A stretch of 32,000 bases of DNA from Microcystis aeruginosa NIES-843 (lineage in GTDB: Bacteria > Cyanobacteriota > Cyanobacteriia > Cyanobacteriales > Microcystaceae), in assembly GCF_000010625.1 (NCBI RefSeq), contig NC_010296.1, positions 1,050,001-1,082,000 of the forward strand. The letters run 5' to 3'. Under the pieces are notes generated by a model, which did no database searches, was not told the origin of the DNA, and was given only the letters and a program-made list of their open reading frames with translations. Position numbers and translations under genes: made by a program. Positions 1-32,000 of this stretch are shown in pieces; the first letter of the stretch is position 1, and each line of letters begins with the position of its first letter.

Positions 1-2
1 GC

Positions 3-992
3 TTAAGTTTTCTCTATGGCAGTTATTTAACCTTAACTAATCTCACCTCAAAAGAATGGCAGCGGATCGAAAAGATGCACATATCACCGCTTTTTGTGTC
101 CGTTCATGCCACGGAACCCGATCTGAGGATTCGTCTCTTAAAAAATCCCCGCGCTGGTCAAATTTTAGACCATTTAAAATGGCTACAAGCCAGACAATTA
201 CAAATTCATGCCCAAGTGGTAGTTTGTCCCAATATTAATGATGGAATTCATCTCGAAAGAACCCTGTTAGATCTGGTTTCTTTTCATCGGGGAGATATTC
301 CCTGTGTGGAGTCGATTGCCGTAGTTCCCGTGGGATTAACCCGCTTTCGTCCCCAAGAAGATGAATTAATTCCCGTTAGCCAAGAAAAAGCGCGAGAAGT
401 GATCGAACAAGTCCAAACTTTACAGAAACAATTTTGTCAAGAATTTGGCAGTAATGTGGTATGGTTAGCCGATGAATGGTTTTTAATTGCCCGAGTCGAT
501 TTACCACCTCAATCTCACTACGAAGACTATCCCCAAATCGGTAACGGGGTTGGCTCGATTCGTCAATTTCTTAGGGATTTCCAGAAGACAGCCAAGAAGT
601 TATTACCTGCTCAAATTAATCCTTCTAGACGGTTAATATGGGTAGTGGGAAATGCGGTAGAACAAGCTTTTCAACCCCTAGTTAAACAGTTAAATAATCT
701 GCGAGGTTTAACCGTGGAATTAGTGGCTTTAAATAGTGATTATTGGGGGCAGGAAATCACGGTTACGGGTTTATTAACCGGGCAAGATATTCTCAAAGGA
801 TTACAAGGTAAAAATCTTGGGGATGGGGTTTTATTACCCTCCCTCATGCTCAAGCATGGGGAATCGGTATTTTTAGATGATCTCACCCTAGAAACTGTTA
901 TTAATCAGTTAGGAGTCCCTATTTATCCAGTCCTGGGAGTGGAGGAATTAATTAAAACTTGTCTTACTCTCAATCCCTTGAACAAATCCTAA
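3..992 (+). CDS. DUF512 / radical-SAM-associated Fe-S protein family, 5' end cut by window edge
   Basis: The frame of the 75..992 ORF stays open back to nt 3 (LSFLYGSYLTLTNLTSKEWQRIEK then MHISPLFVSVHATEPDLR). The motifs YGSYLTLTN, FVSVHATEP.LR and QVVVCPNINDG match my memory of the cyanobacterial radical-SAM/DUF512 family. Confidence 0.7.
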   Translation, partial: LSFLYGSYLTLTNLTSKEWQRIEKMHISPLFVSVHATEPDLRIRLLKNPRAGQILDHLKWLQARQLQIHAQVVVCPNINDGIHLERTLLDLVSFHRGDIPCVESIAVVPVGLTRFRPQEDELIPVSQEKAREVIEQVQTLQKQFCQEFGSNVVWLADEWFLIARVDLPPQSHYEDYPQIGNGVGSIRQFLRDFQKTAKKLLPAQINPSRRLIWVVGNAVEQAFQPLVKQLNNLRGLTVELVALNSDYWGQEITVTGLLTGQDILKGLQGKNLGDGVLLPSLMLKHGESVFLDDLTLETVINQLGVPIYPVLGVEELIKTCLTLNPLNKS

Positions 993-1040
993 TCTTGAGA
1001 ATAGACAATTATCAGTAATCGGTGATCAGATTTGAGTTTT

Positions 1041-1162
1041 TAAGTAGGTGGGTGGAATTAAATATAAGATGAACGTAGGTTGGGTTGAAGCATGAAACCC
1101 AACTCCCGCATGGGTTACGCTACCGCTAACCCATCCTACAAATAATTGTGCCTCCCTACTTA
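1041..1162. mobile_element. MITE-like element with TAAGTAGG-type terminal inverted repeats (family 2, variant core)
   Basis: Starts TAAGTAGGTGGG and ends CCTCCCTACTTA. The interior carries the hairpin GGGTTGAAGCATGAAACCC and GGGTTACGCTACCGCTAACCC. It lies in non-coding DNA, followed by a short ACTGAT(C/T)A run at about 1201..1226. Confidence 0.55.
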
Positions 1163-1227
1163 GTGAGCGGTATTAAGTAGAAAATTGCCGTTTTCTTGGC
1201 ACTGATCACTGATTACTGATTACTGTC

Positions 1228-2022
1228 TTAGCCTAGCTCCGCATTACCTGTCCCTTGAAACATCAGCCAAGAGAGGAAAAAATTAGCCACAAAAATCGCT
1301 AATAAAGAAGTTACCACAGCCGTGGTAGTAGATTGACCAACTCCTTTAGCACCGCCGGTGGTGGTTAAACCCCAACTGCAACCGATAATAGCAATTAAAA
1401 CCCCAAAAATTAGGGACTTTAACATAGAACTAATTAAATCCCATGTTTCCAGAAAATTTTGGGCTGATTGTAAGAATAGGGAATAGGAAATACCGTAAAG
1501 ACTATCGGAAATAAATAAACCACCGAGTAGCCCTGTGACTAAAGAGATAATAGTGAGCAGGGGTAACATTAAACTACAGGCAATCACCCGAGGAATGACC
1601 AAATAATCGATCGGATCGGTTTTTAAAATATATAAAGCGTCAATTTGTTCTGTTACTCGCATTGTACCAATTTCGGCGGCAAAAGCCGAGCCAACTCTCC
1701 CCGCCACCACCACCGCGGTTAAAACCGGGGCTAATTCTCTTGTTAAAGCCAAGGAAAGGACTCCCCCAACAAAACTACCCGCCCCAAAAAAAATAAATTC
1801 TCTGGCTACCTGAATAGTGAAAACCATACCCACAAAAGCAGCAGTAATTAGGGCAATTGTCAAGGATTCTGGCCCCACAATACTCATTTGTTCCAGAGTA
1901 TTACGCCGGTGGATTTTGCCATTAAGAATATGTAAAAAAGTTTGTCCCGCTAACAAACCGGCAGCCCCCAAACGCTGAAACCATAAACTTAAACCACCGG
2001 CAGCATCACTTTTTCTTGGCAT
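1228..2022 (-). CDS. mlaE: MlaE-family ABC transporter permease (lipid transport, TGD1/ycf63-like)
   Basis: 264-aa polytopic membrane ORF. GPESLTIALITAAFVGMVFTIQ and GRVGSAFAAEIGTMRVTEQIDAL are typical MlaE/Ttg2B signatures. Confidence 0.85.
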   Translation of the reverse strand: MPRKSDAAGGLSLWFQRLGAAGLLAGQTFLHILNGKIHRRNTLEQMSIVGPESLTIALITAAFVGMVFTIQVAREFIFFGAGSFVGGVLSLALTRELAPVLTAVVVAGRVGSAFAAEIGTMRVTEQIDALYILKTDPIDYLVIPRVIACSLMLPLLTIISLVTGLLGGLFISDSLYGISYSLFLQSAQNFLETWDLISSMLKSLIFGVLIAIIGCSWGLTTTGGAKGVGQSTTTAVVTSLLAIFVANFFLSWLMFQGTGNAELG

Positions 2023-2208
2023 TTGTCGAGGGACTATCGCTAAAATCTAACTTATTATAGGCGAGAATTCCCTCTGATTATCCCTCGATTGTTAGGACTT
2101 GCTTTGATGCCACTCGATCGAGGGATAACAAACCATGGTTTTGTGCTGCTGGCAGGGGATAATAGAATTGTCTAGTAGTCGTCAGCTATCAACCCTGATT
2201 CTTTATCC

Positions 2209-3393
2209 ATGCCAGATTTAGCGAAAATTATCCTGAGAAACCATAAAATTGATGCTGTTAAACGATTTCATCCTTGGATATTTTCCGGGGCGATTAAAGA
2301 GATGGAGGGAGAAGTCAAAGAGGGTGCTATCGTAGAGGTTTATAGCGATCAAGGCGAATATCTAGCCACTGGACTGTATAATCCTAGCAATATTGCCGTT
2401 AAAATTCTTTCTTTCCAAAAAGTCAGCGATATTGCTCAATTATTTCTCGAAAAATTCCAGAATGCCTATCAGCTGCGGCAACAAATCGGTTTAGTGGATA
2501 ACCCGAAAACTAACTGTTATCGCTTAATTAACGCGGAAGGAGACGGTTTACCCAGTTTAATCGTCGATTGGTACAATGGCACGGCGGTTATTCAAGCTTA
2601 TTCTCTAGCTTTATACCAACGTCTCGATCTGATTGTCGATTGCCTGAAAACTATCTACGCTGACAATTTACGGGCAGTTTACGATAAAAGTGCCGCAGTT
2701 TTGGCGAAAAGCGCCCATATCTCTGAGAATAAATACTTATTTGGTCAAAAAAACGGCAATGAGGTGTTAGAATTCGGTCATCGCTTTATTATTGATTGGG
2801 AAAAAGGACAAAAAACAGGATTTTTCCTCGATCAAAGGGAAAATAGAGCAATATTAGCCCAATATTGTCAGAATAAACGGGTTTTAAACACTTTTTCTTA
2901 TTCTGGCGGCTTTTCCGTCTATGCTATGCAAGCGGGGGCTGCCCTAGTCCATTCCGTTGATAGTTCCCACGGTGCGATCGATCTTACCGAAAAAAATATC
3001 GCCCTGAATAATCTCGGTGAAGTTCCCCATCAATCCTACAGTGCCGATGTTTTTAACTTCCTGCGCGACTGTCAGGAGGATTACGATCTGATTGTTCTTG
3101 ATCCCCCCGCTTTTGCCAAAAGTATCCAATCCCGTCATCAGGCGGTTATGGCTTATAAAAGATTAAATTACCAAGCTTTCCAGAAAATTCGCCCCCAAGG
3201 TATTATTTTCACCTTTTCCTGTTCCCAAGTGGTTAACGAAGAACATTTTCAGGGGGCTGTCATGGCGGCAGCCATTGAATCGGCTCGCCCAGTGCGAATT
3301 TTAGCACGTTTAAGCCAACCGGCAGACCATCCCACCAGTATCTATCACTCGGAAGGTTCCTACCTGAAAGGATTGGTTTTAGCGGTGGATTGA
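2209..3393 (+). CDS. rlmI: Class I SAM-dependent rRNA (cytosine-C5) methyltransferase, RlmI-like (PUA + MTase)
   Basis: 394 aa. KTGFFLDQRENR and VLDPPAFAKS are hallmarks of the RlmI/RlmK-type methyltransferase family, and the N-terminus is PUA-like. Confidence 0.8.
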   Translation: MPDLAKIILRNHKIDAVKRFHPWIFSGAIKEMEGEVKEGAIVEVYSDQGEYLATGLYNPSNIAVKILSFQKVSDIAQLFLEKFQNAYQLRQQIGLVDNPKTNCYRLINAEGDGLPSLIVDWYNGTAVIQAYSLALYQRLDLIVDCLKTIYADNLRAVYDKSAAVLAKSAHISENKYLFGQKNGNEVLEFGHRFIIDWEKGQKTGFFLDQRENRAILAQYCQNKRVLNTFSYSGGFSVYAMQAGAALVHSVDSSHGAIDLTEKNIALNNLGEVPHQSYSADVFNFLRDCQEDYDLIVLDPPAFAKSIQSRHQAVMAYKRLNYQAFQKIRPQGIIFTFSCSQVVNEEHFQGAVMAAAIESARPVRILARLSQPADHPTSIYHSEGSYLKGLVLAVD

Positions 3394-3770
3394 TGGAAAA
3401 TTAAACGATTACCATCGGGATCATAGATGTAGATTTCCGGACCGTGGGAAGCCTGGCTAATTTCTCCCCTAGCACCATAGCCGATTTCGCTCCAATGCTC
3501 GAGGGCTTTTTCGAGACTCTCCACCTCGAAACAAATGCTCATGCCACTGCCCCTAGAATCGCTAAATTCGTCTCTGTGGGACTCTTTAGGGCAAAAAAGA
3601 CCTAATTTAAGGTTAATCAGCCTAAATTCCGCATAAACGTCGGCAAGGTAGGGGTTTGGTTCCTGTTGCAACAGTTGACGATAAAACTGCACCGAGCGAT
3701 CAAAATTACTCGTGCCTAGGGCAATAAAAGCCTCTGTGTAATTGAATGGACTATCGGGGGGGTTATTCAT
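3360..3770 (-). CDS. VOC (glyoxalase/bleomycin-resistance fold) family protein
   Basis: 136-aa ORF whose size and pattern (FYRQLL.., IYIYDPDGNRLIF) are typical of VOC proteins. It overlaps the rlmI 3' end convergently by 34 nt. Confidence 0.6.
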   Translation of the reverse strand: MNNPPDSPFNYTEAFIALGTSNFDRSVQFYRQLLQQEPNPYLADVYAEFRLINLKLGLFCPKESHRDEFSDSRGSGMSICFEVESLEKALEHWSEIGYGARGEISQASHGPEIYIYDPDGNRLIFHQSTAKTNPFR

Positions 3771-4204
3771 TGGGGTTGGGGATTAGGAGAGGGGAGATTG
3801 CCCAAAAGATCTACTTCAGTGCGGTGAAGATGTCAAGTCCCTTGGGCTGCCAATAGTAGTCGCGTCCATTGCCAGACTTTCTATCTCCCTCGGTAGTAAG
3901 CTCTTTAAAATACCTATATCTGCAAGTCCCCTGGGGTTTCCATCCGATCGAGGATCACCCTGAGCGTTCATCCGATCGAGTGATTTTGGGGAAAAAGTGT
4001 TAAAAAAGATTGCTGTTTGTAAAGACAACTGTTACCGTGGGTTCAAGAGTGCGCTTTGAAGGAGGAAAAATCCCATGCACCCTAACCTATCCATCTATCC
4101 CTCGATTGCTTCGCTACTTATGTAGGGTATAGATGCACAAATCAAAGATTTCAGAAGCAAAACCAATAAATTCCCGTACTGTTGCTTAAAACAGGAGTTT
4201 GATC

Positions 4205-5014
4205 ATGAAATTACAGGGAAAAACTGCCCTAGTCACGGGGGCATCCCGGGGCATTGGACGAGCGATCGCCTTAGAATTAGCCCGACAAGGTTTAAGCAGA
4301 ATTGTGATTGTTGCCAGAGATCAAGAGCGATTAGAAAAACTAGCCAAAGAAATTGAGTCCCTAGGGGTCATTGCCACACCTTTAGCCCTAGATTTAACCG
4401 AAAATGACCTTGTTAGTCCTTCAATTATCCGCGTTTGGCAAGAATGCCGTGGCATTGATATCCTCGTTAACTGTGCCGGTATTGCCCATCAAACCCCCTT
4501 TCTACGCTCGCAATTTTCGCAAGTGCAAGCAGAAATATCTTTAAATCTGATGGCCCTGTACACGGTTACTCGCTTAATTGCCCGCCGGATGGCAATTCGG
4601 GGACAGGGAACGATTGTCAATGTTTCCAGCATGATGGGTAAAATTGCCGCTCCTAGCTTCGCTACCTACTCGGCCACCAAATTTGCCATTTTGGGTTTTA
4701 GTCAAGCTCTCAGGTCAGAATTACGGGAACACAACATCAAAGTTGTCACCCTCTTACCCTCTTTAACCGATACGGATATGGTGCGAGAATTGCAGTTATT
4801 TCGATGGTTAAAACCGATGAGCGCCGAAGAAGTCGCCCAAACCCTAATTACCGGGTTAAATAGGGAAAAAACGGAAATTGTCGTCGGTTGGCAAAGTCAT
4901 CTAGCTCTTTGGTGTCAAAAATTGGCCCCGAAACTGCTCGAGAAAATTGTCGATTTAGCCTCTCCCTTACGCCAAAGCAAAGGAAAGCGAGGATGGCGAG
5001 AAGTGTTTAACTAG
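4205..5014 (+). CDS. Short-chain dehydrogenase/reductase (SDR) family oxidoreductase
   Basis: TGASRGIG cofactor motif, NCAG, and the S..YSATK catalytic motif. I prefer the ATG at 4205 (AGGAG 7 nt upstream) over the track's TTG at 4199. Confidence 0.9.
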   Translation: MKLQGKTALVTGASRGIGRAIALELARQGLSRIVIVARDQERLEKLAKEIESLGVIATPLALDLTENDLVSPSIIRVWQECRGIDILVNCAGIAHQTPFLRSQFSQVQAEISLNLMALYTVTRLIARRMAIRGQGTIVNVSSMMGKIAAPSFATYSATKFAILGFSQALRSELREHNIKVVTLLPSLTDTDMVRELQLFRWLKPMSAEEVAQTLITGLNREKTEIVVGWQSHLALWCQKLAPKLLEKIVDLASPLRQSKGKRGWREVFN

Positions 5015-5024
5015 GGTTTAATTA

Positions 5025-5237
5025 GGGTCTGGTGAAAAAGTTTTTCCTGGGGGTAGGGTGTGGGGTGTGGGGTGTGGGGTGTGGGGTTTTACTCATTTTC
5101 ATGTGGTCAATTACCTAATTTTCAGGAAAAAAGTCCAGGGATTTTCCCCCCAATCACTCCAAAGGTCGGCACTTTTTGAGGCAAAAAAAGTCTAAAAGCG
5201 TTATCCAACAAGGTTTTTAGATTTATTCAGCAAACCC
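5025..5237 (-). mobile_element. MITE family 1 copy (213 bp, 12-bp TIR GGGT(T/C)TG(C/G)TGAA, TA target duplication)
   Basis: Flanked by TA at 5023-5024 and 5238-5239. It contains a 5-unit GT(A/G)GGGT heptamer array (5053..5087). It is the reverse complement of the 19221..19432 copy along its full length by manual alignment. Confidence 0.8.
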
Positions 5238-5294
5238 TAATTAAATCCATCAGGGTGAGCCATGCTCACCCTAATCACCTTAACTAACAGGCAA

Positions 5295-6161
5295 TTAAAC
5301 GGCTGTCAGGGTTTTTTCTAGAAGTTGTCGGGGAGCTTGAACCAAACCACGACAGTGGATTTCCGCAGAATTATTGGGACTTTCAATCAGTTTAACTTTA
5401 TCTAATTCGGCTCCTAATTGGCGGATCCGTTCCCCTAATAGTTGAGCGATATGTAAGGCAATATTTTCCGCGGTGGGAACCACTTCGGCAAAGTAGGGAA
5501 TATCCTTATTTAAAAAAGTATGATCGAAGGGTTCTACTACCAATTCATCGATCGCTTTTTGTAAATCCCCTAGATCTACAATCATACCGGTGCGGGGATC
5601 GATTTCCCCCGCCACGGATACTTCTAGGTGATAATTATGGCCATGACCGTTTACCCTGGCGCATTTGCCGTAGATTTCCGAGTTTTGTTCGAGGGTTAAT
5701 TGCGGTAAAGCCAAACGATGGGCGGCGCTAAAATGGGTTTTGACGGTTAAAGTTGCTTCCATATCTTTTCCTTGATATTCTGCCCACAATTCGGGGTGTT
5801 CAAATAGTTGAATTTTGACTAATGGTAAATAGGGTGCTAATCTTTGCCAGATAACTCTAGCGATATTTTCTGTGGTGGGTAGGGTTTGCTGAAATTCCGG
5901 CCAGACTTGATTGAGATAGGAGTAGTCTAATTGACTGGTTATCTCTCGTTTAATTACCTGTTTCACGGTGGAGAGATTCTCCACCATGCCATAAAGATTG
6001 AGTTCTTTGTGTAGGGAGACATATAATTCGTAATTGTGACCATGACCGGGAAAACGGCTACCAAGACCAAAACGTCTTTGATTTTCGGCTTCGTCCCATT
6101 CTGGTAGATAATAGCGATGGCTGGCTGAAAACCTCGCTCGACGATTGATGATGCAATCCAT
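5295..6161 (-). CDS. Tandem-domain 6-pyruvoyl-tetrahydropterin synthase / QueD-like protein
   Basis: Two PTPS repeats are present: FSASHRY...PGHGHNYELYV and FSAAHRL...CARVNGHGHNYHLEV. Confidence 0.85.
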   Translation of the reverse strand: MDCIINRRARFSASHRYYLPEWDEAENQRRFGLGSRFPGHGHNYELYVSLHKELNLYGMVENLSTVKQVIKREITSQLDYSYLNQVWPEFQQTLPTTENIARVIWQRLAPYLPLVKIQLFEHPELWAEYQGKDMEATLTVKTHFSAAHRLALPQLTLEQNSEIYGKCARVNGHGHNYHLEVSVAGEIDPRTGMIVDLGDLQKAIDELVVEPFDHTFLNKDIPYFAEVVPTAENIALHIAQLLGERIRQLGAELDKVKLIESPNNSAEIHCRGLVQAPRQLLEKTLTAV

Positions 6162-6545
6162 AAATGTGGGGATCGATGACTTTGTAAAGTTACGTTAAGA
6201 GCAACTTTTTCTAGCATAAACCAGTTTTGTCTCCTCCGGCTTGCGGACCGGAGAAAGTTATCCCTCAATTCCAGCAGAATGCGATCGCTGTGAGTCGATA
6301 GTGAGAAAATTGGCGTTGCTGAATCAAGGTATGAATGCCAACCGTGCATCGTATCCAAAAGTTAGTTTGGGTCTAGGTTTTAAAAATCCCACAAAATAAG
6401 ATTCAGGTCTCAAATCAGCAAGGCCGAAAATCCCTTGACTATCAAACCCCCGATCAAGTATTCTACAAACATACTTCAGACTTCGTTGCACTTTAGATCT
6501 GAAGATCTGAATCGGCACTTTGTCAATGCGTAAGTACTATAATTT

Positions 6546-7580
6546 ATGGTCGAGCAAATACCTCCTATTTATTTTCATCTTCCCGCTTCCGATCGACCCG
6601 ACCCTTTGCCCGATCACGCCGATCAATTACGAAAGGGTCGAGGTTCATGGGCTTGGATTTTACAAACTTATTTGCGATTACGCGAATCGAACTTTCCCTG
6701 TGAATTAGTAGATACTATCCCTAAAGAAGGTATCGTAATTAGCCATAGAGTGTCGTTAGCTTATGATTTTCAACCCTATCCCAAGTTATTACTGGCTTGT
6801 GTTAAAGGAGATCGAAATCCTCAACCCTACGCTCAAATTCATATCGTCCAGAATCGACAGGAATTAACTGCTTCTCAACTTTATATACAATCAATAGCCG
6901 CAGATCAATATCTTTTACCTGGTAAGCGATACTTTTTACCCCATTGGACTCAACCGGGCTTAATTCCTCGCGATCCCCGACGGGGCGATCGGTTTGAAAA
7001 TGTAGTTTATTTTGGCATTACCTACAATTTAGCTCCCCCCTTACGCAAACCGGAATGGAAACAGCAGGTAGATCATTTAGGTTTAAACTGGTGCATTCAA
7101 ACTAATGATGAGTTTTGGCATGATTATCGTCAAGCAGATGCAATCGTCGCTGTTCGTTGTTTCGACTCCAAGGAGACTTATCCTTGGAAACCCGCCACTA
7201 AGCTGTATAATGCCTGGTTAGCAGGTGTTCCTGCCATTTTAGGAAATGAATCTGCTTTTCAAGCAGAGTACAAAAGTGAGCTAGATTTCTTTACTGCTAA
7301 TAATGAGAATGATATTATTTATTATCTCAAACAATTGCGGGACAACAATTATTTAAGGCAGCAAATAAAGTCTCATTATCAAGAAAGGTCGAAAACCGTG
7401 ACTATTAGCCATCTTGTTCAATGTTGGCATCAGTTTATCTTGAATGAATGTGTTCCCGCCTATAATCAATGGTGTTCCCTTTCTCTCTGGCAACAACAAC
7501 AGTTCTTTTTGCGTCGTCGTGTCCTGTCGAAATTGAATCAACTGCAAATGAAAACCCTGAAAATCATCACTGCTCAATAG
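6546..7580 (+). CDS. Conserved hypothetical protein (C-terminal half weakly glycosyltransferase-like)
   Basis: 344-aa ORF with ordinary codon usage. KPATKLYNAWLAGVPAILG resembles GT-B C-terminal motifs, but I cannot assign a family. Confidence 0.55.
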   Translation: MVEQIPPIYFHLPASDRPDPLPDHADQLRKGRGSWAWILQTYLRLRESNFPCELVDTIPKEGIVISHRVSLAYDFQPYPKLLLACVKGDRNPQPYAQIHIVQNRQELTASQLYIQSIAADQYLLPGKRYFLPHWTQPGLIPRDPRRGDRFENVVYFGITYNLAPPLRKPEWKQQVDHLGLNWCIQTNDEFWHDYRQADAIVAVRCFDSKETYPWKPATKLYNAWLAGVPAILGNESAFQAEYKSELDFFTANNENDIIYYLKQLRDNNYLRQQIKSHYQERSKTVTISHLVQCWHQFILNECVPAYNQWCSLSLWQQQQFFLRRRVLSKLNQLQMKTLKIITAQ

Positions 7581-7748
7581 CCAATGGTTCTCGGTGATTG
7601 CGGACAGTAATGTTTGAAGTCCTCTTTTTACCCAGTTTTTGGGGTAGTATTCACTTATCTCTCTTAGATGGCGACTCGTTACTGAGATTGACTTGGCACT
7701 TTTTTCAATTTTCTCAGAGGCACGCCAGGGGAATTGCTTTTTTACCAC
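7551..7748 (-). pseudogene. Possible decayed HicA-like toxin remnant
   Basis: The first ~66 aa of the 7353..7748 ORF (..EKIEKSAKSISVTSRHLRE...KRGLQTLLSAITENHWLLSSDDF) loosely follow the HicA pattern (LEK.G...GSH....G.L.sIL.q.g....F). The match is shorter than HicA, and the ORF reads through into the convergent gene. Confidence 0.3.
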
Positions 7749-7937
7749 TAAAATAAACTGTCTCTATCCAAATTCGCTCGCTTCTTCAATATTAATCATC
7801 ACTTCCTCTAAAGTTTCCCCCTGACTCATACATCCGGGTAAATCGGGAATTAATGCCGTGTATCCTCCTTCTTCTTCGGGATAAATTGAAATCGGATATT
7901 TAAGAGACAGAAAGTATTCTAATATTGGTTGTTCCAT
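7714..7937 (-). pseudogene. hicB: HicB-family (UPF0150) antitoxin-like gene, apparently frameshifted
   Basis: A 57-aa ORF at 7764..7937 (MEQPILEYFLSLKYPISIYPEEEGGYTALIPDLPGCMSQGETLEEVMINIEEASEFG*) lies below the track cutoff. The +1 frame continues WIETVYFSGKKAIPLACL*, completing the usual ..EEA.ELWIE...G..IP HicB pattern. GAATTTGGATAGAG looks like GAATTGTGGATAGAG minus one G. Confidence 0.55.
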
Positions 7938-7945
7938 CAATAGGT

Positions 7946-8449
7946 CTAAATAGGTCTAACTGAGTCGCCAATTTGAGGGTTTTCAAAAGGTAACGTTTCG
8001 GATAATTCCCGTACTAGCAGTTTATTTAACAATTCACGATTTATTAGCTCGGATATTGGCTTTTTATCGTTCTTAGAATTCGCTCCTACGGCTCTTTTTA
8101 AGAATTTTCCTATCAAATCGGACGGGGTTTCTTGTTCTTTAAGCAACAACTCCAGCAATCTAGATCCTTTATTATTGGCTCTATCCGATTGTAAAATCGA
8201 TATTTTTTCTTGAACAAAAGTAATTGTCCCCGTCCCTCTCACTAAGTCAAGATAGCCTAAAGACTCACCAGTCTGAGGATCTTTTATTTCCTCTTCACTT
8301 GTATTGTAAACTAACATTCTTTGACCTTCTCGAATTCCACTAATTTCACCTCTATTGATCACTAATTTATAGTCGTCAATAACTTTGACAACTTTGGCGG
8401 GAAAGGTTCCTTTAGGAGATAAAAGGGTAGTTTCTGTGACGTTTTCCAT
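7946..8449 (-). CDS. Unknown protein, paralog A of a duplicated pair (conserved N- and C-termini, variable centre)
   Basis: 167 aa. The first 89 aa are 70/89 identical to the 8977..9483 product by my count, the last 15 aa are 12/15 identical, and the middle is unalignable. Confidence 0.75.
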   Translation of the reverse strand: MENVTETTLLSPKGTFPAKVVKVIDDYKLVINRGEISGIREGQRMLVYNTSEEEIKDPQTGESLGYLDLVRGTGTITFVQEKISILQSDRANNKGSRLLELLLKEQETPSDLIGKFLKRAVGANSKNDKKPISELINRELLNKLLVRELSETLPFENPQIGDSVRPI

Positions 8450-8710
8450 AATGATTTATCTTTGGTATAAATCTGGTTAATATTAAATATTATCGCTCTT
8501 AGGGCGCAATAGCTATAATTTAAACTTATATTTGTCAGGATTTAATGATAAGGTCGGTCAATTGCCTTGATCATTAATAGTACCAATGTAGGAGCGATGT
8601 ATTGTAACTGCAAAAAAGGGGTTAAGCGTGATAATTTCTTAATAAATTCAAAAAATTGGTATGATAAAATGCTAGAATGAAGGGGTAAACATAACTTAAA
8701 CGAGGGTGTT

Positions 8711-8872
8711 ATGGTAAAAAAATACTATCGTGACATTTCTTCCCAAAATTACTCTATTCCTAGACGGTACTTTATGGATGGTCTGGTCTCTGTTCTAGAT
8801 ATAGGGGGGACTTATCGTGCCAATCTAGATTATCGTTGTCGTGTTCGTGTGGGCAAAAAAGTAGTAAATTAG
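8711..8872 (+). CDS. Possible small basic protein (53 aa), function unknown
   Basis: ATG preceded by GAGGG at 8702-8706 (a 4-nt spacer, short for an SD). Sequence is MVKKYYRDISSQNYSIPRRYFMDGLVSVLDIGGTYRANLDYRCRVRVGKKVVN*, followed by the hairpin GTCGGGTT-N10-AACCCGAC. It is below the track threshold. Confidence 0.25.
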   Translation: MVKKYYRDISSQNYSIPRRYFMDGLVSVLDIGGTYRANLDYRCRVRVGKKVVN

Positions 8873-8976
8873 TAGGTCGGGTTGAGGCTACGAAACCCGA
8901 CAACCCGACAGAAACCCTCTTAATCCTTTTTTTGCTGAATAAAATGCACAACTGGACTAATTTTTGATTATAACGA

Positions 8977-9483
8977 TTAAATAGGCTTGACTAGATCGCC
9001 AACTTGAGGATTTTCAAACGGTAGTCTTTCTCCTAATTTATCAATCATTGATTTTAACTCTCTTTCTCTATTTGATTGTAACTCTTTCTTTGCTAAGTAT
9101 TCAATTCCAGAAGGAGTCAAGGGAGGGATATAAGATAATTCAGACAATTCTCTAGGTTTCTGCAAATATTCTACGACCAAATAAGAAAGTTTATTTAAAT
9201 CTATGTCTGGCTTTTTGTCTGATTCTATAATAGATATTTTATCTTGAACAAAAATAATTCTTCCCGTACCTCTTACTAATTCGAGAAACCCTAAAGATTC
9301 GCCAGTATGCGGATCTAATATTTCTTCGTCATCGATACGATAAACCATCATTCTTTGACCTTCTCGAATTCCGTTTTGTTCACCTCTATTCATTACTAAT
9401 TTATAGTCGTCAATAACCTTAACGACAGTGGCAGGAAAAGTTCCTTTGGGGGATAAAAGGGGAGTTTCTGTGACGTTTTCCAT
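8977..9483 (-). CDS. Unknown protein, paralog B of the duplicated pair
   Basis: 168 aa. Shares N-terminal (MENVTET.LLSPKGTFPA.VVKVIDDYKLV.NRGE..GIREGQRM.VY) and C-terminal (LPFENPQ.GD.V.PI) modules with paralog A. GAGGTAG lies upstream, and the gene starts 8 nt after the upstream gene's stop. Confidence 0.75.
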   Translation of the reverse strand: MENVTETPLLSPKGTFPATVVKVIDDYKLVMNRGEQNGIREGQRMMVYRIDDEEILDPHTGESLGFLELVRGTGRIIFVQDKISIIESDKKPDIDLNKLSYLVVEYLQKPRELSELSYIPPLTPSGIEYLAKKELQSNRERELKSMIDKLGERLPFENPQVGDLVKPI

Positions 9484-9491
9484 TTCTACCT

Positions 9492-10043
9492 CTATGGTTG
9501 ATTGTATTTCTTAATAACGCTCGGACTAACTCTAGTTTGTTGCATAACTTTTAAATCATTGTTGGCCAGTTTATCTAAAATATATTGATAGGTTATTTTT
9601 GGTTCATCGATCACCACTTGAATTCGTTTCTTATTATTGATAGACTGGACGAATCCTACTCCTATCAACCTCTCGAAATCATCTTCATCTGTATAATACA
9701 AAGATATCATAGATTGAGCGGCGAATAAATCTGATGCTTCCAGTAAGCATTCAATATTATTGTTTGCGTCCTTTTGAACTCGCAATATCTTAGGAATCAT
9801 ACTCTGTTTCATTTTAGCGTATTCTTCTAAAGCTTTTTCCAAAGCTCTAACCAAGGTAGCGATTATCAGTAAAGATAAAGTCACGATGATGATTAGAAGA
9901 TACAAAGGAACTGATGCCTTACTAGCCACTACAGCCAGTAAAATCGAAATGGCATAGGATAGAATCGTCAAAATCGAGTTGTTGACTTCTCTAAAACTAG
10001 ACCAAATTAACCCCCAAAAGTTATTTTTCATCTTTTTTGACAA
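9492..10043 (-). CDS. Two-TM membrane protein with unknown cytoplasmic C-terminal domain
   Basis: 183 aa. Two hydrophobic helices (ILTILSYAISILLAVVA, VPLYLLIIIVTLSLLIIATLV) precede a ~100-aa soluble domain. Tightly coupled to paralog B. Confidence 0.65.
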   Translation of the reverse strand: MSKKMKNNFWGLIWSSFREVNNSILTILSYAISILLAVVASKASVPLYLLIIIVTLSLLIIATLVRALEKALEEYAKMKQSMIPKILRVQKDANNNIECLLEASDLFAAQSMISLYYTDEDDFERLIGVGFVQSINNKKRIQVVIDEPKITYQYILDKLANNDLKVMQQTRVSPSVIKKYNQP

Positions 10044-10076
10044 CTCAAGAGACCGGTAATTAGCCAGTCTCTCAAG
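10044..10076 (-). other. Imperfect 13-bp stem-loop between the chlH stop and the next gene's start
   Basis: On the minus strand CTTGAGAGACTGG-CTAATTA-CCGGTCTCTTGAG forms 13 pairs including 3 G-U. No U-tract follows; AAAAAAG-ATG of the 183-aa gene does. Confidence 0.4.
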
Positions 10077-10091
10077 TCTTATCTATCTATT

Positions 10092-13000
10092 CTACTCGAT
10101 TCCTTCGATGCGGTCCTCCACTTCTTGATAAAGTTCCTGTAAGCGGTCTAAATTCTCTTGAGAAGTTTCCCAGTAACCGCGACCATTAACTTCTAGCAGG
10201 GTTCCCACCATCTTGCGGAAAGAATTAGGATTGAGATTCATCAGACGCTGACACATTTCCTCATCTTGAATAAAGGTGGTGTTGACATCTTCATACACCC
10301 AATTATCCACCGCATCAGCAGTTGCCGACCATCCCATGGTATTAACCAAACGCTTCGATAATTCTCGGACTCCTTCGTAACCGTGACTTAACATTCCCTC
10401 GTACCATTTGGGATTGAGTAACTTGGTGCGGGTATCCAAGCGCACGGTTTCCGATAAAGTACGCACCTGAGCGTTAGCGGTGGTAGTATCGGCAATATAG
10501 GCCGCCGGTTTTTTGCCATCATCGCGCAAACTAGCGACAACTTTGGTGGGATCCGAGTCGAAATAGTGGGAAACATCGGTTAAACTAATCTCGCTGGAAT
10601 CCAAGTTTTGGAAAGTTGCCTCCGCAGTTTTTAAAGATGCTTCAAACAACTGACGATTATCGGCCATCATCCCAGGATTATCCGAGTCGAAAGCAAAACC
10701 CTTGCGGTTGAGATACATATTCTGTAACTCTTTTTCATCTTCCCAACTGCTATTTTCCACCGCGAGATTGATATTAGAAGAATAGGAACCGGAAGCATTA
10801 GAAAAGATGCGGGTGGCTGCCTGTCGAACCGTTAAACCCATTTCTTTTGCTTGTTCCATAGCGTGTTTACGGACATAATTCATCTCCATCGGTTCGTTTG
10901 CTTCCGCAGCCATTTTTACGCCTTGGTCAAGCAAGTTCATCTGATTGATAAATAAATCCCGGAAGACACCAGAACAGTTGACCACCACATCAATGCGCGG
11001 TCTTCCTAACTCCTCTAGGGGAATCAATTCCAATTTATTCACCCGTCCCAAAGCATCGGGAAGAGGACGAACCCCCACCATCCAGAGAATTTGTGCTAGG
11101 GATTCCCCATAAGTTTTGATATTATCCGTTCCCCAGAGAACACAAGCGATGGTTTCGGGATATTTACCGCCATTATCCAGTTTTTGCCGTTCTAACAGGC
11201 GATCCACCACGATTTTAGCCGATTTTACCGCCGCTAGGGTCGGGATAGACTGGGGATCTAAAGCGTGGATATTTTTACCCGTCGGTAAAACTCCGGGGTT
11301 ACGGATGGGGTCGCCACCAGGACCGGGAAGAACGTATTCCCCTTCCAATGCTTTTAATAGGGCCCCTAATTCATTATCAGCACAGACCTGTTCTAAACAG
11401 AATTCTAGGTATTCAAACAGGGGTTTTAATGCGACCGGATCAACTTTTGGATAACCCATCTCCTGTAAAGTTTCGATCCAAGGCGATTTCTTGCCTATAT
11501 TCAAGAAATTCAGCTTAGAAAGCATCGATACCCGACCTTCCGCGTCGGTTTGGGACTTGACTAAAGCGGCAACGGCAGCGCGAGTCCCTAGGGTGATGTT
11601 TTGCAGTAATTCCACATCCTCTAACACCCCTCGATCGCTATTGCGATAAACTTCCTCTAGATCCCGGCCGATGCTGTTGGCAATAATCCGGGGTAAGGAG
11701 AGTAAATCGTCTTCTTCCCGGTCTAAACTGGCAATATTGACCAAAGTTGCCACCGCTTCGAGCGCTGAGGGGGGTTTCCCGATAACGTGAAGTCCGCAGG
11801 GAAGTAAACGCGATTCAATTTCCATCAGTTTACGATAGACCGAACCGACAATATTATCCCGTTCCTCTTGACTGAGATGGGCGGTATCAACATCAGGTAA
11901 ACTTATATCTTTGTCAAGATTGACTAAGAAACATTTATCGACAATGGTATTGACAATTTGCACCCCACGCCCACTATCTTTCAGGGTTTGGTAGGAACCG
12001 ATCAACTCGCTTAGTTCTTTTAACCCTTTGTAGAGTCCGGCATTTTCTGCGGGGGGAGTGAGATAGGAGATGGTTTCCGCATAACTGCGACGTTTAGCGA
12101 TCGTCGCTTCGCTGGGGTTATTAGCGGCATAATAGTAGAGGTTGGGAATCATCCCGATGAGGTTATCGGGGTAGCATTCTCCAGACATTCCCATCTGTTT
12201 CCCCGGCATAAATTCTAGGGAACCGTGGGTGCCAAAATGAAGAACCGCGTCTGCTTTCCAGACTTGATTGAGATAGGTATAGTAGGCTGCAAAACCGTGG
12301 TGGGGACTAGCAGAACGAGAAAAGAGCAGACGCATGGGATCCCCCTCATAACCGAAGGTAGGTTGAACCCCAATAAAGACATTACCGAATTCTTTGCCGT
12401 AGATTAATAGATTTTGTCCATCACTGTTGAGGTGTCCCGGTGGTGGTCCCCAATTTTCCTCTAAACGGACGGAATAGGGGGTTAAACGCTCGTATTCAGG
12501 TACAGACATCCGATAGGCGATATTTAGCTCCGGACTATGGTATTGTGCTTGAGCATCATGGATCACCGCTTCCATCAGTTCTTTCGGAGATGCGGGTAAG
12601 TCCTGCAAGTCATAACCATTATTTTGTAACGCTTGCATCACCTCGTAGATAGAACCGAACACATCTAGATAGGCTGCAGTTCCCACATTCCCTTTATCGG
12701 GGGGGAAACTAAAGACCGTGATGGCGACCTTTTTATTCAGTTTCGGTTTCTTTCTTAGGTTAGCCCATTTTAGCGCCCGTTGAGCGATCGCTTCTACCCG
12801 ATCCTGTAAAGCGATCGCTTTACCCGTGGCCCCATCCCGGCCCGATAAGATAATAGGTTCGATCGCACCGTCTAATTCCGGAATAGCAATCTGTAGCGCC
12901 ACTTGAATCGGGTGTAAACCTAAATCGCTTTCTTCCCATTCCTGGGTGGTTTGGAAAACTAGCGGTAACGCGCACATATAGGGACGATTGAGACGTTTTA

Positions 13001-14078
13001 AGGATTCTATCGCTTTCGGGTGATCTTGTCGCGCTGGACCTCCCACTAAAGCAAATCCCGTCAGGGAAATTACTGTGTCAACGATAGCAACCGCTTCCAC
13101 TCCTTTTAAGCTTTTATCCCAGAAGTATTCTTCTACCGGTTTAGAAAAATCTAATCCCCCAGCAAAAACGGGAAGGACTCGCGCACCCATAGACTCGAAT
13201 TCCTGCACGAGAGCGACATAATGAGCGTCATCACCAGTAACGAGGTGAGTTCTCTGTAAAATTAAGCCAACACAGGGAGCCAAGGGGTCTTTGAGGTCAT
13301 CGGCAATATCACTGCGGTTATTGTACCAAGTGAAGTATTCCTTGACATCCTCGAACATTTTCATGGATAAAGGATGCCAGATACCCAGATCCGGATAAAC
13401 TACCGGTTCTTTGTAAACTACGCTGTCATCTTTGTTGTCGAAGACGTACTTATCGGCCAACATTAACAGGAAGTTCTCTAAATTTTCTGCGGAACCTCCT
13501 AGCCAATACTGGAAACTTAACATAAAGTTGCGTGCGTCCTGAGCTTTTTCCATGGGGAGGTATTTCAGGACTTGCGGTAAGGTTCGCAATAACTTTAACA
13601 TCGCATCTTGGAAACCAGCGCCAGAGTTTTCCCTGCGCTTTTTCATAAAATTAGCGATGACACTCTTAGACTGTCCCAATTGTGCCATAGAAAAGCTGCC
13701 TAACTTATTTAAGCGCATTACCTGGGGCATAGAGGGAAAGACAATCGCCGCGTCTAATTGATCCCGATGGGGACTGACAGCGGCCACGACTTTATCGGCT
13801 AAATCTTCGATAAAGATGAGAGATGCAATGAAAATATTAGCTTTGGCTACATCCTCCTGAAAATTGCGATAATTTTCCCCATCGCGCAGTTCTTCGATTA
13901 AATAACCACTAATTTCGATCGCTAGTTTTGGGTTGTTAGAGTTGATTTCCCTGACGGCACTACTCAGCGCACTTTGGTACTGAGGTTCTAGCACGACATA
14001 GACCACCTTGACCAGCGATCGACCATTCAACGCGTCGGGAACTATGTGACGAATGGTGGACTTGACGTGAGTGAACAT
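10092..14078 (-). CDS. chlH: Magnesium chelatase subunit H (protoporphyrin IX Mg-chelatase large subunit)
   Basis: 1328-aa ORF with the size and sequence typical of ChlH/BchH (CobN family), e.g. [15 protein letters not shown] and [17 protein letters not shown]. Confidence 0.97.
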
Positions 14079-14529
14079 ATATGATGGTTCTCCTTAGGAT
14101 TGCTGAGTCTGGTATGAAGTGATTTTCGTCATCTGATGACGATCGCCCTTTGTTTAAGGTGTTTAGATATATGTTTCTGTTTTGTATCAGAAAATGTCAC
14201 CCCAATGAGCATTTACTCTGGGTTTTGACACAATTCGATAAATATCTTGCCATATTTTGTAACAGATGGTAAAGAGCTTTCGGAGTAAATGCTCAGACTT
14301 TTCTTTACAAAAATTAATATTTAATCTATTGACTTTTAATTCCAAAAGTGTTATTCATTAGCACCTCAGACGAGATGTCCCTATTCAAAGATGATCAGGG
14401 TTAGGATTCGAGGTCGTCTCGTACAGGGCCGCAAGTGCTATAACTCAATCAAGATCAGCTTTTTGTCCTTGTCCTAGACCTCTGGTAAAAATCAAAAATT
14501 GTTGTTAGGGTTAGGATTCAGTAGCAGGT

Positions 14530-14640
14530 AAGCTGTACTGGATTTAAACTGAGTAGGGGAAATTTTAGTACAAATGCTTGGACTGGCAACTCCGGCGCTC
14601 CAGTGCAGTCTTAAGGAGTAATTTAGACAGTCAACAGCTT
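14530..14640 (-). repeat. Dispersed ~110-125 nt element (family 3), copy upstream of chlH
   Basis: The reverse complement starts AAGCTGTTGACTGTCTAAATTACTCCTTAAGACTGCACTGGAG. That matches 31498.. at 40/43 positions, then CTAAAATTTCCCCTA..CAGTTTAAAT..TACAGCTT. The ends AAGCTGT/ACAGCTT are inverted. Confidence 0.75.
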
Positions 14641-14740
14641 AATTATAGTGAGGAAATCAGGCAATAGTTTCAGAAAATTTGGCAAGTTTAGGTTGAAAAA
14701 TCAACAACAAGGAAGTAAAGTTCTTAGAGTTTCGTTATGG

Positions 14741-14749
14741 TGGTAGAAT
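14741..14749 (+). promoter_or_regulatory. Candidate extended -10 (TGGTAGAAT) for the HEPN/ATPase cassette
   Basis: A TGN-TAGAAT box lies about 42 nt upstream of the ATG at 14791. The -35 region (TTCTTA) is weak. This is a pattern match only. Confidence 0.25.
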
Positions 14750-14790
14750 TTGTTTATGGCTAAAAAGTTTTTATTTGATTCGATACATCT

Positions 14791-15222
14791 ATGACCGAGT
14801 TATTTGCTAGTGCAGCGGGACGACATTTGCAAGATGCCAAAATTTTGCTGTCTAAAAACCGTTGGGACAATGCCATTTACCTAGCTGGTTATGTAGTAGA
14901 ATGCGCTTTTAAGCTTTTAGTAGAACAGTATTTTAAAAATGATCAAAGAGCCGCTAAAAAATTCGGACATGATCTCAAGGAATTAGAAGGTAAAGCGAGG
15001 GAAAGATTAGGAATTCTCTATCCTCGTTTAGAGCAACAGTTACCAGTTTCTCGCATCCGGGGAACTGTTCTAGGGCAAAATCACCCAGAAAGAAGATATT
15101 ATCAATCTGGATATTGGACTGAAGATCAGGCTAACTCGGCCGTTGAATGTGCTGAAGAAATTTATCGAGATATTATTCCCAGATTAGTGCTAAACGGTTA
15201 TATTTCTAGTAAGGATATTTAA
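14791..15222 (+). CDS. HEPN-domain-like small protein (putative RNase/effector or regulatory module)
   Basis: 143 aa, all-helical in appearance. AAGRHLQDAKILL...NAIYLAGYVVECAFK and FGHDLKEL follow the HEPN pattern, and R53-x6-H60 (QRAAKKFGH) fits the Rx4-6H spacing. Confidence 0.6.
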   Translation: MTELFASAAGRHLQDAKILLSKNRWDNAIYLAGYVVECAFKLLVEQYFKNDQRAAKKFGHDLKELEGKARERLGILYPRLEQQLPVSRIRGTVLGQNHPERRYYQSGYWTEDQANSAVECAEEIYRDIIPRLVLNGYISSKDI

Positions 15223-15229
15223 GATTCTG

Positions 15230-16570
15230 ATGATTAGTTTTAGTGAAACTTTTGCTAGGGTAAGGGACTGCTTTCTGGATTCCAGTCTTGGTTCTCTTGT
15301 AGCCAAACTAAAATCTGTGACTATTATTCGTGATGTTGAGGGAAAAATTCGCTTATTTCTAGAGTTAAAACAGGAAAACAAGATAGAATCAAACGAAGAA
15401 AACCATCTATCTACACTCCTGTCTGAAAAACTTGAGTATTACTATGGCCATGATATTTGGTGGCAAAAAGGAGAAGGAGATGCTTATAAAGCCCTGATTG
15501 ATCTTATCATAGCTGAAAGAGTTCAGACACCTTGGTTCGATGAATCGGCAAGCTTGAAATGGTATATTCTAGAACGTCATCTGGCTAAACAAGCATGGAC
15601 AGAGAATAAAATTGGGCAGCAATTGCCCTGGGATTTTGAAAAAGTTGAAAAAGGATATAAACCAGCTATTGTCTCCTTTTTTTCCTTCAAAGGAGGAGTT
15701 GGTCGCACCACTACTATTGCCGCTACTGCCTTAACTTTAGCGCGGAATGGTCATCGAGTCGCTATAGTTGATCTTGATTTAGAAGCTCCCGGTCTGGCCA
15801 CAATTTTTTCTGAGGATTTTGCCGATAATTCTGGTGTCATGGACTATTTGCTAGAAAAGAAAGTTCAAAAAGACAAATGGAAACTGAGTTTAAAAACTAT
15901 TACTGACTTGTATTTGTTAGGAGATGAAGGTGAAATATTAAAATTGCTACCAGCAGGAAATGTGGATCAAGATTATTTAGAAAAATTGGCTCGTTTAGAC
16001 TTTCAAAATATTGTCAATGGTCAACTACAAGGCATTTTAAAACAAATGCTAGAAGAAATAGAAAGGTTAAACGGACCACTGGATTTTATTCTCATGGATG
16101 CAAGAGCAGGTTTTCATGATATTGGTGGTTTAGCTATTACTTATTTTTCCCATGCAGTGGTTATTTTTGGTACGGAATCTCGACAAAGTTGGGCAGGATT
16201 AACCCAAGTTATCCAACATTTAGCCCTATCTAACCCTGAGGATCCTTTACCATTAATTTTAGTTCATGCTCTCGCTCCATCTTTAGGAACAGTTGGCCGA
16301 GAAATAGAGTTACGAAAGTTTCGAGAAACCGCCTATACAATTTTCCAAGAAAAGTATGATAATTATACTGGTGAATCATTTGTCCCGATAGTTGTCCCTT
16401 ACGATAATAGTCTGCGGGGGGATATTGCCCTCTTGACTCGTGACTCAACTCCAGAAGAAAAAGAGAGATTAGCAAATCTCGTGAAAGTTATGACCGATTC
16501 TCCTTATCAAACTATTGCTGAAAAGCTTTGTCAATTATTTGGACGTGATGTGATTATAAACAATCGGTAA
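15230..16570 (+). CDS. ParA/MinD-like P-loop ATPase with variant Walker A KGGVGRT and an unknown ~150-aa N-terminal domain
   Basis: 446 aa. Deviant Walker A FSFKGGVGRTTT (K154..T161, nt 15689..15712), A' box VAIVDLDLEAPG, and Walker B-like FILMDARAG. Starts 7 nt after the HEPN stop. Confidence 0.8.
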   Translation: MISFSETFARVRDCFLDSSLGSLVAKLKSVTIIRDVEGKIRLFLELKQENKIESNEENHLSTLLSEKLEYYYGHDIWWQKGEGDAYKALIDLIIAERVQTPWFDESASLKWYILERHLAKQAWTENKIGQQLPWDFEKVEKGYKPAIVSFFSFKGGVGRTTTIAATALTLARNGHRVAIVDLDLEAPGLATIFSEDFADNSGVMDYLLEKKVQKDKWKLSLKTITDLYLLGDEGEILKLLPAGNVDQDYLEKLARLDFQNIVNGQLQGILKQMLEEIERLNGPLDFILMDARAGFHDIGGLAITYFSHAVVIFGTESRQSWAGLTQVIQHLALSNPEDPLPLILVHALAPSLGTVGREIELRKFRETAYTIFQEKYDNYTGESFVPIVVPYDNSLRGDIALLTRDSTPEEKERLANLVKVMTDSPYQTIAEKLCQLFGRDVIINNR

Positions 16571-16576
16571 AAAATT

Positions 16577-18073
16577 ATGGCTGAATTCGATAAAAAAAAG
16601 TTACTGGAATTAATGAGAGAAATTGCTCCTGGAAAAGCAGCAGCCGAACAGGAAAGTGATAATGAAGAAGTATTTCTCAAAAATTTCTTGCCTGTGGTTG
16701 ATTATAAACGGGCATTGGAACCAAGCATTTTATTAATTCAAGGTGGTCGGGGTGTGGGTAAAACAGAATTATTTCGTTTACTAGCCATTCCTTCTGGACG
16801 AGAAGCTTTAGTTAATAGTTTAAATATTCGAGGTCTTGCTCCTTTAAATCAGACCAGATGGATGGCAGGATTTGGTCGCACTCTCAAAACTGAAAAACGA
16901 TTTCCGATACCAGAAATTATAGAAGAAGAAATGCAAAACGCTACTAATCTTGAATGGCGTAGTTTCTGGTTAGGATTGATTTTAGGTGTCATTTTACAGG
17001 AAAAAGAATCTGATATTGCCAGCATTATAGGTCAAGAATTAGATTCAAATATTACTACTATTCTTCAAAATAGGTTATCGCTTTTATCAGAATGGAGAAT
17101 TTTAGTTAAAGATAATTTTGAACATCTAAATTATGTTCTTGACAAATTAGACGAACGATTAATTACTTCTGACCACTGGCTATTTATTACTTATGATGAA
17201 TTAGATCGGTTATTGACTACTTATAATGCTCTAGCTAATCCGATTAGAGAATTATTAGCTTTTTGGCTCGATCGCTCTCGTCGTTGGGAGAGAATTCGAC
17301 CAAAAATATTTCTTCGTACCGACCTATTTAGAGAGGAATTTTTGGGATTTCCTGATGCTTCTAAATTACAATCCCATCGGCTAGAATGGCGACCTTCTTG
17401 GCTCTATCAACTCTGGATTAAACGGTTAGCTAATTCGGCTCAAGAAATGAGAGACTATTTACAGATTATCCCTAATTTAATTTATGAAAGCTCAACCCAA
17501 CTAGGATGGAATGTTAGAAGTGATGAACAATTATTTCAAGAATTAATCGAAATAATGATCGGTAAATATATGGGAGCTAGTCCTAAAAAAGGCATTACCT
17601 ACCGATGGATACCTAATCATCTTCAGGATACTGGGGGTAGAATTGCTCCTCGCTCTTTTCTAAAATTATTCGACAAAGCGGCAGCCAAAAGATTAGAACA
17701 TTTTGAAAGTTTTGAACAACTGACTGAGCTATACCTTCTACAACCCTCTGATCTCCAGAGTGCTTTAATGGATACTTCAGAGGATAGAATTAAAGAATTA
17801 GCACAGGAAGAATATCCTTGGTTAGAATCTCTAAAAACTAAGTTAAAAGGGTTAGAAGCTCCTATATTAAAAGAAACTTTTTTAGAGGCTGTGCGCTCAA
17901 CTCACTGGAGTACTGAAAAACAACCTCCTGTTAAGGAACCTGAAGAAATTATGCAATATCTAATACAATTGGGTGTGGTGGAAAGTCTCCTCGATGGTCG
18001 AATTAATATACCTGAAATTTATCTATATGGGTTTCAAGTTAAACGTCGTGGTGGGGTTAAACGTCCTCAATAA
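16577..18073 (+). CDS. P-loop NTPase (AAA/STAND-like) with helical C-terminal half and basic tail
   Basis: 498 aa. Walker A GGRGVGKT (G56..T63), Walker B WLFITYDELD (D206 E207), and a C-terminus (QYLIQLGVVE...YLYGFQVKRRGGVKRPQ) suggesting a winged-helix-like end. Starts 6 nt after the upstream stop. Confidence 0.8.
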   Translation: MAEFDKKKLLELMREIAPGKAAAEQESDNEEVFLKNFLPVVDYKRALEPSILLIQGGRGVGKTELFRLLAIPSGREALVNSLNIRGLAPLNQTRWMAGFGRTLKTEKRFPIPEIIEEEMQNATNLEWRSFWLGLILGVILQEKESDIASIIGQELDSNITTILQNRLSLLSEWRILVKDNFEHLNYVLDKLDERLITSDHWLFITYDELDRLLTTYNALANPIRELLAFWLDRSRRWERIRPKIFLRTDLFREEFLGFPDASKLQSHRLEWRPSWLYQLWIKRLANSAQEMRDYLQIIPNLIYESSTQLGWNVRSDEQLFQELIEIMIGKYMGASPKKGITYRWIPNHLQDTGGRIAPRSFLKLFDKAAAKRLEHFESFEQLTELYLLQPSDLQSALMDTSEDRIKELAQEEYPWLESLKTKLKGLEAPILKETFLEAVRSTHWSTEKQPPVKEPEEIMQYLIQLGVVESLLDGRINIPEIYLYGFQVKRRGGVKRPQ

Positions 18074-18105
18074 CTTGAGGATATCGACAATAATTTTATG
18101 TAGAA

Positions 18106-18225
18106 TAAGTAGCTGGTTATAATTAAATTAAAAATGTATTTTAGGTTCGATCCCCCCTTCCCCCCTTGATAAGGGGGGTGCCGATAGGCGGGGGGATCTG
18201 GTAGTTTTTAACCCCTACCTACTTA
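18106..18225 (+). mobile_element. MITE family 2 copy (TIR TAAGTAGCTGG / CCTACCTACTTA) with G6/C6 hairpins
   Basis: Near-identical to 24519..24671 in the same orientation. The interior is GATCCCCCCTTCCCCCCTTGATAAGGGGGGTGCCGATAGGCGGGGGGATC. Confidence 0.75.
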
Positions 18226-18309
18226 AATAGTAAAATACATGAAACAATAATAACTAATACTGGCAGATTTTAACAGTTGATAATCTTGGTAGTTATTTTG
18301 TATTAGTCG

Positions 18310-19221
18310 GTGATAAACCCTATTATTTTCAGTAATCGATCGACAATGTTTTTTAATTGGATAACTTTACCCTATTTATTAATTAATCCTGTTTTAATTC
18401 CCTTGAGTATAGCTCGATCGGAAACTATTCTTGTTCAAGAAGTCAGCGATCCTAATTATCAAAAACTGGTGCAGTACGCCCAAAATACACAACTCGATCG
18501 CCTAGCCATGGCTGATATAATCCAGAATATGGCCACTCAATTTTTAGGAGCAAAATATCAAGCAGGATTACTCGATCGCTCTCCTACAGAAAAATTATTT
18601 ATCTCTTTAAAAGAGTTTGATTGTGTCCTCTTTGTGGAAACAGTTCTCGCTTTGAGTCACAATTTTGCTTTAAAAAATTATCAGTATTCTGCTTTTAGTC
18701 AACAGGTTTTAAATCAACGTTATCGCCACGGTATTCTCGACGGTTATTGTAGTCGCCTGCATTACTTTTCCGATTGGATTAATGACAACCAAAAACGAGG
18801 CAATCTAGAAAATATTACTCACAAATTAGGAGGAATTACTCTTGACAAAAAGCTCAACTTTATCAGCAAAAACCGCCATCTATATCCCCAGTTAAAAACT
18901 CAAAGTAATTACCATTGTATTCAACAGTTAGAACGGCAATTAGAAAGCTTATCCTTAACCTATATTCCCACCGCTAAGATTAAAGATATTTATCCACAAC
19001 TGCAAGCTGGCGATATTATCGGTGTCGTGACTAATATCGCTGGTTTAGATACCACCCATACCGGTCTAGTTTATCGCTTTGCCGATGGCAAAATTGGCTT
19101 AATTCATGCCTCTCCTGCTGGTCAAGTTACCATTGCTAAAGACCTAGAAAAATATATCACTAAAGTGGACAAAGCCATCGGTATTTTTGTCGTTCGTTCC
19201 CTTGATCCAAGAAATAGGTAG
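18310..19221 (+). CDS. DUF1460 / N-acetylmuramoyl-L-alanine amidase-like domain protein (probably secreted)
   Basis: FDCVLFVETVLALS and SRLHYFSDWINDN match my memory of DUF1460. The true start may be the ATG at 18346 (MFFNWITLPYLL..., signal-like). Confidence 0.6.
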   Translation: MINPIIFSNRSTMFFNWITLPYLLINPVLIPLSIARSETILVQEVSDPNYQKLVQYAQNTQLDRLAMADIIQNMATQFLGAKYQAGLLDRSPTEKLFISLKEFDCVLFVETVLALSHNFALKNYQYSAFSQQVLNQRYRHGILDGYCSRLHYFSDWINDNQKRGNLENITHKLGGITLDKKLNFISKNRHLYPQLKTQSNYHCIQQLERQLESLSLTYIPTAKIKDIYPQLQAGDIIGVVTNIAGLDTTHTGLVYRFADGKIGLIHASPAGQVTIAKDLEKYITKVDKAIGIFVVRSLDPRNR

Positions 19222-19432
19222 GGTTTGCTGAATAAATCTAAAAACCTTGTTGGATAAGACTTTTAGACCTTTTTGAAATCCAAAAGTGCCTGGCATGGGA
19301 GTGATCAGGGGGAAATTCAGGTACTTTTTCCCTGAAAATTAGGTAATTGACCCCCTCAAAATCGGTAAAACCCCACACCCCACACCCTACACCCTACACC
19401 CTGCTTCTAGGAAAAACTTTTTCAGCAGACCC
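19221..19432 (+). mobile_element. MITE family 1 copy (212 bp, TIR GGGTTTGCTGAA / TTCAGCAGACCC, TA duplication)
   Basis: TA at 19219-19220 and 19433-19434. The first G of the element completes the TAG stop of the upstream gene. It contains an ACCCCAC/ACCCTAC heptamer array at 19370..19404. Confidence 0.8.
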
Positions 19433-19491
19433 TAGGTAGATAGGGAGCGAGGGCAGCAGAAAAAAATTGTGGTTCCACCCTATTGTTCATC

Positions 19492-20667
19492 TCAATTTAG
19501 GTGTTCAATGTCGGTAATAATCGGTAAAATCACCGTGATCTTTGTGCCTTTTCCTTCCTCACTTTCCAGGTAAATTTGTCCTTTGTGCGCTTCCACACAG
19601 CGTCCGACAATGGCTAATCCTAATCCCGTTCCTTGAATATTATCGACATTGCTACCGCGATAAAAAGGTTTAAATAAATGTTCTTGATCTTTGCTGGGAA
19701 TACCAATTCCTCGATCGATAATTTTAAAGACTACCTGCTCGGATTCGACAATAATCTTAAATTCTACGGGGTTTCCTTCGGGTGAATATTTGAGAGCATT
19801 TCCCAGTAAATTTGTCAAGATATGTTTAATTAAATTTATATCCCAAAGTCCTCTTTCTAAGCTGCCCTTAATTTGGAAAATAATTGCTGATTGCAGCTCC
19901 GGCTTAACAATAAAAGATTCTACCAATTTCTGACAATAATCCAGTAAATCCACCGGATCAAATTGACAGTATAATCTCCCGGAATCGGCCCGGCCAATTA
20001 ATAACACTTCTGTGAGCAATTGATCCATGTCTTTAATGGCCGATCGAATCATGCGAAAATAGCTAACTTGCTGATCTTTTGTCAACCGATCGCGACTTTC
20101 TTCTAATAATCCAGCCGAGAGTAAAATTTTATTTAAAGGATTGCGAAAATCGTGGGATAACATGGAAACAAATTCAGTTTTTAACTGATTTAATTCCTGA
20201 GCTTTTTCCAGTTGATTAGTGCGTTCAATCACGCTCATTTTTAAAGCTTCGTTCGATTCTCGTAAAGCTTCCTCCATCTGTTTTCGCTCGATCGCATAAC
20301 ATAGCGATCGAGTTAAAATTTCTAAACTTACTTCTCTTTTAATTAAATAATCCTGCGCTCCCTGACGCAGTGCTGCCAAAGCTAAATTATCATCATTAGT
20401 ATTAGTTAAAACCACGATCGGCAATTTCGGAGCCTTAATCAAAAGGGGAGCTAAGGATTGCAAACCCTGACTATCTGGTAAAGTTAGATCTAATAAAATT
20501 ACATCAAAATTTGTTTGTTGTAACAGAGAAATTGCCTCGGATAATCTTGACACATTAACCAGATGAAATTCTTTTTTTTCATTACCCTTAAGAATTTCCT
20601 TTAATAATCGAGCTTCGGCTAAATTATCCTCGATTAAAAGAACTTTTATATCCTGCGAGAGTCCCAT
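19492..20667 (-). CDS. Hybrid response-regulator / histidine kinase (REC-HisKA-HATPase_c)
   Basis: N-terminal REC domain (LLIEDN...DVILLDLTLPD), H-box SMLSHDFRNPLN, and the HATPase motifs NALKYSP, DRGIGIP and GTGLGLAIV. Confidence 0.9.
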   Translation of the reverse strand: MGLSQDIKVLLIEDNLAEARLLKEILKGNEKKEFHLVNVSRLSEAISLLQQTNFDVILLDLTLPDSQGLQSLAPLLIKAPKLPIVVLTNTNDDNLALAALRQGAQDYLIKREVSLEILTRSLCYAIERKQMEEALRESNEALKMSVIERTNQLEKAQELNQLKTEFVSMLSHDFRNPLNKILLSAGLLEESRDRLTKDQQVSYFRMIRSAIKDMDQLLTEVLLIGRADSGRLYCQFDPVDLLDYCQKLVESFIVKPELQSAIIFQIKGSLERGLWDINLIKHILTNLLGNALKYSPEGNPVEFKIIVESEQVVFKIIDRGIGIPSKDQEHLFKPFYRGSNVDNIQGTGLGLAIVGRCVEAHKGQIYLESEEGKGTKITVILPIITDIEHLN

Positions 20668-20722
20668 TTTTTAATCAAGAGTTAAAGAGATTTGGGAGGG
20701 TAGGGATTTGGGAGGTTAGGAA

Positions 20723-20764
20723 GTGGGGTGTGGGGTGTAGGGTGTGGGGTGTGGGGTGTGGGGA
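20723..20764. repeat. GT(G/A)GGGT heptamer tandem array, 6 units
   Basis: GTGGGGT GTGGGGT GTAGGGT GTGGGGT GTGGGGT GTGGGGA. The same heptamer is arrayed at 5053..5087, 19370..19404 (complement) and 26930..26992. Confidence 0.9.
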
Positions 20765-20793
20765 GAATAAAGCTGACTCCTGACGACCGACTC

Positions 20794-20891
20794 CTGATAA
20801 CTGATAACTGATCACTGATAACTGATAACTGATAACTGATAACTGATAACTGATAACTGATAACTGATAACTGATAACTGATAACTGATCA
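20794..20891. repeat. CTGATAA heptamer tandem array, 14 units (12 CTGATAA + 2 CTGATCA)
   Basis: Counted directly: 98 nt between the rcp1-like stop (20896) and the downstream REC-HK start (20667). Confidence 0.95.
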
Positions 20892-20895
20892 TGAT

Positions 20896-21342
20896 TCACT
20901 CCCCGGGTAAAGTAGCGGTTTCTAACCAAAAAGCCTCGATATTTTTGACAATTTTGAACAAATCGTTGAGATTGCGCGACTTGGTTATATAACAATTAAC
21001 GTGCAGTTCATAGCTATAAAAAATATCCTCCTCGTTGCGAGAAGTGGTTAAAACCACCACAGGAATTCTTTTTAAACTGGGATCGTTTTTTATTTCCGCT
21101 AATACCTCCCGTCCGTCTTTTCTGGGTAAATTCAGATCGAGAAGAATCAGATTAGGACGGGGAGAATCGAGATACTCCCCTTCTCGACGCAGATAATCCA
21201 TGGCGTTGACACCATCCCTAACGATAACTAATTCGTGCGGGACGGTGCTAGTTTTTAATGCCTCTTGGATGAGGCGAATATCAGCTTTGCTGTCCTCCAC
21301 TAATAAGATAATTTTGTGTGGCACGTCCTCGCCAGCGCTCAC
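20896..21342 (-). CDS. rcp1: Single-domain response regulator, Rcp1-like (phytochrome partner)
   Basis: REC domain (ILLVEDSKADIRL..., LILLDLNLPRKDG, VVVLTTS, CYITK). I prefer the GTG at 21342 (AGGAGG at 21351..21356, 8-nt spacer) to the track's GTG at 21351, which abuts the SD. Confidence 0.85.
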   Translation of the reverse strand: MSAGEDVPHKIILLVEDSKADIRLIQEALKTSTVPHELVIVRDGVNAMDYLRREGEYLDSPRPNLILLDLNLPRKDGREVLAEIKNDPSLKRIPVVVLTTSRNEEDIFYSYELHVNCYITKSRNLNDLFKIVKNIEAFWLETATLPGE

Positions 21343-23587
21343 GCTCGTCACCTCCTAGGGGAATTGTAAAACAGAAAACCGCTCCTTTACCTAATTGGGA
21401 TTCTACCCAAATTCGTCCGCGATGACACTCGATAATTTTCTTACAAATCGCTAAACCCATACCTGTGCCGGGGTACTCGTCGCGGGTGTGTAGTCGTTGG
21501 AAAATCACGAAAATACGTTCGGAAAATCGGGGATCGATACCAATTCCATTATCGGTGACAGAGAACAGCCATTCCTCCTCTTGACGTTGGGCAGCAATAT
21601 GAATAGTGGGAGTTGCTTTTCCCCGGAATTTAATGGCATTACCGATGAGATTTTGGAACAATTGCATTAACTGGGTTTTATCTGCCATGACAATTGGCAA
21701 AGGATCAACGGTGATTATAGCTTGACTTTCCTGAATTCTCCCTTTCAGGTTAGCGAGAGCTTTTTCCAGTGCCAGATTAGCATCGATGGTATTAAACTCT
21801 ACCGCCTGCATATCCACTTTCGAGTAAGCCAGCACATCATCTATTAATGTTTGCATCAAACTGACACCTTCGACGGCAAAAGTAATAAATTCTTTAGCAT
21901 CTTCGTCCAGTTCTTCGGTGTAGCGCATTTCTAGCAACTGCACATAGTTGGCGACTTGATTGAGGGGTTCCTGTAAATCGTGGGAGGCGACGTAGGCGAA
22001 TTTTTTTAATTCGGCGTTTGATAGTTCCAAATCCCGCGCTAAACGTGCCAACTCATCCGCTTGTTTTAAGATGATATTGACGATCGCTTTTCGTAATTCT
22101 AGTGCGGCGTTGATTTCTACTGCTTTCCAGGGTAAAGATTTGAGGCGAACGGTTTCTTTCCAGAGGGAGAAAGATTTACGCGGACAGAGACGAATATCAC
22201 CATCTATGGCAGTCGTTTCCATCGCTTTACCCGGATCACCACCCCAGTTCACGGTTTGAATTACTTCCGGACGAAACCAGAGGAGATAATTACGTTTAGA
22301 AATGGGAATTGCTAGTAAACCACTGGCAATGTCTTTAAACTTACCCGCATCGGCATAAATTCGCGGTAAGGAATTGGTATAGTAAACATCTTCATGGACG
22401 TTTTTTTCTAGCCAAGTAATCAGATAATTTAGTTCTTCTTCGCTCGGTGTTACTCCAATTAAGGTATAATTGCCGCCTAAACAAATAGCGGCTCCTGTGG
22501 CTTTAGTTAGATCGAGCAGATTCGGTTTATGGGCAATTAATCCATCAATAAAGTTATTAGCTTCCGCCATATAATCGATTAATTGCGATTGCACAAAATT
22601 TAATTTCACTCGATAGTCATAATCCTCGGTTTCTTCCCGTGCCGATATTTCCGAAAAAATCACTCTTCCTAAGAACTCACAAGCTTTACGGAGTTCGTAG
22701 GGTACATATTTAGGGGTGCGGTGATGACAGGCAATAATGCCCCAGAGACGTTTATTTTCAATCAGAGAAATGGTTAGAGATGCTCCCACTCCCATGTTAT
22801 GCAGGTATTCTAAATGACAGGGAGAAGCACTTCTAAGACTGGACAGGGTTAAATTTAAGGGTTGTTGGGTTTCGGGATGAAGACTAGGCACTAGATCGAC
22901 GGGTTCAGAGGTAGCATCGGGAATCTGTCGAATCCAATTAGCACTTAATAAATTTCGTGCCGGGAGAGGGATATCGGAAGCGGGATAACGTAAACCGAGA
23001 TAGGGTTCTAGTTGCTCTATTTTGTCTTCTGCTATCACATCACCGTTATCTTCTTCGTCGAATTTGTATAACATAACTCGATCGAATCCTGTCATTTTTC
23101 TTACTTCTTTAACGATGATATTACAGAAATCTTTCAGGCTACGGGTGGCTTCAAGTTTATCGATCGAAGTTTTGGCTAGGTGATAGAATCTCAGGAAAGG
23201 AATGTTTTCATAGGAGATAGCTGGTTCTAACTCTAAAATCAGCATTTGTTCGGCGTTGCGGTGGAAAATAGCATCAAAGACGGCAAAATCATCCCCTTTA
23301 ACCCGCGCCCAAATTTTGGAGGGATTGATAGCATCAAAATCGTTATTTTCTATGGCTGATTTTAGAGGATCGATCTGAAAGGGATCGAAGATTTCCTCTA
23401 GGGTTTTACCGATAATTTCCCCCGGAGAAATGCCCAATAAACTGCGGCTATTACTGCTGGTTTGGCTGACTTTTAGCTCCGGTTCGCTGAGAACTAAAAG
23501 CACCCCGTGCGGTTGAATTCGGTTATAGAGATGGATCGGTTCCCGTTCGATCGAAGTTGGGTTAATTGTCTCGGTTAGAACTTCCAT
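21281..23587 (-). CDS. cph1: Cyanobacterial phytochrome, Cph1-type (PAS-GAF-PHY-HisKA-HATPase_c)
   Basis: 768 aa. Contains the GAF chromophore-pocket motif SASPCHLEYLHNMGV with the canonical Cys, H-box ASHDLQEPLN, and a C-terminal kinase core. Confidence 0.9.
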   Translation of the reverse strand: MEVLTETINPTSIEREPIHLYNRIQPHGVLLVLSEPELKVSQTSSNSRSLLGISPGEIIGKTLEEIFDPFQIDPLKSAIENNDFDAINPSKIWARVKGDDFAVFDAIFHRNAEQMLILELEPAISYENIPFLRFYHLAKTSIDKLEATRSLKDFCNIIVKEVRKMTGFDRVMLYKFDEEDNGDVIAEDKIEQLEPYLGLRYPASDIPLPARNLLSANWIRQIPDATSEPVDLVPSLHPETQQPLNLTLSSLRSASPCHLEYLHNMGVGASLTISLIENKRLWGIIACHHRTPKYVPYELRKACEFLGRVIFSEISAREETEDYDYRVKLNFVQSQLIDYMAEANNFIDGLIAHKPNLLDLTKATGAAICLGGNYTLIGVTPSEEELNYLITWLEKNVHEDVYYTNSLPRIYADAGKFKDIASGLLAIPISKRNYLLWFRPEVIQTVNWGGDPGKAMETTAIDGDIRLCPRKSFSLWKETVRLKSLPWKAVEINAALELRKAIVNIILKQADELARLARDLELSNAELKKFAYVASHDLQEPLNQVANYVQLLEMRYTEELDEDAKEFITFAVEGVSLMQTLIDDVLAYSKVDMQAVEFNTIDANLALEKALANLKGRIQESQAIITVDPLPIVMADKTQLMQLFQNLIGNAIKFRGKATPTIHIAAQRQEEEWLFSVTDNGIGIDPRFSERIFVIFQRLHTRDEYPGTGMGLAICKKIIECHRGRIWVESQLGKGAVFCFTIPLGGDERERWRGRATQNYLISGGQQS

Positions 23588-23975
23588 GTGTATTGCCCCC
23601 AGAGGATTTTTGCCAAGTTGAAAACTCTTTGTTTATTAAAACTATTTCTTCTCACTTTCAGGGAGCGATCAAGAATAAATTTACTTCTCTTAATACTAGG
23701 CCATCAAAAGTAATAAAACTTTAATTAATCAGTTATCTATCGATCGAGCAGTTCTGTTCAGTTCCCTTTATTATAATCAGTTTTTCTCTGAGAATCTAGG
23801 GTCATTTGTTAAGAATTAAGAGTTAATGTTACAAGGGACAGATAATTCTTAATAAAAATATATGGTAGTTAAGGGGTTTCAGAACCAAAAATTGCAAGGA
23901 AAGCACCCTAGAAAAGTAGGCAATATCGCACTGTGATTGTGCAATTGATAAGAAAGAACAAATTCAAGAGATCAA

Positions 23976-24257
23976 TTAGTAAACTTGATCGTGTTTGCCA
24001 ATATCAACTATAACAATTAAAGTTTCTCCTGAATCAGTATCTTGACGAAAAGTAAAAATAATACGGCAATCGTAACTAACAGAACATGACCAATAACCTT
24101 CTAATCTACCTGTTAGCTTATGAGATTTTAAAGAAGGGGTAAAGGGATTATCTTCTAACAAATGTAGAACCTCTGATACCTTGCTTTGTAGTTGAGGATT
24201 TTTGCTGATTAAGCGTTGAAAAGCTCTTTTAAAGCTTTTGTCAGCAACTAATTTCAT
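23976..24257 (-). CDS. Type II toxin, RelE/YafQ-family mRNA interferase
   Basis: 93 aa. KSHKLTGRLEGYWSCSVSYDCRIIF...IGKHDQVY is the RelE/YafQ pattern. There is a 4-nt ATGA overlap with the upstream small gene. Confidence 0.8.
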   Translation of the reverse strand: MKLVADKSFKRAFQRLISKNPQLQSKVSEVLHLLEDNPFTPSLKSHKLTGRLEGYWSCSVSYDCRIIFTFRQDTDSGETLIVIVDIGKHDQVY

Positions 24258-24478
24258 TCTTCTTCATCCTCTAACAAATAAGCCATTATCTCTTCAGCAC
24301 TGCCTTTTTTTGCTGTTCCCATTGCTAAAGATTTTAAGGTTTCTTCGCCATTTTTAGCCATCTCCTCCCGGCGTTTCTCAATGCGTCTTTTACGAATTAG
24401 CTCAAACAAATAATCTTGGTCTTCAATGGATAGACTCTCTACCGATTCGATAATATCTTGAAAAAATGCGATACTCAT
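24254..24478 (-). CDS. Putative cognate antitoxin (family not recognised)
   Basis: 74-aa acidic ORF translationally coupled to the RelE-like gene. The assignment rests on position and size only. Confidence 0.6.
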   Translation of the reverse strand: MSIAFFQDIIESVESLSIEDQDYLFELIRKRRIEKRREEMAKNGEETLKSLAMGTAKKGSAEEIMAYLLEDEEE

Positions 24479-24518
24479 TACAGTTTCCTCCTGTTAGTTA
24501 ACTTTTTTCCTGATATGC

Positions 24519-24671
24519 TAAGTAGCTGGTTATAATTAAATTAAAAATGGATTTTAGGTTCGATCCCCCCTGCCCCCCTTGATAAGGGGGGTGCCGATAG
24601 GCGGGGGGATCCCCCCTTAATCCCCCCTTAATAAGGGGGGCATCTGACAACTTTTAACGCCTACCTACTTA
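24519..24671 (+). mobile_element. MITE family 2 copy (153 bp, carries an internal extra CCCCCCTTAAT... unit)
   Basis: Same termini and core as 18106..18225, with an added CCCCCCTTAATCCCCCCTTAATAAGGGGGGC segment. Confidence 0.75.
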
Positions 24672-24779
24672 TCACAATATAGTCAAGTAGGGTGCGTCAG
24701 ACAATCCCTTGTTTTTAGGGAAAAAATCAAGAGCTAAATATTGCCGTAACGCACCACAAAGAAAAGTGTTTGGCTACTT

Positions 24780-26831
24780 TTATAACCCGCTATGACGGAG
24801 GAGAGGCTCGGTACTAGGTTCGCGACCGCGGAAAGCTTTAAAAACATTCATAGGATGGGAACTTCCCCCCATAGCTAAGACAGTATCGCGAAAACGGCGG
24901 CCGATCGCTTTCACTGCTTCTTCGTTATCTAATCCCACTTCCTCGAAAGCGGCAAAAGCATCGGCGCTGAGAACTTCTGCCCATTTATAACTATAGTAAC
25001 CCGCCGCATAACCGCCAGCGAAAATATGCCCAAAAGAACACAAGAAAGCATCTTCCGGTAGAGGAGGAATTATCGTCGTCGTTGCCGCTAAACGCTGTCT
25101 AACTTGTTTAGGAGTTTCGCCGCCATTGGGTTGATAACGATGGTGTAATTCCAAATCTACTAAAGACAAATGTAGCTGACGCAGCATAGCCGAACCGCTC
25201 ATATAATTCTTAGCTAGGAGCAGTTTTTGATAGTAATGTTCGGGGAGAGTTTCACCGGTTTCGTAGTGTTTGGCCATACTCATTAAAGTAGGGCGATCAT
25301 AACACCAATTTTCCATAAATTGACTGGGCAATTCCACCGCATCCCACTCAACGTTATTAATACCCGCTGCGCCGGAATAGTCCACAGTGGTTAACATATG
25401 CTGTAAACCGTGGCCAAATTCGTGAAATAGGGTAGTTACCTCCTCAAAGGTCATTAAACTGGGGTTTCCGTCCACTGGAGGCGTTTGATTGCAGATTAAA
25501 TAAGCCACAGGTAAACGCACCTCGGCGCCGGTTTTGGCGCGACCGATACAGACATCCATCCAAGCGCCGCCGCGTTTTTCGGCGGGACGACTGTAGGCAT
25601 CGAGGTAGAAGTAGGCGATTTTTTCGCCCTTTTCGTCGTTAATCTGGAAATAACGCACATCGGGATGCCAGATAGGTGCTTTACCGTCGGCAGCGATAAT
25701 TTCTACCCCAAAAATCCGTTTAGCGAGGCTAAATATGCCTTCTAAAACCCGTGGTAGGGGGAAATAGGGGCGTAATTCCTCGGCACTAAAGTTAAACTTG
25801 GCCTGACGCTGTTTTTCTGACCAATAGGCTATATCCCAATGCTTGAGATCGTCGGTTCCCGCAAAAGTTTTTAAGGCCTCTAAATCCTGTTTTGCCGCTT
25901 CATAGCTTACTTGGCGTAAATTGTCAAGCAATTTCTCGATTTCATCCACAGAATTGGCCATTTTCCTGGCAAGACTGACCTCGGCGTAGGTACTATAACC
26001 TAGAAGATGGGCCTGTTCCTGACGAAGTTGCAAAATGCGATCGATTAAGGGATTATTATCCAATTCTCCCAGATCGGCCCGACTAACGTAGGCTTTATAG
26101 AGTTTTTCGCGCAATTCCCGATTATCGCTGTACTTCATAAAGGGGAAATAACTGGGAAAATCGAGGGTAATCACCCAGGGGCCAGTTTCGGTGCTGGCGT
26201 TAGTTTCTCCTTGGCCTCGGGCGGTTTGGGCGGCTAAACTAAGGAGACTAGGGGGTAAACCGGCGATATCTTCTGGGGTTGTTAGTTTCAGTTGAAAAGC
26301 TTTGGTGGCATCGAGGATGTTATTGGAAAATTTCGTGGTGATTTCCGCTAATTCCAGTTGAATCGCGTTAAATCTGTCTTTTTTCTCCCCTACTAATCCC
26401 ACCCCGGCCAATTGAGCATCCCGCAGGGAAGCTTCGACAATGCGCTGTTGTGCCTCGTCTAATTGCCCCCAGCTTTCTCCTTGGCGCAGGGACAAAAATG
26501 CCTCATAAATGGGTTTACTTTGGCTTAAACGGCTAATAAACTCGACTACCTGCGGTTGTACGGTTTCGTAAGCTTGACGCAATTCTGGGCTATTTTTTAC
26601 CCCCATCAGATGACCGATAATCCCCCAACTCCAGCTTAAACGTTCTTCGATCCGGGTGAGGGGTTCGACTAATTTTTCCCAGGTGGGGGCAATCTGCGCT
26701 TCTAGATCGGTTAATTCTCTGGCCAGTTCCTGCAAAAGTTGCGTCATGCCAGGGACAATCAGGCCGGGTTGGATTTGGTCAAAAGCCGGTAATCCTTGAC
26801 CGGCAAGCAGCGGGTTACTGGTGTTCGTCAT
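24780..26831 (-). CDS. prlC: Oligopeptidase A (M3 family zinc metallopeptidase)
   Basis: 683 aa with the zinc site TLFHEFGHGLQH (HEXXH). Overall M3A-like sequence. Confidence 0.9.
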   Translation of the reverse strand: MTNTSNPLLAGQGLPAFDQIQPGLIVPGMTQLLQELARELTDLEAQIAPTWEKLVEPLTRIEERLSWSWGIIGHLMGVKNSPELRQAYETVQPQVVEFISRLSQSKPIYEAFLSLRQGESWGQLDEAQQRIVEASLRDAQLAGVGLVGEKKDRFNAIQLELAEITTKFSNNILDATKAFQLKLTTPEDIAGLPPSLLSLAAQTARGQGETNASTETGPWVITLDFPSYFPFMKYSDNRELREKLYKAYVSRADLGELDNNPLIDRILQLRQEQAHLLGYSTYAEVSLARKMANSVDEIEKLLDNLRQVSYEAAKQDLEALKTFAGTDDLKHWDIAYWSEKQRQAKFNFSAEELRPYFPLPRVLEGIFSLAKRIFGVEIIAADGKAPIWHPDVRYFQINDEKGEKIAYFYLDAYSRPAEKRGGAWMDVCIGRAKTGAEVRLPVAYLICNQTPPVDGNPSLMTFEEVTTLFHEFGHGLQHMLTTVDYSGAAGINNVEWDAVELPSQFMENWCYDRPTLMSMAKHYETGETLPEHYYQKLLLAKNYMSGSAMLRQLHLSLVDLELHHRYQPNGGETPKQVRQRLAATTTIIPPLPEDAFLCSFGHIFAGGYAAGYYSYKWAEVLSADAFAAFEEVGLDNEEAVKAIGRRFRDTVLAMGGSSHPMNVFKAFRGREPSTEPLLRHSGL

Positions 26832-26929
26832 AATTGTTGGTCTGGAAGGGTGGGTAATCTGTATCTTTTACTACCCTAACCCAAATCCCCGACCATCTAT
26901 CCGGGCGATCGAACGCCGGAGCTTTTTCA

Positions 26930-26992
26930 GTGGGGTGTAGGGTGTGGGGTGTGGGGTGTGGGGTGTAGGGTGTGGGGTGTAGGGTGTAGGGA
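26930..26992. repeat. GT(G/A)GGGT heptamer tandem array, 9 units
   Basis: Counted directly. It lies about 100 nt upstream of the prlC start and generates the spurious HPTPHTLHPTP ORF on the minus strand. Confidence 0.9.
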
Positions 26993-27464
26993 AAGAAACC
27001 TCTTTCATCTGTGGGGGTGAAAATTTTTTCATTGGGACTGCCTCTGTTGATCAAAGATAAGCAAAAATTATTTATTGACTGCAAAAACTTGAGAATATTT
27101 AAATTAACATTCCGCAATATTTACAAATTCTTAAGAATTAATTGAGAAAGATTTTTATTTAACAACGATGTTACAAGGGTTACAGCGATTTGATAGAATT
27201 TCACAATGGGTTATTCTGTGCTTTTTTGGGCAGCAATGGTTGAAACCCTTGCCACACCTAGAAGGTGATCCTAATTAAGACGGTCAAATCAGTCAATTTC
27301 ACCCATAACGATGATCTTTTTTTTGTGTAGTTTTATTGCAAAAAAAAAGTTTTTTTGACAAAAAGCACAAAGTATGATAGTACCCAACGTATTTCTGGCT
27401 GCGAGTAATTATTGTAGAGGGGGAGAAAGGAGAAGGGAGAGGGGAGAATAAATAAAAATAATCT

Positions 27465-27510
27465 CCCTACCCCACACCCTGTCCCTAGGAAAAACTTCTT
27501 CAGCAAACCC
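27465..27510 (+). mobile_element. Right-end fragment of MITE family 1
   Basis: CCCTACCCCACACCCTGTCCCTAGGAAAAACTTCTTCAGCAAACCC followed by TA matches the right end of 19221..19432. No left TIR was found nearby. Confidence 0.65.
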
Positions 27511-28534
27511 TAGTTAAGGCCTGCTCGATTCTCTGACCATCGAGGGAGCGGCCGATAAAGACCAAGCGAGTTTGCCGCATTTCCGTGGATTGCCAGGGTC
27601 GGTCGAAGAAAGAATCAAAGCGATCGCCGACTCCCTGTAACACCATACGCATCGGTTTATTGGCCACGTTAACAAATCCCTTGACCCGATAGATTTCTTC
27701 TCGGGCCACCAATTCTTTGAGCCGTTGGGTCAAAATTCGGGCATCTACGGGAGAATCGAGGCAAAACTGCACAGAATTGATCTCCTCATCGTGATCGTGT
27801 TCTTCCTCGTGATCATGATGACTAGGACGACTAGCTAAATTATCCTCGACGGCGGCATTAAATCCCAATAGCACATCGGGGCTAATTTGTCCATCGGCAC
27901 AAGTAACTATTTTTACCGTTGATCGCAGTTGTGTTTTCAGCCAACTAATAATTTTTTCTAATTCAATTTCGCTGATTAAATCGGTTTTAGTTAAGAGTAC
28001 CAGGTCAGCGCAGGCTAACTGATCCTCAAATAACTCCTCAATGGGCGTTTCGTGTTCTAAATTGGGGTCTGCTTGCCTTTGTGCCGTTAAAGCCTCCAAA
28101 TCCGCCACCAGACGACCCCTAGCGACGGCAAAACCATCCACCACCGTGATTACTCCGTCCACCGTGGCACCGTTGCGGATTTCCGGCCAGCGAAAAGCTT
28201 GAACCAGAGGTTTAGGTAAAGCTAACCCCGAAGTTTCGATCAGCATACAATCCAACTGTTGCCGTCGCTCCAGCAATTTCTGCATGGTGGGGAGAAATTC
28301 TTCCTGTACTGTACAGCACAGACAACCGTTGGTCAGTTCCACAATATTATCGTTGGGGTTGTCGTCGCAGGTCTGACAACTTTTCAATAAATCACCATCA
28401 ATTCCCACTTCTCCGAATTCATTGACCATAACGGCCACCCGTCGGCCTTGATTATTTTGCAGTAGATGACGGATGAGGGTAGTTTTTCCCGCACCCAGAA
28501 AACCCGTGATCACAGTAACTGGAATTTTGTGCAT
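27500..28534 (-). CDS. COG0523 / CobW-family GTPase metallochaperone with His/Asp/Glu-rich insert
   Basis: P-loop GFLGAGKTT, metal motif GCLCCT, the stretch SRPSHHDHEEEHDHDEE, and a CobW_C-like end. Confidence 0.88.
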   Translation of the reverse strand: MHKIPVTVITGFLGAGKTTLIRHLLQNNQGRRVAVMVNEFGEVGIDGDLLKSCQTCDDNPNDNIVELTNGCLCCTVQEEFLPTMQKLLERRQQLDCMLIETSGLALPKPLVQAFRWPEIRNGATVDGVITVVDGFAVARGRLVADLEALTAQRQADPNLEHETPIEELFEDQLACADLVLLTKTDLISEIELEKIISWLKTQLRSTVKIVTCADGQISPDVLLGFNAAVEDNLASRPSHHDHEEEHDHDEEINSVQFCLDSPVDARILTQRLKELVAREEIYRVKGFVNVANKPMRMVLQGVGDRFDSFFDRPWQSTEMRQTRLVFIGRSLDGQRIEQALTRVC

Positions 28535-28737
28535 AGATAGAGCGATCGATCATGTTTCTAGATCAATCTATCAGACTCTCGGTCTAGGGTTGAGGGTTTC
28601 AGCGCTAATTCTTTAGGATTGCCCCACCAATTGCCGGACTGTCACAAACTAGCTGAAATTTTCCTAGTTAGTCGTTATTCTGGTAAAAGTTTCAGCCGGC
28701 TAAAATAATTGCTGAAGAACTTTTTTGGGAGTGGATC

Positions 28738-28926
28738 ATGTTACAACGTCTTTTTTTAGCCTTTACCCTCGCTTTTCCCCTTTATTTAAGCATTGCTATT
28801 CAACAAACTTCTCCTCTAGCTGATAGGGTAAATCGCCCTTCTTCTCGCGGAATCAATAAAATTGAGCAGACGGTAAAAACTATCCAAAAGCAGTTAAAAC
28901 AAGAGCATTCGGTTCAATTAGATTAA
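28738..28926 (+). CDS. Possible small secreted/membrane-anchored protein (62 aa)
   Basis: GGGAG lies about 7 nt upstream, and the N-terminus is hydrophobic (LFLAFTLAFPLYLSIAI). No family recognised. Confidence 0.35.
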   Translation: MLQRLFLAFTLAFPLYLSIAIQQTSPLADRVNRPSSRGINKIEQTVKTIQKQLKQEHSVQLD

Positions 28927-28943
28927 TAAATTTTGTCAAAAAG

Positions 28944-28975
28944 ATGAGAGCTAAAACGGGTGCATCTCATTTTTG
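28944..28975 (+). terminator. Weak candidate intrinsic terminator after the 62-aa ORF
   Basis: ATGAGA-N15-TCTCAT followed by TTTT. The stem is short and the loop long. Confidence 0.25.
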
Positions 28976-29042
28976 TAAATCTACTAATTTGGGATTTTTA
29001 AGGGGAAACTTTCTCCTAAAATTGGGCGTTACTTTCGGTTTT

Positions 29043-29096
29043 ATCACTCAACCCTAGGGTTGAGTGATAGTAGGGTTGATTCATGAATCAACCCTA
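29043..29096. repeat. Two adjacent perfect 26-nt palindromes sharing the 8-mer AGGGTTGA
   Basis: ATCACTCAACCCTAGGGTTGAGTGAT (29043..29068) and TAGGGTTGATTCATGAATCAACCCTA (29071..29096), each verified as its own reverse complement. Confidence 0.9.
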
Positions 29097-29259
29097 CCCA
29101 AACCCCCCGTTGGGGCCCAAACCCCGGAGCGCATTAGTTTTTCGGTGGGATGCTTACACGCGATTGTTCATATTTTTGTACTAATTTAAGAGTCACTGAT
29201 AATTGTTAATTGTCGGTATTTCTGCAAATGTGGGATGCACTCGCTAAAACTCCTCTTTT

Positions 29260-31182
29260 TCACTTTTTACTTGACAAATTACTTGCCATTGGCTGCGGAG
29301 GCCGGTATTCAGGAACTAAATCTTGTAGAGACTTAACTAAGCCCTGACGGTCATTAACTTGAATATAATTAAGCAGTTGCTCTAATTTGATTTGCAATTT
29401 TTCCCAAGCAAGAAAGTGTTCATTAGCGCAAAAAATCTTTGGGTGATCGGTGGGACGAGCTTTATCGGTATCGATTAATAATTCTTCGTAGAGTTTTTCC
29501 CCCGGTCTTAATCCTGTGATTTCAATATCGATATCTTGCCCTAATTCCAAGCCACTTAAACGGATCATCTGTAGGGCCAAATCGTAAATTCTTACCGGTT
29601 CACCCATATCTAATAGGAATACCTCACCCCCCTTAGCCATGGCTCCTGCTTGCATAACCAAACGCACCGCCTCTGGAATAGACATAAAATAGCGAATAAT
29701 ATCGCGATGGGTGAGGGTAATATTCTTACGTTGGGCGATTTGTTCCCGGAAACGCGGCACCACGGAACCGCTACTATCAAGAACATTGCCAAAGCGGACG
29801 ATAGCGCAACAGGTGGAAGTGTCGGGTAAAGCGGCCAAAGCTTGTATAACTAACTCAGCACAGCGTTTACTGGCCCCCATAATGTTAGTCGGTCTGACGG
29901 CCTTATCAGTGGAAATAAGAACTAAATTACTAACCGAATTCTCGATCGCGGTCTGAGCGACATTTAAACTACCCCAAACATTAGTGTAAACCCCCTGACT
30001 AGCATTGGCTTCCACAAGAGGAACGTGCTTATAGGCGGCCGTGTGATAAATTGTCTCAATCTGGTGTTGTTGGATGACTCGGGCCAGATGATTGCGGTCG
30101 AGAACATTGCCTAAATAGGCATACTTGCGTAAATCGCTATAATTTTCGCTTAAATCGAGATCGATTTTGTAGAGGGAAAACTCATTTAATTCGTAGATTA
30201 CCAAGCATTTTGGCTTGAGGAAGGCGATTTGTCGGCATAATTCCGAACCGATGGAACCACCACCCCCGGTGACTAACACCGCTTTACCCGTGACATTTTT
30301 TGCCAAAAGTTCGGGATGGGGTAGAATTTCTTCCCGTCCTAATAATTCCGAGACATCGACACTGCGAATCTGATTGATGGCCGCTTCTCCCGATAAAATT
30401 TTTGAGAGGGGAGGGACGGTTTTGATGACGATGGGTAAAGTTTCTAGACTTTCGATGATTTGCCGCTTTTTGGCCTTGGCTACATTCGGAATAGCGAGAA
30501 CAACCCAGTCAAAGGCCCGTTTTTGGTGCAGTAGTGCCAATTGAGAGGGGGGATAAACCCTAATGCCTTGGACCACTCGCTGCTGCAAATCGGGATTATC
30601 ATCAACAAAAGCTAATAAACGATAGTGGGGGTCATTTTGCAGGGAACGTGCCAATTGACAACCCACAATCCCCGCACCATAGATAACAATTGTCGGTTCT
30701 CTATCCACACTACTGATGTAAATATTCAGACGGTGAAAGACAGAACGAATCAACAATCTCACCCCGATAACCAATACTAGGGTTAACAAGGCGTCGATAA
30801 TCAGGACTGAACGCGGCAAAAAGGCATCCCTTTGAAAGTAGGCAAGACTGATTAAAACCCCTGAACTATAGAGGACTGCTTGCAGTACGGAGGAAAGAAA
30901 CTCTAATCCTGTATAACGTACTACGGGACTGTAAATACCTTTGAGATAGAAAACTAGAGTTTTAATGGCGATTAAACCGAATATTTCCCCTAAAAAAGGT
31001 CTAATTTCCTGATATTCGAGGCTCAGATTAAATCTGAGAGAGAAGGCCAGATAGATGCTTAGACAAAAAATCAGGCCATCGGTGATAATTAGAAGAGATC
31101 GCTTCGATGACCTAGATAGGGAATTAGCCAATTTAAGGATTTTGTTCGCCAGTTTTCTATACATCATCTGGGGTAAGCTCAT
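29260..31182 (-). CDS. Membrane-anchored polysaccharide biosynthesis protein, CapD/WbpM/PglF-type NDP-sugar 4,6-dehydratase
   Basis: 640 aa. N-terminal TM helices, two Rossmann motifs (IYGAGIVG, VLVTGGGGSIGSEL), and STDKAV.P.N.MGASKR. Confidence 0.9.
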   Translation of the reverse strand: MSLPQMMYRKLANKILKLANSLSRSSKRSLLIITDGLIFCLSIYLAFSLRFNLSLEYQEIRPFLGEIFGLIAIKTLVFYLKGIYSPVVRYTGLEFLSSVLQAVLYSSGVLISLAYFQRDAFLPRSVLIIDALLTLVLVIGVRLLIRSVFHRLNIYISSVDREPTIVIYGAGIVGCQLARSLQNDPHYRLLAFVDDNPDLQQRVVQGIRVYPPSQLALLHQKRAFDWVVLAIPNVAKAKKRQIIESLETLPIVIKTVPPLSKILSGEAAINQIRSVDVSELLGREEILPHPELLAKNVTGKAVLVTGGGGSIGSELCRQIAFLKPKCLVIYELNEFSLYKIDLDLSENYSDLRKYAYLGNVLDRNHLARVIQQHQIETIYHTAAYKHVPLVEANASQGVYTNVWGSLNVAQTAIENSVSNLVLISTDKAVRPTNIMGASKRCAELVIQALAALPDTSTCCAIVRFGNVLDSSGSVVPRFREQIAQRKNITLTHRDIIRYFMSIPEAVRLVMQAGAMAKGGEVFLLDMGEPVRIYDLALQMIRLSGLELGQDIDIEITGLRPGEKLYEELLIDTDKARPTDHPKIFCANEHFLAWEKLQIKLEQLLNYIQVNDRQGLVKSLQDLVPEYRPPQPMASNLSSKK

Positions 31183-31497
31183 CTAAATTAGTATAAAGTG
31201 TACTTGACAAATTATAATCATTTCAGATGGTTCTGATACGCTCTAGACCGATGAAAACCTTATAAACTCTGGCATTGATATTCTCAATCTCAATTGACTA
31301 CATAATCAAGTTCTAATCTCAAACAAGAACAGGAGCAAGAAAAAACAGCAAAAGGTTTTGGCTTTTAAAATGACTGGTTGAGACAAGCAGGGGTAGCAGA
31401 CGGGGGGAGGAAGCTGGCAGATATTTATCCTGCAATTCAATCTTGACAGACCACTAAGTATTTCTCACCCAAAAGTAGATTCGTCGCTCTTGCCTTT

Positions 31498-31622
31498 AAG
31501 CTGTTGACTATCTAAATTACTCGTTAAGACTGCACCGGAGTTGGGAGTGCCGAGGAGGGAGGTCGATCATTTGTTCTAAAATTTTCCCTAGGCAGTTTCA
31601 ATGCAATACAGATCACCAGCTT
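31498..31622 (+). repeat. Dispersed ~125-nt element (family 3), copy upstream of crtH
   Basis: AAGCTGTTGACTATCTAAATTACTCGTTAAGACTGCACCGGAG...CTAAAATTTTCCCTAGGCAGTTTCAAT..TACAG..CAGCTT. It is inverted relative to 14530..14640 and ends 105 nt before the ATG at 31728. Confidence 0.75.
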
Positions 31623-31727
31623 TTCATCGCTGGCAAAAAATTTTTTGCTCCCGCAAACTAGCCGATAAATGACCGCTAGTCAAGGGTTACAATCAAGAAT
31701 TGATACAAAAATTTATCGAGTCAAGTT

Positions 31728-32000
31728 ATGAGTAATCAGTACGATGCGATCGTGATTGGGTCGGGAATCGGGGGATTGGTGACAGCGACACAATTAGCGG
31801 CAAAAGGAGCAAAAGTCTTAGTTCTAGAGAGTTATCTGATCCCGGGGGGCAGCGCGGGTTATTTTGAACGAGAGGGTTATCGTTTTGATGTGGGTGCTTC
31901 GATGATTTTTGGTTTTGGCAAAAAGGGGACGACTAACCTCCTAACCAAAGCTTTGGCAGCGGTGGATATGAGTATCGAAACCATTGCCGATCCCGTCCAG
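31728..32000 (+). CDS. crtH: Carotenoid (prolycopene) isomerase CrtH/CrtISO, 3' end beyond window
   Basis: The FAD fold [12 protein letters not shown] plus [29 protein letters not shown] matches my memory of cyanobacterial CrtH. 91 codons are visible. Confidence 0.75.

Follow-up and report, generated by a model that had tools for sequence, protein, structure and literature searches.

In lambda, rexAB adjoins cI, and genes 30 and 31 of the mycobacteriophage Sbash are defence genes that are also expressed from the prophage (PMC6426596). Both pairs combine a cytoplasmic sensor with a membrane protein: RexA and gp30 contain DUF4747, and RexB and gp31 have four transmembrane (TM) helices (PMC6426596). 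A second point of reference is the FlgT_C/TsaP group (PF16538; PDB 3W1E, 8Z5N, 6VE2 and 3JC8). FlgT and TsaP, at 340–410 residues, are exported to the periplasm, where they assemble as rings encircling either the basal body of the flagellum or the secretin of the pilus.

Here we describe a small locus of Microcystis aeruginosa NIES-843 that touches on both groups. We analysed a window of 32,000 nt (NC_010296.1, positions 1,050,001 to 1,082,000) and show that it carries a conserved gene pair, encoding a membrane protein and a soluble protein with a split beta-barrel. The soluble protein shares its barrel fold with FlgT_C/TsaP, together with the motif ‘vinrG..dGi..G....vY......DP.TGe.LG ... GD.V’. 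Unlike FlgT and TsaP, however, barrel proteins of this family are 113–169 amino acids (aa) long, stand alone without a signal peptide and have an insert ahead of the last strand. They are also co-encoded with a small inner-membrane protein, and occur in prophages as well. We put the probability at about 0.4 that the module is an undescribed Rex-like phage-exclusion or abortive-infection system.

Organization of the locus

Three minus-strand open reading frames (ORFs) form the locus (Table 1). Their coordinates in the first-pass annotation, 9492..10043, 8977..9483 and 7946..8449, agree with the ORF list, as do the 8-nt gap (9484–9491) between the membrane-protein gene and barrel copy 1 and the 527-nt gap (8450–8976) between the two barrel genes. 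Because MKNNFWG is the N-terminus of every membrane-protein homologue, translation probably begins at the ATG, and the protein has 179 rather than 183 aa. The neighbouring gene product matches PDB 4ZHJ at E=0 over its full length (residues 1–1328), which confirms chlH upstream of the cluster; about 50–60 nt separate chlH from the TM gene. The AT-richness earlier judged by eye is borne out by GC contents of 34.9% in the module, 41.8% in the window and 46.7% in chlH.

Table 1. Features of the locus, in window coordinates.
Feature	Position	Strand	Remarks
Membrane-protein gene	9492..10031	-	179 aa from ATG at 10031 (probable start); ORF list extends to TTG at 10043
TM-hairpin cassette, variable	9816..9992	-	aa 14–72 of membrane protein; from blastn and protein identity
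Membrane-protein C-terminal barrel domain	9522..9788	-	aa 82–170; from alignments A2 and A3 and AF2 model
Barrel protein copy 1, centre type A	8977..9483	-	168 aa; starts 8 nt past membrane-protein gene
Copy 1 centre (insert)	9025..9216	-	aa 90–153; helices predicted at 96–107 and 124–150
Spacer between barrel genes	8450..8976	.	527 nt, AT-rich
Barrel protein copy 2, centre type B	7946..8449	-	167 aa
Copy 2 centre (insert)	7994..8182	-	aa 90–152
HicB-like/UPF0150-like ORF	7764..7940	-	58 aa; 3′ end truncated; starts 5 nt past copy 2
chlH (Mg-chelatase H subunit)	10092..14078	-	Upstream neighbour, conserved, same strand

The spacer contains a hairpin (GTCGGGTT..AACCCGAC) near 8880–8915. L001 and L002 retain this spacer and L004 part of it; strains with closely spaced tandem barrel copies (L003, L005 and L010) lack it. 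A search of positions 7000–10500, spacer included, against Rfam gave no match, and promoter-like and terminator-like sites at the locus were not in excess over shuffled expectation. No obvious ribosome-binding site precedes copy 2. We considered whether the window contains a prophage remnant and rejected this, because chlH and conserved chromosomal genes flank the locus and are colinear, at 94–96% identity, with other Microcystis strains.

Next to copy 2, the first-pass annotation had placed a decayed hicBA module, of which the truncated HicB-like gene stands and the hicBA pair does not. ORF 7764..7940 matches PF15919 (E 2e-10, 41 bits against a cut-off of 27 bits), so that a HicB antitoxin domain is present. 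The ORF has no DNA-binding domain and, compared with orthologues of 75–89 aa, lacks its 3′ end; a full-length HicB-like homologue aligns to 7937–7728, running across the stop codon. When two cyanobacterial HicA proteins were compared with the whole window by tblastn, the best E-value was 1.3. HicB-like orthologues of 62–126 aa (mostly 62–100) follow the barrel gene in 17 cyanobacterial loci, usually at a distance of 8–60 nt and without hicA; the HicA/HicB pair in L025 and L030 is a separate insertion. ORF 7764..7940 is a conserved orphan HicB-like gene that is truncated in strain NIES-843.

A split barrel with an inserted centre

The two barrel proteins are identical at exactly 70 of 89 N-terminal and 12 of 15 C-terminal residues, as first counted, and are encoded within a DNA repeat (8184–8449 and 9218–9483) of 266 nt and 82% identity. 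Their centres (64 versus 63 aa; nt 9025–9216 versus 7994–8182) share no detectable similarity: the Smith-Waterman local score of 24 compares with 26.0 ± 4.8 for 2000 shuffles and is reached by 67% of them. BLASTP crosses the centre only by opening gaps.

The idea that the two ends build one domain, with the centre looping out, is supported by the AF2 model, the Pfam match and the existence of short-centre variants. In the AF2 model of copy 1 (pLDDT 85), strands at residues 18–88 and a C-terminal strand at 164–167 (pLDDT 96) have helices between them. On this model, the N-terminal 89 residues and the last ∼15 form a single FlgT_C/TsaP-like barrel, with the centre inserted before the final strand; the inserts of both window copies are predicted to be helical. 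Foldseek places FlgT (3W1E and 8Z5N) as the best matches of the barrel model at E about 1e-4, along with TsaP and MreC barrels, and the BFVD structural matches carry FlgT_C or pilus-ring labels. TM-scores are low (0.34–0.39 on the query) because only the barrel part aligns. By sequence, the barrel-family profile (A1) matches TsaP at E 1e-4. The FlgT_C (PF16538) HMM scores the window barrel proteins at 17.3 and 17.8 bits, below its gathering cut-off of 27 bits. In-silico deletion of the centre lifts the scores to 21–22 bits, improves the E-value ∼10–30 fold and gives a match spanning profile positions 3–76 of 77. The cut-off is reached by only two distant relatives, P0107 and P0119 (27.4 and 27.5 bits). 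The barrel protein is a remote relative of the FlgT_C family rather than a clear member. Proteins with centres of 10–15 aa exist naturally, and most members of the barrel family have short centres.

The first-pass annotation recognised no family for the three proteins. That remains true of defence and toxin-antitoxin families, and no well-characterised housekeeping family matched either; the weak FlgT_C relationship is the exception. NCBIfam searches of the window proteins yielded sub-threshold noise only (eIF2-gamma, ArlJ), and PHROGs gave a single weak match, to phrog_27728 (function not known, E 7e-6). Inspection of the N-terminal sequence MENVTETPLLSPKGTFPA revealed no hydrophobic signal segment for export, and no flagellar or pilus genes were found near barrel loci in the window, in other bacteria or in prophages. 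We infer that the barrel protein is cytoplasmic.

The membrane protein

The AF2 model of the membrane protein (pLDDT 79) has helices at residues 5–15, 20–35 and 43–78 and strands at 82–144 and 166–170. The modelled protein starts with an amphipathic helix, continues through a TM hairpin and a helical linker, and ends in a beta-barrel domain; the model and hydropathy both give two TM helices. The C-terminal domain is modelled at pLDDT 88–93; in alignments A2 and A3, its residues E120 and G126 are near-invariant and it closes with a V-[KR]-P strand. The hairpin is probably N-in/C-in, which would place this domain in the cytoplasm. Foldseek comparison of the model with the PDB returned marginal, non-significant matches (an Upf1 barrel at E 3e-3, and nanobodies), and DivIC and LapA match the TM/coiled-coil part weakly. 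Database entries for cluster members read ‘hypothetical’, or ‘bZIP transcription factor’ and ‘FtsL’; the last two labels are spurious for the membrane partner. Paralogy of the membrane and barrel proteins was considered and dropped (hhalign probability 4%, A1 versus A2).

The membrane protein also contains an exchanged segment. In blastn comparisons with other Microcystis loci the match is lost exactly at 9992–9817, between flanks of 95–96% identity. Relative to L001, the protein is identical at 13/13 positions in aa 1–13, 19/59 in aa 14–72 and 98/107 in aa 73–179. Microcystis carries at least three hairpin alleles.

Distribution and gene neighbourhoods

At a threshold of 50% identity, the barrel family falls into 2,613 clusters. 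About 40 of 47 genome loci have a TM gene directly upstream in the same orientation, and its stop codon often adjoins or overlaps the barrel-gene start. The pair occurs in at least eight phyla, with representatives in cyanobacteria, Clostridia, Negativicutes, Proteobacteria, Myxococcota, Leptospirae, Acidobacteriota, Latescibacterota and Aerophobetes. Whether the 2-TM gene always accompanies the barrel gene had been raised at the outset; it does so at most loci but not all, as three cyanobacterial genomes (L029, L032 and L033) have the barrel gene without it. In one further cyanobacterial genome the TM gene is split. Literature searches on FlgT_C, and on Microcystis with chlH and hypervariable, returned nothing describing the barrel family.

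In 23 cyanobacterial loci from several orders, the chlH cluster lies upstream and the order chlH, TM gene, barrel gene is kept on one strand. A motif scan found the module in only about 33 cyanobacterial species genomes, and TM genes are pseudogenised or missing in some cyanobacteria. Toxin-antitoxin genes (HicB-like, HigB/HTH_37 and HicA/HicB) lie just downstream. The cyanobacterial module sits outside prophages and recognisable defence islands.

Firmicute and viral relatives lie in the lysogeny modules of prophages, with the repressor on one side and the integrase on the other. Their neighbours in Clostridium and Lachnospiraceae include a serine recombinase, HTH_3 with ImmA/IrrE, a CI-like HTH with S24, and Bro-N; in one Acidaminococcales locus the tested neighbour is a CI-like HTH and S24 repressor. 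In the temperate Lacticaseibacillus phage P7.1, barrel and TM/coiled-coil genes lie between repressor/ImmA and integrase. On 22 IMG/VR viral contigs, the pair is mostly within 4 kb of a contig end. Taking these with P7.1, the pair is on the same strand as CI-like repressors in 15 of 23 loci and as integrases in 10 of 23. Non-Firmicute heterotrophs have ordinary neighbours (YchF, LysR and ornithine decarboxylase). Location in a lysogeny module is also compatible with other lysogen-expressed functions.

Recombination and selection

The swapped, hypervariable centre first seen in the two window copies extends to the whole family, in which centres of 10–65 aa sit on near-identical barrels. We count 51 centre clusters across about 110 proteins, and a single barrel cluster (at least 88% identical) carries seven unalignable centres; homologues are neither single-copy nor invariant in their centres. 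Both the copy-1 and the copy-2 barrel alleles are joined to centre C elsewhere. Between the window and L002, copy 1 has dS 0.89 in the barrel (N-domain) and dS 0 in the centre and C-terminus, with a recombination breakpoint at the barrel/centre junction; centre A of copy 1 is common to L001 and L002 at dS=0. Centre cassettes are swapped by recombination. The locus is strongly polymorphic within the Microcystis species and forms a mosaic of one or two barrel copies, at least four centre types on different barrel alleles and a swapped membrane hairpin. Strains L004 and L006 are single-copy, L007_2 is a truncated second copy and L047 a degraded second locus.

Copy 2 differs from its L002 orthologue by one nonsynonymous and one synonymous substitution, and its cluster of near-identical proteins has 173 member sequences from many Microcystis assemblies. 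In Pannus brasiliensis (L008), a type-B orthologue is the sole copy and adjoins the TM gene. Between Microcystis and Pannus, dN/dS of copy 2 is 0.30 in centre B and 0.06 in the barrel, which points to net purifying selection on centre B. Within centre types, nonsynonymous and synonymous differences number 13:4, against 31:31 in barrels (Fisher p=0.06), and a second comparison gave 8:0, in tests that are under-powered at 4–6 DNA sequences per centre type. The diversifying selection proposed by the first-pass annotation is suggested by a ratio that falls short of significance. Centre B conservation across genera and the within-type nonsynonymous excess together argue that the inserts are functional, not junk. 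Hairpins of the window type occur with either centre A or centre C, and that of the L001 type with centre A; centre type and TM allele assort independently among Microcystis strains. This suggests that the insert recognises something other than the membrane partner.

Possible functions

We infer that the two proteins interact, that they act as sensor and effector, and that the module has an anti-phage function. The pair is a self-contained two-gene module of a membrane protein (hairpin, linker and probably cytoplasmic barrel) and a soluble split-barrel protein. The soluble protein, as sensor or adaptor, would dock on the cytoplasmic domain of its partner, and an invader-specific cue would be recognised at the surface of its insert. 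This would then switch the 2-TM partner into a state in which the membrane is compromised or entry is blocked. Two copies with different inserts could broaden the range of invaders recognised. In Microcystis, recombination at the conserved barrel flanks may shuffle inserts and hairpins, and tandem copies may widen the cyanophage spectrum. Somewhat less probable than a phage-exclusion role in itself is the fuller proposition of a widespread new two-component exclusion family, carried in Firmicute prophage lysogeny modules, domesticated behind chlH in one cyanobacterial clade and scattered over at least eight phyla, with specificity in the barrel insert and polymorphic in Microcystis. The two-component logic would not be obligatory, given the three genomes without the TM gene and the one with a split TM gene. 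Fixation behind chlH in cyanobacteria resembles prolonged vertical descent, a pattern that defence genes seldom show. The three window proteins have no match in PADLOC-DB v2.0.0 (2023), 60 relatives gave single-member weak matches only, mostly to TM-effector models, and we found no published description or experiment linking the barrel/TM family to defence.

A toxin-antidote module is an unlikely alternative. Here the 2-TM protein would be a membrane-damaging toxin whose cytoplasmic domain is bound and neutralised by the barrel protein, extra barrel copies would be spare or orphan antidotes like those of polymorphic toxin-immunity arrays, and the variable parts would co-evolve to stay cognate. 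The tight operon with adjacent or overlapping stop and start, the tandem extra copies of the second gene only, the clustering of toxin-antitoxin genes just downstream in cyanobacteria, the prophage occurrences and the swapped segments in both genes would all suit it. Cognate co-evolution, however, is at odds with a centre type uncoupled from the hairpin allele, and the conserved part of the TM protein is the cytoplasmic domain, the likely docking site. Loci with a barrel and no TM gene (L029, L032 and L033) fit orphan antidotes; the reverse case was not seen. No toxin or antitoxin family was detected in the module proteins, whose order, with the putative toxin first, and sizes are atypical for type II systems. 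About equally improbable is a housekeeping or accessory membrane scaffold, linked to ChlH and chlorophyll or serving the envelope or division like MreC and DivIC, in which the centre is a poorly constrained linker. Consistent with such a scaffold are the synteny with chlH in 23 cyanobacterial loci, a fold like that of the FlgT, TsaP and MreC barrels, which form rings, the weak DivIC and LapA matches of the TM/coiled-coil part and the tolerance of centre deletion to 10–15 aa. It sits poorly with a pair that also occurs in non-phototrophs and prophage lysogeny modules, was found by the motif scan in only about 33 cyanobacterial species genomes, has TM genes pseudogenised or missing in some of them, and combines low GC with extreme within-species polymorphism. 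Drift in place cannot explain centres that do not align in a single species with chlH at about 96% identity, and centre B is conserved across genera and is therefore not a free linker.

A narrower reading, that copy 2 and the spacer are decaying leftovers of duplication or recombination and that the TM gene and copy 1 are the working unit, appears very unlikely. The copy-2 ORF is intact, copy 2 is near-identical in L002 and across the 173-member Microcystis cluster, its orthologue is the sole copy beside the TM gene in Pannus, and dN/dS (barrel 0.06, centre 0.30) indicates purifying selection. The hints of decay are a copy without an obvious ribosome-binding site behind a 527-nt AT-rich spacer, the truncated HicB-like neighbour, the truncated L007_2 and degraded L047, and the single-copy strains L004 and L006.

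If the module does exclude phages, it would be a new and very compact family among prophage-encoded ‘sensor plus membrane effector’ systems, and its barrel scaffold with an exchangeable insert would make specificity easily testable by cassette swapping. Host-phage dynamics in bloom-forming Microcystis are poorly understood, and an easily typed chlH-adjacent locus would then track strain-level phage resistance. Whatever the function, the locus exemplifies a general design, a small conserved barrel with a hypervariable insert and recombination breakpoints at the junctions, and places about 2,600 clusters of ‘hypothetical’ proteins in a context.

Comparison with known systems

Polymorphic toxin-immunity arrays have a similar layout, in which a variable gene is followed by tandem paralogues with conserved ends and swapped internal cassettes, and recombination at conserved flanks yields new combinations. 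The module differs in that no toxin domain, no secretion signal and no delivery system can be recognised. Its membrane protein varies in the TM hairpin rather than in a C-terminal toxin domain, and centre type is uncoupled from the upstream TM allele.

The short 2-TM hairpin protein beside a soluble partner also recalls SLATT-type and 2-TM effectors of CBASS, DRT and Pycsar. A divergent prophage partner (L065:5577-5990) matches the PADLOC RT-associated SLATT model at E 4e-6, and more weakly a CBASS 2TM effector, gop and a second SLATT model; the SLATT match covers the TM segments only, may reflect composition and is a lead, not evidence. In contrast, the window membrane protein and 59 other relatives gave no match, and no cyclase, reverse transcriptase or nucleotide-sensing domain lies nearby.

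RexAB and Sbash gp30/gp31 differ from the module in having no sequence relationship to it; a Pfam scan of the window proteins (E<=1) found no DUF4747. The module instead has an FlgT_C-like barrel and a membrane protein of two TM helices plus a barrel domain, and the membrane protein is encoded first. Like these systems, however, it is a two-gene cassette of a cytoplasmic and a small membrane protein. As with RexAB, its prophage relatives adjoin the repressor, whereas the window locus itself is chromosomal behind chlH. RexAB-type systems act against superinfecting phage, and the membrane potential is lost in the process. It is by analogy with RexAB and Sbash that we suggest a sensor that may activate a membrane effector.

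Layout of the module

A gene for a protein with two transmembrane (TM) helices is followed by two paralogous genes for a small barrel protein with a variable centre. The three minus-strand ORFs and the 8- and 527-nt gaps between them lie as the first-pass annotation had placed them. The TM gene probably starts at ATG 10031, giving 179 aa, because all homologues start MKNNFWG. The barrel copies share exactly 70 of 89 N-terminal and 12 of 15 C-terminal residues, as first counted, and in their genes the stretches coding for the N-terminal parts make up a direct repeat of 266 nt (82% identity). Their centres were described as unalignable, and indeed give a Smith-Waterman score of 24 versus 26.0 ± 4.8 for shuffled sequences; BLASTP spans them only through gaps. 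The reported AT-richness is confirmed: GC content is 34.9% in the module, 41.8% across the window and 46.7% in chlH, and the upstream neighbour is ChlH (PDB 4ZHJ, E=0). The supposed decayed hicBA downstream retains a 3′-truncated HicB-like ORF, but no hicA lies within the window.

The AT-rich spacer between the paralogues contains a hairpin, GTCGGGTTTCGTAGCCTCAACCCGAC; a 27-nt piece of it recurs, 100% identical but in opposite orientation, in other Microcystis strains, and it may be a short mobile repeat or else a terminator. Elsewhere in the window, the heptamer GGGGTGT (and its complement) forms arrays at four places, two of them inside a ∼210-nt inverted repeat pair (84–86% identity) that resembles a family of dispersed repeats or MITEs. 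A CTGATAA array of ∼18 units abuts one GGGGTGT array. A 93-nt direct repeat (98% identity), followed by a second common 36-nt piece, carries a C-rich/G-rich hairpin (CCCCCCTT...GGGGGG) and is probably a MITE-like element in two copies.

Features of the module and repeats in the window
Feature	Position	Strand	Remarks
2-TM membrane protein	9492..10043	minus	ORF
TM hairpin, residues 14–72	9816-9992	minus	swapped cassette
Barrel copy 1	8977..9483	minus	168 aa
Centre of copy 1	9025-9216	minus	64 aa
Spacer	8450-8976		527 nt
Spacer hairpin	near 8880-8915		
Barrel copy 2	7946..8449	minus	167 aa
Centre of copy 2	7994-8182	minus	63 aa
HicB-like ORF	7764..7940	minus	58 aa, 3′-truncated
HicB-like gene	7728-7940	minus	with recognisable C-terminal remnant
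GGGGTGT arrays	5034-5100, 19370-19402, 20697-20777, 26904-26998		
Inverted repeat arms	5023-5239 / 19219-19434		
CTGATAA array	20773-20898; also 1201-1225		
93-nt direct repeat and 36-nt piece	18106-18225, 24519-24671		

A split barrel and its membrane partner

Four lines of evidence agree that the barrel protein is one FlgT_C/TsaP-like barrel interrupted ahead of its last strand. The AlphaFold model (70 homologues as input, pLDDT 85) places a β-barrel at residues 18–88, two helices at 96–150 and the last strand at 164–167 (pLDDT 96). Its top structural matches are FlgT (3W1E, 8Z5N), TsaP and MreC barrels, with others among small uncharacterised phage proteins. By sequence, the match to PF16538 (the FlgT C-terminal domain) is weak (17–18 bits) and TsaP is weakly matched in the PDB; the family profile matches TsaP with an E-value of 1e-4. 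Removing the centre in silico extends the FlgT_C match from profile positions 3–63/64 to 3–76 of 77 and improves its E-value ∼10–30 fold, and some natural variants (P0022, P0064, P0086) have centres of 10–15 residues. The earlier structural reading, that the termini build one domain around an insert, was therefore right, and it extends to a large family. FlgT and TsaP carry a signal peptide, whereas none is found in the barrel protein sequences, which should accordingly place them in the cytoplasm.

In the AlphaFold model of the membrane partner (pLDDT 79), an amphipathic N-terminal helix precedes the TM hairpin, from which a long helix leads to a barrel-like domain at the C-terminus (pLDDT ∼90). 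It has no significant match in the PDB, and no homology to the barrel protein is detectable. A 2-TM hairpin leaves both protein ends on one side of the membrane; since an export signal is also lacking, the cytoplasm is the most likely place for the barrel domain. The coiled-coil linker accounts for the database names ‘bZIP transcription factor’ and ‘FtsL’, which are spurious.

Mosaic structure in Microcystis

Against ∼96% identity in chlH, the module locus is a mosaic among Microcystis strains. The window carries barrel genes with centres A and B, L002 has A′ and B, L001 has A and C (133 aa), and L004 and L006 have C only. In L003, L005 and L010, D (136 aa) and C stand in close tandem without the spacer, and L007 combines D with a truncated copy. 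Tandem duplication is seen in Microcystis only. A second locus of Microcystis sp. LSC13-02 (L047:398-703), in an unrelated context far from chlH, holds a degraded second barrel copy as two short ORFs; the same genome also has an intact locus.

Barrel allele and centre type combine independently of each other: A, C and D-like centres are found on the copy-1 allele, B and C on the copy-2 allele. When copy 1 of the window is compared with that of L002, dS is 0.89 for the barrel and 0 for the centre and C-terminus, which places a recombination breakpoint at the barrel/centre junction. The TM hairpin is likewise swapped, being 32% identical to that of L001 versus 100% for residues 1–13 and 92% for 73–179. 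At least three hairpin alleles occur in Microcystis, uncoupled from centre type. Some Microcystis partners also have an optional 18-aa coiled-coil extension. Across ∼110 family proteins we find 51 centre clusters, and one barrel cluster (≥88% identical) bears seven unalignable centres.

Family and genomic setting

In an exhaustive HMMER search, 2,613 barrel clusters (50% identity) reach E≤1e-3 and 983 reach E≤1e-10; the proteins are usually 120–140 aa long. The TM gene lies directly upstream on the same strand in ∼40 of 47 species-level genome loci, including those of Clostridium, Lachnospiraceae, Acidaminococcales, Rhodoferax, Polyangiaceae, Leptospiraceae, Terriglobia, Latescibacterota, Syntrophobacterales and Aerophobetes. 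Cyanobacteria keep the order chlH, TM, barrel, HicB-like gene: 23 loci have chlH and 17 the HicB-like gene, which mostly lies 8–60 nt downstream of the barrel gene; other toxin-antitoxin pairs are at times inserted in between. This HicB-like/UPF0150-like gene lacks hicA in all 17; that of the window encodes 58 aa versus 75–89 aa, its lost C-terminal coding sequence still recognisable downstream. In L029, L032 (Oscillatoria) and L033 (Pleurocapsales) the barrel gene follows chlH without a TM gene, and in L028 (Aphanothece) the TM gene is split into two fragments (∼5300–6400 of each locus), so the barrel protein may work without its partner.

In Firmicutes, the pair lies within prophage lysogeny modules, near a serine recombinase, HTH_3 plus ImmA/IrrE, CI-like HTH plus S24, or Bro-N. 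In the sequenced temperate Lacticaseibacillus phage P7.1, a TM/coiled-coil gene and then the barrel gene are flanked by repressor/ImmA on one side and the integrase on the other, opposite the lysis genes. On most of 22 IMG/VR viral contigs the pair lies <4 kb from a contig end; together with P7.1, it is co-strand with CI-like repressors in 15 of 23 loci and with integrases in 10. The partner is clearly of the TM family in 14 contigs, and in the rest mostly a different 1–2-TM ORF overlapping the barrel start. In other heterotrophs unrelated ordinary genes adjoin the pair, as expected for a self-contained inserted module.

Possible functions

The conserved TM pairing, the lysogeny-module position and the within-species cassette shuffling lead us to propose, at a probability of roughly 40%, a module for exclusion or abortive infection of the prophage type, in which the barrel protein would serve as sensor or adaptor, its insert would set specificity and the 2-TM protein would act as effector at the membrane. 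The initial suggestion of a specificity or immunity-type module under diversifying selection is plausible but unproven. What speaks most against a defence role is that the module keeps its place behind chlH across several orders of cyanobacteria, and that some genomes retain the barrel gene alone.

A membrane toxin with barrel antidotes is an improbable alternative, and a scaffold that has a housekeeping role or a link to ChlH, and whose linker drifts, seems to us equally doubtful. Between Microcystis and Pannus, dN/dS is 0.30 for centre B (versus 0.06 for the barrel); this conservation marks the inserts as functional elements, not free linkers. It is centre B that copy 2 carries, and decay of this copy seems very unlikely. 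Nonsynonymous to synonymous polymorphisms number 13:4 within centre types versus 31:31 in barrels (Fisher p=0.06), a suggestive but not significant excess; a further 8:0 comes from copy 1 of the window and L002, whose centre and C-terminus differ at eight nonsynonymous sites and by one codon indel, which cluster in helix 1.

Comparison with known systems

PADLOC models gave no match for the module. On an IMG/VR prophage contig, a divergent barrel gene has a 2-TM partner (L065:5577-5990) that matches the RT-associated SLATT model (E 4e-6) and, more weakly, the CBASS 2TM-effector, gop and a second SLATT model; this weak similarity, over TM segments only, is a thin link from the membrane partners to known pore-type defence effectors. 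RexAB family membership was rejected, as the module lacks DUF4747 and has two TM helices versus four. The exclusion reading has parallels in arrangement: rexAB adjoins cI in lambda, and Sbash gp30/gp31 are a prophage-expressed cytoplasmic sensor and membrane protein (PMC6426596). Relatives of the barrel-TM pair likewise lie beside the repressor in lysogeny modules, and the pair is comparable in kind to gp30/gp31. As a possible new variant of two-component exclusion systems the module is a credible candidate, worth an experiment.

Follow-up and report, generated by a model that had tools for sequence, protein, structure and literature searches.

Positions 14791 to 18073 of a 32,000-nt stretch of the Microcystis aeruginosa NIES-843 genome (hereafter, the window) hold three closely packed genes, which an initial annotation had singled out as a compact cassette of a HEPN protein, a variant ParA/MinD ATPase and a P-loop NTPase. 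The questions raised by this locus are whether the trio behaves as a unit, whether it is new and what its function could be.

The three genes form a compact operon

In the ORF listing, genes 1, 2 and 3 (14791-15222, 15230-16570 and 16577-18073, encoding 143, 446 and 498 aa) are all on the + strand, with intergenic gaps of 7 nt between genes 1 and 2 and 6 nt between genes 2 and 3, exactly as had been claimed. The main features are:

14079..14790, no strand: intergenic region between the divergent chlH (-) and gene 1 (+), the presumed promoter region of the operon (sequence inspection)
14598..14642, no strand: dispersed MITE-like repeat, with an inverted 93% copy at 31496-31540
14791..15222, + strand: gene 1, 143-aa HEPN protein, BAG01043.1, PDC-M28A (PF05168, E 4.6e-8; PADLOC PDLC04558, E 1.4e-13; exact NIES-843 protein match)
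15230..16570, + strand: gene 2, 446-aa KGGVGR-variant ParA/MinD-fold protein, MAE_12220, PDC-M28B (NF047398, 183.9 bits; PDLC04559, E 2.2e-59; Foldseek)
16577..18073, + strand: gene 3, 498-aa Sll1717-family P-loop NTPase, BAG01045.1, PDC-M28C (NF047389, 98.9 bits; PDLC04561, E 4.5e-76; AF2 model)
18106..18225, no strand: dispersed MITE-like repeat containing a G-rich palindrome, 98% copy at 24519-24671

Strong Shine-Dalgarno sequences were absent from both the gene 1/gene 2 and the gene 2/gene 3 junctions. The genes overlap by 4 nt in many taxa, which, together with the 6-7 nt gaps found here, is consistent with translational coupling, and the conservation of the gene order across relatives (see below) upholds the proposal that the trio is a single operon. 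In the upstream intergenic region (14079..14790), promoter-like matches were no higher than expected from shuffled sequence, and an Rfam search returned no family match.

The cassette is richer in AT than chlH, as had been suspected (computed GC of 0.37 vs 0.47, and 0.42 for the window), and its GC3 of 0.22-0.27 is the minimum of the window; stretches of equal AT-richness are also found at 8-10 kb and 23.5-24.5 kb. All the motifs quoted in the initial annotation (R53-x6-H60, KGGVGRT, GGRGVGKT and the Walker B) were found by translation.

Gene 1 encodes a HEPN protein in whose family the canonical arginine is not conserved

The HEPN-like nature proposed for gene 1 was confirmed by a Pfam profile search, in which it reached 33.7 bits (E 4.6e-8) against PF05168 ('HEPN-T') of the HEPN superfamily, above the gathering cut-off of 22 bits and over 108 of the 117 profile positions. 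Among HEPNs of solved structure, 1o3u, 1ufb and 1wol match it in the E37xxxK41 and GH60 signatures, H60 having its counterpart in the GH-s-l of the PF05168 members 1ufb and 1wol. The two residues that had been read as a catalytic pair are:

14947-14949, + strand: codon of R53 (translation), a residue variable in the family
14968..14970, + strand: codon of H60, the conserved HEPN histidine (GH-D-L), His in 109/110 family members

The R-x6-H spacing is indeed present in this protein, and H60 is conserved in the alignment of 110 members, whereas the R53 position is occupied in other members by G, K, T, A, E, S or D. R53 is a Microcystis-only residue, and Rx6H was rejected as a family motif. The residues conserved ahead of H60 are K56 and K57, and E37, K41 and H60 are invariant in the family. 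The Rx4-6H catalytic motif is not conserved among the 110 members aligned, and PF05168 members often deviate from this motif, according to the 2013 HEPN census (Anantharaman et al. 2013, PMC3710099). As the canonical HEPN Arg is not conserved, the RNase activity of gene 1 is uncertain.

Gene 2 encodes a ParA/MinD-fold protein with an arginine P-loop

Against NCBIfam NF047398 AAA_KGGVGR ('KGGVGR-motif variant AAA ATPase'), gene 2 scored 183.9 bits, well over the curated cut-off of 90 bits, so the KGGVGR family name suggested in the initial annotation was correct. The ParA/MinD fold was likewise borne out, by Pfam matches to AAA_31/ParA/CbiA and by Foldseek, which retrieved FleN, MinD, ParA2 and Soj with E 1e-7 to 1e-5 and gave a probability of 1.0 to FleN, MinD, ParA2, BcsQ and Soj. 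Two parts of the protein stand out:

15230..15658, + strand: alpha/beta domain at the N-terminus of gene 2 (residues 1-143; AF2 secondary structure)
15689..15709, + strand: variant Walker A KGGVGRT, with the Walker Lys replaced by Arg159 (translation)

The N-terminal domain, scanned alone, gave no Pfam match and no PDB relative. The replacement of KGGxGK[ST] by KGGVGRT, pointed out from the start, proved to be a family trait, as KGGxGR[ST] is found in 65 of the 68 distinct homologues and Lys at that position in none; in an alignment with ArsA, R159 falls on the lysine of GKT. Gene 2 has the fold of the ParA/MinD/Soj ATPases together with their signature lysine, switch aspartates and Walker B, and differs from them in this arginine, in an extra 145-aa N-domain and in having neither a ParB nor a MinE partner. 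The invariance of the signature Lys154, the switch-I D181/D183 and the Walker B D290 argues for a predicted working nucleotide switch in gene 2 and not a dead domain.

Gene 3 encodes a divergent P-loop NTPase

The second name suggested, that of an Sll1717-like P-loop ATPase, was also right: gene 3 matched NCBIfam NF047389 ATPase_Sll1717 ('P-loop ATPase, Sll1717 family') with 98.9 bits, over a curated cut-off of 75 bits. This match and the following motifs establish gene 3 as the NTPase with GGRGVGKT and a DE Walker B that had been described:

16742..16765, + strand: canonical Walker A GGRGVGKT (translation, family alignment)
17192..17206, + strand: Walker B region YDELD (D207, E208, D210; translation), D207 and D210 invariant across the wide family
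18014..18070, + strand: extreme C-terminal basic motif EIYLYGFQVKRRGGVKRPQ, conserved in the family

The C-terminal motif ends almost all stand-alone family members and is degraded in the ParA-fused forms.

The AF2 model of gene 3 (pTM 0.81) has a helical C-terminal half. Its best Foldseek matches were weak, to Orc1 and Cdc6 (E 0.02-0.03, probability 0.6-0.8, TM about 0.3), with RdrA, Dark, Roq1 and Apaf-like proteins among the other weak top matches, and no solved STAND/AAA+ structure was matched at E<=1e-3. At the sequence level, too, matches to solved STAND/AAA+ proteins were not significant. Pfam scores were sub-threshold for ORC-CDC6-like (17.3 vs 27) and AAA_16 (15.5 vs 32.6), weak profile matches to NACHT and KAP were also seen, and gene 3 stayed below threshold for every STAND/AAA+ family model searched. 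With the STAND/NLR-like ATPases (Avs, bNACHT) and the RADAR protein RdrA it shares Walker A/B motifs followed by a helical C-terminal half, and some members of its family carry C-terminal TPR arrays or kinase plus helicase modules, as in STAND sensors. Unlike those ATPases, gene 3 has no fused effector or repeat sensor and is accompanied by a separate ParA-like partner.

The trio is a conserved unit in distant bacteria

Of the metagenomic loci, 59 extended far enough upstream, and 56 of these kept the order gene 1-gene 2-gene 3, down to 37% gene 3 identity and over a GC range of 0.33-0.70. The remaining three simply lack the HEPN gene, and no alternative effector was seen in its place. The trio was also found in Pseudanabaena, Anabaena, Microcoleus and Polyangiaceae, and on plasmids of Calothrix, Enterobacter asburiae (IncF) and Paraburkholderia. 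As a unit, the trio is conserved in cyanobacteria and Proteobacteria, in the latter also on plasmids, and probably in Myxococcota as well. In Microcoleus, genes 2 and 3 are fused into one 896-aa protein; at least two other representatives at 50% identity (P0461, P0476) carry the fusion, and another four proteins, about 900-960 aa long, have this layout. This repeated fusion suggests that the two proteins act together.

The distribution is patchy, and the flanks of the trio differ in every genus compared. In Microcystis, its neighbours are housekeeping genes. In relatives, the trio lies between BrxC and PglX of a BREX system (locus L049) or directly after DrmMI of DISARM (L009, L038), and another relative adjoins a type IIG RM enzyme and a Snf2 helicase. 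Further neighbours match Septu PtuA, mad2, a type I REase, integrases, IS66, TnpB and Tn7-like genes, and toxin-antitoxin genes also lie nearby. Such a setting is that of relatives and not of the NIES-843 window, where the neighbours of the cassette are housekeeping genes, as they are in several other genomes, and form no defence island.

The cassette has a stable site in Microcystis

The cassette had been taken for an accessory insertion bracketed by repeats. Repeats are present at both flanks (14598-14642 and 18106-18225), but they belong to two different, unmatched dispersed families with copies elsewhere in the window, and were rejected as insertion boundaries. The downstream repeat may serve as a terminator. 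In addition, the cassette occupies the same chlH-amiA position in all 11 other Microcystis loci retrieved (12 genomes with NIES-843), and so a recent insertion at chlH is not supported.

The trio corresponds to the catalogued candidate PDC-M28

The three proteins match the PADLOC models PDC-M28A, B and C in the right order, with E values of 1.4e-13, 2.2e-59 and 4.5e-76. The trio is therefore already catalogued and is not the undescribed system, or new discovery, that it had seemed. PDC-M28, a phage-defence candidate, belongs to a set of 145 proposed computationally. It was assigned by 'guilt-by-embedding', on the basis of cassettes that lie within BREX, DISARM or type I RM systems, and is listed as CAS_00115, FAM_01482>>FAM_02546>>FAM_01036, with 121 RefSeq instances (Payne, Hughes, Fineran & Jackson 2024, bioRxiv 10.1101/2024.01.29.577857; PADLOC-DB v2). 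The NIES-843 trio is a member without difference in families or order, and the BREX- and DISARM-embedded loci described above (L049, L009, L038) are an independent sighting of the same embedding. For M28, the catalogue gives neither a domain analysis nor a mechanism or experiment, and no published experiment on PDC-M28 or on any of its three families was found in the literature.

The worth of the trio is consequently that of a characterisation target. To the catalogue entry, the present analysis adds the conservation of the unit across phyla, including conjugative plasmids, the repeated fusion of genes 2 and 3, the universal Lys-to-Arg P-loop with the rest of the gene 2 active site kept, the HEPN protein without the canonical Arg, and the fast evolution of the Microcystis alleles outside the NTPase cores (see below). 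The version on the Enterobacter asburiae IncF plasmid is a tractable test system. If active, the trio would be a new combination for bacterial immunity, of HEPN, ParA-fold switch and STAND-like NTPase, and would extend the known defences of bloom-forming Microcystis.

A defence role is the best reading

The conflict or defence role suggested initially is still the best reading, with relatives located in BREX/DISARM or near restriction enzymes, integrases and transposases. The low GC3 of the cassette also speaks for it, as does the high dN/dS of genes 2 and 3 within Microcystis, with changes outside the NTPase cores (see below), a pattern seen in fast-evolving immune genes. With middling confidence, we regard the trio as a copy of PDC-M28 and as an NTPase-regulated HEPN toxin system for defence or abortive infection, the mechanism of which we infer as follows. 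The effector would be gene 1, a toxin that most likely cleaves or binds RNA through a site centred on the invariant H60, RNase activity being presumed. Gene 2 would dimerise in a nucleotide-dependent manner, with slow or no hydrolysis, and thus serve as a switch that restrains or releases the HEPN protein; gene 3, a divergent STAND/ORC-Cdc6-like NTPase with both Walker motifs intact, would be a sensor or switch in one complex with gene 2. Who senses what, the order of activation and any anti-phage phenotype are what we infer.

A more specific version is put forward tentatively: PDC-M28 could be a genuine anti-phage system with a signalling logic not described so far, in which the Arg-fixed ParA-fold protein is an ATP-dependent, essentially non-hydrolysing dimerisation relay from a STAND-like sensor to an Arg-less HEPN toxin. 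The sensor, through its conserved C-terminal KRKGGV tail, might influence the ParA-like protein as ParB/MinE peptides influence ParA/MinD.

Alternative explanations

An unlikely alternative is a toxin-antitoxin or addiction module that senses no phage, with the HEPN protein as toxin, the ParA/Soj-like protein as antitoxin and gene 3 as accessory regulator. The presence of the trio on plasmids and near integrases, IS elements and other toxin-antitoxin genes would fit such a module, as would Y103 of gene 1, a Tyr conserved in 109/110 family members as in MNT-modified HEPN toxins. Several sources name gene 2 homologues 'tyrosine-protein kinase family', and gene 2 has weak matches to BY-kinase models; a Lys-to-Arg P-loop, however, fits a kinase poorly, which counts against an antitoxin acting by phosphorylation. 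Action by phosphorylation or by nucleotide-dependent conformational change was proposed for a published parallel, the MAE_18760-family HEPN plus ParA/Soj dyad, a predicted toxin-antitoxin system with HEPN as toxin (Anantharaman et al. 2013, PMC3710099). Compared by description of the families, that dyad also combines a small HEPN and a SIMIBI ParA/Soj-like ATPase in one operon, and its prototype is also from M. aeruginosa NIES-843. It is presumably another locus, as gene 2 of the trio is MAE_12220 and gene 1 presumably MAE_12210. In the dyad the ATPase takes the 5' antitoxin position and the HEPN lies downstream, whereas the HEPN comes first in the trio; the MAE_18760 family is scored 'Yes' for Rx4-6H (PMC3710099), whereas the Arg is not conserved in the gene 1 family; and a third NTPase is obligatory in the trio. 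A two-part toxin-antitoxin needs no gene 3, which is equally strictly conserved and fused to gene 2, and the embedding in BREX/DISARM points to immunity.

The type VII HEPN-MNT system (HepT/MntA) resembles the trio in its small HEPN, the likely toxin, in a tightly coupled nucleotide-using partner and in a Tyr conserved close to the C-terminal helix. The trio differs in having a PF05168-type HEPN, not DUF86, and, in place of a nucleotidyltransferase, a ParA-fold partner accompanied by another NTPase; no NTase family matched gene 2 or its N-domain alone. Toxin-antitoxin and abortive-infection roles can coexist.

A further, improbable view is that a system working elsewhere survives in Microcystis as a remnant, in decay or under relaxed functional constraint. 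Pairwise dN/dS among Microcystis strains was 0.75-0.95 for genes 3 and 2, compared with 0.05-0.30 for the flanks, 9 residues found in other Microcystis strains are missing after position 376 of the NIES-843 gene 2, and NIES-843 has no defence neighbours. Against decay, all three reading frames are intact in 12/12 Microcystis copies, the variable sites of genes 2 and 3 avoid the NTPase cores, and the NIES-843 copy keeps every family-invariant residue of the three proteins. The high dN/dS with core-sparing changes fits the pattern of fast-evolving immune genes, although values near 1 could equally reflect relaxed constraint.

It is also improbable that gene 2 itself is the effector, as a predicted-inactive ParA/MinD-like domain that disturbs division or DNA segregation, with the HEPN protein as a sensor or adaptor that binds RNA or nucleotides without catalysis. 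The loss of the Walker Lys in gene 2 and of the canonical Arg in gene 1 would fit, and PF05168-type HEPN domains include non-catalytic binders (PMC3710099). Moreover, such effectors were proposed for other conflict systems, in which predicted-inactive MinD/ParA-like domains are coupled to AP-ATPases in multicellular bacteria (Kaur et al. 2020, PMC7159879). Likened by description, these share with the trio an impaired P-loop, the coupling to a STAND-type NTPase and lineages rich in multicellular cyanobacteria; they are, however, found in vWA-MoxR or AP-ATPase architectures and treated as effectors, whereas the ParA-like protein of the trio is a separate gene adjoining HEPN. An invariant signature Lys, switch-I aspartates and Walker B aspartate would be unusual in a dead domain, and the invariant H60, E37 and K41 of gene 1 resemble a functional site.

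Finally, a housekeeping positioning, partition or regulatory system of the ParA cargo-positioning type, with no conflict role, is very improbable: the fold of gene 2 and the stable chromosomal site beside chlH in 12 Microcystis genomes would suit it, but the window holds no ParB, MinE or cargo-adaptor gene, no ParB/MinE-type partner or centromere was found beside the trio in the window or in related loci, the flanks differ in every genus, the distribution is patchy with plasmid and BREX/DISARM-embedded copies, the codon composition is atypical and the partner is a HEPN protein.

The cassette and its protein families

The three genes of the cassette lie on the forward strand, with chlH upstream on the reverse strand in divergent orientation and an amidase gene (amiA) on the other side:

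14791-15222, +, gene 1, ORF of 143 aa (BAG01043.1), HEPN protein
15230-16570, +, gene 2, ORF of 446 aa (BAG01044.1 = MAE_12220), KGGVGR-variant ParA/MinD-fold protein
16577-18073, +, gene 3, ORF of 498 aa (BAG01045.1), Sll1717-family P-loop NTPase

An independent ORF listing reproduced exactly the three reading frames of the initial annotation and their spacing, with gaps of 7 nt between genes 1 and 2 and of 6 nt between genes 2 and 3, and the motifs KGGVGRT (gene 2, residues 154-160), GGRGVGKT (gene 3, 56-63) and YDELD (gene 3, 206-210) were all present on translation. No convincing Shine-Dalgarno sequence was found at either junction, a promoter and terminator scan gave no signal above shuffles, and an Rfam search of the whole window returned no family.

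The HEPN-like assignment of gene 1 was borne out by a match above threshold to Pfam HEPN PF05168 (E 4.6e-8). The gene 2 protein matched AAA_31/ParA/CbiA in Pfam and the NCBIfam model NF047398, "KGGVGR-motif variant AAA ATPase" (183.9 bits, cut-off 90), and the gene 3 protein matched NF047389, "P-loop ATPase, Sll1717 family" (98.9 bits, cut-off 75), with ORC-CDC6-like and AAA_16 appearing only below threshold. As both NCBIfam matches exceeded their cut-offs, the two family names that had been suggested tentatively were therefore right.

The AlphaFold model of the gene 2 protein (pLDDT 75.6, pTM 0.77) agreed with the proposed ParA/MinD fold, as its C-terminal ~300 residues resembled FleN, MinD, ParA2, BcsQ and Soj in Foldseek searches. 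The N-terminal ~125-145 residues form an alpha/beta domain, left unassigned at first, for which no relative was detected by a PDB profile search or by scanning the domain alone against Pfam. The gene 3 model (pLDDT 78, pTM 0.81) had no Foldseek match in PDB or BFVD at E<=1e-3, its weak best matches being Orc1/Cdc6, RADAR RdrA, Dark and Roq1. PDB sequence searches with profiles of gene 1, gene 3 and the gene 2 N-domain gave nothing meaningful, and sub-domains scanned singly against Pfam gave no match.

The trio is a catalogued candidate defence system

Against PADLOC-DB, genes 1, 2 and 3 matched the three models of the phage-defence candidate PDC-M28, namely PDC-M28A (E 1.4e-13), PDC-M28B (2.2e-59) and PDC-M28C (4.5e-76). 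The PDC systems originate from Payne et al. 2024 (bioRxiv 10.1101/2024.01.29.577857), whose supplementary table lists cassette CAS_00115 with three families and 121 instances under the remark "Assign as candidate PDC-M28". The trio is thus a textbook member of this candidate, with curated NCBIfam models covering two of its three proteins, and the claim that the system was undescribed does not hold. The conflict or defence role proposed with it is reasonable. No experiment or mechanistic description of PDC-M28 was found in the literature, nor any relevant paper on the KGGVGR or Sll1717 families, on these loci, or on anti-phage systems combining ParA-like and HEPN proteins. This already catalogued candidate is of moderate interest as a target for characterisation.

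Conservation of the trio

The homologues of each gene formed a tight cyanobacterial clade with 57-71% identity, many of them on common contigs, and the gene order was maintained in Pseudanabaena, Anabaena, Microcoleus and a further cyanobacterial chromosome of 5.6 Mb, as well as in a Polyangiaceae MAG in which gene 3 was split. A metagenome scan yielded 80 loci, with gene 3 identities between 37% and 95% and GC contents of 0.33-0.70. When the count was limited to the 59 metagenome loci that extended 1.95 kb or more upstream of gene 3, all three genes were found on one strand in 56, genes 2 and 3 in two and gene 3 alone in one. Effector swapping upstream of genes 2 and 3 was rejected, as the three loci without gene 1 showed no substitute gene. 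Two loci carried apparently rearranged or degraded copies (L064, 5777-8002; L077, 233-778), single ORFs matching parts of all three genes or of genes 1 and 2.

One plasmid each of Calothrix and Paraburkholderia, and an IncF conjugative plasmid of Enterobacter asburiae, also carried the trio, with KGG[VA]GR[ST] in gene 2 and the C-terminal tail of gene 3 retained. The E. asburiae trio (NZ_CP063442, 78224-81560; locus L096, 4029-7365) is distant but complete (181, 438 and 492 aa, with KGGVGRS and overlapping genes), is flanked by a tyrosine recombinase on one side and a TIR-domain protein on the other, and represents an experimentally tractable relative. A tblastn search of a phage database with gene 3 gave no match, and a search of IMG/VR yielded only two distant Sll1717-like genes, on viral or proviral contigs (L013, 6124-7623; L014, 6017-7702), with 28% identity and without gene 1 or gene 2 partners.

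Conserved residues, fusions and a proposed mechanism

R159 of gene 2 takes the place of the catalytic lysine in alignments with ArsA and ParA. The motif KGGxGR[ST] was present in 65 of 68 distinct homologues, and lysine occupied that position in none of the 68; the signature Lys154, D181/D183 and the Walker B residue D290 were invariant. In P-loop NTPases, replacement of this lysine by arginine usually leaves nucleotide binding but cripples hydrolysis. Therefore, the gene 2 protein may be a slow or non-hydrolysing nucleotide-dependent switch rather than a dead domain. In gene 3, the canonical GxxGxGK[ST] and D207/D210 were kept everywhere in the homologues, and an extreme C-terminal motif, ...PDIY.YGF.[LV]KRKGG[VI].R (residues 480-498, window 18014-18070), was conserved in nearly every stand-alone member of the Sll1717 family but degraded in the ParA-fused forms.

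Such fusions were found in Microcoleus, where a normal trio is followed, 2 kb further downstream, by a two-gene paralogue (L010, 13677-16812; also L011 and L012) encoding a gene 1-like protein of 144 aa and then an 896-aa protein with a KGGVGR domain (172.8 bits) and an Sll1717 domain (158.9 bits). The same fusion occurred in two further 50%-identity representatives (P0461, P0476), and its layout recurred in another four proteins with lengths of about 900-960 aa; these architectures provide evidence that the products of genes 2 and 3 probably work together. The large Sll1717 family (1099 representatives at E<=1e-3) also included proteins with TPR arrays at the C-terminus, with kinase-like plus SF1-helicase modules, with a UvrD helicase or with DHHA1, the kinds of architecture usual in STAND-like sensors. 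Kaur et al. 2020 (PMC7159879) described, for conflict systems of multicellular bacteria, predicted-inactive MinD/ParA-like domains linked with STAND-type ATPases.

The most likely arrangement would be a single complex of the three proteins, in which gene 3, as an active NTPase, would sense or respond to an infection cue and signal through a dimerisation switch of gene 2, to which it is sometimes fused. Gene 2 would then control the HEPN protein, which would damage or sequester RNA and so arrest the cell.

A plain toxin-antitoxin or addiction module is a rival explanation. The HEPN census of Anantharaman et al. 2013 (PMC3710099) reported a dyad of a HEPN protein ("MAE_18760 family") and a ParA/Soj ATPase, which it predicted to act as toxin (HEPN) and antitoxin; gene 1, however, adjoins MAE_12220, and its locus therefore differs from that of MAE_18760. 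In a second rival, the ParA-like protein would be the effector and the HEPN protein would be non-catalytic; the residues of gene 1 bear on this. Both members of the R53-x6-H60 pair are present, but the pair was dropped as catalytic, since the R53 column was variable across 110 homologues (G in 31, K in 14, T in 13, also A, E, S, D and others). Near-universal in the same set were R11, H12, D15, R24, W25, D26, N27, Y34, E37, K41, K56/K57, H60, H98, P99, R101, R102 and Y103, with a cross-phylum core of RH..D, EC..K, H60 and R-Y, and the E37xxxK41 and G-H60 signatures agreed with solved PF05168 HEPNs. As R53 is no family feature while H60 and E37xxxK41 are kept, RNase activity of gene 1 is plausible but not assured. 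A ParABS/Min partition system was rejected for its lack of a partner gene and its variant P-loop, and a HEPN-MNT module for its lack of a nucleotidyltransferase.

Divergence within Microcystis

The cassette has a GC content of 0.37, and its GC3 of 0.22-0.27 is the window minimum. Pairwise dN/dS was calculated for NIES-843 genes against eight Microcystis loci; the comparison set for genes 2 and 3 (window 15230-18073) was L001, L002, L015-L021 and L042.

Median pairwise dN/dS within Microcystis
chlH, 0.047
phytochrome, 0.066
histidine kinase, 0.24
amidase, 0.30
gene 1, 0.40
gene 3, 0.75
gene 2, 0.95

Genes 2 and 3 thus showed values of 0.75-0.95 compared with 0.05-0.30 for the flanking genes. 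This pattern fits diversifying selection on immune genes and equally allows relaxed constraint, as a relaxed remnant in Microcystis would show. All Microcystis reading frames were open, with variable sites outside the nucleotide-binding cores; NIES-843 gene 2 lacks 9 residues after position 376 relative to other strains.

Genomic context

Several relatives are embedded in defence loci. In a BREX locus (L049, 1656-12531), BrxC lies 4 nt upstream of gene 1 and PglX 15 nt downstream of gene 3, and a second locus (L058) has the same layout, judged from gene size and position. Another trio (L009, 4055-15601) has DrmD/DrmMI on one side and, on the other, a DrmA/B fusion and DrmC (DISARM), beyond which follow an Avs2-like gene and Tn7-like genes for transposition; elsewhere DrmMI is directly upstream of the trio (L038, 855-8506), or the trio is followed by an Snf2/HKD helicase and a type IIG enzyme (L026). 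Among 124 immediate neighbours at 38 non-redundant loci, matches at E<=1e-8 included BrxB (2), DrmD (2), mad2 (2), type I REase (2), Septu PtuA, TnsB/TnsC and TnpB. Many loci had ordinary metabolic neighbours, in agreement with the remark of Payne et al. 2024 that PDCs are often "solo".

Unlike the relatives inside BREX and DISARM loci, this copy is surrounded by chlH and by genes for an AmiA-like amidase, two-component proteins, a phytochrome and an M3 peptidase. A housekeeping role is a further rival reading, against which those relatives speak. The chlH-trio-amiA arrangement was found in 11 of 11 other Microcystis loci retrieved, by a search that sampled only strains with the cassette; among these it is stably resident at that site.

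Repeats and a strain-variable patch

The repeats flanking the cassette, initially read as brackets of an insertion, are members of two distinct dispersed families that both have further copies in the window, and were rejected as transposon or insertion boundaries. Three MITE-like families were present:

Dispersed MITE-like repeats in the window
Family 1, 18106-18225 and 24519-24671, 98% identical, CCCCCC...GGGGGG palindrome
Family 2, 5013-5239 and 19219-19434, inverted pair 14 kb apart, 84-86%
Family 3, 14598-14642 and 31496-31540

Both chlH and the cassette happen to fall between the two copies of family 2. Tandem heptamer arrays of the GGGGTGT type occurred at four intergenic sites (5034-5100, 19368-19402, 20697-20777 and 26904-26998) and of the CTGATAA type at two (20773-20898 and 1201-1225).

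On the reverse strand at 7946-10043, an AT-rich stretch (GC 0.34-0.37) holds three small ORFs of 167, 168 and 183 aa without a Pfam match, two of them paralogues sharing a 266-nt repeat (82%). The proteins at this position in other Microcystis strains were only 43-48% identical, and the region is a strain-variable patch just past chlH.
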